Position numbers and translations under genes: made by a program. This document shows, one piece after another, positions 1 to 64,000 of a stretch of 64,000 nt of DNA. The notes beneath the pieces were generated by a model. The model saw only the letters and a program-made list of their open reading frames with translations, was not told the DNA's origin and did not search any database. The stretch's first letter is position 1; the number at the start of each line of letters is the position of its first letter. This stretch comes from Chiloscyllium plagiosum (Eukaryota): NCBI RefSeq assembly GCF_004010195.1, contig NC_057718.1, positions 41,820,444 through 41,884,443 on the forward strand, written 5' to 3'.

Positions 1-66
1 ACTCTCTCCCCACCCCCACCCTCCTCTAGCTTATCTCTCCACGCTTCAGGCTCTCTGCCTTTATTC

Positions 67-94
67 CTGATGAAGGGCTTTTGCCCGAAACGTC
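67..94 (+). ncRNA. Minimal type-I hammerhead ribozyme motif (PLE-type)
   Basis: CTGATGA-A-GGGC-TTTT-GCCC-GAAA-CGTC: intact core boxes, 4-bp stem II, palindromic ACGT in place of stem III, GUC cleavage triplet. Confidence 0.8.
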
Positions 95-284
95 AATTTT
101 GCCTGTCCTCGGATGCTGCCTGAATTGCTGTGCTCTTCCAGNNNNNNNNNNNNNNNNNNNNNNNNNNNNNNNNNNNNNNNNNNNNNNNNNNNNNNNNNNN
201 NNNNNNNNNNNNNNNNNNNNNNNNNNNNNNCCCCCACCCTCCTCGAGCTTATCTCTCCACGCTTCAGGCTCTCTGCCTTTATTC

Positions 285-312
285 CTGATGAAGGGCTTTT
301 GCCCGAAACGTC
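285..312 (+). ncRNA. Minimal type-I hammerhead ribozyme motif (PLE-type)
   Basis: Core identical to 67-94, located 218 nt downstream. Confidence 0.8.
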
Positions 313-835
313 AATTTTGCCTGTCCTCGGATGCTGCCTGAATTGCTGTGCTCTTCCAGCACCACTGATCCAGGAGAAAATATCACCTTGTGCCAAGTCA
401 AATTGTGACCGCATTACGAAGATGCCAGTTGGAAACAAGACTTTAGACTCATGACCCAGAATCTGGTTTGCGTTTACTAACTGTACTACACTAACAACAC
501 ATTGTGGAGGGTGATACAGAGTTATTCTTTACTCTTTGCACATTATCCATCCATCACTGGTGTCGAATGTCAGGAGTGACTAGTTGGCTGGGCACAGGAC
601 TCCTGATCTTGTCTGTTAATTGAAGTTTTCCTTCTGTCTTCAGTCTTCCTTCTTTTACACCAAACCAAGAACAATCACCATTTCTTAACCCTTGCTAGCT
701 ACAGACCCTATCATGAACAGAGGCAACTGAATCTGATTGATTTATTAGCACATAAACTGTTCATGGTCAATCTTGGGTTGGCTAGATAGTGTCTGCCTAA
801 CTCCTGATTGGTTTCTTTGAAAGTAATGGCATCTT

Positions 836-2035
836 AAAGAACAAAGAAAATTTACAGTGCAGGAACAGGCCCTTCAGCCCTCCAAGCCTGAGCTGATCCA
901 AATCCACTGTCTAAACCTGTCGCCCAATTCCTAAGCATATGTATCTCTCTGTCCAGACGCATCTTAATGAATCTACCGTGCCTACCTCTACTATCTCTGC
1001 TGGCAACACATTCCAGGCACCTACCACCCTCTGTGTAAAGTACTTGCGGCATGTATCCCACTTAATTGTTTCATCTCTCACCATGAAAGCATGACCACTC
1101 GTTATTGAATCCTTCACCCTGAGAAAAAGTTTATCTCTATCTACTCTGTCTATATCCTTCATGATTTTGTAGACCTCAATCAGGTCCCCTCTCAATCTCC
1201 TTTTTTATAATGAAAACAATCCTAACCTACTCAGACTCTCTTCATAGCTAGCACCTTCCATACCAGGCAACATCCTCGTAAACCTTGTCTGCACCCTCTC
1301 CAAAGCGTCCACATCCTTTTGGTAATGTGGTGACCAGAACTGTACACAGTATTCTAACTGCAGCTAAACCAATGTCTTGTACAATTCTAACATGACCTGC
1401 CAGCTCTTATACTCAATATCCCGTCCGATGAAGGCAAGCATACCATACGCCTTCTTGACCACTGTATCCACCTGTGCAGCAACCTTCAGGGTACAATGGG
1501 CCTGAACTCCCAGATCTCTCTGCTCATCAAGCTTTCCCAAGGCTCTTCCATTTACTGTATAATTTGCTCTAGAATTAGACTTCCCAAAGTGCATCACCAC
1601 ACATTTGCTTGTATTGAACTCCATCTGTCACTTCTCCGCCCAACTCTCCAGTCTATCTATTTTTTTTGTATTCTTTGATAGTCCCCTACGCTTTCTGCTA
1701 CTCCACCAATCTTCGTGTCATCTGCAACTTGCTGATCATACCAACAGTGCCCTCTTCCAGATCATTTATGTATATCTCAAACAACAGTGGTCCCAGTACT
1801 GATCCCTGTGGAACACCATTGGTCACCTTTCTCCATTTTGAGAAACTCCCTTCAACTACTACTCTCTGTTTCCTGTTGTTCAACCAGTTCTTTATCCACC
1901 TAGCTAGAACATCCTGCACACCATATGACTTCACTTTCTCCGTTAGTTTACCATGGGAAACCTTATCAAACGCCTTACTAAAATCCATGTACATGACATC
2001 TACAGCCCTTCCTTCATCTATCAACTTGATCACTT
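836..2035 (-). mobile_element. CR1-clade LINE, 5'-truncated, frameshifted RT and 3' end
   Basis: Minus-strand ORFs give [54 protein letters not shown] and YFTQRVVGAWNVLP, followed by a simple-repeat tail near 836-850. Confidence 0.95.
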
Positions 2036-2539
2036 AGTATCATCACTTCCTATTGTCCCCTGATTCATTCATTGCCATACCAATCTCTATGTAAGATCAA
2101 CTCTTTTCTAGCAGATTTTTTTCCTCTTTGCTGACCAATTTCATAGATTATCACTAAGATAAGCTGGCAGCAGTAGGCCAATATATGGATCTGCTTAGAG
2201 CATGTAGTGCCAGTGATTCAGCTATTATATCGAATGTCCTAATTGATGCATCTGAATATTCTTTAAAACCTATCATTATCCTTTAACTGTAAGAACTAAT
2301 TGCAACTCTATGATAACTATGCATTATTGCACAAGAGCTCCACCAGTTGGACCAGCGTTACAGTTAGTGATCATCTGACTCTTGATTGACATCTCTTGCC
2401 AGGACTGGAAACATTTCTACCAATTCACTGATTCACAGTGGGAGCTCCATATAAGTTTCCTTTAATGCTGTGACTAACAAATGTTCCTCTGCAGGATCAG
2501 CCTCCACATTTCTACTACTTCCAGTTTTGGTGTACCCAA

Positions 2540-2780
2540 CTGTATCCAGCACCCAATCCTCCCAAAGTCTGGCCATTTGGGACAGTGTCTCCCAAGGCTA
2601 GTTTGAGGAGTAAGGAAATTTCCAAGCTCTGCACCCATGTCAATGGCAAAGGTCATGCCTTCAGTCTGCTTTTCCAATGATTGATGGCTATTCCAATGAT
2701 TGGTGGCTAGTGACCTGGAAGATGTATGCAACCACAAAAACACTTTCTCAAAGACAACTTGCTCATGACCTCCCATTTGC
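2540..2780 (+). mobile_element. Possible decayed PIF/Harbinger transposase fragment
   Basis: Weak peptide resemblance (QCLPRL... and PMSMAKVMPSVCF...LFQ) to the N-terminal HARBI1-like region; heavily degenerate. Confidence 0.3.
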
Positions 2781-3169
2781 TCTTTTAAAATATCTAATCG
2801 AGTGTGCTGGTAACATTAGCCAGGGCATAATGATATTGCCATAGCTGAAGATACATGGCTTTCAGAAAACTCCCTTGTGACTTTTGCTGCATTTGGATAA
2901 GAGTTCACTTGTTGTATACATTTCCTAAATTCTACGCAAAAACCTAGGGTGTAGCCATCATTTTTGCAGCATTACAGTTTGTACCCTTCAAGAGTTTTGA
3001 ATTATAAAGCTCTTTTATCTCCTATATCTTGTTTCTAAATTCTCAATTTATTACTATGGGTCTGCTCATGTCAACAAGGCAGGATTTGACCAAATATAGC
3101 GTCAAAAAGCACAAACAAAACCAGAGTCAGTTGTATTCAGGGAGAAAGCTCAAGACTGATTCAAGCTAT

Positions 3170-3885
3170 ACCAAGCACAAAGTAATATTGTTGGAGGTCT
3201 ATTATCTCAGTCCTAAGGCATTAGTGCAGGATATCCTCAAAGTGGTGAACTAGCCTGACCATCTTCAACTATTTCATCAATACCTGCATCATAAGATCAG
3301 AACTGAGAATTTTGCTAATGACTCCATTATATTCAGCAGTACTCGCAATGACTCAGATCCTGAAGCAATGTGTGTTTATACACAAGATGTGGACAATGCT
3401 CAGGCTTAGGCTGTATAAGCAGTAAGTACTGATCATGCCATGCAAGTTGAGGTAATGACTATCACCAGCAACAGAGAATCTAACTATTTTTCCTTGTTAT
3501 TCAATTGCATGACCATCATTGAATGTTCCACCATTAAATTGCTGTGGTTACTATTGACCAGAAACTGAACCAGACCAGACTTACAAATATTGTGGCTTCA
3601 AGGGCAGATCAGATGCTGGGAATGTTGTAGTAAATAACTCAATTCCTGACTCCTCAAACCCTGTCCACTACCTACAAAGCACAGTGAGATTGAATATTCT
3701 TCACTTGCCTGGATGAATGCAGTTCCAACAAACCCAAGAAGTTCAAAACACACAAGGACATGCAGACTGCTTGATTGGCATCCCATCTACCATCTTCAAC
3801 ATTCACTCCCTTCAGCACCATTGCACAGTGGCATCAGTGAGTACCATTTACAAGAAATGTGAAAACTTATCATGACATCCTTTCA
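3170..3885 (+). mobile_element. Old CR1/L2-group LINE RT fragment
   Basis: Degenerate G.PQ.S...P.IF..FIN.L and FAND (YADD-like) motifs. The 3' part matches the LINE at 14310-14490 and 15721-16117. Confidence 0.75.
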
Positions 3886-3960
3886 GTAAAATTCTGCTTT
3901 GGTTTTTAAAAAATCAGTCTTTGTAGAGATTGTATCAATTAAGGTTTGAATTAGAGAAGA

Positions 3961-4283
3961 GGGTGGCATGAGGGATCAGTGGTTTGCACCGCTGCAAGGG
4001 ACCTGGGTTCAATTCCAGCCTCGGTTGACTGTCTGTCTGTGTGGAGTTTAAACATTCTGCCCATGTCTGCGTGGGTTTCCTCCGGGTGCTCCCACAATCT
4101 AAAGATGTGCAGGTTAGGTGAATTGGCCATGCTAAATTGCTCATAGTGTTCAGGGATGTGTAGGTTAGGTGGATCAGTAAGGGGTAAATGTAGAGTAATA
4201 GAGTTTGGGTGGGATGCTCAATGGAGGGTCAGTGTCGACGTGTTGGGCTGAAGGGTCTGTTTGCACACTGTAGGGATTCTATG
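3961..4283 (+). mobile_element. HE1-type V-SINE (diverged)
   Basis: tRNA-like head (GGGTTCAATTCC B-box), V-domain GTGTGGAGTTT...GCGTGGGTTTCCTCCGGGTGCTCC, and CR1-like tail ending GGGATTCTATGA. Confidence 0.9.
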
Positions 4284-6198
4284 AGATCTGGTGCTATGAC
4301 CTAATTGAACTGAGAAGTGATTGCTAAATTGTAGAATGAAGGAGTGCCACCTTGAATAGCAAATGCATATAGAATGGTAGGTTGAATTAAAGGGGAAAGA
4401 TGGAAGAAAGTGCAAGAATGAATCAGGAGGATTAATGGAGGAGAGTCTCTGTGAAAAATTGGAGCGTTGGATTTGGTATTGAGCTTGTATGAACTGAGTC
4501 TAGAAGTGTTGATGTTCCAGTGAGTTGGGGACAGGTGTTAGGATTGAATATCAGAGTGATTTCTGAGTTAATATTTTAGTTTAATTTGATTCATGTCCCA
4601 ACATTTAATTTCTTTTATTTTAAATTTTAAAAATCAATGAATCCTGTAATAGGAATTTTTAAAAATGAACTTACTTTTAAAATAGAATTTTAAATATTCT
4701 AGTATTGGATGCTCCCAGATCCTGCTCCTGTAATGTTTTCTGCCAAGCCCCTGATCCTCTCCCCCAACATAATGTGGTATTGTGACTTCAAAATTTAGAT
4801 TTTCCTTTCAACTTTTGTTTTCATTCATATAGGAGGGAAGTATACCATTTTCAATCAGTAACTTAATATAAAAAACAGTGTGACCCCAATTAATTACACA
4901 TACCATCAATTTATAATCAGCTTTTTGTTTAGCAACTTTCTTTAAAAAATGCATGATGAATAAAAAGATTTATATGACTGCTATGTTTTGGGACTGTACT
5001 TTTAATTTAAGGTAAAATAGAGAAATAAGTGGGGTCATATGGACTGTTCAGAATTCTACTGTCAACAAACCAGATGGACTTGAGTATCAAAGATGAAAAG
5101 AGACCCTTTTTGTTTTGTGAGGAGGAAGATGAAGATGTCAAGGGATGTAGAGATGTAGAGGGAAGGGTATTGGTTGGAGTGAGGACCACTCATCTTAGAA
5201 ACGGGGTCAAAGTTGCTACAGGTTTCGGAAGCTGCTGAGTTGGATTGGGTGGAAGATATGTCGCATGCTTTAGAAATCGTTAAGCACTCCATCTCTCTCA
5301 GTTCTTAAGTCCACACTCCAAACGTACATAGGCAATTATAATGCCATGATAATTTAATACTAATTCATAGGCACATCCCCAAATACCTCCTTAGAGATGG
5401 GACTTCCCTGCCATTTAAAGTTTCTGTTAGAAAATCAATTCCCTTGTCTCCAAAGTCTCAGAAGGTTATTAGGAATGTCAGATTTTTGAAACAGCTATAT
5501 TTTAAAATGTCTGTTTCATTTAAAGATGAAATTTGGAGTCTAAAGGCCATCTAATTTGCATTTCTATTTGGTTACAAGACTCATATGATACATATTGCCA
5601 TGAAGATATGCTTTGAGTAGGAATTAGTCCATTGAAAGTCATTGTAGAATTGGGTTACTGATTTTCTGACACGCCACTAAATTTCATAAATAAATTTGGT
5701 GTGCCAGAATTTGAGAGAGAGTTAACGGGAAACAAGTCTCTATGATTCACCAGGTAGAATGGAGTTGAGAGCTCACACTCAGTTTAAAGACATTATATTT
5801 GTCATGATTTAAACAAGACTGGAGGATTTGCCTAGATTTACTAAAGAAAGGAATCTCTGTGTTAACCTTAAACACAAAGCCAGTTCAAGGTTTAGAGGTT
5901 ATCCAGCGAGAAAATAATGAAGTGAAATAAGACTTTGGGTGCTAAAAATCATATGGGACTTGTTCCAGGAGAATAACGTATCTAAATAAGGATCAGAGCA
6001 AAGCATAAGTGTCGGAATATTCCATTTTATTAATGGAATTTTTCTGTAGTCTAGAGTGTATGAAATATTGTTGAGACAATACTGCTTCTAGTTTGTTTGT
6101 TATAGAAAATGCATTAAAATTTGACATCTATTGTGTTGTTTCTTTTATTTTGGCCACTGCAAAATTGAAAATCTTTTAAGAACTTTTCTTTTGTACAG

Positions 6199-6343
6199 AG
6201 ATCACAACGACTACTCGTCTGCTTTCGTTGGCTCTCCTCATCTGAGATATACACTTCCCACAATAAATCCGCAGGGGAAGTTCAGAAGAAAGTTTATATT
6301 CCACCCAAGATTTGTATCTCCATTTCCATGTCGACTTCCCTAA
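6199..6343 (+). CDS. Candidate terminal coding exon, unidentified (DHNDYSSAFVGSPHLRYTLPTINPQGKFRRKFIFHPRFVSPFPCRLP*)
   Basis: Strong acceptor ttttcttttgtacag ending at 6198, open frame to TAA at 6341-6343, non-repetitive, 5 CpGs in 145 nt. No upstream exon found in the window and the peptide was not recognised. Confidence 0.25.
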
Positions 6344-6421
6344 CAGTTGATCTTTGTGAGAAAGGAGCATATTCTAAATTCATCATTGCTCCAAGTTCTG
6401 AAACTGGGAGCAATTTGACAT

Positions 6422-6525
6422 GTAGAATAGGATAGAAATTTATTGTCACACGTACCTTGCATGAAAAATACATGAAATCTTTTCTAAGTCGACACACCAT
6501 GGTGTCTATATTAATGACAGAAGTC
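6422..6525 (-). mobile_element. Short 3' end of a Rex1/Babar-like LINE
   Basis: AAATTTATTGTCACACGTACC resembles the 3' terminus of the Rex1-like copy near 29030, and a simple-repeat tail precedes it. Confidence 0.45.
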
Positions 6526-8651
6526 ACATATAATTAAAAAAAAAATTAAGACAGTTCAGTTAATATTTAAGGTGATAATATTGAATTTTGAGGTCTTGTA
6601 ACAGGAGGGGTTAGAAGGTTGCCATTGCAACAGTTGCACACAGATATCAAGTCTATTTTCCTACATGTTGGTGCTAGTATGTTGCCATATCTCCTTATTT
6701 CTCCTCATTAAACTTGGGCACCTCAACACATCATATCTCCTGACTTTGTCTTTCAGGTTCTGAAGTGGATTTCTAGTATTCCTGGAACCTTGTATGTTGA
6801 TGTGGTCCTAACTCCTGTCTATGTTTGTTCAAAAATACATCCATTTGGAGGCCTCTATGCTGGATGTATTGACATACGGGCCGTGTGGCAAAACTCAATA
6901 CATTGCAGCAAGATCAATGGAATTTCCTGCAATTGCTGGGTAGAGGTTCCCCTTTTCTCCTGAATCAATGAGCTTAAAGGGCAGGCAAGAAGAATCTAGA
7001 AGTAACACTATCTGTGTTGGAACTTCACATAGTCATCAAGGTTTCCTTCACCAACATGATCTACAGCCCTCAATTCTATGAATTAGAGACAACTTCCTTG
7101 TGCACAGTTATGTGAGAAGCTGAAGGCTCACAACCATTGTGGATTGTTTCTCGCTCTTGCCCTGCTGGTTAGCAGTTTTGTTTGTTAAAAGCGGACAATA
7201 CAGGTGGTTTAGCATTTGGTTGTGCCAGGAGGTGCAACTTAATATCTGTGTTCCAACTTGTGTAAAAGATGATTGCTCAGTATTCAAGTGGTTTGGGATG
7301 CCAGGTAAACCTGGTGAGAAAGTATATGTGCATTGGAAACCTTTCCCATTTACAGTAACTAAGAGTTGTAATTCCAGACAGGGCAGTTTGTATGCTTAAA
7401 TTGCAATGGCAAAAGCACTGCTTCCATTTTATGAGATTAGAAAATACACCCATTTCTTTGGAGCTTCTTCAAGCTAAAATCTAAATGTTTATTTTGCTCT
7501 TGTGACTGATAAATGTGACGTCTGCAGTCCTTCAGCTGACTGCCACCAAAATGGTGATCTGCCTCTGTTGCACCTTCTTTAACATCCAGTTTGTTCTTTT
7601 CAAAGCAGAGAGTTCTGCACTTGACCCTGGACAAATGAATATTGTCTTCATCATCATCTGTTATGACAACAGCAAATTAAAAAAGCTTGTCTGCCACATT
7701 CCTCCCCATTGCTTTATGTGTATGGGGAAAGCACACAGATTCAATTGCAGTTATTTAAATAAACTGGCCTCTTTGATAATGTCAGCTTAACCACTCCACC
7801 AAGACAAACTGCATGGGCTTAAATGCTGTCATCCATTGTATTCTCAGTTAAGTGAATCATAATGCGCTGAGCTACCTAACGCATTCCTATGTTACTGTGT
7901 TCTTATCCCTCTGTATTTAATATTGACTTTATTCAAATAAGTGGATAGAATGCCAAGACCCAGCACCATCAGCCTGAAGTTACTCTTGTGATTGTGAAAG
8001 GGCACTTGGGTTAATGACACCGAGGGGTAGTCTCAGTTGATCTAATTATTAACTTTCCATTGTCACTTATTTTCACAGAGCAAATATTGTGATCAACCCT
8101 GACAGTCTTCTGCTGTGCAAGTGGCATTTAAAGGATGGCGCTTTTTGAAAATTTTTGTTCGCATCAGAAGCAAAGTACTTGACATTTACATGAATGATTT
8201 TTCATCACAAAAAGGCTTTCAATAAGGAAATTGAATTAAATATACTCTCTTCTAACATGGCTAGAGCAATAAAATTAATGCATTTATGAACGAGTTAACT
8301 GTTCTCCCTTAAAAACACTGTTGAATCATTAGAACACCAGAATATCAAATCAAGGATAGGTTAAGCTGTTCTGAAACCACTCCATCCCTTAGACTTGTTT
8401 GTTCATAGCTGTTTCCAAGATCCATTAGTGGGAAGCAGTTTCTTATCCCCATCTTTTGACCCAAGTCCAGAACTTGGTTGTAACATGGATCAACAGAAAA
8501 ATGTTTCAAATTTACTTGCAAGAATTAATTCGCAATAAATATGACAATGAGAGTTGCCAGACTGCACAGCATCCTTAGTATTCTGAGCTGAGAACAGGTA
8601 CTACCATTGGGCTAGTATTCAACATATATAGACTGTATACAATGCATAATC

Positions 8652-9345
8652 CTTCACCATTTCCGCCACCTACAAACAGACCCGACCACCAGAGATGTAT
8701 TTCCCTCCCCATCCCTACCTGCTTTCCGTAAAGACCATTCCCTCTGTGACTCTCTTGCCAGGTCCACGCCCCCCACCAACCCACCCTCCCCTCCCAGACC
8801 TTCCCCTGCCACCGTAGGAATTGCAAAACCTGCACCCACACTTCCCCCCTCACCTCTGTCCAAGTCCCAAAGGAGCCTTCACATCCATCAGAGTTTTACC
8901 GGCACTTCCACACATGTTATTTACTGTATCCATTGCTCTCGATGCAGTCTCCTCTATATTAGGGAGATAGGGTGCCTATTTGCAGAACACTTCAGGGAAC
9001 ATCTCCAGGATACCCGCGCCAACCAAACCCACCACCCCATGGCTAAACACTTCAACTCCCCCTCCCACTGTGCCAAAGACATGCAGGTCCTGGGCCTCCT
9101 CCATCACCACTCCCTCACCTCCCGATGCCTGGAGGAAGAACACCTCGTCTACCATCTTGGGACTCTCCAACCACATGGCATCAATGTGGATTTCACAAGT
9201 TTCCATTTATCTCTCCACCCCCACTCCCCACCCCCAGCTCACAAACCTCATTCTTGATGAAGGACTTTTGCCCAAAATGTTGATTTCCCCTCCTCCTCGG
9301 ATGCTGCCTGACCTGTGTGCTTTACCAGCACCAACTCTTGACTTC
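8652..9345 (+). mobile_element. Penelope-like element, GIY-YIG endonuclease remnant plus pLTR
   Basis: Translates to FRHLQTDPTTRDVFPSP, FPCHRRNCKTC, VIYCIHCSRCSLLYI (GIY-YIG), AKHFNSPSH and LGTLQPHGINVDF. A decayed hammerhead TTGATGA..AAAATGTT lies at 9254-9281. Confidence 0.92.
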
Positions 9346-9544
9346 ACTGTATTCATGATGTGTCACAACAAACAGAGCAGGCTCTGCTCAGGTGTTAGTG
9401 AATTTACCTAGGCAGTATCTGATCCTTCTGAATCAGGGACAAATATATAGCTCAATACAATAATGTGCAATGCCTCAGCAAATGCATTGCTATACATAAA
9501 TAACCTGACTATATAATATTAAACAGCCCATCAAAAAAAAATTC

Positions 9545-9752
9545 TGGTCTTCGCCACAATTGAATCATAGACCTCTGTGTGAGAAACACTTAGCCTCCAG
9601 TGAACAGTGCTATGGACACACCTACATACCCAGAACTACAGTAGTTTAAGAAAGTGGCTCAGCAACATCTTCCCAAGGGTATTTCGGGATGGGCAATGAA
9701 TGCTGCTGAGCCAGCAATGCCAACAAAACATGCATGAATAAAAACAAAAAAA
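9545..9752 (+). mobile_element. 3' end of a CR1/L2-group LINE
   Basis: Matches the LINE 3' UTR at 15950-16117 (CAGTAGTTTAAGAAAGTGGCTC...GGGATGGGCAATGAATGCTG), with an A-rich end. Confidence 0.7.
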
Positions 9753-10162
9753 TCAATAGTTATCCAAAAGTGATGCATTTCCTATCAATCCAAACGAAGG
9801 CTTTCAAACTTTCCTGCACTATCACTGCATCAAACCCCCTCCTCCATTCTTGCCATATTGGCCAGTAGGTTCCTTTGTTTGCAAGAACAACTTCATTGCT
9901 TTCCTTTGTAATGTCGGCTTCATGATGTATGTAATCCCTGGGTGATCTCTCCCTCCATTTATCACTCACCCCCTGATTACTCTATCTTTTCACTACACCT
10001 TTGATAGGTATAGAAGGTTTTGTCCTGTAATTGTTTGAGAATAATCTGGAGCAGCAGTTGTAAAGTTAAAGTTCCTTTAAAACAAAGATAAGGAGTAGGC
10101 CATTCAGCCCCTCACTGTTGCTTCACCATTCAGTAAGCTATCAGGAATAATAGCATAGATAC

Positions 10163-10383
10163 TATAGTGATTAGGACAAGGTCAGCCAGCTGGACCTCAA
10201 AGGAGTTCGCTAATTGGGGCTGTTAACCTGGTCCAATCAGGAAGACCTGGCTGACAGAAAAGGGTGAATGTCATGGGTAATGGGACCCTGAATGCCTGAT
10301 TTCGTGAGATGCAGTGCTGCTGTCAAAGGCTATGCATTTATAAATAAGGAGTTATTGGTGATGGGATGCTGGCCTCTATTTCA
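10163..10383 (+). mobile_element. Probable solo LTR of an LTR retrotransposon
   Basis: About 220 bp bounded by T(A/G)TAGTGA...TATTTCA, with CCAAT-like motifs and an AATAA signal near 10343; no internal coding sequence. Confidence 0.55.
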
Positions 10384-10829
10384 GGTATTCTGTTGGTATA
10401 AGTTGTGGTTCCCTGAGTTTCACTGAGATATTCTGAGTTTCTGTGATAATACACACTTTTCTATATGCAATCATAGTATGGAGCTATGGATAATAATGGT
10501 AGAGCCTCCAACTTTCTTTTCATCATATGCTGACCAGGAATCTCTCCTGCTCTAGCTGCTTGTCATTGGTATATATTGGAAAGACTTGATGGTTGACATT
10601 CAATTTGTTTAGCTGCATTATGAGCACACCTATGGTCATCACATCCTTGGACAGATGTAACTTGTATGTGAAAGGTGAGTGTTTTCTCAACTTCACAGTG
10701 AAGTCCTAATTAAATAATGAAACAGATAGCATTTTGTGATTTTAAAAAAAAGATGAATTATTCTCACTCACCCTGAAAATGAGTAACATTTCACATACAT
10801 GTAAACATTGGATATAAATGACAGCTTCT

Positions 10830-11185
10830 TTTCTTTATTCTTTCATGGGATGTGGATGTCTCTGGGAAGGTTGCCCATCTCTAATTCCCCTGGACCTAAG
10901 TAGCTTGCTAGGTCATTTCAGAGAGCAGTTACATGCCAATCACATTGCTGTGGATCTGGAGTCTTGTGTAAGCCTTGTCAGGTAAGGATGGCAGATGCGT
11001 TTTTACTACAATCAACAATATTTGTTATCGCCACTATTATTGAGACCAGATTAATACTTAAGATTTATTAACTGAATTTAAATTCAGCTGCCATAATAGG
11101 AAGTGAACTATTCCTAAAGCATTGGCCTTGGTCTCTGGAGTGTGACTTCAGTGATATTACCACTTATGCTACTATAGACCCTCTA
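10830..11185 (-). mobile_element. tRNA-headed SINE (family of 30978-31366), diverged
   Basis: Reverse complement of the shared core ...CCTTACCTG...CACAGCAATGTG... and of the LINE-derived tail. Confidence 0.75.
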
Positions 11186-11916
11186 TTTCTTTAATGATCT
11201 CAGTCTCTTTTGTAGTCAACCTGTAATTTCTGAGATGATTTTGATGCTTTAAGATGGAATTGAAGATCTTGTAAAGTGGAGGATTCTCAGCAGGTTGAGA
11301 TTTCTTATGGTTGAATTCTAGGAGGTTGTTTCACAAGAAAGTTTGAAGTTGGGGCAACTTGTGGGGAGTCCTTTGCTATGTTAAGACCCACCACTTTCAA
11401 GGGACACCTGTTGGTTACTTTGATGAGGTTAGTTTGATAGCTTTTTGATGGAACTCTCTTTCTATAAAACATCTTATGCTGATTGTTAAAAATCAGATGA
11501 CAAAATGGTTTCCTCATCAAGTGACTTTCTGAAAGGCAAGCTTGAATTGCCTGGATGGCTATGAATGTCCATATTTAGTTAGGTATTCACTTGAGTTTTG
11601 AGACTGTCTGCAGCTCAAAATGCCAAAGGTCAGGTAATGTTTGGTGGACACTATAAGATTCTGTTACATTCATTTACAATAATATTGACTGAAAGTTCAT
11701 AACATGCTTAAACTTGACACAAAGGAAAGAATGAGATAGCAAGCTCTAATTTTGAACTTCCATTTAACGTTAAATTAGATTTACTCTGCAAAATCAGACT
11801 GATCAGCCTAACTGCTCAACGCTAATGTTGATATTCTGCACAAGCCTTTTCCTGTGCCTTTTTGTCTAACTCTGTCAGCATAATCTTTTCTTTTCTCTTT
11901 TATTTCTACCTTCTCT

Positions 11917-12428
11917 TAGAGTCATAGAGACACACAGCAAGGAAACAGACACTTTGGTCCAACTTGTCCATGTCAACCAGATATCCTGAATTAATCTAGT
12001 TCCATTTGCCAGCGTTTGTTCCATATCCCTCTAAACCCTTCCTATTCATGTATGTATCCGGATGCCTTTCAAATAATGTAATTGTACCAGCCTCCATTGC
12101 CTCCTCTGGCAGCTCATTCCATACATGTGCTACCCTCTGTGTGAAATAGTTACCCCTTAGATCCCTTTTAAATCTTTCCCCTCTCACCCTATGCTCTCTA
12201 GTTTTGGAATCCCTCACCCCAGGGAACAGACCTTGGCTATTCACTATATTCACTGCCCTTCATAATTTTAAAAACTTAAATAAGGTCACCCCTCAGCCTC
12301 TAATCCTCCATGGAAAACAGCCCCAGCCTATTCAGCCTCTTCCTATAGCTCAAACTTTCCAACTCTGGCAACATCTTTGTAAATCTTTTATGAACCCTTT
12401 CAAATTTCACAACATCTTTCCTATAGCA
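11917..12428 (-). mobile_element. CR1-clade LINE 3' fragment
   Basis: ORF 11996-12253 gives RGERFKRDLRGNYFTQRVAHVWNELPEE; CTCTATGACTCT-type tail. Confidence 0.92.
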
Positions 12429-13224
12429 GTGCATCTACAATTCACCTTAATTTATTGAAATTACACCAATTTATTTTGATTATTGAAATGTAAAGATTTG
12501 AAAGATCATTGGTGCACCAGGGCAGCCAATAAAGTACCTTTTGAGTATAGTCTCTATTGAAATGTAAGAAATGGAAAATAATAATGTATGAATGTACATG
12601 TGCAATAATATTTGTACTTCTTGTGTCTTTGTTTACCTTTCAGACCATCTTTCAACTTCAGGCTGCTGTCAGAATGGTGATCTGATTTTATCCGTACCCA
12701 TAATGCTGACTCACAGCTTGGAAGTGCAATCAACTTAAAATTAGGGATGTTGAAGTAATTAAGAGGAACTGAGACATTATTCTTCACTTCATTTGGAGAA
12801 ATATTTTATTTTTAACATAAGTAGTGTTCAACCAGAAATTTTGTCCCTTACCTATTTTTCATCAAAATAAATGTTTGTAACTTATACGAGTAAGAAGTAT
12901 TAATGACTACACTTGAGGTCAATGTTATTCAGTTTGTGAAACTGAGAAGCCATAATCCACTAAACTCACTGGGCCTAGCTTCATGATGGACTGCCATCAG
13001 ATATATTACACAGGTCCCCACCAGCTATTCTTGCACAGAATACCAGTCCCTTAATCTCCAGACAAGTTATATCAGTGATTAAAGAAAAAAGTGAAAATTT
13101 GAATGTAAATTATGGAAAGGAGAACACAGAAAACACATCACCAACCAGCATGTGTTCCTTTTCTTCCTAAACATTAACTAAAACTACATGTTAAACATAT
13201 TGAAGCAAAATGTGCCATTTTTAA

Positions 13225-13350
13225 CAAACTCAGAGAATGCTAGGGAAAATCAATAGGTCTGGCAGCATCTGTGGAGAGAGAAACAGACTTAAAGTTTCTC
13301 CAGCATTCTCTGTGTTTGTTCCAGATTTCAGCATCCGCAGTGTTTTACCA
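13225..13350. mobile_element. Inverted pair of PLE pLTR fragments with the centre deleted
   Basis: CAGAGAATGCT..GGCAGCATCTG (minus copy) is joined to CCAGCATTCTCTG..CAGCATCCGCAG (plus copy); same family as 34055-34270 and 48449-48596. Confidence 0.65.
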
Positions 13351-14309
13351 TTATTCAAGTTATTCATTTGAACATGCAGATCAGATGGGATTGGATCCAG
13401 GAGCAGAGTGTTAGGTTCCCAGAAATTGGAAAGGTGTTGGGAAACCAGCTCCAACTTGCCAGTTTCCTGCTTTAACTCAGGTTGAGGGAGTGGGGGTGGG
13501 TCAGAAAGAAACAAACAGCAAAACTTGCAGATGGTGAATATAGTTCTTATATACTTCAAAATGCAGGTCCAGAATAAACAGTATTTTAATTTTACTGGGA
13601 TTTAACTATTTATTCCATCTCCAATCCCAGGTGACAGGATAGCATTTTATATGGAAACTGAAAGATTCAGACATAATCACTTTAACAGTGGCTGGTCAGA
13701 TGAGCTTCAGGAAACTGGCAGCTATAGCAAAATCAGGACAGCAGCTTTAGAAATAAGAGCAGAAGTAGACCAAATATTCAACTATTCAATCCCAACATCT
13801 TTGGTTTGAATTCTACTTCCCTTTGGCAAACATACGTTTTGGGGTGAAAAGAGCAGAGGTACTTCCTCTAAGGCATTCCCTCTCAAGCTCCCTATCCCCA
13901 AACCTCTAGGCCATCAGAAGCACAGGAATTAGACACCTCTCCCTCAGTGGACCTGTTTGCCATACCCATTAACCCAACAATCAGAATCCCACCCTGCCTT
14001 CTGTGGACAGGGAATCAAACCTATCTAGTTCTGCAGCATCTCTTCAGAATTCCCCACCCTAATGAGGGGAACCCTGTTGGAGGAGCCTAACTATAATGTT
14101 ACACACATAGTATGGAAATAAAATCCACAGTTTGGAAGTCTACGTTACTATACATTATTGGGTTTCCCTCATTCTGGTTCAATCACTATATTTCAATTTG
14201 ACCTGCAAAGTTCTAAAATTCTCTACATGTTTGCTAACTGGTTATAGATTTCTTTTCCACCTCTATTTTTGTCCAGAGTTTTTACTGTAATATAGGATAA
14301 TGTTTGTTA

Positions 14310-14490
14310 TTAGAATACTACACCATGTAACTCATCTCCTGACTGCCCAAAGTCTGCCCACCATGTACAAAGTACAAGTTAGGAGTGTGATGGAACACTT
14401 TCCATTTGCCTTATGGGTACAGTTCCAGCAACACTTACGAAGCTTGACATCATTAAAAGCAGCCCACTTCATTGGCACCACATCTAATCC
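14310..14490 (+). mobile_element. CR1/L2-group LINE fragment (5' part, interrupted by a PLE)
   Basis: HLLTAQSLPTMYKVQVRSVMEH peptide; the element continues at 15721. Confidence 0.8.
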
Positions 14491-15720
14491 GCTCCTCCGC
14501 CGTTGAGCCCCGCCCCTCCAACCGCCACCAGGACAGAACCCCACTGGTCCTCACCTACCACCCCACCAATCTCCATGTNNNNNNNNNNNNNNNNNNNNNN
14601 NNNNNNNNNNNNNNNNNNNNNNNNNNNNNNNNNNNNNNNNNNNNNNNNNNNNNNNNNNNNNNNNNNNNNNNNNNNNNNNNNNNNNNNNNNNNNNNNNNNN
14701 NNNNNNNNNNNNNNNNNNNNNNNNNNNNNNNNNNNNNNNNNNNNNNNNNNNNNNNNNNNNNNNNNNNNNNNNNNNNNNNNNNNNNNNNNNNNNNNNNNNN
14801 NNNNNNNNNNNNNNNNNNNNNNNNNNNNNNNNNNNNNNNNNNNNNNNNNNNNNNNNNNNNNNNNNNNNNNNNNNNNNNNNNNNNNNNNNNNNNNNNNNNN
14901 NNNNNNNNNNNNNNNNNNNNNNNNNNNNNNNNNNNNNNNNNNNNNNNNNNNNNNNNNNNNNNNNNNNNNNNNNNNNNNNNNNNNNNNNNNNNNNNNNNNN
15001 NNNNNNNNNNNNNNNNNNNNNNNNNNNNNNNNNNNNNNNNNNNNNNNNNNNNNNNNNNNNNNNNNNNNNNNNNNNNNNNNNNNNNNNNNNNNNNNNNNNN
15101 NNNNNNNNNNNNNNNNNNNNNNNNNNNNNNNNNNNNNNNNNNNNNNNNNNNNNNNNNNNNNNNNNNNNNNNNNNNNNNNNNNNNNNNNNNNNNNNNNNNN
15201 NNNNNNNNNNNNNNNNNNNNNNNNNNNNNNNNNNNNNNNNNNNNNNNNNNNNNNNNNNNNNNNNNNNNNNNNNNNNNNNNNNNNNNNNNNNNNNNNNNNN
15301 NNNNNNNNNNNNNNNNNNNNNNNNNNNNNNNNNNNNNNNNNNNNNNNNNNNNNNNNNNNNNNNNNNNNNNNNNNNNNNNNNNNNNNNNNNNNNNNNNNNN
15401 NNNNNNNNNNNNNNNNNNNNNNNNCAGCACCGCCTTCCTAACCTGCAATCTTCTTCCTGACCTCTCCGCCCCCACCCCACTCCAGCCTATCACCCTCACC
15501 TTGACCTCCTTCCACCTATCGCATTTCCAACACCCCTCCCCCAAGTCCCTCCTCCCTACCTTTTATCTTAGCCTGCTGGGCACACTTTCCTAATTCCTGA
15601 AGAAGGGCTTATGCCCGAAACGTCGATTATCCTGTTCCTTGGATGCTGCCTGACCTGCTGCGCTTTTCCAGCAACACATTTTCAGCTCTGATCTCCAGCA
15701 TCTGCAGTCCTCACTTTCTC
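14491..15720 (+). mobile_element. Penelope-like element insertion, mostly in an assembly gap, with 15-bp TSD
   Basis: TSD CACCACATCTAATCC at 14476-14490 and 15721-15735. The 5' part encodes RTPLVLTYHPTNLH, and the 3' pLTR carries a hammerhead. Confidence 0.9.
15597..15624 (+). ncRNA. Minimal type-I hammerhead ribozyme motif (PLE-type)
   Basis: CTGAAGA-A-GGGC-TTAT-GCCC-GAAA-CGTC with a C-G closing pair for stem I; all core positions intact. Confidence 0.82.
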
Positions 15721-16117
15721 CACCACATCTAATCCCTCAACCACTGATGCTCAGTAGCAGCATGGTGCACCATCTGCACAGTGTATTGCAGAAATTTACC
15801 AAGGCTCCATAGGCAGAACCCTTTTAAATCCATGGTCACTTCCATTTAGAGGGAGAAGGGCAGCAAATACATGGGAATATCGCCACATGCAAGTTCCCCT
15901 CCAATCACTTGCCATCCTGACATGAAATGTATCATTCCTTTGCTGGATCAAAATCCTGGAATTCCCTCCCTAATGGCATTGTGTGTCCACCTACAGCAAA
16001 TGGATTGCAGTGGTTTCAGAAGGCGGCTCGCCAACAACTTCCCTAGACCAACTAGATACAGGCAATTAATGCTGACCCAGCCAGCAATACCCAGGTCTCA
16101 AGAGTAAATAAAGAAAA
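15721..16117 (+). mobile_element. CR1/L2-group LINE 3' end (continuation of 14310-14490)
   Basis: Resumes after the TSD; CCTGGAATTCCCTCCCTAA (WNSLP) followed by the 3' UTR and an A-rich end. Confidence 0.8.
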
Positions 16118-18982
16118 TCCTCTAATAGTAATAATATTTGATGAAATAATTATTTTTCTAATGACTATCCAATATTTCCTATGATGAAAAATTAGTTTTT
16201 CTAGGTTTGTGAAACAATCGTATGTTAACACATAGCAATAATGCTTAAAGTGTTTGTTTCAAATTCTTGAATTTGGCTTCCTTTAGTTAAAATAATGAGC
16301 AGAGGAATTTGTATTAAGTACTTGTCATTTCTCGGTGACATATTTTATTTAACAACCTTCCTGAAAATCCTGCCTATTATCATTCTAGAAATCAGTGTTC
16401 AGAAGACATTGCTAATATGTTAATACAAACTTATAAGAATCAATTTGTGACAATGGAATTGAAATGCTCAGAAACTCTTTTCATGTCGATACAAGTTTCT
16501 TTTTCTTCCGCTTGACATTGCAACATGGTGTTGTTTAATTAGTAAAGGGATTGATCATTGATAGTAACAGTTAGTCAGACATTTGGAGAGATTATTGTTC
16601 TGAAAGATTGCATTCCTGGCAATTTCCTTAAATTTGTGAATACATTTCTGTTTTGCAGTTTAAGGATAAAATTATTTGTCAGCAATTTTTCTATCTAAAT
16701 GTTGAATGTGTTTATTTTAAATTCTCTCTCTCCTTTGCTTTTACAATTGTGTTAAACTAGTTTTTTGAGATACATTATAAAATCTGTACTGAAACAACCA
16801 GGAACAAAAGTGGATATGAATTACTGCATGTTCATACTTTATTGCAATGATTGTAATTCCTACCTTTGGTTTCTCTGGATTGGAAAGTACAATTATTTCA
16901 CTTCAAATTCTAATATGACATTGAAAATCCTTTTTTCCTCTCTCTCCATTTCAATTCTAAACAGATTAAGGAGCTGTGTCATACATTTTCACCATGACCA
17001 TGACCTTTATTCCAGGTGGCATCTGTGTAATGTCCTATTTACATCAATGTGGGAAACATTTCGTGACTGCGATTCAGGACCAGTTTAGACAGAAGACCTT
17101 CTGCCACGATCTTAGCATTATATTACATGACAGATGCTATGACAATATATGCCAAAGGAAATTGAGAAAAACAAAGCCTAGAAAGTTTTTCAGGAGTAGC
17201 CAAGAGCATGCACAGATCAACATGCCAGATTTCTTTACAGCCAAATACTGATATACCAAACTTGCAAACTCTGCTTAGAAAAAAATAATGGAACAGGTTG
17301 TCAGTTCTGATTTAAGCAAATACGGACAATTTCATAGACCAGTTTTCTGGCCTGAAGCAGTCAGACATGCAGATAGACATCCGATGTCAATTGCATGTCC
17401 TTGAAGAGATCAGGTATAACGAATGGCTGGGAATTGCCACTACCAGTGCGTTCAGTGAAGAAAAAAAATATTCAGCTCAGTTCAGGGACATGCGTAAGTA
17501 ATGTGTTACCATCTCTACTCCCTCTTCAGCTCCTTGACAAAATGTTAATCTAATTGTGATACTATCACTTTGATGACAATATGACAAGACAGACAAATTT
17601 GATTTTATTCTCAACAGAGCCAGCATATGCTGTGTGCGAGACTTTGACAGAGAGAAGGGCACAAAACAAATGAAGCTCATGAATATACAATTTTTATTGT
17701 ACACAATAGTGACATATAAACTTCTGAGAGAAGGTGGGATAGAATCATTGTACTTTACAATTTCAGTTAATGGTTTTGCAAAAAAAATGTCATTGGAGAA
17801 TAGGACGGCCTAATACGTCTAGGTATAGAAGAACAATTTTGCCACAAGATAAATGGGGGTCAGAGACTATGAATATATTAACAATTTTTTTTGTTTCTGA
17901 TAGGATTTAATGTAAAGGTTTATAACTATTTTCTTCACATCCCCCCCCCCCCTCAGAAAAAAACTTTAGGATCTTCTAAAAAGTAAATAAGAATTTATAA
18001 TTAGCCACTCTACAAAATTATTGGTGAAGAAGTTTACATATCTTTTCAGACAAGATTTGGGTCAAAAACATCCATCGTGGCATCTGTGGCTAAAATTCTC
18101 TTGAAGTATTTCTGAACAGAATTTTTTTTCTCAGTATAATTTTAAATAATGAATATTTGGAATATCATGAAAGGTTTTTCTAACATTTGATATAACTGAT
18201 TAATTAATATGTGTGATCAATAAAAGTTTTCATTGTCTAAAGAAAATTGAAGGGTTTCAAAAACTGTATACAACAGTTTTTAGAATTAGATCATAGTCTG
18301 CTAAGATTGATTAACTGGGATAAGTAATTTAACACATGAATCTCAAAATCTACAATCCATCTTCCTTTGAGCTATTTTTCCCTTTGCTGCATTAGTGTAT
18401 TATATCTGGTAAAATTTTTTAAAATTATTATTGTTGTTATTATCACTGATAGGACTGGGTGACTATTAAATTGACATTGGGAAGTTAGATGTATGTCTGC
18501 CTTCATCCTGGACTACAGAGTTATTGTAAATACTTCACAGTAACAGTCCTTGGTCCAACTCGGGTGCTGTCAATAACCCTGCTCATGCTACTGGAAACCC
18601 TGGAAACAGCTCAACTGCTGACTGACAGTTGTGCAGAGGCAAGCAGTCTTTACAAAGAAGCAGAAGTGACACTTTTTATGCGGCAGGAATTCAAAAGTGA
18701 ATTTGTCTCCATTCCATGCAAGTCTCCCTGCATTCGTTTGGTGTTGGTATATACAATGTTGATTTCGCTGTGTTGTTCATTTTGATTTGTAGTTTTATCT
18801 CTTATTCCATAGATCAAAACTCTTCTTTAGGTAGTTTCTTATGTTGTTCCTTTCCAACACAGATATAGTAAAGTATGACAAGATGTTTCAGAAAAGGTAT
18901 TTGTTAACTTGAGCAGTCTTACTTTAATAAAACTTTTCACATTGCAGTTTGCTATATTTTAACATTAATCTATTAATAGAAG

Positions 18983-19380
18983 TAGAACATTGAACAGTAC
19001 AGCACAGACACAGACCCTTTAGCCCATCATGTCTGTGCCAATCGCCATGCCATTGTCATCCCATCTGCCTGGACATGATCTGTATCCCTCTAATCTTTGT
19101 TCATGTGGGCTGTCTAATTTCTTTTTAAACTTTGCTAGTATATCTGCTTCTATATGTCCCCTGGTAGTGAGTTCCAGGCATCTACCACCCTCTGTGTTAA
19201 GAACTTTACTCACACATCTCCTTTAAACTTTTCCCCTTTCACTTCAAACCTAAGCTTCTTAGTATTTGATATTTCCACCTTGGGAACAAAACTCCGACTA
19301 GCCACTCTATCCATGTCTCTCATAATTTTATACACTTCTGCCAGGTCACCCTTTAGCCTTCGATACTTTAGCGAGAAAAA
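18983..19380 (-). mobile_element. CR1-clade LINE 3' fragment
   Basis: Reverse strand has the LTQRVVDAWNSLP-type motif and a CR1 3' UTR. Confidence 0.88.
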
Positions 19381-19794
19381 GCATCTGAAAAGTATGTTTC
19401 TGGAGTGTATAGATAGAATTTCAAATCAGTTCAGAAATGTTGTGGAAGATTGTTTGATGAGAATTTTCTTTGAAAGGCCATTGAAGAAATGGATTACATT
19501 TTGTGATGAGCTTTTTTTAAGTTAGAGGCATTTTTCTACTGTACCCAACATTCTGGTAGCCGTTGAGTTGCACCAAATTAGAATGAATTACCCCTCGATC
19601 CTTATCTGCATTTTGGTTTCAGTTTTATCTTTTTTGTGTGACTCGTAACTCAAAAAGATTAATATTTGTACATTTTTATTGTTTGTTTTTCCACACAAAC
19701 AAATCAAACACTTTCTGGGACATTATAAAAATAAAGCTGATGACAACACTCATTCACAAAAATGATCTAGGGGAGAAAGTTTATTTTCATATTC

Positions 19795-20130
19795 TCATGA
19801 AATTTCTTTATTCATTCACTGGATGAGGCCATCACTGGCTAGGCAGCATTTATTGACCATCAGGCAGTTAAGAGTCAACCACATTGCTATGGGTCTGGAA
19901 ATACACGTTGGCCAGACCAGGTAAGGATGGAGTTTCCTTCCCTGAAGAACATTAATGAACCAGCTTGGTTTTTCCTGACAATCGATTCATGGCCATCATC
20001 AGGTTCTTAATTTCAGATATTTATTGAATTCAAATTCCACCATCTGCCATGGCTGAATTCAAACCCAGGTCCTCAGAATATTATCTAGATCAACAGTCCA
20101 GCAATAATACCATTAGGTCATCACCTCCCC
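19795..20130 (-). mobile_element. tRNA-headed SINE (family of 30978-31366)
   Basis: GAGTCAACCACATTGCT, CAGACCAGGTAAGGATGG and TTCAAATTCCACCATCTGCC blocks, reverse-complementary to 30978-31366. Confidence 0.85.
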
Positions 20131-22314
20131 TACTGGAACTTACACTGGAAACTTTTCAGTATCTGTTGAAGGAGGGAGGTGTGGCTAGTCTTTTACTGTT
20201 AACTATTTTTTTGTTACCTTTTGTTACCTTTTTCTATGGGATTCAGGTTACTGTTTTGTCTTGCTTTCTTTTGATTTTTCTTATTAATCCCTTTTGTTTT
20301 ATTTCTTTTTTACTCAATAAATTACAACATGGAGATCTCCAGCAACAAAGTGTAGTTTGTTGTGATCACTAACTTCCTGTCCCTTTTCTTCCCTCTGCTA
20401 AAGGAGTGATTCCATTGGAGTCAGCACTTCATCTGATCTTGATAATTTAGCAAACAATTTCGGTTATATTAGTTCTGATATATCAGCTATCAGACTCAAC
20501 ACACTTGAACATCGTGGAATAGGAAGTTCAAGCATCATTTTATATCTAAGTGCTGATTATGCCTATACCTAATAGCGTTTTCAATCCAATTTTTTTAATG
20601 TTTCTACAAGTCTCTTATTGATTAATTAATGGCTATCTGTGCCTAATAAGAAGAGTTAAGTTAGGAAGTATTCCTTCAAAATGCCATTTACAGGCTTTTT
20701 ATTGTGCTTTTGAACCTGTATAAATGTTGAAAAGATAAAATTGTAACCCTCACTATGTCACGTTAAGTTTATCCAATGAGAATCCACAAAAGATTTGAAC
20801 TCCAATTTTGACCTTCGTCAGGTTGACAAATACAAGTCCACTACTGGAAGAGGAAATTCAACTGGAATTTTCACTCATGGTCACATTTCCGTGACCTCTT
20901 CTAGACATGTGTGCACATGAAGATAGAATCGACTTCGACTGCAATGGCTCACTGTTGACTGTCCCTCAGCATTCAATAAATGAGAGACATGTGCAAGGTA
21001 TTGGCGCTACCAAGAGTACAGCAATAAGACGTCAATGCATTAAAAGGAAAGAAGAGGTAAAAGAGAATTGGTCAGAGAAAATGGCAATGCCTGTAGCTAA
21101 CAATGCCACCTACATTCATTAAGAAGAATTTTATCTATGTTTTGCTAACTGCTGAGAGAAAATGACAGAGACTTGTTACTTTGCCAGCAGCTCTAACACT
21201 TTAGTTCAGCCTTTCACAGTGCACGAGCACAAATAAAGACCAAGAACAGGGCAAAAAAATCAAGCATTTAGAGCAATGAACATGATTTAAGACCAAGAGG
21301 GGGAAAGAAGTCAAAATCAATAAAAGGTATTAGTTTTGAAAATTGTACCTGTAGCTAGAAATAAACAGAAGTTACCAGTCCTCATTAAGTCAACTGTTGG
21401 CAACGTAAAATTAACTGAATGTGACACGAAAAATCACAAAACATGATTTTCTGCCAACAAGCAAATGAGCTACTTCGGATGACGCTTTTCAAAAAGAGAA
21501 CATTCTTGCCTTGTCTCTTTGTATTGTGACCGAGGGGGGAAACTGCCAGTTCAGGAATGTTAGTGAGGATGAAGAGGCCTCCTGTGCCTCTGACATGCTG
21601 TCCACTCATTTCATTTGCAGACGGATGTCACCTCAGCAAAATAAGCTGCCACAACTCCTGAGGCTATCACTTGATGCTCTTGCAGCTGTTTCAAGCACAA
21701 ACTCAGATCTCTCTTTATTGTGCTGTTCTGGCCTCATTAGAAATGGCGATGTCAGACTAATTTGGGATTTTTAACTTTAGTCTATTTCTTCTAATTTAAA
21801 CAGACAGGATTCCCTTCGGTGGCATGCACATGCTGGATGTCATAGAACTGAAAGGGAAAATAAAATGCCTGTACTGTTCTGTGTTTATTGTGCAGAACAA
21901 GCATCTTTGAGAATGGACTTTGACTTGCAATGCTGGTTAGAGAGTATTATCGCTTTATTGTATAGCCAGCTTTACTACACCTGTTATTCTCTTCTTCAGC
22001 AAATAAAGTGGTTGCAAGTAAAGTTGATCCAAAACTGCCAGGAAGGTTGTGACCAATGTTGCTCATTTACATAAAGGAGGTGAAAGCAGCCACGAGAACT
22101 GATGCACTATATTGTGATGAGCTGCCTGTTTGGTATAGTCGTGGGCCTGTTAGGAACATATAATTGTATCCAAAGCCAAGGAAGCAAATATCTCAGATAA
22201 CTGGCCCTTACATACTTCAGGGTTATAATACCTGGGAGTAGAAATTTAACAAACTCACTAACCTATTTAAAATAATTTGTTGAAGACATGTTAAGAAATC
22301 TCTATTCTTTAGTC

Positions 22315-22350
22315 ATATATATATATATATATATATAAAATATATAAATA
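22315..22350. repeat. (TA)n microsatellite
   Basis: Direct reading of the sequence. Confidence 0.9.
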
Positions 22351-22419
22351 CAAGGCTGATTATTTGGGTAAGAGAGACATGGAGATGAAGGTGACCAAAA
22401 ATCAACTAAATTTTAATTT

Positions 22420-24912
22420 TGGGGAATTTTATGGAGACTTTCTCTCCCTGAGCTGTACTGAGCTCCTCAAGCATAGCTCGCCTCATTATGTACACCCCTC
22501 CCTCCATGGTGCCCTGCTCATGCTATCATGTGCTCAGCAATGACAAAATTTCTCACTACTGCCAGCACACCTGTGGGATTCCTGGTACTGGTGCCATTGT
22601 TAAAGCCCGGCTGTGAACCAGGTCAAATGTTGCCACCCAGGAGCTGTCCTTTAGTAGTGGGAGGGGAACAGAACAAAAGAGCTTGTGAGTGATACGGCTG
22701 ACACTTGATTGCAAATATAAGCTCATTTTCGTAAATGTGTCATTATTTTACACTGTCATATGTCTGATTGATTGTCATTGCAACTGTAGCTATAAGAAAT
22801 AAGCTGCACAGGTTAGCCATCTTCAACTCTGTACTATCTTAGAATCCTATGTAAAGGAGCCCTTCTTTGTCGCTAACACTCACAACACCTTCTCATTGTT
22901 CACCATTGGAGCACCACATATTGGAAAATCTTCAATTGCTTGAAAAGACTCACTTATATTCAACAACAGCAAAAGCAAAGAAAAAAAGTTAATAAAATGC
23001 TGTACTTGTTTCTGGGAGCAGAGACTGCTTGCCTTTTTAGCAACAAAAAAAATCACAGTTAATGAGAGATTATTGCTGCTGGCATCTTTTGGACTGGGTG
23101 TCAAGACCTGCTTGGCTTCCCACAGCTGACACTGCAGCGGTCTACCATGGTAAAGGTGATATTTCAATTGCTGAATGTCCTCACCATCCTCCTTGGACGA
23201 TTGCTGCTGCTCTCTCAGCTTTTCAATGTCCAGCACATGCTCCAGTTAAGCAGAGCACAGGACACTAGAATTACGTAGCAAACTCTGTCAGAACTGTACT
23301 GAAGAGACCCTCCAGACTGATCCAAGCATTTGAACCTCCTCTTCAGCAGTCCTATCATCTGCTCCACCATGGCCTTTGCGGAAGAATGAGCTGCATTGAA
23401 TCAATGTTAAGTCTCAGTAATAGGGTTGCTTAACAGATTCATCGGCAATTGTTGCCAAAAGGTAGTAATCTTGTCTCCCAGTAGCCACCCTTGTAACAGT
23501 CAAGATTACTTCTGGTCAGGACTTGTATTCTACACAATTAGACACTACTTCCATTTTGTACACAGGGTACAATGATTTACCAATGACTCCAAACTGTACT
23601 GTACAAATGTCTGATTACTGCAAGGGTGTTTGCCCCTTGCCCAGAGTTAAAACCTGGGGGCTGTTTGAACAGGAAAACGATCACATACTAGTCCCACTCC
23701 AGGTTTTAGCCATTTTCCATTTCCACTGCATATTTATGGTTCACATGAGGATACAAGGCAATGTATATTTCCTTAGCAGAGAGAGTCACAAGTTCAGGCT
23801 AGCAGTCAAAGAGATCAGCAAACCTTTATGTTCCTTTCAAACTTGCACTCCCTGTCGATCCTATCAGCATTGAGTTTCCACAGCCACCCACCCAACTCTT
23901 CCATTTACATTTCCACCTCCCAACATTGCCACCTGAACTCCGGCCCCACATCTAGCTATTCCAAGCCTTGTGATATGCTGTTCCTCCATTGAAGCCAGGG
24001 TGGTTGTAACTGTCGATGATCAACCTCCTGACACACCCCCAGCAGCATCCCATGTCGTCCAGTGAACTGCCATCTCCCACCATTATGGATGTTTGTAGCC
24101 AACTGATTCTGACACACCTTTTGAGCGGGGGTGAGGGGACTTGAACCCCAATGTTCTGGCTCAGAGAAAGGGACACTGATCATTTTAGCACAAGAGCACC
24201 CTCCCACTCTTATGCATTGAGATATCTTCCTTCACAATTATTGCTCCTCTGCATCCCATCTTCGCTCCAATAAGTAGAAGTGACTTCCCCAATATCTCTA
24301 CCATAGCAATCAAGTAGGTGCAAAGTGAATGAGGGGTAAGAGACTAAACAGGGAGCTCTGACGATAACCTGGCCCAATCCATGAGGTGAGTACGTATTTC
24401 TGCATGCAAAGTGTCCTGGCATCAGCATTACAATGAAATGCTGCAGCGTTGAAATGAAGAATAACATTGAAAGTGAATTGGAGATGTGCCAAGATGCTTG
24501 ATGCTGGTACATGTCTGATGGAACCTTCATGGACATGAGGTGCAGGTAACTACTGTCCATGAAGTATAACCTGAAATGTTGGGAACTACTGCCTAAGATG
24601 GAGGCCTGGAGGAGCGAGTAGGGAATGGAAATGTCTGATACCTACCCCGACTTTCACATTGGGAATTATCGTTGCCTAGTTTCTATCTGATGCATCAGAG
24701 AATAAAAAAATTGAATATCAATGAGGTGATATTAGGCACTAATGGAATGCAAATACATGAAAATGATCATGTTGCCACCAGCTTGCCATTCAAAACTTGG
24801 TTGCAGAATTAGACATTCTTTCTCAACATCAAGAATTTCATTTTTCTGAGCTCATTACAAATTCCCAACTATTCACCATGTCCACATCATTCAAGGGTTG
24901 GGAAGATTCTGC
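22420..24912. mobile_element. Decayed DNA transposon relic, probably PIF/Harbinger-like
   Basis: The right terminal ~200 bp is reverse-similar to the left terminus of 26392-28068. The ends resemble GGGNNNAATT(T/C)T. Weak HARBI1-like peptide AGIFWTGCQDLLGFPQLTLQR near 23075-23140. Confidence 0.4.
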
Positions 24913-25829
24913 AAATGTTTGCCACTAAATTGAATGATGAATGATAAAGGGAGGAAGTTTGGAGAACTTGATAGCCATTTGCAAGATTTATATGATTTTG
25001 AAACAATTGCAATACAAAAATGAGCAAACATTAGAATATAATTGGAACAAAAGTTTTCAGTAAACAAGCTGAAGTATAGGAAATAACCAGTTTTCAAGAA
25101 GATACCCATTGGATTGTGTGTTCATACAATAAGGACTGCAATGAATAGTGTTTACTTCAGCTATCAACTGATCTTCTAACAAAAACAGCTGTGATAGTAT
25201 CTGTAGAGGGAAAGCAGAGTCAACATTTAGAGTACAGTGACCAGTAAAAAGAACACTTCCACTGTGAGATCGCTGAGAAACTCACTTAAGACTCACTTAA
25301 GATAAATGTTTGCAATAACAATATTTTGGGCTTCGTCCATGTAGTCATATTGGCTGAGTATGCATAAGGTTTGGTTCAGTCAGAAGTATACAGGGCCAAG
25401 GAGAATACTTTTTATAAAGCATTACAGAAACCTCAGTCGGATGGATGAGGATTTTTTTAGTGATACGATGGCTGCCAGCTGCAGGGACTTACAGTTGGAT
25501 CTTTTCTTACTGTGTCATTGCAGTTTTGTGAACATGCTCAAGTGGATTGACATGTAACCCTCCTACAGAGTGTCTGGATGGGATTGAGTGAACATTGTTG
25601 GTGTACCTACAAGTTGTGGGCAGTAATTCAAAAATACTGATGAGAATTTGAAAAGAAAATCACTTAGTTCCATTTCAATCAAACTAAATAGATACTTTAA
25701 AGCTTTTTTTTTAAAGCTTGTAACTGGATAATAGTCATTTAGTCTTTCTAGGGTCATAGAATTTCCTGTCTCAATTTGCTCAAATTTCATTTTTATGAGT
25801 TCAATCCAGCTTTGGAGAAAGTAAGTTGG

Positions 25830-26290
25830 AAGAAAGACTTACATATATGCAGCACCTTTAACAACCAGAGGACATTTACGGCCAATTATTTTGCAATGTG
25901 AGTTTTGTAATGTAGAAAGCACATTAGCAGATCTGTTTCTTCTGCTTTAGTCTTGTCAACAACACAGACCAACAACATGTTTAGTTCCAACGTTTCTGGA
26001 TGCATGTGTTTAACAATGCATTAATCAGAAGATTGTTTTCTGTGATATTGGTTAAGGGAGTGACTTTCCCTGCTGTCCTTCAGAGTTATATTTTTTACAT
26101 CCTTTTGAGAGGGCATTCTGGCCTTGGTTTAACATCTCATCTTAAAGGACTTCTGATAGTTCAGCACTCTCTTTGTATTGCACTGGTATTCCAGCCTTGA
26201 TTTTTGAACTCAAATCTTAGATTGGGGCTTGAAGACCGAACCCTTCTTACACAGAGATGTGAGTGCTACCTCCTGAACATAGCTGGCAGT
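25830..26290 (-). mobile_element. Deu-domain SINE (SacSINE1-like), diverged
   Basis: Reverse strand has a tRNA-like head followed by CCAGTGCAATAC..GAGTGCTG..GATGAGATGTTAAACC(A/G)AGGCC, recognised as Deu-domain-like. Confidence 0.65.
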
Positions 26291-26391
26291 GAAACAAAAT
26301 ACTGGTGTGAAATTAGGGGAGCTGCTTCTATACAAGCCTGCTTCTGAAATTCAGTAGATCAGGCAGATTCTGTGGAGAGAAACAGGATTAA

Positions 26392-28068
26392 AGGGCAGGG
26401 TTCTCCCAGGCTTTGAGTGGCATGCGCAATGATGAGAAAGCTGGAAATATGGTGAGAATGAAAAAATTCGGTTTCTCAACAGATACAAGAAGGGTTTTCC
26501 AATTTTCCCCTGAAGGTTTCAATGGCAAGTTTTGAATCTCAAGAAGTGTGGTGATGCCTTATTCCCATGCATTTGCATTTCATTAATAACTAATCTTGCC
26601 TAATTTTGCATGCTCCCCATTCTCCCCTTCTTGTCTGAGAAACTAGACAGGGTCAATTTTGAACATGGAAGTCAAAGGGTTAGCAGACACCACAGTTTGC
26701 CACTGGACCTTCATCCAACTCCTTCATCACCACCATTTAACTGGGAGCCTCTTAGCTCGCTTCCTTCACTCTCATTCACTCTGGGCTAATTTTGAAGCTG
26801 CCAGCCCCTTGTTGCTTACATTGCTTTTCAGCATACAACGGCTTCAACCCTTACTTACAGGCTGTCAGGTTCTCTGGTGGCATTTTTGTTTAGCAGCAAC
26901 TTGTTTAGCACAGATGTAAACACTGAATTGTCAAGAATGTGGACATTTCATTGTACAGCACCAGGATATATTAATACCACTCCTATAAGCATGTGCCAGC
27001 AGCATATGCAATCAAAAACCTAGCTGTCCTTCAAGCTAATGGCTGTACCTGAAAGTCAAAGGGAATGAGATCTTAGTGGAATGCAGGGTCAGTGGTCAGT
27101 CAGGAGTTTCTGCCACACTCCATCAAGGGCCTGTCCAATCTCAGTCCAGGAATTGGCTGAAGTCTGACAGGCACCTAATCCAACCAGAGTGACCTTGTCG
27201 GGGTGGATCAGTATCTTTGTGATCCAGGGATTAAACCACCATCAGTCCCTGAGGTCTATTGCAGCCAGTTCCAATGTCACTATTTTCTTCTCTTAAGGGA
27301 CAAGGACTCTGGAGTCTACCACCCCTGCTCATCTTGACCTGGTTGCAGGCCAGTGTTCCTTGTAATGAGTCAAGGGGAGTGTTTCAAGACGTTAGAAGTT
27401 GATGGGAGAACAGTTGGTGGTGATGCACGAGCAAGAAAGATGGTGAGGTGGCCCCAGTGAGTAAGAACAGAACACCAAGGGAAGAAGGCGTTGCTGTTTG
27501 TGTGGTGAGCATCGCTGAATGGGGACAATAGTGAGAATTGTAGTCTATGAACCTTGGTCAAAGGCACATGCAGTTAGAATTAGAGTGGGTGGTGGCACTA
27601 TGATAGTGAGGCAGCAGGGAGAGGATGGTGACACCAACCCGAGAAGGGCTCAGAAAATTATTGACCTTTTCAAAAGAGACCTGTGCTGCAATTTCTGTCC
27701 AGGGTGGCTAGGTAACTTGGCATGGCCTCCTATAGTGGTCTGCAGGGAAAAGGGCTGCCTTCTCTTCTGTTAGCACTTCCAGGTCTCTGTCCTGGATGCA
27801 AAGAACTAGCTTACATTTCTTCTGAGACATTTCTTTTAACAGCAGAGGTGAGCTGTGTAGGTTGAGGGCTTGTTCCTGGCTTGCAGCATCTGTCCTGGTG
27901 TGCAGCTGGGCTCTACATTTGGGCCAGAGACATGGAGGGAAGAAGGCCAATAGCAGTGTTGAAACCCCCTGACTTGCTCACCACAATATTCCCTGAGAAA
28001 TGCATACAATATCAAAGTGTTGCATAATCAATGAGGGGAAGGACAGAAATCACACACAAATTTGTCCC
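26392..28068. mobile_element. Decayed DNA transposon relic related to 22420-24912
   Basis: Starts GGGCAGGGTTCTCCC and ends AAATTTGTCCC. Shares the subterminal block ...AATGGCAAG...CATG(C/T)ATTTGCATT(T/C)CATTA. Confidence 0.4.
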
Positions 28069-29008
28069 AAGTCATGGACTGAACATTGTGAACCTCACTT
28101 TCCTGCATACTTCCACAGCTATTGGGAAAATGTTAACTGTTAGCACTGTTTCTCTTTGCAGATGTTGCCTGACCTGCTGAGATTTTCCAGTTTTGTTTTC
28201 TTATTTGTTGCTTTCTTTTTTTCACAATTGTCATGGATTTCTTTTACTTTATTACCTCTGTTGGACATTTCCATTAACTTTATTTCTTTGTTCACTTTTA
28301 TCAAAATGTTGCTTTGAAACAAATATAATTAACATCTGATGTCTTTCTGTTTGCTTGTCCTGCCAAAACCATAAAATATTCACTAAATATTTCACAAAAA
28401 GAGGAATAAGTTTTTGGACTTTAAGAAACGAACAGGGGTCTGGGATTAATTGCATAAATGCTTCTAAGAAAACAAACGGACCAGATTGTTGCTTTCTGTG
28501 CTATTTCATTCTTTGAATCTATAATTTTAAGTCCACTTAAATAGTAAACTCCAGACAATTAAATACTGCCAATGGCTCAGATTGCAATTAAAGATGAACA
28601 GCAATGGGTTATTCCAAGAACTGGGCATTTTTCAACTAACTCGTGGGCTGGCACACAAAATTTAAACAAAACAGATTTATCAGGATGTTGTCAGGAATGG
28701 AGGGTTTAAGTTATAAGGAGAGGCTGGCTATGTTGGGAGTTTTCTCACTGGAACAACGAAGTTTATAAAATTATGAGGGGTATAGATGAGGTGAATGGCA
28801 GGAATCTTTTATCGAGGATGAGGGATTTCAAGACGAGTGGGCATAATCTTAAGGTGAGAGGAGTAAGATTTAAAAAAGACATGGGGGCAATTTTTGTTAC
28901 ATAGAGAGTGGTTTGTGCATTGAATGAACTTCCAAATGAAGTGGTGAATGCGGGTACAGTTGGAACTTTTAAAAGATATTTGGACAAATACATGAACAAG
29001 AAAGACTT

Positions 29009-29578
29009 GAATTGAATTGAATTGAATTAAATTTATCGTCACGTGTACTGAGGCACAGTGAAAAGCTTTGTCTTGTGAGCAATACAGGCAGATCACATAG
29101 TCAAGTAGCATAGATAAGTAAATAATAGGTAAACAGCGGCAAAAACAAAAACACAAGTCTTGGTAAATGTTAAGAGTTTGTGAATCCATTCAGTATTCTA
29201 ACAACAGTAGGGTAGAAACTGTTTCAAAACCGACTGGTGCGTGTGTTCAGGCTTCTGTATCTTCTCCCCGATGGTAGATGTTGTAGAAAACCATTGCCAG
29301 GGATGGATCTTTGAGAATGCTGGTGGCCTTTTCTTGACAGCGGGCCTGGTAGATGGATTCTATAGATGGGAGGTTGGCCTTTGTGATTCTCTGGGCCAAG
29401 TTCGCCACTCTCTGTAACCATCTTGAATGGCACAGTTGCCATACTAGGTAATGATACATCCAGACAGAATGCTCTCGATGGAGCACCTATAAAAGTTGAC
29501 AAGGGTATTCGCCATCATGCCAACTTTCCTCAGCTGCCTGAGGAAGAAGAGATGTTGTTGGGCCTCAGTGCATCCACA
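29009..29578 (-). mobile_element. Rex1/Babar-type LINE 3' fragment
   Basis: LQRVANLAQRITKANLPSIESIYQARCQEKATSILKDPS and LPSGRRYRSLNTRTSRF; (CAATT)n tail at 29009-29030. Confidence 0.85.
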
Positions 29579-29667
29579 TGAAGATTTGGAGGGATGTTGC
29601 CCAGGTATGACTTGTGTAGTTTGGAATTATAGTCAGCATGGACTAGTTGAACTGAAGGAAGTTCAAC

Positions 29668-29779
29668 TTGGCACACTCTCCTCATTCCTAAAGACGGGCT
29701 TACGCCCGAAACGTCAATTCTCCTGCTCCTTGGATGCTGCCTGACCTGCTGCGCTTTTCCAGCAACACATTTTTCAGTG
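29668..29779 (+). mobile_element. Short PLE pLTR insertion with mutated hammerhead (29688-29715) and 15-bp TSD
   Basis: TSD TAGTTGAACTGAAGG at 29644-29658 and 29780-29794. Core CTAAAGA..GAAACGTC carries a G5>A change. Confidence 0.88.
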
Positions 29780-30529
29780 TAGTTGAACTGAAGGGTCTGT
29801 TTCTGTGCCCTATGACTCCATGTCACAATAGATCTCAAAGCATGTTTTTTACAATATAACTACACTTTAAAACATTCTGCTACTTGAAGAAAAGTGGTTA
29901 ACCTCCACAACTGTAGGAAACAATAAGAAAACAAACTGCAACCCAAGGAGTTGCATGTTCAGCAATGGGGCATGGATATGCAACAGCAAAGGAGGTGAGA
30001 TACAGAAATTTAGAGCACAAGAGGGTGCTATTTGGTCCATTGACTGAGAGTTAGTGTTCCATGCCCTAAGTGTGATGGTGAGTATTTTCAAAGACAATGG
30101 ACAGCCTGCATCCACCAACAAGAAAGCCTGCCAGCTCAAGCTCCAATCAGGCCCTTAATGATGAATTACGAGCCTTGATACAGAATCAAGCTGGATGCGA
30201 GTTGATGCTCTGAAGGGCCCATTTATTGACCCCTGAAAGGCCTTAAATCGTGGTAAATTGAGAAGGTTGCCCATAGGCATTCTCATCCACAAGTTAATTG
30301 CTGAGGTGGCATGAAGGAAGGGGGAGCGAGTATCTTTTTGGGGCTAATTCACTCAATCAGTTGCCCTTCTTGCCACCTTTCCCACCACTGCCAGGGAAGG
30401 ATAATTGTGCCCATAGAGTCTGTGGAAAGATTTTCTTAGAATAATCCAATCTTGATCTCACTGATCTGGTATCTTTTCATAGCTGTACATTTTTCTCCAA
30501 CACTGACTGCATCTCTGAAAATATACATC

Positions 30530-30975
30530 AAGGTAAGAGCAGGATTGGACATTTAGCCTCTCAAGGCTTCTCTGAAATTCAATAAGATAATGTCTAGTCT
30601 GACGTTACCTCATTCCAGCTCATCCCTGGCAATCTTTCTCCTCCTGATAACAAAGAATCAATCCACCTCTGCCTTCAAAGCTTTCAAAGACTGAGCTTTC
30701 ACCACCTTTTGAAAAATAGAATTCCAATGATTCACAATTCTCTGAAAGAAAACAAAATGACCTTGTATCTGTTTTAAATGGGTGACGTCTCATTTTGAAA
30801 TGGAGGCTCCTAATTCAAGATTCTCCCACAAGATGAATAGTACTTTCTATATCTACCCTGTCAATTCCCTCAGGATTTTATATATTTCAATCATACCTCC
30901 TCTTCTTGTCAAAACTACAACAGGTACAAATCTTTCAACATAAAAGAATTTGCCCATTCCACGTATTAATCTACT
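30530..30975 (-). mobile_element. Old CR1-clade LINE 3' fragment
   Basis: Reverse strand gives FSFQRIVNHWNL-type and LIEIYKILR-type motifs, plus a CR1 3' UTR. Confidence 0.75.
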
Positions 30976-30977
30976 TA

Positions 30978-31366
30978 GGGGAAGATAATGGCCTAGTAGT
31001 ATTATTGTTAGACTATTCAGGCAAGGGCCTTGATAACACTCTGGGGATCCAGATTTGAATCCTACGAGGGCAGGTGGTAGAGTTTGAATTCAATAAAAAT
31101 CCAGAAACTTGACTTTAATGAAAATCTGTAATTAAGAGTCTAATAGTGACCATGAAACCATTGCCAAATGTTGGAAAAATCTAATGAGTTCACTAATGTC
31201 CTTTAGGGAAGGAAATGCTATCCTTGCCTGGTCTGGCCTACATGTGGCTGTAGACCCACAGCAATGTGGTTGATTCTTAACTGCCCTCTGGGCAACTAGG
31301 GATCGGCAATAAATGCTATTCTAACCAGAACTGCCCTGCAGTCTGTGAATGATTTTTTTAAAAAAA
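30978..31366 (+). mobile_element. Near full-length tRNA-headed SINE with LINE-derived tail
   Basis: A-box-like TGGCCTAGTAGT and B-box-like GATTTGAATCC, central GGAAGGAAAT..CCTGGTCTGGCCTACATGTG, tail GGGCAACTAGGGATCGGCAATAAATGCT and poly(A). Confidence 0.85.
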
Positions 31367-32439
31367 CCTTCTCTGCACTGCTTCTGAAGCATGTGCTTGA
31401 TCAGTTCATTCTCAAAAAATCCTTCAGCTAAAATGTTTTTTTCCTAACCTCTCTTCTTGCTCTTTTCGTGGCTTTTCCAAATTGACTATTTTTTCCCTAT
31501 TCACTATCAAAGCTTGAGAATGCTGGTGGCCTTTTCTTGACAGCAGGCCTGGTAGATGGAACTTTAACATTTTCAAGCAAACAACCCTTTAGCTTTCTTT
31601 TTCTGAAAAAAGGGTGCTAAAGTCTCAAATCTCTCCTCATAACTACAGCTTCTCATAATTTCTATTGGTGAATTCATATTGTCCACTGTCGATAGATTTA
31701 ATGGAAGCCAATGACAGGATGTTCAGAGTTCCCCATATTACTTAACCATGGCCTAATCAATCATCTGTATTAACTTAGTGAGTACTCTGTTCCTATTTAT
31801 AAAACTACAATTCTATGACCTTTTCTATGGCATTATCTAAATTATAAGGAATAATGTACTTGAACATACATCTGTTCAGTCACATCTTTCAATATATGTT
31901 CATTAAGAGTGTATACCCACTCCTTGCTTTTCACAACGGCATTACCTTACCCCTTCAAGCGTTAACTTGGGTTTCCCAATTTTTTTCTCATACTTCTAAC
32001 ATGGCTCTGTATTCCAGAAATCATTGGGAGCCTTTCTGCCTGCCAATTCTCAGGTTTGTGTCAAAGCTATAACTATCAATTGTGAAGAGGGCAGGCCAGT
32101 TTGCAATTAAAATCGCCAATCCTAACGCCAGACTACACAGTGAAGTGAATGAGTAGTGTGCCTTGGCAAACTTCATCTCTTTAATAAAAGGTTAAAATAC
32201 CAAAATAAAACTATGAATTGTAGGGAGGGGCAGGAAAGATGTCACAGAGTTAAGTAACAGTGGGAGAGGAGGAGACATGGGAATAAAATTAGTTAATATA
32301 AAAACTTAGAGAAATATAGCAGTGTGGAAAATAGGAGAATTGAAACTCAAAATTATCTAGCAGCTGGGATTAAAGGCAGAAAGCACTGAGATATGTACAC
32401 ACAAAACATATATATGTAATTATATTTATAAATAAGAGA

Positions 32440-32800
32440 AGATGTTGGTGGAATGGTATTGCTACTGGACTAATAATCCAGAGACCCTTGTTAATGGTCT
32501 GGGGACAATGGCCCCATGGTTAGTGGAATTTAAATTTAATTAATATATCTAGAATATATGGCTCATGAGTAATGGTGACCATAACAACTATCTGTAATTC
32601 TTGTAAAACACCTATTTATTTCAGTAATATCTTTAGGATAAGAAATCCGCCATCCTTACTTATCTTGCCTACTTTGATTCCAGACCTACAACAATGTGGT
32701 TGATGCTTAAATGTCCAGTGAGCCACTCAAGTCAAATGTAATTAGGGATGGGAAACAAATGTTGGCTTTGTCAGTAACACACATCCCATGAAAGAACAAA
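32440..32800 (+). mobile_element. tRNA-headed SINE (same family), diverged
   Basis: Colinear similarity to 30978-31366. Confidence 0.8.
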
Positions 32801-33442
32801 GAAAACAGGGACAAAAAACAGGCAAGAACAAAGTAAATGAAAAATGAGGGAGTGTAAGCATGAAATGTAAATTTAAACAGCATACAGAATGATAATTATA
32901 TTTGTCAATGAGGTGAAAATATGCGCAAGAGAGATGGAGAGAGGCCAAGACACATTGAAAAGACAGTAAAACAACTGTGCTGATTACTCGCTAATCTAGA
33001 CATGCCAACATAATTTATATAAAGTGATAAATGATGCACAAATTAAATGTAAGTACAAGAAATTCAATAGCAAATAAGAGTGTTAGATGAGAATAAATGT
33101 GTATCCTGATTGCCCTCATCTTACATCCACAGGTACTTACTGTTTACGATGAAAATCTGGAATGTGAAATGGGATGGGAATTCCAGTTAATCATTTCTCT
33201 CCTTAGCCCACAACTTCTTGGGCCACCTGTTGCATTGATATTGACACCCTAGCTAAGATTACTCAAAACTGGATATGGTTCAGATCAGGTCTTTTATCAT
33301 CTTGTGACTAATTTCCACATCAAGAAGCACTTACCAGCAGGACTCCATTTCCTCGAGCTATTGGTATTGAGTTTATCACTTACGCCATTGGGCCTGCACT
33401 TACATCAACTAATTTTGGTTTTCACAATGCAACTGTACTTAA

Positions 33443-34052
33443 CTATGGGTATGGAAGGCTTGAGATATAAAAAAATGGTTGGTTAGGCTGGGACTTCTTC
33501 CTTTGGAATGTAGGAGGTTGAGAGGTGACCTGATGGAAGTTTATAAAATAATGAGAGATACAAATTGAGTTAATGGTATTTGTCTTTTCCCTAGGATGGA
33601 GAATTTCAAGATTAGGGGGCACATTTTTAAGGTGAGAGGAGAAAAATTTACAGAAGACATAAGAGGCAATTTTTTTACACAGAGGTTGGTTTGCATGTGG
33701 AATGAACATCCTAAGAAAGTGGTGGATGTGATTACAATTACAACATTTAAAAGACATTTGAATAGATACATGAATAAGAAAGGCTTGGAGGGATATGGGC
33801 AATGAGCAGGCAGGTGGGATTAAAAAGGTAAAAACAATGACTGCAGATGCTGGAAACCAGATTCTGGATCAGTGGTGCTGGAAGAGCACAGCAATTCAGG
33901 CAGCATCCAAGGACAGGCCTGCCCTCGGATGCTGCCTGAATTGCTGTGCTCTTCCAGCACCACTGATCCAGGCAGGTGGGATTAGTTTAGTTTGGGATTA
34001 TCTTCGGCATGGACTGGTTAGACAAGAAGGGCTGTATGACTCTATGACTCTA
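33443..34052 (+). mobile_element. CR1-clade LINE 3' fragment interrupted by a palindromic PLE insertion
   Basis: RGHIFKVRGEKFTEDIRGNFFTQRLVCMWNEHP; (TATGACTC)n tail at 34035-34052. Confidence 0.92.
33823..33968. mobile_element. Inverted (palindromic) PLE pLTR insertion with 16-bp TSD
   Basis: TSD CAGGCAGGTGGGATTA at 33807-33822 and 33969-33984; both arms match 102-141 and 320-373. Confidence 0.9.
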
Positions 34053-34054
34053 TT

Positions 34055-34270
34055 GGATAAACTCAGCCATTCTGGCAGTATCTATGGCGAGAAAGCAGAG
34101 TCAATGTTTCAAGTTTTGTGACCCTAAATCAGAAAAGTCCTATGAAGGGTCATTTGATCCAAAACATTGACTCTACTTTCTCTCCATAGATGCTACTAGA
34201 CCTACTGAGTTTCTCCAGCTATTTCAGTTTTTGTTTCCGATTTCCAACATCCACAATTTGTGGTTTTGTT
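34055..34270. mobile_element. Head-to-head pair of older PLE pLTRs with decayed hammerheads
   Basis: Minus copy CTGATTTAGGGTCA..GAAACATTGACTCT (34103-34132) and plus copy CCTATGAAGGGTCA..AAAACATTGACTCT (34139-34174). Confidence 0.75.
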
Positions 34271-34661
34271 TATTATACCTAACTACTGTTTGGCCTGTTG
34301 TTGTATTATCAACTAAACTTTGAATGAGATTTTTATCAATAGTTTAAGCTGTGATATATTACACCAGCCCACTCCATTGTCCTTATCCAATATGTTTGTA
34401 CTATTTTTCTTCATATGTAAAGTTTCATTCCAAATGATCTGTCATTTTTATTTCTTTCAAGAAATGAACAAAATTACCCAGCCAGACACTTGAGTGGTAA
34501 CAGTTTTCCTCACGATGCGTTGTTGTATATTAACATGCAAGTTATCAGTCACATCATGTGTTCTGACGTCAGAAAGAGCCATTTATCAATTTTATGACAG
34601 TTAGAAGGGTATTACAATGCTGTTTCTTCAGCTATGGTACAAGGTTATTCATCGTATCATA

Positions 34662-34838
34662 CAGTGGACTTTCAATTATCCAACTGTCTCAAGAGACACA
34701 GAATTAGTTTGGATAATTGAGAGTTTGGGTAATTGAAGGGATACGTTTCATTTAATGTAACTATACACCAGTTTGAGCCTTCATTTGGATACCAAGAGCT
34801 TGGGTAATGCATATTTAAATATTTGGAAATGTTCTCTG
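34662..34838. mobile_element. Probable Tc1/mariner (pogo/Tigger-like) MITE
   Basis: TA|CAGTGGACTTTCAATTATCCAA...TTGGAAATGTTCTCTG|TA, with repeated subterminal TTGG(A/G)TAAT motifs. Confidence 0.5.
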
Positions 34839-35692
34839 TATTATATAAATGAGGTACAGTATTCTATTCAATGTTAACTTGACTGGCTAGGAGCATTCAT
34901 TAAATTTAACGTGATGGCTCATTGCATGAAACGTCTTTTAAACAGCAGGCATTGCCTTTGTTACTTCCCTTACAAACTGTTAAAAATGAATCATAATTTG
35001 CATTAGTAGCCTTTTAATTTTTTTTTACTGTATTTCTCTCGAATTTATAACATGTTTTAGGCAGCGATTTCTGATGACAACACTTAGATAACTGATGAGA
35101 AGAAGTCCGTAAACCTACTAGTTTGCAGTTGTTAAACTGCCCAGATCTTTGAAGCACTTTGGCATAATGACTTGTGGGATGTCAGTTCTGTTGTGTAACT
35201 ACACACAATGTCAGTCTCTGTTCCCTAGATACTGTTATCAAAATTTAAAAATAAATAATGCAGTGGAAGAGTGCTAAAGCTGATCTTAATCATTTTTAAC
35301 TGTTCAAACTTCTAAAACTTCAAGCTTCTTCTTTGGTACAGTGCCATCAAACAACTGATGCAAAGGAACATTACATCTATTGTCTTTGTTTCTTTCTCTT
35401 ACATGTGACTATTATTTTAGTCTCTGGAGCTTATGTATTCTGCAACAGCTTTTAGACTTGTGAAAGGGGCTTCTATTGTACAGGGCAGACATCAAAGATC
35501 TGTTAAGTGCATCACCAGAATTGATATGAAACAGATAGACAGATGTTTTATCACAGGTTTTTCCATCATTATATATTAAAAGTGTTACAACAGTGGAACA
35601 AAACAAGACAGGCATAAAGGCTCAAGGTTTTGTTTTACTTTTGTTAGGACACGAAAGCTGTCATTCTTTTTAATGCCATTTGTGCTTTACAA

Positions 35693-35992
35693 TGTGTTAG
35701 CCTGTGTAACAAAATCACAAAGAATCAGGTTCTTGATAGAAAGAAGTCTATTTACAAGACCATCTGCAAGGCTGCAACATTACATATTCACATACATATT
35801 CAAGGTTCCGTGATAACCGACATTACTGCATATTACAAACACATGACTAACTAATTATAACTGACTCCATGACACAGAAAGAGTGACCACAGACAAGACA
35901 GGCACTTTATAGCAGAATATTATATATGATGTCGTGTAACTGACTTAAAAGTAGAGGTATGCCTGATCTGGAATTCCTGTCTTAATATAACA
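35693..35992 (-). mobile_element. 3' LTR of the Gypsy remnant
   Basis: Minus strand TGTTATATTAAG...GCTAACACA (TG..CA), immediately preceded by the purine tract GGAGAATGGAGATGGGA (35993-36009). Confidence 0.75.
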
Positions 35993-36009
35993 TCCCATCT
36001 CCATTCTCC

Positions 36010-38100
36010 TTTTAAGAATAGGAACTGTTTCCAATAACCTGTGCAGGAGTGCATATAGATTTTTAATCTTTATACATTCAGATAACATTGTAGCCGTAGT
36101 GGTGCATTTGTGAGAAAGCTTTGCAAAATTATTTTGAACAGCTTATTTTTTGTTAGTATGTAGGATGATGTGTTTATCAAATAGATGTGTCTGAAGCCAA
36201 TGTATTGTGAAGGCTGGAGTTGTTGTAAGGACATTAGAGACATCAATTGGCTTGTCATCCTATAGTAGTAATGCTCTGAGGATGCACATACTTTCAACAT
36301 GGCGAGCTTGAAAGGATCCTAATATCAAAGACCACATCTAATGGATGATAGAACATTGTTGAGGTTGAGAAATTTGCTGGGGAGCTTCCTGCTGTGTGTA
36401 TGGTGCGCTTTTGTGGAAAATATCTTGAAGAGGAGCGGTTATAACATAAAGCTAAATGAACTGAGAGATTTTTATATGTCACTTGTGTCTCATGGTGTAA
36501 ATATCTTCCGTACAGCTTCTATTTTGGTCATATCAGGTCTAATAACAGCTGCCAAGCAGATTGAACTGAAGAATTTAATTTAGCTCATGTTGATCTGATA
36601 TTTTTTATTGTTGAAAAGATAATCGTGTTTCCTTCCCAATGCTGTGAGCTGATGGAGGATTGGGTCATGTTCACAATTAGTTCTTTCTGAGAACTGTGAT
36701 GTCACCTGATCAGAGGCGACCTGATTGATTCTCGATGATATGATCCATATGTTGTTGGAATGTGTTCTCACTGATGCATAATCCAAATGGCAATCTGAGC
36801 AATCTGAGCAAACATTATCTACCAAGTGGTGTTCTTGGAATTGTCACTTCCTGCGTCTCTGAGGAATAGCCATGTTCAGCATTGAGCCAGGAAAAACACT
36901 CACCATCTCAGAACTCAGGGTCTAAGTATCTTTTTAGTGCATTGGATCTAAACATAATGTCTAGTGCTGTCTTTCTTTCGAACAAAAATAATGGAGATAC
37001 ACATGTCCGATCCTCAATTTTCTGGATAATATTTTGATAGCATGGAATCCAATTCCAATCTGACCTTATACTGAATGTGATTGTTGCAGTTAAGAGGAGG
37101 GTTGACGGTGGATTCAGTATCATCTTTCAGATGCAACACTACATTGTGCGGAAAAGTATTAAGAGTATCAAATTTTCCTGGGAAGAGGCTAGTCAGCTAA
37201 TGGATAGACTCAATCTTGTAGCTTAAAATCTTTGATAATTCAACTGGTTTGTGGTAATGTATGGATCCATGCATATTGGAAAAACAGTGATAGATGGTCC
37301 ATATGTTTCAATGATGTGAATATTTACAGGCATCCATCCTGAGGATCTGTATTGACATTTAAGATGGATGGAATGACAGCCTCATTGTAAGCAGTTAGCT
37401 TATCTTGTATGAACTGCATCATGCTGTTTCAGTTTCCTAAGCATATCTTGACTAAAATGTGTCAAGGGATAATATTTGCATTTGCACCAGTTTTGATATT
37501 GGCTTATCGCACATATTGTTCATTCCTATTGGGGAATGTCACTTGGATTGAGGTAAAGGCTTCAACTTTTCGGATAGCATCAATGAGATGTGTCAAGCTT
37601 ATCCCATGTACTAACTGGCTGGGGTCTGTAAACTGTGAGATTACAGATAGTTCTTGGACGTCATTGACATGTTTATATCGGAACCTTTTTTGACATTTCT
37701 CCTCAGTTGGTTCTGATTCACATGATGCTGTAGAATTCTGTACTGTACTGTGAGTTTCTCTGGGTGATTGGACTTCCAACACATTTTAACACAGTGTCCT
37801 CTAATGGAACATAGTCTGCATATGTCAAAGATGCTACACACCGTCTTGGTTATTGAGATAGACCACATTTCAGTCAAGGCTTGAATGTTCTACTGAACTT
37901 ATTGCTATCTGTATAGTTTGTTCCAGAGTTGCCTATCATTCTTCCTCAGCTATCTCTGGTCCATAAAATAACGATCGATTCTTTCTTTATATAATTGAAA
38001 ATTGGAGAGAATGTCGATGGACTATTGATCCATTGTTAGATGTTTGCTTTCCATTTTTATTGCAATCTTTAAGCTTTTTCAAATGTCAGAATGAAACTCT
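36010..38100 (-). mobile_element. Decayed Ty3/Gypsy gag-pol remnant (zinc knuckle, protease, RT, RNase H; no integrase)
   Basis: CRLCSIRGHCVKMC CCHC knuckle (~37779-37820); IKTGANANIIP, a degenerate D(T/S)G protease motif (~37465-37500); KLTAYN; LCLDPMH; FSWLNAEHGY; RLPFGLCISENTFQQHMD; IRPDMTKIEAVRK; DDKPI; NAPLRLQ. Many stops and frameshifts. Confidence 0.9.
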
Positions 38101-38104
38101 GGAT

Positions 38105-39215
38105 AGCATTGTAGAAGCATACAAAATAGGAGGAGTAGGCCAATCAGCTCTTGTAACTTGCTCCAACATTCAATAAGATCATGGCTGATCATTCAACTCA
38201 GGACCCTATTCCTGCTTTCTCCCCATACCCTTTGATCCCTTCAGCACTTTGAACTTTATCTATACCATTTTTAATAACATTCAGTGTTGTAGCCGCAACT
38301 GTTTTCTGTGCAGAGAATTCCACAGGCTCACCATGCTCTGATGAAGAAATCTTTCCTTAATTCAGTTCTAAATGGCTTACCCCATTCCCTTAAACTGTTT
38401 TTGGACTTCCCAATTATCGGGAACATCTTTCTTGCATTTCTGCTGTCAATTCCTAATTGAATGTAAAAGGTTTCTATGACATCATTTCCCATTCTTCTAA
38501 ACTCCAGTGAATATAGTTTCTCTTCACACATTAAACCAGCCATCTCAGGAATCAGTCTGGTTGCAGTCCCTCCATCACCAGGACATCTTTCTTCAGATAA
38601 GGAGATCAAAACTGCACACAGAACTCTGGGTATAGTCTCACCAAAGTCCTGCACAGTTGCAGTAAGACATTCTTGCTACTGTTTTTGAATCCTTTCAGTC
38701 TGAAGGCCAATATACTATTTGCCTGCTTCACTGTCTACTCCATTTACATGTGTATGTTCAGTGACTGGTGTGCAAGGACACTCAGGTCTCATTGCAACCC
38801 CAACCCCTGCTGACTTTCCAATCTATTGCCTGACAGCTGATAATCTGCTTTCCTGATTTTGCTATCAATATGGATAACCTCACATTTCTGCAAACTATAT
38901 TCATCTATATTTGTTCATCACTCACTCAGCTTGTCTAAATCAAACTGAAGCTTCTCTATATCCTTATTGGAGGTACTGCATTTAATTCTCTCATTAAAAT
39001 CATTAATATATATTGTGAATAGCTGGAATCCAAGCTCTGATCCCTGCCGTACGCCACTAGTCACTGGCTGCCCACTTGGAAAAAGATCCAATTATGTCTG
39101 CTGTTTGTTTTTTGTCTGCCAATCAATTCCTTATCCATGTCAGTACACCACTCCCAAAGTCATGCACTTTAACTTGACATGCTAATCTCTGTTGTGGGAC
39201 CTTATTGAAAGCCTT
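38105..39215 (-). mobile_element. CR1-clade LINE RT/3' fragment
   Basis: Reverse strand gives FQ.GP and SGVRQGSELGFQLFTIYIND-like motifs, plus LYSLEFRRMGNDVIETF and FRTELRKDFF. Confidence 0.88.
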
Positions 39216-39217
39216 CG

Positions 39218-39630
39218 GTCTAACCAGTCCATGGAAACATAATCCCAAATTAGACTAGTCCCATCTGCCTGCTCCTGGCCCATATCCCTCCAAACCTTTC
39301 CTATTCATGTACATATCCAAGTGTCTTTTAAACATTCTAATTGTACCCATATCCACCACTTCCTCGGGAAGCTCATTCCACACACAAACTACCCTCTGTG
39401 TAAAAAAATTGTCTCTCATGTCTTTTTTAATTCTCTCTCCTTTCACCTGCCCACCAGTCTTGAAATCAACCATCGTAGAAAAAAGACAACTCCCATTAAC
39501 TCTATCTATACGTCTCATTATTTTATAGACTTTTATAAGGTTGCCTCTCAATCTCCTACGCTCCAGTGAAAAAGGTCCAAGCCTATCCTGCCTTTCTTTA
39601 TAACTTAAACCTTCCATAGCTGGTAAATCT
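39218..39630 (-). mobile_element. Younger CR1-clade LINE 3' fragment
   Basis: ORF 39255-39617: MEGLSYKERQDRLGPFSLERRRLRGNLIKVYKIMR...FFTQRVVCVWNELPEEVV. Confidence 0.93.
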
Positions 39631-41592
39631 TTCCTTAGATCTACTATCCTTTATTCCCCTATTAACAATGGACCATTTCCAATTTTAAGTTTTCCTTATG
39701 GTGTTTTATAGCTTCTTGATCACTTTAAAAGTGCCTTCTCTTATTTGTTGTTGTAGATTTAAAAGTCACAGTTGGCTTGTCCTTCATTGGTTGTTCTTGT
39801 TTTTAAGGGAACTGATGACTTTTTGCTTTCTTTCCTTGCTGTACTTTCAAAGTTTGCAATCTCGTAATAGAATATTTTTGCTTGTAGGGAGCATTCACAG
39901 CAATAAAAAAGGAATGTTAGTGTCGTGTGTGTTTTTTTTATTTTCAAGCCATTTCAGAAGAAAGTCATGTTAGAAACAACCAATGTCTGAGGATAAACAC
40001 TTTGCTCCAGAAAGTGTTTTTGATTTTCTGCATTTTAAGCTGAGCTTTTGTCTTGGAACATTTTACAGCTGCCAATTCAGAGCTATTTAAAATTCCCTTT
40101 TTGTAAACTTAGGATCAGTAGCAGTCTCTTGTTTCTTTTAAAGAGAGATTAATAGGTTGTATACTCACAGCCCTTCAGTACAGGTTTAGGTTTGGTGTGG
40201 CACCTTGGCTTTGTTTGTAGTTAGAAATTCAGTTCTGACTTACCAGATTAATAATTAACTGTTAGGAAAAAAAGCAAGACTTTTCACAAATATCAAACTA
40301 CCGTAAACTTTTCAGCACTTAATTACTGACCTAACTGGCTGACACAGCTAGTTTTTAGAGCCCATTTACTGCCACCATGATGCCATTTATCATTTACTGA
40401 ATGTTAATCCATGCAACATAGACCACAAAAAGGTGTTCAGGTGATAAAAGTACCTCAAAGTTTCTTTATGACACTAACTATTTAGAAAGCTATGATACTA
40501 TAGACTTACACATGTAGTTTGGATTCTATGTTTATTGTGGTTGCTGTACGTGACACTCACAGCTGATCAACTCCACTGACTCCTTAACACAAAGATACTG
40601 ATTGAAGGTGAGGCAATTACTTTTATACTGGGAAGTCCCCATATCCTAATATAATGTAACTGTCTTAAAGTTACAGGCCTATCTGGTCTGGAATCTATGC
40701 TGTAATATAACACTGGTGAGTCTTCCACTGTCAGGATTTTGTGCAGACATGTTGTTATACTATAAGTAGCTATATTGTACATTGTGACCTGAATTTTAGT
40801 CAACCTTTTCAATATTTTTGGAAAATTTCATGCCATAGACATCATGAGAAACAAAATCAAAATTTAAGTAAATTTGATATTAAAACTCATAGTCATATAA
40901 TCAACCACAACTATTTTTCTTCAAGTCTTAAGTAAGAAGCAACTGAAGAAACTCATTCTGAGGATAATCAAGTGGTTGCATAATGGAAAGAGAGAGAGAT
41001 GGATCAATCTGAATTACAGTTGGAAGCTAGGAAATTCTATATAATGTTTTTTGTGGTATTGTATCTGCATTGTGTTTCCAACAGATGTATATTGTCTGAG
41101 TCTACATTTCGTACATGAGAAAGATTGGCCATTTCTATTTTCCTCAGATTGTCTCCTGTCTCACAATTTGATTGTTGACTTATCTGTATTTCACATTTAG
41201 TTAGAAGACAATTATGGATGGGCAACAAATGGTGACCTTGCGGATGATCATCCTGTGGTTCCTAGAACTTTGAGATAATCACACTTTTAGTCCCAAATTC
41301 TGAAACTGTATTTCTCAACTATATATCTTCAAGCTTGCCATATAAGGTGCATTGATACATTGTTGCTTGGACATTGACAGTAGAGTGGTGATAAGTGATA
41401 TGGCACTCTGAACATTAAAGTATACATTTGCATATACATGTAACTTCCAAATTATATTGAAATTGAATTTTGATTGAGAAAAACAATTGCCCGAACTAAT
41501 GCCAAAGAAGGAAAAATACTGTATAGTGTGAAAATGAAATGGCCACCATCACACTAGGTCATGAATTATACTCGAAGAATATTACAATATGA

Positions 41593-41932
41593 AGCAGCAC
41601 AGTGACTCAGTGGTTACCACTGTTACTCCCCAGCACCAGGGACCTGGATTTAATTCCAGCCTTGGGTGACTTTCTATGTGGAGTTTGCACATTCTCCCTG
41701 TGTCTGCTTGGGTTTCCTTTGGGTGCTCCGGTTTCCTCTCATAGTCTAAACATGTGCAGATTGGGTGGATTGGCCATGCTAAATTGCTTATAGTGCCCAG
41801 TGATGTGTCGGTTAGATGGATTAGCCATGGGATATACAGGGTTACAGGGATAGGGTAGTGGGGTGAGCCTGGGTGGGATACTCTTCAGAGAGTCGGTGTG
41901 GCCTGTTTCCACACTGTAGGGATTCTATGAGA
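41593..41932 (+). mobile_element. HE1-type V-SINE (diverged)
   Basis: Colinear with 61410-61730; ends GGGATTCTATGA. Confidence 0.9.
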
Positions 41933-44900
41933 TCTAGGAACAAAAGTGCTACACATCCCATGACATTTTTTTAAAAATCTGACTTGCCAATTTGGGACAC
42001 TTGTTTGACTGCAGTTTATGAAGGGAAAATGTTTCACCAAAATTCTTTGACTTCAGAAAGCATGGTTCTTATAGTTAAACAGATCTGTGTAATGCTGTTT
42101 GGTTTCTCCCTTGGGAACGTAGAATTTATAAGTGTATCTCATCTCCCTAAATATCCAGCCTAGTGAAAGCATTGATGTTAATTGTATAATATTAAATAAA
42201 ATCAAGTGCAAAAACAATCTGGGAATATGTAGCAAATCTGCTACTAGCTATAAGTGAACAGTCTTATTAATTCTTCATGTGGAGATTCTATATTAAAACT
42301 TACCCTGTTCATCCAGAACATTAACCTGACCTTATTCCTTTAAATCTGTTTTGCAGTTTTATAAAATTTTGGAAATACTCAGCAGATCGGGAAGCATAAA
42401 ATAGCACTTGGTCACTGCATGAAATCAAAATGAATGCACCCGAATATTAAGAAAACAGCTGATCTCTCCAACTTGCCTACCACAGAATGTAAATGCATGA
42501 CTCACCACTGAAAACTAGGGCAGGGAGATACCCTTCGCAGCAAGGAATTGCAAGTATTTGGGAGCTTCAGGAACAGGTATTGAGTCAGTTATAAGTATAC
42601 AATCAATAGTAATCGCTGTGAATTAGTACCAAGAAGGTGACTCGCCTCTTTTTCTTCCCCATGTCATCTTTATGTTTTTATCTTTCCTGCCATTAGAGAG
42701 ATTATGTCTTGGACTCCCTGCAAGGTTACAATGGGCTCCTAGGAGTCCATAGACTTGAGAACCATTGATGTAAAATAACATCATTCACAAATGCTTTAAA
42801 AATATTTTGAGCATGATTAGTGATATAATATTGTTTCCAATGTGGTGTACCTGCAAATTCTTCAAATGTTGCTGCTTACCCTAACTTTCAAAGAGGAGGC
42901 GATGTGAGGAAATGAGTTCATGGTCTTGTGGGAGTAAGGAAGATGTCTCTTTATACTTGTACAGCTATCCGATCCTCAAATCACAATCAAAGGACATTTT
43001 ACTAACGTCAGTCTGCATGTAAACATTTATAAAATAGAGGATCAAAGAGATGAGATCTCTGCTGACACATTTGTGTGTTTAAATTGCTACTCAGTTAAAA
43101 TGAGAAGCTATTGTATTATATAGATCGGTATGGACATCATGAGGCAAGATTCTTTTCTCGTAACTATGGACAGTATTTTTGGATAGCTGATTTCCCACTC
43201 CCCTGCCATCCACAGAATCAGCAGAAAACCCATCCTCAAAGGATAGAACCTCCACCCTTAGGAAGCCCCCATCTTAGAGAACTGTACAATCAACTCAATT
43301 GGTTGACAACTGCAATGTCTCAGCAACACCAGATTTGAATGGTGGCCAGTACTGGTACTAAGGGAATGACAGAATGGAGCTAATGGAGGAGAGACTTGAG
43401 AAGGGCCCTAGTATGGGGAATGGGGTGGGGCTTGGTTTGAAAGGCTGGGAAAGGGAGGTTAAAGGTTACAAAGGATTCTTTTGACAAGAACATTCTGCCT
43501 TGTCTGACACCAGATTGTCAAGTACAACCTGCCAGGTTACAAACCTGGTATGGGCCTACCCTCCCATGGGTAAGATAATGGGCTGACTGAGCCAATTAAG
43601 ACCATTTAAGGACCAAATTTGGCTCTGGGTTTGGAGGGTCAGCTAACATACATCATAACCTCCACAAAATAAGATCCAGATCAAGGAAGTTTAGGAAGGT
43701 GATGGGCAGGTCATGTGTTGCATTTTTTGAGTTTGTGTGGGTCTGTAAAATTCTGTCTTATATTTAGCAATCTCTTAAAATATTTTTAAAAGTTTTCTTT
43801 ATTTCATATTTTCAAGAAGTTTTTTTTGTGTGTTTGCCTTCTGCTAGAAATAGCAAGTAGAGGAATCTTTACAAATGCATTTACAGCACGTAGTGGTCAG
43901 AAGAATTCTCATTCCTCATTCTTGGGAATTCAATTTCTGATACAAAAGGCCTTGAATTACAGCATATGAGGTTGGGTCAGAGGCTCCAGTTTGTCCCAAA
44001 TCAGACAACATTTTACTGGGAGCTTCCCTGGTGCCTCAATGCCTGTTGTGGAGCTAAATCATAAACTAATTACACATTTGTAAGTTAAGAGAAAAATCTG
44101 GTTGAACCCTTTTACTCACAATGTAATAGTTTTAGAATAGATTACCAGGGAAGATCAGTAATACAGAGATTCAAGAGACAATTGGGTACATTTTTGGAAA
44201 GACATGGAGTTGAATGAGAGGGGCAGGTGAGGTTGATCTATGGAAATGAGATTAGTTTGTTCCATTTATTGGTTTTGACATATTCTGAGATAGTTTTATG
44301 CTGCTATATTCATATGGATTTCAGATTTGATTCTTGGCCTGTGCTCAGGCCAGCAATAATGGTTATAACATAATGGTGCCCCATGAGAGAGGTTAGCAAC
44401 TAAATTGGCAAAAATATAAAACACCACTGTAACCCATTGTGAGTGCACGTTAGTATGATCAGGTAAGAAGGGGTAAACTGGTTCCCCTCTGTACATTTTC
44501 CTTGCATGGTAACAGCAAAGCTGTAAGTGCTTTTTTGTACCTCATCTTAATTAGAAACACAGCTAAATTTTTTTTTGCTGTGAGCAATAAAGAGCAATCA
44601 AAAAAGTTTACTTGATTGAACAAAGTAAAAATTTATTAACTGTTAAATACAGGGAAGATAATAGAAAACACAATGTTTGTCAAGCATACAAGCTCAGCAC
44701 AATCACTTGAATGCACATGCATACAGACATACACATTATGATCAGCCATGATCATATTGAATGGCAGAGCAATCTTGAAATACTGAATTGCCTACTCCTG
44801 CTCCTATTTCTCTATCTTTCACACACACGTACTAAGTTTAAGGGAGACAGTGCCCAATATAATAAAGGTAAAAGAATGTTTGGTTTAGGGTCCATTTTTA

Positions 44901-45613
44901 CACTTTGAGGCATAAGGTTTAATCTGAGAGTAATGTTGATTAGTTGGTTTCTTAGATGCACTTGGTTATAGGAAATGATGCAATTATTAAAAACTACTTA
45001 GCTCCTTGATGATTTTTGCTTGTACTTGGCTCCATGAAAGCCAGGTGCCAACTTCTTCAGAACAACAATGGCAACAACAGCTATTCTTCAATTATCTGTG
45101 TAAAATATTCCTAGACCCTCCCTTGAAATAATGGTTTCATCATGTGTTACCAAGTGAATCTTTGGCTGGGTCTATCTGAGACAGTTACAGCACCAATGTC
45201 CAGTATTTTGCATTTGTTATTATCTTCATGAGACTGAGATGTGTGTCAATGAATAATAATCTGAAAATTGGCCCATAATGGAGTCAATCCATTTTTGCAA
45301 AAAGTTTTGGTGGACAGTATTTCCCTGTTGTTCTTTGATCCAATGTTGTTGAGTTTTCCTAATATCTTTTGTTAAGGTAAGGGGCTGGCAATCTTCAGTT
45401 TGCATAATGAGATTCAGATTTAAGTCTTTAATTCAGCAATGCCTGTAGTTAGGAATTCTTGCCCCCGTGCAGGTACGTTGGAAGGTCACATTGTAAGCTA
45501 TACATTTCATGGGGTGAATCTTAATGTCTAAGTAATTTCCTCTTTTCTGGATCTGTTAGCTAGTCCTAGCCATTGGATGTTCATTTGTGTGATCCTGTGA
45601 GGTTGGCTGCTTT

Positions 45614-45928
45614 CACGGTGGCACAGTGGTTAGTACTGCTGCCTCACAGCGCCTGAGACCTGGGTTCAATTCCCGCCTCAGGCGACTGACTGTGTGGAGT
45701 TTGCACGTTCTCCCCGTGTCTGCGTGGGTTTTCTCCGGGTGCTCTGGTTTCCTCCCACAGTCCAAAAGATGTGCAGGCCAGGTGAATTGGCCATGCTAAA
45801 TTGCCCGTAGTGTCAGGTAAGGGGTAAATGTAGGGGTATGGGTGGGTTGCGCTTCGACGGGTCGGTGTGGACTTGTTGGGCCGAAGGGCCTGTTTCCACG
45901 CTGTAATGTAATCTAATCTAAAAAAAAA
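45614..45928 (+). mobile_element. HE1-type V-SINE (young)
   Basis: A-box TGGCACAGTGG, B-box GGTTCAATTCC, V-domain and (TAATC)n tail; highly similar to 61410-61730. Confidence 0.95.
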
Positions 45929-46884
45929 TCAGGTGATTTTGGCAGCCATTTTAAAGTGCCCCAATTCATTTATAACTGTTTTCTAACTATCCTAAAGTCC
46001 AAGGCTTTTAAGTTAATAGATTAGATTTTTAAGATCAAATTTCATATTTTACGTCATCATGGCAACATGCTTAAGGCAAAATGCTTAAAGCTTAGCTGAA
46101 TCAGATTTGCAGGCTAGTAAGTAGCGTGCTATCAAGAGGCTGGTTTTGTAATTACAAAATGGGACTCCGTTCCTCACATTTTGGGAGCTATTTCAATGTA
46201 ATTATTGCAGTCAATGTTTCCAAGGACATGGGAGACCAGACAGTCAAGGGCAATTAGAGTTGCCAGATCCAGTAGATAAATGCATTTCTACTGTTTTTTT
46301 ATGGAATTCCTCTGTAAACTCCCCTCAAAGTGATCTCTCCATCCTGTCACTTCTGAAGGCTCCTTCCCTAACAATGCCTAAGTCTTACCCAATTACCAGG
46401 GACTATCTATGGCTGCTTCCTTCGACTGTGTCTTCCCTGCCAGCAATTGTAAAATTGGCTGGCTGGTGGAGGGAAATGGAATAGAAAAATTCAGCAGTTG
46501 TCTTGTCATCAAATTCATATTTCTTATGGTTTTCATGACTCTCTGTGGAAAAACAAAACTCAGTTTCTTCTCTCCATCACATTAGTATTGGAGCAATGGT
46601 GTCTGGATTCATTAAATTACCAAATATTTGGGTACCAAATGACGGTTTATATTATGAAATTCTCTCATAAATGTTCAAGAAAATATGGGAGAAAAGTGAA
46701 GACAAAAGTTTTATATTTTATTTAACAACACTCAATGAGGTGCTTTATGGGGTTTTGCAAGGCTAAAGTTCCTGGATTCATACACGGTGTTGTTATTGTT
46801 ATTGGTATTATGTAGTGCTCATCACTTTCAGAAAGCAGTATCTCCAAATGATTAAACACAAAACAGTAGGTTCCTTAATTGCAT

Positions 46885-47165
46885 CATAGAATCAAAAAGG
46901 TCTGCAGAATGGAAACAACCAATTTGGCCATGCCACTCAGTTTTCACAATTTGAACTAGTCCCAATTCCCAGCATTTGGTCCACATCCCTTCATGTTTAT
47001 CCCATCCATGTACCCATCTAAATGTTTCTCAAATGACAAAATTGTACTCACTTCCAAAACCACCACTGGTACCCCGTTCCAGACACTTACCACCCTCTGT
47101 GGAAAAATGTTACCCCTCTGGACCCACTTACCTTAAACCAATGCCCTCTTGTTCTTCCTAGGGGA
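46885..47165 (-). mobile_element. CR1-clade LINE 3' fragment
   Basis: Reverse strand gives FFHRGW/QRVVSVWNG-type motifs and a CR1 3' UTR. Confidence 0.8.
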
Positions 47166-48217
47166 AGCCATAATCACAAAGGCTAGAGAATTGATGTAAT
47201 AGTGTCTCACCCTGGTGTAACTCTGCTCACAACAGAGGCTCAGGAAATGTACTGTTAAAATTTCCCTGTCTGTACATGTTTCATGAATGGTTATAACCTG
47301 TCACCTGGTGGCTTTGAGCATCAGCTGGAATTTCAGCTTCTATTTGGAGCAATACTATCAGAGTATCATCTATCTTTTTAAAAAATTATTTCTTGTCTTT
47401 TTTTAAACATTTTGTAAAGGGTTAATGTATCTAAGTAATACTAAGCCAGTCTTCTGATCTTTTTTTCCCCAACTGATCTCAGCTTCAGCTTCATCTCAGT
47501 GGGAGACAAGTGATGGTGTTTATTCACTGCAGCTCAAGCACTCACTCAAGTTGCCACTGGAGCTTTCAACAATCACCAAGAGACAAGCCAATTCCAAGCT
47601 ATCGTCATTTCACAGAATAACATCAGACATAACACATGGCATGTCCTGTTACTGCGGTGCATCAAGCAGCAAATTTACACATTGCCAACACAAAAGATTG
47701 CAAAGTGGAGGTAGTCCTGCTCAGACTATATAATGCACTGAAGCAGTGCATAGGCAGTAAAAATGTGAGATTTTCAATCCAGCAAAGAAATAACCAAAAG
47801 AAGCATGTTCTGGTAAATTACTTCAAGTAAATTTGGAACGCTACTTCAAATTTACTATTAGTAGTAGGATGAGTAGCATAAGCATAAAATCTTTGCTTCA
47901 ACTTGAGAAACACATTTTCACAGAGAAACACAAGGAGCAATATTCCAGATGTTACATGATACTGTATCTCACCATCGCATTTCTTGTCCCATCCATGTCT
48001 CAAAATTGCTTAACTATATTTTCAATATCCAATAGTGGATGAAACAAATATCCTCTGCCAAAATATTTGAAGGCCAAATCCATTGCTTTCAGTACCTACC
48101 ACCAACTTCACTTCCTAGCCTCTGATTCCATCTTTTTTCCTGGGAACTGTTGGGCACTGAATTAGTTTGTTCACAATCTTGGTATCATGTTTGAATTTGA
48201 AATGAACTTTCAACTGC

Positions 48218-48348
48218 ATTCCTGATGAAGGGCTTTTGCCTGAAACGTCGATTTTACTGCTCCTCAGATGCTGCCTGAACTGCTGTGCTTTTCCAGCACC
48301 ACTCTAATTTAGACTCTGGTTCCCAGCATCTGCAGTCTTTGTTTTTAC
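48218..48348 (+). mobile_element. Stand-alone hammerhead-bearing PLE pLTR insert (core 48222-48249)
   Basis: ATTCCTGATGAAGGGCTTTTGCCTGAAACGTCG..., flanked by CTGCAT at 48214-48219 and 48349-48354. Confidence 0.88.
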
Positions 48349-48448
48349 CTGCATATTCATATTGTCAATAAGACCACCTGTTCCTACCTAGACAACATTC
48401 CCCTCAACTAACCTACTGCTGAAAGCTTCATTCATGCATTTGTTAGCT

Positions 48449-48596
48449 TTCCAGCTTTCCAGCTTTGACAAAGGATCAGTTAGACTCGAAACGTCAGCTC
48501 TTTTCTCTCCTTACAGATGCTGCCAGACCTGCTGAGATTTTCCAGCATCTTCTCTTTTGGCTTCAGATTCTAGCATCTGCAGTAATTTGCTTTTAT
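48449..48596 (+). mobile_element. Stand-alone PLE pLTR insert of a second family (decayed hammerhead 48465-48495)
   Basis: TSD TTTGTTAGCT at 48439-48448 and 48597-48606. AGCT-TTGACAA..GACTC-GAAACGTC-AGCT provides an AGCT/AGCT stem I. Confidence 0.82.
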
Positions 48597-50235
48597 TTTG
48601 TTAGCTCTACTCATTGTTATTTCAATGTACTTCGGGCCAATTCCCCATGTTCTATCCTCTGTTAACTTGAAGTTGTTTAGACCGTACTATCACTAGTTTT
48701 AACATAGAAACATATAAATTCGAAGCAGTGGTAGGCCATTCATCTTTTGAGCCTCCCCTATCATTCAGTATTATGATGTCTGATCATCCAACTCTGTCCA
48801 CCTTTCTCTTGTAATCTTTTATCCCTTGAGCCCGAAGAATTATATCTAATTTCTTCTGGGAAATATTCAATGGTTTGGCCTCAACTACTTTCTGTAGCAC
48901 AGAATTCTAAAGGCTCACCACTTTCTGGGTGAAGAATTTCCTCTTCATCTCCATCCTAAATTGCATATCCTGTATCGTTAAACTGTGACCTCTGGGTCTG
49001 GATTCCCTGGTCTCTGGGAATGTCTTCCTGATTTACAGTATCCAACTCCCAATAAATTCTGATCAATGAAATGCATCTGTACTTTGTAACTTGCATTGGT
49101 TTAAGCAACACCCTGATTTTAAAGTTCCCTCCTTTCTGATATCTCTCCTTTTGGGCTCTCTCCTCCCTTTCTCTGTAATTTCCTCTAATGCCTCAACCTT
49201 CTGAATTATTTACACTGTATGAATTCTTGTCTCTCAAACCTTCCTAATTTTAATTGCTCCATCATTGGTGGATGTATCTTCAGCTACCAGGGCTCAAAGC
49301 TCTTCCTAAAATCCTTCCTAAAATCTTTCATTCCTCCTTAAGGATATTCCTTAAAAACTAATTCAATTATCAAGCTTTTGCTCATCTGCCCTAATTATTC
49401 TTCTCTAGCTTGGTAACAAATTTTGATAGCTACTGTCCTGTGAAATTCCTTGGAACATTTTATTATATTACATATGCTAAATAGTTAAAAACTACGTGCT
49501 GCTATTCTGCAGAATGAAGGCTTTTTCTCACTACTACCTATTGGGCTTAATCCTTATTCAATCTCTTCACAATGAAGCAACAGAGTGTTTGGAGTAGAAT
49601 TAAAAATTGTTGCAACACTTTAACGATTTATCTTGTCAATCTTCAGAGCTTGTTCTGGTTACTTTGGTGTAATTTTCAACAATGACAATTATTACACTCA
49701 AAGGATTATGGAAAGTCTTGCATTTCTGGCAGGAAGTGTTTTTCAACTTCATATAATTAGTAGTGCAGCGCAGTTGTAATGTCTCTAACTTGGAGCTAAG
49801 ACTAGAGAAATAAACACATGGTTCAGAGACTGGTTTGGGAAGGAAGGATTTCAGTTCATGAAACACTGGCATTAGTACTCAGGGAAGAGGCACCTATTCC
49901 ATAGGGATGAGCTCCACTTCAACCAGACTGGGGCCAGTGTACTGTTCACTTAGGTAACTAGTGCAATAAAGTAACTGAAAGCACAGGGAAGGGTTTGGTG
50001 ATGGCAGTTTTAGAAATCCAAAGTAAAAGATCAAGGAGATAGAATGGTGTAGTAATATCAGTAAAGACTTGTAAAGTGGAACAGAAAAAGACAGAGAGTT
50101 TAACAGTAATTGTGCATCATCCATGCAGGGAATATTACCAAAAGAAATTTATCTGCATGGATGAAACATCCACAATAAGGAAGTTGAACTAATGGCATAG
50201 CAGAGATAAAGGGGATAGATTTAATTGCTACTATA

Positions 50236-51625
50236 CACCATAAGACATAGGAGCATAAATTAGTCCATTCAGCCCATCAAATCTTCTCCAACATTCAATC
50301 ATGGCTGAAAAGTTACTCAACCTCATTCTCCCGGTTGGTGGCTAAATTGCCCATAGGGATAAGTGCATTAGTCAGAGGAAAGTGGGTCTGGATGGGGTAC
50401 TCTTCGGAGGGTTGGTGTGGACTGGTTGGGCCAAAGGGCCTGCTTCCACACTGTAGGGGATCTAATCTAGTCTATAAAAAAAAACGTTGATCCCCTTGAC
50501 ACTCAAGAACTGATCTATCTCAATCTTAAATATACTCAATGACCTGGTGTCCACAGTCTTCTGTGGCAATGAATTCCATGGATTCGCCATTCTTTGGCTG
50601 AAGAAGTTTCTCCTTATCTCCATTCTAAAAGGTCTTCCCTTTACTCCAAGACCCTTGGGTCCTAGTCTCTCCTTCCATTAGAAACATCTTCCCAACATTT
50701 ACTCTGCTCAGGCCATTCAGTATTCTGCATGCTTCCATTAGATTGCCCTCTCATCCTTCTAAACTCCTTTGGGTATAAACCCAGAGTCCTCAAACATTCC
50801 TCATATGTTAAGCTTTTCATACCTGACACCATTCTTGTGAACGTCCTCTGAACATGTTCCAGGGTCAGTACATCCTTCCTGAAATATGGGGCCCAAACCT
50901 GCACACAATACTCCAAATGTGGTCTGACCAGAGCCTTACAGAGCCTCAGAAGTACATCCCTGCTTTTACATTCAAGTCCTCTCAAAATAAATGCCAGCAT
51001 TGCATGTGCCTTCTTAACTACTGACTCAACCTGCAAGGTTACCTTGAGAGAATCCTGGACTAGAACTTCCAAGTCTCTTTGCACTGCAGACTTCTGAATT
51101 TTCTCCCCATTTAGAAAATAGTCCATGCCTCTATTGTTCAAAGTACATGACCTTACTCTTTCCCACATTGTACTCCATCTGTCACTCCTTTGCCTACTCT
51201 CCTAACCTGTCCAAATCCTTCTGTAGCCTCCCTAACTCCTCAATGCCACCTGTCCCTCTGCCTACCTATCTGCAAGCTTAGCCAGAATACCCTCAGTTCC
51301 TTCATTTAGATCATTAATGTATGAAGTGAAAAATTGTGGTCCTAACACTGACCCTTGCTGAACACCACTTGTCACCAGCTGCCATCCTGAGAAAGACCCT
51401 TTTATCCCCACTCTCTGCTTTCTGCCAGACAGCCAAGCTTCTATCCATGCTAGCACCTTGCCTCTAACACCATGCGCCTTTATCTTACTCAGTAGCCTCC
51501 TGTGCGGCACCTTGTCAAAGGCATTCTTGAAGTCCAGGTAGATAATATCCATTGGCTCTCCTTGGTCTAAACTGTTCATTACTTCCTCAAAGAATTCTCA
51601 CAGATTTGTCAGACATGACTTCCCA
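50236..51625 (-). mobile_element. CR1-clade LINE RT and 3' end, with a nested 5'-truncated HE1 SINE (50337-50483, plus)
   Basis: YLDFKNAFDKVPHRRLL, SGVQQGSVLGPQFFTSYINDL and LVRPHLEYCVQVWAP. Confidence 0.95.
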
Positions 51626-52734
51626 GAGACATTGGATCGAATCTTACCCAAAATTGGTTCAGTGTAACTGTTGTTGAGTTTCATGAAGGGTTTCTCACAG
51701 TGGAGCCTGGCAAGTTTGTTTGACTATTGTTCAAAACCCATCTCATTAACTATGTATCATCCTACATAGCGCTTACTGCTTTGATGCTAACTTGATTGTC
51801 TCAAGCATCCAAGGTAGAGATACTCATCCATACTGCCATGATATTCTGGGATCCCTAGTGCTGGCATCTAATTTGATTGCCAGCATTGCATATGATCAAG
51901 TGTTGTCCTTTACCATGCTGATAGTAGAATAGTAATCACAAAACAATGCTTCTTAGGGCATATAGGTATCACAGTTGAAACTTCCATTTCTCTGAGCCTT
52001 CATTTCATTGCAACAGCAATAAACTCCTGCTGTGGTTAAAAACATCAATCATACTTGCAGTGAACTTGTGTGGGAAACATAAAAAACAGAACAGGTCCTT
52101 AGTGATACAATCACTCAGCATTCACATCACTCACAATTAGTGGTTTACCTTGCTCTCCATACAGTGGGACATGTGTGACGTAAACTGTGGGATTTATTTG
52201 TATAATTTTAAATGTTATTTATTGTGATTTATTTATTTATTTATTCTGCTTTTGGAATTAGTAACTGGTGGGGTTTCTGTCTGTCTGAAGTTTATAATTC
52301 ATTTGTAATCATTTTCATAGCTGTGGTAATTTATTTTGAAAACAGCTCTTGAGGCCTAGCTTCAGAATTAATGGACTTTTGTTTGTATAGATTGTTTTAC
52401 AAACAAGCAAGGTAAATAATGGGGCCTCAATGTTTGTTAAAGAGTTTTGGAACTTGTTTATGTTGGGATGGTTGTATTGAGCAGTGCTCCTGAGAAAGAA
52501 AAGTATTAATATTGAATCAGGTTACCCTAAAGTGAATAATTAATTTCAGTTCCAGACCAGAAGTGTTGGGAGAAAACCCTAAGAAAAAGACTTATTGAGG
52601 ACCCTCGAGCAGATATATGAAACACAAATGACTTAACTCCTCTGTGGTGAGAGATACAGGGACACTGGTTTGAATATTATATGAGTGTTTATTTGGGTAT
52701 TGTACAAAAGCTGGTTTGTTTCTTTGTCAATTTT

Positions 52735-53045
52735 TAAAAATTCATTCATAGGATGTGGACATCACTGTCTAGGCCAGCATTTATTACCCAGAGGGAAGCT
52801 GCAAGTCAACCACATTGCTGTGGGTCTGGGATCACATGTACACCAGACTAGGTAAGGATTGTAGGCCTTCCCTAATGGACATTGGTGAATGAGATGGATT
52901 TTCCCCATCAGCAATGGTTTCATGGTCAGCGTTAGACTTATAATTCCAGACTTTTTTCGTCTCATTGGATTCAAACCGGGCCTCCCTGAATATTCTCGGG
53001 ATTACCAATCTAGCAATAATTCCATTAGGCCATCACCTATCCTTC
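52735..53045 (-). mobile_element. tRNA-headed SINE (family of 30978-31366)
   Basis: AGTCAACCACATTGCTGTGGGTCTGG..GGTAAGGAT block on the opposite strand. Confidence 0.82.
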
Positions 53046-53204
53046 ATTGAGAAGAGCATTTGGGATTAATGGTAGTATATTTTTACTGTGTTTAAAAAAT
53101 CTTTGAATTTGTAATAAAAGTAGACAGTTTGGGTTATTCTATATTATCTTCACTTTATTTATTAATGAACCTAAGTTTTATTGCAACACCAATAACAATG
53201 CAAT

Positions 53205-53372
53205 TTTAAAATTGTATTCATTTATGGGATGTGGGCATTGCTGGTTGGTCAGCATTTACTGCCCATCCCTAGTTACCCTTGAGAAGGTGATGATGAGCTG
53301 CCTTCTTGAACTGCTGCAGTCCACCTGCTGTGGGTCAATCCACAATGCCATTAAGGAGGGAATTTCAGGATG
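53205..53372 (-). mobile_element. 3' end of a CR1/L2-group LINE
   Basis: Reverse-similar to 15955-16117. Confidence 0.8.
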
Positions 53373-53519
53373 AATGTCAATGTTTCAGTGAGAGATGACT
53401 TTGCTAAAACCAAAACAAATATGAATATGATCTATCAAGCCAGGTTCATGTCTGGAATCAACCCCCTCCACAGCATCCCATGTCTCCCATGCACTTCCAG
53501 AAGGTAGCTGGAGTTAGAG

Positions 53520-54455
53520 CTGGAGGTAATAAATGAGCATACATCATGGATTGGTTAAGGGACAGGAAACAAACAGTAGACATAAATAGGGCATTTCAAG
53601 ATGGCAGGCTGTGCCCAGTGGAATGTCACAAGGATTCATACTGGAACTTCAGCTATCTATAAGTTATGATAATGACCTTAGTGAAGAAACTAATGTATCT
53701 AGATTTTTTTTAGATAAGAGGAAAGGTAAGCTGTGAGAAGAACTGAGAGAGAGGTTGCAAAGGGAAGTAACCAGGTTAAATCAGTGGGCAACAGTGTAGG
53801 TAAGGATGAGGTTATTCACTCTGGTGGGAAGAATAGAAAAGCAGGGCATTTTTTTTAAATGTGAAACACATGAATGATGATGTTTAGAGAGGCTTGCTTG
53901 TGCTGTAAAAATGAATGCAGAATGCTAGCTTGCAGATACAGCTAGAAATTGGGAAGACAAATGTCCTGATGGTCTTTGTTGTAAGGGGATTGGCGTACAT
54001 GAATAAAGAAGTCTTGCTGCTAGCATAGAGGAGTTTTATCAGACTGCATCTGGAATACTTTGTTCAGTTTTTTTCAGTTTTGTTCAGTTTTGATCTCAAT
54101 ATTTAAGAAAGGATATATTTGTATTGGAGGTTCATTAGCTTGGCCTTTGTGTTGAGAAGCTGATTAAATTGGTCTTTAATTCTCTAGAGTTTAGAAGAAT
54201 GAATGCAATGTCATTGGAACATACAAGATCTTCATGGGATTGATAGGCAGGATGCTGTTTGGAGAATCTAGAACACAATGCACAGTCTTAGCATAAGGAG
54301 CCAATCATGAGATGAGGAGAAACTACATCACTCAAAAGCTTGGGAATCTTTGGCTTTTTGGACCCCAGAGGTTTATGGATTTTCATTGTTTAATACGTTC
54401 AAAGCTGGAATGGACAGATGTTTGGTCTCTCGGGATCTAGTTGCTCCTATTTCTC
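53520..54455 (+). mobile_element. Old CR1-clade LINE RT/3' fragment
   Basis: Degenerate DWLRDRKQ.V, SGMSQGFILELQL, IRLHLEYFVQF and SLEFRRM motifs. Confidence 0.8.
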
Positions 54456-55590
54456 ATTATATTTAGTGAAAAGTGTTTTTCATTTAGCTGCAGAAATGAC
54501 AGCAAGATCCCAGTGAATATGTCATTCCATACATTGTGTCTGGTAATAAATGAGTGTCATCAGCATATGTTGATATTTGTTTATTATTCTAACTGATTGC
54601 AGCATCACATAGACCAACTAATGACTAGAAGTTGTCAAAGAATTGATTAATTAGCACCACATATTGTAATTATACATACGTTCTGTCTTTTGTTTTGTGA
54701 ATTTCAAGTTTATTTAGCTTACTCAGGTAATAAAAATATAAGTAACTTGTATAAGATCAAATTGATTAGTTGGATAAGTGGCTAAGTGAACTAGTAGTTA
54801 AAAGGACCCACTGTTTACTATAATGATGACTAATTCATCATTAAATATTCAGAAAGGCAATAAGCCATGGACTAGCCTTGGTTCTTACAAGGTTAACTGC
54901 AGAGGATTATTCAAGATAAAAAAATGTATATATAAACAACAGCAGCTATAAAGTCCAGATAGTAGAGTAAGTTTAACTGTTCAAATGAGGAAAATGCCCT
55001 TTAAACAATCAAAACAAGATCTCTGACTTGCTGTCCAATGAGACTAAGTGATCAGGGACATCAGAGACCAAATCAGATAAATGATAATTACATAAACTCA
55101 AGTGAAGCGCATTTATTAATACATTGAACATGTTCAATGGGAGTTGATGAAACATGGGCTATATTACATAACTGCGGAACACCAAATACCTCAGGCATGA
55201 CAAAATTATCATTTGCTACCACTGTATTCATTCAGCAACAGAGTAAGAAGACAAAGGTTCATCATTTTAATGTTTTTTTATGGTGCCAAGTCACATTTAC
55301 CAGTTCAGAGCCCAGGTGCTAATCAGTAGTTCATATGAAAGTGGCAGAGGTAGACTTATCTTCGAAGTCTAACTTTTCCTATTTCTCAATATGAAAACAT
55401 CTGATATGAGACTGTCACCATTTTGTTCAAGCTTATCAGAGGCTAGAAATTCATAGAATTCCAGTTCTACTGAGCTTCCATCTCATCACTTGTGGTATAA
55501 AAACAACTTAAATTTTTATAGCACCGAACAAAATAAAATACTCCAAGGGGATTTATAAAAGTGTTATAAAGATACCAAACCACATAAATG

Positions 55591-55683
55591 ATTCCTGAAG
55601 AAGGGCTTATGCCCGAAACGTCGATTCTCCTGTTCCTTGGATGCTGCCTGACCTGCTGCGCTTTTCCAACAACACATTTTCAG
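55591..55683 (+). mobile_element. Stand-alone hammerhead-bearing PLE pLTR insert (intact core 55595-55622)
   Basis: ATTCCTGAAGAAGGGCTTATGCCCGAAACGTCG..., flanked by CACATAAA at 55581-55588 and 55684-55691; nearly identical to 15593-15686. Confidence 0.9.
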
Positions 55684-55898
55684 CACATAAAAGATTATGC
55701 TGGATGACCAAAACCTGCACACAAGGTATGTTTTAAGAAGTTACTTAAAGGGGAAAACTGAGATGAAGAGAAAAAGGAAGGCCATCTCAGAGATTGGAAC
55801 CTGGACAACTGAAGTCACAGTTCATAGTAGTGGCACAATTATAATTGAGAATGTACAAAAGACCAGGTTTAGAGAAACAGAGGTGTCATGGAGATTTA

Positions 55899-56028
55899 GA
55901 GAAAGTGAGGACTGCAGATGTTGGGGAGTCAGAGTCAAGAAGTGAGGCACTGGAAAAGCACAGCAGGTCAGGCAGCATCCATGGAACAGGAGAGTCGATG
56001 TTTCGGGCATAAGCCCTTCATCAGGAAT
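55899..56028 (-). mobile_element. Stand-alone hammerhead-bearing PLE pLTR insert (core 55997-56024)
   Basis: Reverse strand ATTCCTGATGAAGGGCTTATGCCCGAAACATCG...CATCTGCAGTCCTCACTTTCTC. Confidence 0.88.
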
Positions 56029-59000
56029 ATGGAATCAGGAATCATGGGGGGTTGTGAGATTGGAGGAGATTCAGAAATAGAGACGGCAAAGTCTGTGGAG
56101 ATATTTGGAAACAAGAATGGGAATTTTCAAATCTAGGCATTGCTTAACCAGGAACTAATGTGGTTCATTGATCACAGAGGTAATAGAGGAGTGAGACTTA
56201 CTGTCTGTTTAGATACAGTAACAGAGTTTTGGTAGGGAATTCTGTTGAACTGAGGTGCAAATAGGCCTTCTCAGAGTGCATGAAAGAAGTTGTCAATTCA
56301 TTTCAGGATCAAAGTTATAAGTTAGTGCATTATGTAAGTAATTAGTTGGTGCCGATGGAAAAAAATGGAGGCTACGCTCATATTAATAGAGAACAAAGGC
56401 AAAATATTTGTTTTATAATTGGAGAAAAACTCTCAATCTGTGTCTTATGTTAAGTTTATTCTCATTTCTCTATCTTTCACTCTTTCATTCTTTTAATCGT
56501 TGTCCATTTAAAATTTCTAATCAGTGCTGGAGTGACTAATGTTCACTTCAGAATGTGTGAGATTATCAAGAAACCAATTTAAATTTTAAATTAATTTTTT
56601 TTAAATGCAGGATTGAAATGTCAATGATAATCTTGAAGGTCAGTGCATACTGGTGTTCTTGGGGATAGGCACATTCTGGGCTAACATGAATTCAGAGAGA
56701 AGCTTAAAGAGGATCTCTGAGTATTTGAATAAGAATATCTAGAAATACAGTTTCCTTTTAGGTGTTACTTTTAGTGCTATTTTTAGTTGTGCTCGGAGGT
56801 TTCGATCAAAAGGTTTGCATGTCAAATTTTCAAATCCGATAGTTATATTTGAGTTTCACTGGAAAGTCCTCTATTTTGTTATTTTTTTGGTGAAAGAAAA
56901 AATATGTGAGAGGTCAGATTGTTTCAGCTGGAAAGTAACAGTGAAGCTGTATCATTTAGTAGAGGCACACCTTAAAACAATAAAAGAAAAATATAAATTT
57001 GTGAGATCCTTCTGAGCTTTGAACTTCAGTCAAGTTGGCATGGCTAGTGGCTGTCAAGGTGATGCTGGTCTTTTACACCTCAAGCTTATTTCAAGCTGGT
57101 ATAGGGAACGAGAGGAATAGCAATCAATCTGCTGGCCACCAACATGTCAAGTGTATGGTTCACATTTCACATCCTCAAGCACAAAGAATGAAAGTGTGGC
57201 TTTGTCCTACGACACCTCATAAAGCAAACGGTGCCAAGTAGGTGTCGGGTGAAGAGTGAGTGGAGGTGATTGTGTGTATAGTTGAATATGTAGATTTTAA
57301 GGTGAGTTTAAATTCCAACTTCCCAGAAACAAAGTGGTACTTAACTATATTTTTTCCATTCCATAGTCATTTTAGCATTTCACTTTTATTGACTAGCTGC
57401 AGCATCTTCCTTGCTTTGTGGAGAACAATTTATCAATGAATACAAAGCAGTCCATCTTATAATGCAAATTCCTTTCCAGATACTTGAGAAGGAAAAATAA
57501 TGGAAGAGCCTGATGGCATTGTCCTGATGAAAATCCTCCATGTAAGACAATTGACAAATTCTTAATTTAATTTGCATCATCACGTTGCATAGTTCTACAA
57601 AGTGACAGAACCTTTTCAAGTACTCTATCATAAAGATCTTTAGAAGCTCACTGTAAATGTCATAAGAGGGCACTATTACTGTTATATTTATACATTATCA
57701 AAAAACTAAAGCAGTAACTTGCCTATTTTCAGCACCTTTACCATCATAGTAAATATCGAGGTGAATATGAAAATGACTCATATAAGGAAGTACTATGAGG
57801 AGAAGGGGTTGGGGGTGCAGTGAGGTTTAGGAACAAAAGTCCAGAGCTTTAGGCTATTGCAGATGAATGCACTGGTGCTATTGGTAGAATGATTAAAATT
57901 GGGATAAACTTTGTACTATTTTGCCAGGATTTCCACTGACATTACTACTAGACATTGGAAGAATCCTTTGGAAGGGAAGGCGTTATTGTCTACACCTGAT
58001 TGCAGCTGGGGGGACACATAATTAGCTGTGGATTCCGATTTTCTGTAACAGTACCATTTGCACAGCTGTGATGGACACTTTCTGTTTTAAAGGGGCAGGT
58101 TATTCATAGCAATGAAAACATATCAAAGCTTTGTTTTACCAAAAAAAACTTTAGCTGACTCAAAGATGTGGCAATAGTTGCAATGTCTTTCCTGCTTCCA
58201 GAATAACATTAAAATTATATTTTAACACCAGCTTCGGACTCTGGGCTACATCAACTCTTTCCTTTCACCTGTCATAGGTAATTTGCCCATTTTCTTTTGT
58301 TGTAGTCCTCAGGTAGGTGCTGGGGAGGGGAAACAGAAGACAATTGGGGAGACAAAGTAAAGACATTCAAGAATAAATTCCACATTAAAGGGCAATGTCT
58401 TCCATAATGGTAAAAGCTCCCAGTACAGACATCTTAGGGCGTTCAGCACAAACAAACATGAAGCTCTTTCATTATACAAACAAACAAGTGGTGATAGTCC
58501 TTATTTTAGGATTGTCTCCCAAAATTGGGTTACCCTGAATACCACCAACTACAGTCAGAATAACCAGGCTGTATGCAATATTACAGGCAGTCTGAATTAG
58601 TACTTTGAAGGATAAATCTGAAAACAAACATCTGAATATAGAGCTGGGAGGAGCAGAAGTGCAGAACTCAGTTTTACACTGACCCCAAAGACCGTACACC
58701 AGACTTACACCTGTAAAACTGGCACTGTGTCAACTAATTTCAAAGTCAATATTTTATTCATTTTACGCCATCCAGCCCAAGCCTGAGAAGAAGTATCAAT
58801 GGTTGCCAGAGACAGTCAGTTGTTTTTGATGTTAGAGACTGTCTTTAGCTCTGCTTGTGTGTAGAATGCTTTTCATTCATCAGTCCTGCTTTGTTTAGTG
58901 TCATTGAGAAGACACCACTTAATTTTAGCAGCTTTCACTTTTAGTTTGTGGGAAGAAAATATCTGGATGGAGATGAGCAAGAGTTACAGCAAGAGAGATA

Positions 59001-61409
59001 CTTTTACACCACTCTCAGCATTTTGTCAAACAAAGCATTCACATGGGGAATGGAGGAACAATAGATTGTAAAACCAGACTCTTCCCTCTAATGTCAGTAA
59101 ATGGGTATTTAATCTTCCTACTGCAGACATGCATTCTCTAGAGCATGTAATGAATATACTGTAGGGGACATTAGCTGAGCTGTTGTGCCTTCCAACCAAA
59201 AATATCATCAATATTTATTTCGGGTGTGGTCTAAAGATATCTGTGCTCAGCCAGTTCCCAGAAGACCATAGGAGTCTGTGCTTTTTTGAGATGGAGAAGC
59301 CTGTGGGAGTTTTCTGTTAACTGTGTAATTGTGCCTGTCTTTGTCTGTTATCTGACACCGATCTAGAGAGCCAAAATTTAGAAGGACATCAATTACTACC
59401 AGTTCCACATGAAGATTTTAAAGGGGTAGTCGTTACATCCCTGCATATTTTACAACCAGCATTGAAAAGCATCATCGACAATTTGTTGGAATGGAAACGT
59501 CAGGAACTTGTGAACATGTTCACTTGTCACTCACCAACGTATGTGTGATTTGTTGCAAAAACACTTCCCACCGCCCCCCACCCCCAAGCCCAGCATTATT
59601 TAAATATACAGCATCCAACCTGCAGGTAAGGCAAACTGAGACTTACTTCTGCGATTGCACAGCTTGGTCAAGCACAACGGCATGGTTTTGGAGGCTGTTG
59701 GATTTGTGATGGACCGTCCCAGCAGCTTTACAGGGAATGGTGACCTGTTCACATGAAAGTGACATTAATTACAAAGCTGCAATTTTAGTGTTTCTGGTTC
59801 TCCAACACTAATGGAACAGAGGATGTGGAGAACGAAATCCCCATGCAAAGCGATAAGGAACAAGTAAGAAGGAACAAGGATGTACTTGGGATGCCTTCAT
59901 TCCAGTGGGCCAGTGGGGTGAGGGGTACCGCCTGTGATTCGTTGATTCTTCTCTCCAGAGTAGACTTCCTGAAATTGTCATCCACAAATTGAGATTCATT
60001 GTCTTATCCTAAACCTTCCAAGAAAGCATCTGTCACAAAGATCTTTTTAATGTTCCTTTTACTGAGTTTGTTGTGATTGAATTAAGCCTTATTTATGTAA
60101 TCACTTCAATCTATCTTGAACAAAAATCAATTGAAAATAAAATCAAAAATCAGAAATCATATTGCTAATATTTCTCATGACCTTTCCAGAAATCTTGATG
60201 AAATCGTTGACTGTTTAGAATGGCAAAATGTAATCCCACATATCTCTCGAAATGCCTGGCCACCACCCTGATTATTGTGCTCTTGTTCTGTCCCTTTGTG
60301 ATGTCCATTATAGAGAAATTTTCTTCATACTGACTTTGCAGTAAGCATTCTATGGTCATACATCGATAAATGTTTCTGCTTGTCATTCCGTTTCAGCACA
60401 TAGGCTGTTGGACTATGCTTCAACTGCCCTTGCAGACAGGGTTATCTGATCCCTGTGCACTGTTGGCGGGTTATTGAGCTGCACAAATTTGTCTTGAGTC
60501 TTCCCTTAGTTGCTAATGAAGTATAAGTTATAGTTGTAGAGTAAGAGTATTTCTGCAAGATTAGATTATCAGTGAATCTTTCACATTGCCATGTCGCTAT
60601 TAGTACTTCCTTCTCTATGGGTGAATCTCTTCAGTCTGCGGCAAAGCTGCTAACATGAAATAGACTAGCTTTTGTGTCCTATCAGTTGACATTTACAGTT
60701 TGCTTCTGGTCTGCCCTTCACAGTCCATCTGTGGATATTATAATGAATAACGTATAATGAAAACTTAATACCTGAATTGTAATGTGCTAAAGCATCAGTA
60801 GAAAATAATTGTTCTTTATTCCTTTCAAAAGTTACAGACTGTTCCTGACCCTAATTGTTGGCCTTTTTTCCCAAAGATTCTCTTCTGGGTTGAATAAAAC
60901 TGGCTATGTTAAACAAACATTTCTAAGATCCACTACCCCTTATTGCTTGCTGCTAATTTTTCTAAATTATCATTAACAGACAAATGGAATGGATTTCCAC
61001 CCAAACTCTTTTATTTAACTGAGTGAAGTTCATGGGTAATCTTAGTTCTCCATTTGTCGTGGGAACAATTACTAACCTTGAACATCATCGTGTTGATTTT
61101 GTCATTAGCGACATGAACCCATTTTTAATCATGCTGTTTAACTGAGATTTTGTTTTTCCCAAAGGAAGAGGTATTTTCCTGCAAGTGTACAAGCAAATAT
61201 GTTTAGCATCCTCTTACAGCGTAATGTGGTACACCTACTTCAGTTTGTGTAAATCTTTAAAAAGCTTTGGAAATGTTTGCTGAAATTCTCTCCCTTTTTA
61301 TTGTGAAGCATTATACGCATTTTCTGTGAAAGACCTAGATAGATGTATGCATTTCTGCTCATCAATGAAGTATTTCGATTTGGAAGTATATATGGCACGG
61401 TGGCATGTG

Positions 61410-61730
61410 GGCGGCACGGTGGCACAGTGGTTATCACTGCTGCCTCGCAGCGTCAGAGACCCGGGTTCAATTCCCGCCTCAGGCGACTGACTGTGTGGAG
61501 TTTGCACGTTCTCCCCGTGTCTGCGTGGGTTTCCTCCGGGTGCTCCGGTTTCCTCCCACAGTCCAAAGATGTGCAGGTCAGGTGAATTGGCCATGCTAAA
61601 TTGCCCGTAGTGTTAGGTAAGGGGTAAATGTAGGGGTATGGGTGGGTTGCGCTTCGGCGGGTCGGTGTGGACTTGTTGGGCCGAAGGGCCTGTTTCCACA
61701 CTGTAAGTAATCTAATCTAATCTAATCTAA
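61410..61730 (+). mobile_element. HE1-type V-SINE, full-length and young
   Basis: CpG-rich, intact A and B boxes, V-domain and (TAATC)n tail; ATGGCA at 61392-61397 and 61730-61735 is the probable TSD. Confidence 0.96.
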
Positions 61731-62112
61731 TGGCATTTCACTGGCATTTTGCCCATTGTTATTAAAATCCATGGTGATTTACCCGTGCATCTGAAGATCC
61801 GAGACCTTGGAATTTGATAAGTTCTGACTCGAACAAACTTCAGCCATGGTAATTTGTCTGCCAGTATTGAAGCAAAGCTTCTGGGATGCATGTAAATTTG
61901 ATTTGCAATCCCTGTACCTTCATGTTAATGGTCCAGAATCTGTTCTGATGGTGTTTGACCTCATTTAGGAATGTTGTCTACACCTTTTGCTCTGTATTTT
62001 TAACTACTTGAATTATCTCCTATTTGTATGATTTCTATTTCTCTGGAATTTTTTCTTTGCAAGATGTTTACTTTGCTTGTGAGGTAATTGAGGTAATGTT
62101 TTCTTACAATTT

Positions 62113-62480
62113 CACAGAATCCCTTCAGTGTGGAAACAGGCCATTTGGTCCAACAGGTCCACAGTGACACTCCAAAGAGTATAGATTAAAGTGATGCTAG
62201 AAAAGCATAGCAGGTCAGGCAGCATCTGTGAAGCAGGAAAATCAATGTTTTGGGCAAAAGCCCTTCATCAGGAATACTCCAAAGAGTAACCTGCCCAGAC
62301 CTATTCTCCTACCCTATTACTCCACATTCCCCCTAACACGGCCAATTCACCTAACCTGTACATCTTTGGATTGTGGGAGGAAACCCACGCAGACACTGGG
62401 AGAATGAGCAAACTCAACACAGTCCCCCAAGGCTGGAATCGAACCCTGAGGCAGCAGTGCTAACCACTAAGCTACCGTGT
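62113..62480 (-). mobile_element. HE1-type V-SINE with a nested PLE insert
   Basis: Reverse-strand HE1 head at about 62480 and tail at about 62113; interrupted at 62182-62275. Confidence 0.9.
62182..62275 (-). mobile_element. Stand-alone PLE pLTR insert (decayed hammerhead 62244-62271) with 13-bp TSD
   Basis: TSD ACTCCAAAGAGTA at 62169-62181 and 62276-62288. The reverse strand begins ATTCCTGATGAAGGGCTTTTGCCCAAAACATT. Confidence 0.9.
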
Positions 62481-63333
62481 TCTTTTGTAAAGTTGACCCA
62501 ATTGGCCACACTTATAGTACTCATTCCCTTGCTGCTGGATATGGATTGTGATTATGTTTGGTGATACACCTTGTAGCACCTAATATAATCGAAGATGTTG
62601 ATTCCATCTCTTTTAGCATTTTGGCAGACTTTTGGGAGGTTAACAATGGCATCTTGGGGTCTCTCCAACCTACCATGTCAGAAAAGTCTCAGCTGTTTCC
62701 TTACATTATTCATTTTAGGCAATGATTTCCATCGCAGAATGAATTAAATTGCCTGTTCATACTTTAACTCCTCCATTGATTAAAGAAAGTCTGATAATTT
62801 CTCATACCTCATATCAACTGCTATACCATCTTATTTAATTCATCCTGAAAAGCTCTGTACCTGCTACATCCCTTAAGATGGTACAAAACTGTTTACTAAA
62901 GAAAAACCATTGATTCTCTCAAATGTTGAAATCAGTGATTAAATGTGATCTGTTCCATTATTAAATTTCTTTTGGGAGCAATCTATGTTTTACCACAACA
63001 TCATCAGCTATTAGACCTACAACATACAAAAATGTGCTGACTTGATGATGCTGCTCCTTCAGATGTCATCCTGAAGGGGTCAGATAATGCTGAAACTGCC
63101 ACTTCCCAGAGCAGCTCACTTCTGGAATTTTTCTGTGTCTTTTGCATTATTGAACTGTTGAGTAATATTAAGGTCTCAACTGGAGTTGTTATCACTACAG
63201 GCTATCATCGCTGACTGATCTGTGGCTTGGTTGTGATCCTGTGGTTTCCCTCTCCAGTGTATTGCTGGGTCATGACTGTGATATGGACATCATAACATGT
63301 GCTGCTATTGACAAGGTTAGAGGTCAGGTGACA

Positions 63334-63409
63334 CCAGGCAATTGTCCAACAGGCTAATTTGAAATCACAAGCTTGTTATTTCAAATAAACTGGTTGGTCA
63401 ATAACCTGG
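63334..63409. repeat. Spacerless imperfect palindrome, probably from a third PLE pLTR family
   Basis: 38-bp arms centred on AAGCTT (63369-63374), about 30/38 matches. Confidence 0.65.
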
Positions 63410-64000
63410 GTCATGATTAGACTTCAAAGACTTCCAAGGTTCATTTTCTTGCCTTTCAGACATTTCTGTTTTTCAACTTAACAGTACTTTCAAAATCTTC
63501 TACAGTCCTATACTGCCTTTGATATCTTCCCTCTTCAGCTGTGTTCTTCTGTTTTAACTTCAGATTCGGGCTGTGGCAATTTTTTGCCCATTTGTCATTG
63601 TGCTTTACCTTGTGTTTTAATCCAATCTTTTCAATGGGATATTGGTCTGGACTACCTTTGGACTGTGTATGTCTGCACATACATTGTCCCTGAGGCTGCT
63701 TGCTCTCTATAACCAAATATGATTCTTCGGCTCCTTACTTATTGGAAGAACTCCTTTATTTATGTTTGTACACAATAGGTTCTCAAGTACAGATCTCTAC
63801 TATTATGTACAGGACTTCTCTTCAGATATTCAGTCTAGACTGGTATCTGCCCTCTGTCAGTCATGTGATCAGTTACAGCTTCATGATTTACATGATTTTT
63901 TTATATTACAGAGAGCACAAATCCTCGAAAGGACATGGCATCGTATTCCATGGAACTACTGGCAATTCTCTGGGATGGCACTTCACCAATTTCAATAATC

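Follow-up and report, generated by a model that had tools for sequence, protein, structure and literature searches.

The short hammerhead-bearing inserts of the window (the whole stretch of DNA analysed, 64,000 nucleotides long) have a common left edge, namely base 1 of hammerhead stem I, and this boundary exceeds chance. To judge from their sequence, the inserts are end-pieces of EN+ Neptune/Nematis-type Penelope-like elements (PLEs), an element class that is already known. Their common edge is most likely the start of the PLE mRNA; therefore, the ribozyme would lie at the very start of the RNA and would be copied uncut. We consider it probable that the inserts are run-off cDNAs of the first 93-135 nt of an autonomous EN+ PLE mRNA.

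Short inserts in the window and related long copies

Positions within the inserts are counted from +1, the A of ATTCC and first base of the insert family. As originally predicted, four inserts lie at 48218-48348 and 55591-55683 on the forward strand and at 55899-56028 and 62182-62275 on the reverse strand, each opening with ATTCCTGA(T/A)GA, and three of them have flanking target-site duplications (TSDs). The first runs from +1 to about +131, tail included, between 6-bp TSDs (48214/48349) that overlap +1/+2. The second is a young family-B copy whose identity with the long copy at 15593 is 97.8%; it spans +1 to +93 without the tail, has its minimal hammerhead core at 55595-55622 and is preceded at 55581-55590 (forward strand) by an 8-bp TSD (55581-55588, second copy at 55684-55691) and two further letters, T and G. 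The third (+1 to +130) has a stutter of its 5' end upstream and no clear adjoining TSD, and the fourth (+1 to +94) lies inside another repeat between 13-bp TSDs (62169/62276); both have decayed hammerhead cores. These four are a selection from nine family copies in the window that reach +1, the other five of which continue upstream. A fifth insert, of a second family, occupies 48461-48596 (forward strand), carries the U3-A8 variant of the core and does have the 10-bp TSD ascribed to it (48439/48597). It had been thought to start about 12 nt before stem I, but its first templated base is 48461, which is base 1 of stem I. The 12 nt at 48449-48460 (forward strand), between the TSD at 48439-48448 and this base, are a junction filler in which the opening bases of the insert are stuttered; in long copies of family 2 a T-run takes their place. 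All five inserts are single, not in tandem.

The PLE origin proposed for these inserts is supported by the long copies, which in both families continue into GIY-YIG-type frames. At 8616-9338 (forward strand) a decayed C-terminal frame of this type runs into the pseudo-LTR (pLTR), with the hammerhead at 9250, and a CX4CX2C linker is present in a shifted frame of 8561-9300; a CX2-5CxxC linker upstream of GIY-YIG is a feature of EN+ PLEs (PMC8557442). A long family-B copy at 15425-15721 (forward strand) extends about 170 nt upstream of its +1 (15593), with an AT-rich hexamer near -30. The sole Pfam match was to GIY-YIG, in one of four pieces, with an E value of 3.3e-4 that is below the cut-off of that model; the piece at 8616-9338 gave none. 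Fragments resembling reverse transcriptase (RT) lie near the copies, also without a Pfam match, and no intact full-length element was present among the copies examined. Rfam gave no tRNA, 5S or 7SL RNA match, and the head of the insert is pLTR sequence.

End positions were collected from the first listed matches of contig C1, copies being chosen by a 3' anchor; 97 of 100 were taken (three left out), copies limited by a gap (14) or by an edge (5) were counted as censored, and five loci (L087, L156, L172, L144 and L180) were probably over-extended by the aligner. Among the matches listed, the 3' ends are bimodal, 43 of 97 falling at +90-99 and 33 of 97 at +125-134, with an optional tail of about 37 nt. 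They adjoin the TSD directly, with no A-rich or simple-repeat tail. A head-to-head inverted copy accompanies 43 of the 97 sampled copies.

The 5' boundary and the sequence around it

Genome-wide junctions were counted by exact sequence patterns of the family-B core. Out of 21,120 exact cores, 5,724 lack the templated C at -1 and are joined to foreign DNA precisely at the A of ATTCC; of 40 of these loci that were inspected, none is a mutated long copy. Comparable junctions come to about 4% at -4 and about 3% at the ribozyme cut site. Thus, rather than being spread uniformly, the 5' junctions have a real peak at ATTCC. In the sampled copies the frequency of 5' ends was 0.042 per base at -2 to +3 versus 0.004-0.006 upstream (35 simple copies of 97), while 38 of the 97 continue further upstream, some into a GIY-YIG frame. 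Inner ends of the inverted arms fall at -2 to +3 too (12 of 37; the arm hazard leaves out 6 of the 43 arms, those whose inner ends lie beyond +45). In the second family, for which 40 loci cover the first 42 matches listed, 21 of the 40 ends are at -2 to +5 and eight exactly at +1.

The first-family hammerhead core begins at +5 and its GUC cut is predicted after +32, so that the boundary lies about 30 nt before the cleavage site and not at it, as had been noted from the window. No comparable peak exists at the cut: 5' ends at +33 were found in 3 of 97 copies among the matches listed, and purines before +33 in 3 among the first 100 matches listed, against about 24% before +1. The DNA products show that the templates that were copied were almost never cut at GUC.

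A promoter-like box precedes the boundary in the long copies. In family 2 it is a TATA box whose first T is at -31 to -33 in 6/6 long copies, in two of them one base beyond the optimal window; functional TATA spacing is -32 to -29 (PMC1779604). In families A, B and C, 25 of 27 long copies have at -30 to -32 an AT-rich hexamer, TTAT(C/T)T, which is merely TATA-like. The letter at -1 of the family-B junctions is G in 3,444 of 5,724 (60%), versus 24-30% expected, and in nine of 20 G loci read by eye the G belongs neither to the TSD nor to the inverted arm. Full-length L1 insertions carry an extra G as well, which is ascribed to the cap (PMC11702581). The G excess is weaker in family A (29 G and 21 A in the first 100 listed; p=0.09, locus base composition), and family 2 has G at five of nine junctions (p=0.04-0.14). 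At -4, G accounted for 38 of the first 100 listed, with a G:A ratio of 2.1 versus 2.4 at +1 (p=0.66), and the 20 G loci read there (as many as for G and for W junctions at +1) comprise three mutated long copies, eight arm-derived cases, about four untemplated and five unclear ones. This control is not clean, and the excess is not proven specific to +1. A further control at -10 failed, one subfamily having A at that position (98 A, 2 T and 0 G of the first 100 listed). A template jump to the GATTC at +33 was ruled out as the source of the G: in family 2 it would yield C, and the preceding letters differ from those at +31/+32. A single-cell poly(A) run (2% read, 2,906 reads), a weak test with an ill-suited library, had no pile-up of molecule ends or starts.

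In both families the start falls on the edge of stem I, so that position does not tell promoter from ribozyme. The edge might have been determined by the ribozyme domain or in the joining step, with enzyme drop-off or RNA trimming at stem I and microhomology fixing the ATT, which we hold to be rather unlikely. Besides the position of the peak in both families and a G excess that may not be unique to +1, this explanation draws on TSDs that overlap AT/ATT in five of nine simple G loci (of which two are a local duplicate) and also in L185 and L199, and on the preference of the PAc endonuclease for 5'-ATT-3' (PMC11167929). However, family 2 peaks at AGCT, not ATT, with a TATA box properly spaced; the ATT at +34 gives no peak; and the inverted arms end at the same place without joining target DNA. 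An enzyme moving 3' to 5' would also be expected to halt on meeting the 3' side of a helix; first-family stem I, moreover, is weak, with three pairs and a U-U mismatch.

Short copies, long copies and empty sites

The inserts had been described as a discrete non-autonomous, PLE-mobilised, retrozyme-like unit. The PLE origin and the insertion at short length hold, and the discrete unit does not. On a tree, short and long copies are interspersed, with 16 label changes, at least eight of which are forced by starred branches, and 0% of bootstrap trees give the short copies a single origin; two sets contain short copies that do not differ from long ones between +3 and +93 (91 columns). Therefore, short copies are best seen as by-products of Neptune-type PLEs, not as a retrozyme or SINE. 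That a ribozyme unit of the solo-pLTR SINE or retrozyme kind has its own masters and is amplified in trans is accordingly improbable, even though one 5' end and two 3' ends are common to thousands of copies, the short copies are slightly clustered on the tree (8-11 of 500 shuffles were as low) and two family-2 palindromes have one central junction in common. An internal promoter exists in the D. virilis Penelope (PMC2377424), so a unit from +1 might be transcribable, and non-autonomous PLE derivatives have been described (PMC8557442; 10.64898/2026.07.22.740005). Against such a unit, every subfamily has short copies, no upstream flank is common to the 12 simple ones compared, the four inserts form no tandem arrays and short copies do not include the -31 box.

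A boundary that is a 3' splice site, with cDNA made from spliced RNA, is very improbable. The intron of the D. virilis Penelope does end where helix I begins on its 5' side (PMC4209133), and in family 2 a pyrimidine tract is found together with AG at +1/+2, with 5 of 40 ends at +3. Yet no upstream exon is common to the 12 simple short copies or, by eye, to family 2; the AG is retained in eight family-2 copies, and no AG precedes +1 in families A and B.

Insertion at the present short length is supported by empty sites, sought in relatives as the original prediction had proposed. For the insert at 55591, empty orthologous sites were found in sequencing runs of two related organisms, both of which skip 103 bases, that is 93 of insert, 8 of TSD and the 2 extra letters, the G at -1 among them. 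For 62182, the three other copies of the host repeat that were examined have no insert (gaps of -13, -14 and -13). Although one of the four inserts lacks an adjoining TSD and rotifer solo pLTRs without TSDs have been ascribed to recombination or deletion (PMC3846280), it is barely credible that short copies are deletion remnants of long insertions: TSDs adjoin the +1 junction, empty sites differ by exactly insert and TSD, which refutes this origin for 55591 and 62182, and the 5' junction region of 55899-56028 is the same in related organisms, where that insert also occurs.

Possible mechanism and relation to known systems

In the mechanism that we propose, RNA polymerase II would start in the upstream pLTR at +1, the first base of stem I, 30-33 nt past the TATA or AT-rich box. 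The PLE protein would nick the target and prime reverse transcription inside the RNA at about +93 or about +130; the two classes of 3' end are observed, and by analogy they would correspond to two priming sites. The module may be present twice per transcript, behind the cap and within the pLTR at the 3' end. If priming occurs at the copy near the cap, the enzyme would run off at +1 because only 93-135 nt of template are left, often with a C added opposite the cap and read as G at -1, and the run-off end would be joined to the target via 0-4 nt of microhomology, leaving the TSD. Priming on both nicked strands would give head-to-head palindromes, and priming at the 3' copy would give long, randomly truncated copies. 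Short copies would arise afresh from every active subfamily.

It is also conceivable, if doubtful, that an mRNA start on the hammerhead acts as a cap-proximal switch in at least two PLE families, yielding strong-stop mini-inserts by the thousands, a subset of which may re-amplify. With such a switch, a cut at +32/+35 would remove the cap and uncut RNA alone would be copied, and an internal promoter may allow some copies, such as the palindromes whose centres are identical, to be amplified again as protein-free PLE units. Should the boundary prove to be the cap site, PLE promoters could be mapped to the base from genomic copies without RNA data, these copies would be the in vivo counterpart of the in vitro result on PAc (uncut RNA, internal priming), and many vertebrate solo minimal hammerheads would be explained without circles or a separate SINE.

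The 5'-truncated insertions of EN+ PLEs (Neptune/Nematis) comprise the pLTR, a 30-40 bp tail and an adjacent inverted copy (PMC8557442, PMC3846280). The copies described here likewise have a pLTR contiguous with a GIY-YIG-type frame and CX4CX2C linker, a tail, an inverted copy and TSDs; unlike random truncation, one class of copies ends sharply at +1, with G in excess before it and a promoter-like box 30-33 nt upstream, and a literature search found no description of a PLE class with these features. In the available part of PMC11167929, PAc (Poseidon, green anole) has two internal RT start sites and uncut RNA as the dominant substrate, and a genomic 5'-end peak at the transcription start is not reported. 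Similarly, two 3' ends here bracket the tail downstream of the hammerhead, the template appears uncut and a class of cut-site ends is missing; the differences are that PAc belongs to another clade and that our putative start sites are read from DNA alone.

Run-off at the RNA 5' end, an extra G and a discrete TSD are also found in full-length LINE-1, which primes at the RNA 3' end with kilobase run-offs (PMC11702581), whereas the internal priming proposed here would span about 100 bp and microhomology is common. According to PMC7229834 and 10.64898/2026.07.22.740005, non-LTR retrozymes are non-coding, hammerhead-bearing, PLE-pLTR derived and present as dispersed monomers, as are our inserts, but retrozymes form tandem repeats of 150-450 bp that are processed cut-to-cut into linear or circular RNA. 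The present inserts are single or head-to-head, 93-135 bp long, bounded by +1 and the putative RT start, and have no lineage of their own.

The hammerhead motif is present in both families, with C3-G8/U3-A8 covariation. Rfam detected no hammerhead at E<=1, and two weak Rfam miRNA matches on a palindromic insert were put down to chance. Folding of four whole copies gave a full hammerhead in none, and among single-strand folds only 48218 was significantly stable (z -2.66), owing to its 3' part. The predicted ribozyme resembles the minimal hammerheads of metazoan PLEs (PMC4209133): the core is CUGANGA...GAAA, helix I is short, helix III is palindromic and has no loop, an additional base precedes stem II, and the copies are mostly single and dispersed; the U3-A8 variant of family 2 is also described in that study. 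That study proposes self-scission and circles as template, which the junctions here do not show. Unlike the hammerheads described there, stem II has 4-5 bp in these families.

Short inserts in the window

Taking +1 as the A of ATTCC in families A, B and C, and as the A of AGCT in family 2, the hammerhead core runs from +5 in both families, with a predicted cut after +32 or +35. Inspection of the sequence bore out the originally predicted positions of the four inserts starting at ATTCC (48218-48348 and 55591-55683 on the plus strand, 55899-56028 and 62182-62275 on the minus strand) and of the family 2 insert at 48449-48596, and the TSDs of 6, 8 and 13 bp for three of the four and 10 bp for the family 2 insert are all exact. 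The flanks of 55899-56028 carry no adjacent TSD. The family 2 insert had been said to start about 12 nt before stem I, but its true start is 48461, the preceding 12 nt being a stutter. Nine copies of the first family group in the window reach +1 and five of these run further upstream, one of them entering a decayed GIY-YIG-type frame with a CX4CX2C linker, which an excerpt of PMC8557442 describes as a hallmark of Neptune/Nematis PLEs.

The inserts integrated at short length, since site 55591 is empty in two other organisms, whose contigs cross it and skip 103 bases (the insert, a single TSD and an additional T and G), as an empty-site comparison suggested with the original prediction revealed, and since the host repeat of 62182 is unbroken in three other copies compared.

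Several further copies are present. That at 29660-29773, which has a 15-bp TSD and filler, begins some 17 nt before +1, and 33828-33964 is a head-to-head palindromic insert of the first family without the ribozyme core (16-bp TSD, 33807/33969), whose two miRNA matches in Rfam were judged to be chance. The near-identical long copies at 1-141 and 281-366, 218 bp apart with an N gap between them, are a partial tandem or an assembly artefact. More diverged relatives of the module, from further families, lie at 13232-13354, 28139-28190 and 34054-34242.

The boundary at +1

The boundary at +1 is real, but it applies to one class of copies. Exact matches to a 30-base pattern lying downstream of the ribozyme number 171,522; in our sample, 97 of the first 100 plus-strand matches listed, 43 copies were head-to-head inverted and 35 simple, and a further 14 were limited by gaps and 5 by edges. 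Samples were drawn from the start of one contig, and many copies adjoin assembly gaps. At least 20 nt upstream of +1 were reached by 38/97. At -2..+3 the rate of 5' ends per base was 0.042 in simple copies (9 ends), 0.071 in all direct arms (20 ends) and 0.18 in inverted arms (12/37 end there), against 0.004-0.006 upstream in the first two sets.

The anticipated peak of 5' junctions at ATTCC was also found genome-wide, in exact-match counts that are biased to young copies: the letter before the family B core was the templated C in 15,396 cases, G in 3,444 and A/T in 2,280, so that 27% of exact cores join foreign DNA at +1. The share of junctions is 19% at the following base and about 4% at -4 (484), and no mutated long copy occurred among 40 G or A/T junction loci inspected. 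In agreement with the original prediction, the 5' end is not at the GUC cut site: a purine precedes +33 in 3 of the first 100 matches listed (46,145 in total), versus about 24% before +1, using an A share from a hand count. The 3' ends of the sample fell at +90-99 (43/97) and +125-134 (33/97).

The 5' junction repeats the opening 5-9 bases of the element in L039, L118, L144 and L187, loci sampled elsewhere in the genome, and at window positions 48449 and 56028, a pattern that slippage and re-priming of the cDNA end would give. Loci L123 and L124 have identical insert and flanks 3.7 kb apart, a local duplication after insertion.

Origin of the boundary

In families A, B and C, TTAT(C/T)T stands at -30..-32 in 25/27 long copies, in C-rich surroundings, and +1 matches the Initiator consensus. 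Family 2 has 2,420 exact matches; among 40 loci examined, 21 ended at -2..+5, 8 of them at +1. All six long family 2 copies carry a TATA box with its first T at -31..-33, and one continues into a GIY-YIG-type frame. PMC1779604 gives -32 to -29 as the spacing at which a TATA box functions, and pLTRs are described as the site of PLE promoters and start sites in excerpts of PMC2377424, PMC3846280 and PMC6765202.

G makes up 60% of non-templated letters at -1 (expected, 24-30%). Among 20 G loci read by one of us, the G came from neither TSD nor inverted arm in 9, from the TSD in 6, often with AT microhomology, and from the arm in 5; among 20 A/T loci, 6 were unexplained, 10 explained and 4 unclear. 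Support for the G is borderline in family A and family 2. The G:A ratio at -4 does not differ from that at +1, and the signal is not cleanly specific to +1. At -4, five of 20 G loci (L213, L214, L218, L219, L222) are hairpins in which each arm ends at -3 and a G lies in the middle; this may mark a minor start site. Full-length L1 insertions bear an extra G, ascribed to the cap (PMC11702581, in part). For PAc, the available text of PMC11167929 reports internal priming at two sites bracketing the tail, extension of both strands and uncut RNA as template.

Together, the spacing of the TATA or AT-rich box, the pLTR promoters, the extra G and the internal priming of PAc point to reverse transcription that would be primed internally close to the cap, the cDNA then running off at the RNA 5' end (+1); we consider this the probable explanation. 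An RNA start at +1 was not seen in the 2% of reads examined from an unsuitable library. That an effect of the ribozyme edge sets the boundary is rather improbable, a reading that we retain because the start coincides with the edge of stem I in both families. A splice acceptor at +1 (cf. an excerpt of PMC4209133) is very unlikely: the family 2 sequence is compatible with it, but the expected common upstream exon is missing from the copies compared.

Earlier work had already described minimal hammerheads in PLE pLTRs, the U3-A8 variant, tails, inverted copies and 5' truncation; searches of the open-access literature turned up no PLE class bounded by a start site and combining TATA spacing with an extra G. 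The U3-A8 core variant is retained in nearly all family 2 copies reaching the core (L141-L180), with covariation relative to families A/B.

Relation of short and long copies

The original prediction regarded the inserts as a discrete non-autonomous unit. When 27 short and 41 long copies were placed on one tree, built from 91 columns and with many forks left open, the short/long label switched 16 times, with starred branches forcing at least 8 of the switches; a single change occurs in 0/200 bootstrap trees. Two sets of rows identical over the 91 columns contain both short and long copies, and no common upstream flank was found among 12 simple short copies compared. The label changes, the mixed identical rows and the lack of a common flank thus argue against a separate lineage; short copies cluster slightly on the tree (8-11 of 500 shuffles as low). 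Retrozymes, as portrayed in excerpts of PMC7229834 and 10.64898/2026.07.22.740005, are tandem units bounded by cut sites, whereas the window inserts are neither tandem nor so bounded.

L146 and L149, family 2 copies at different loci, are palindromes with the same non-trivial central junction and the tail on opposite arms; the common centre reflects either a recurrent slip or a re-copied palindrome. L022:1501-1975 is a partial tandem in which the module, with an open frame, extends as far as about +250 before jumping back to upstream pLTR; it shows the 5' body of the element most clearly.
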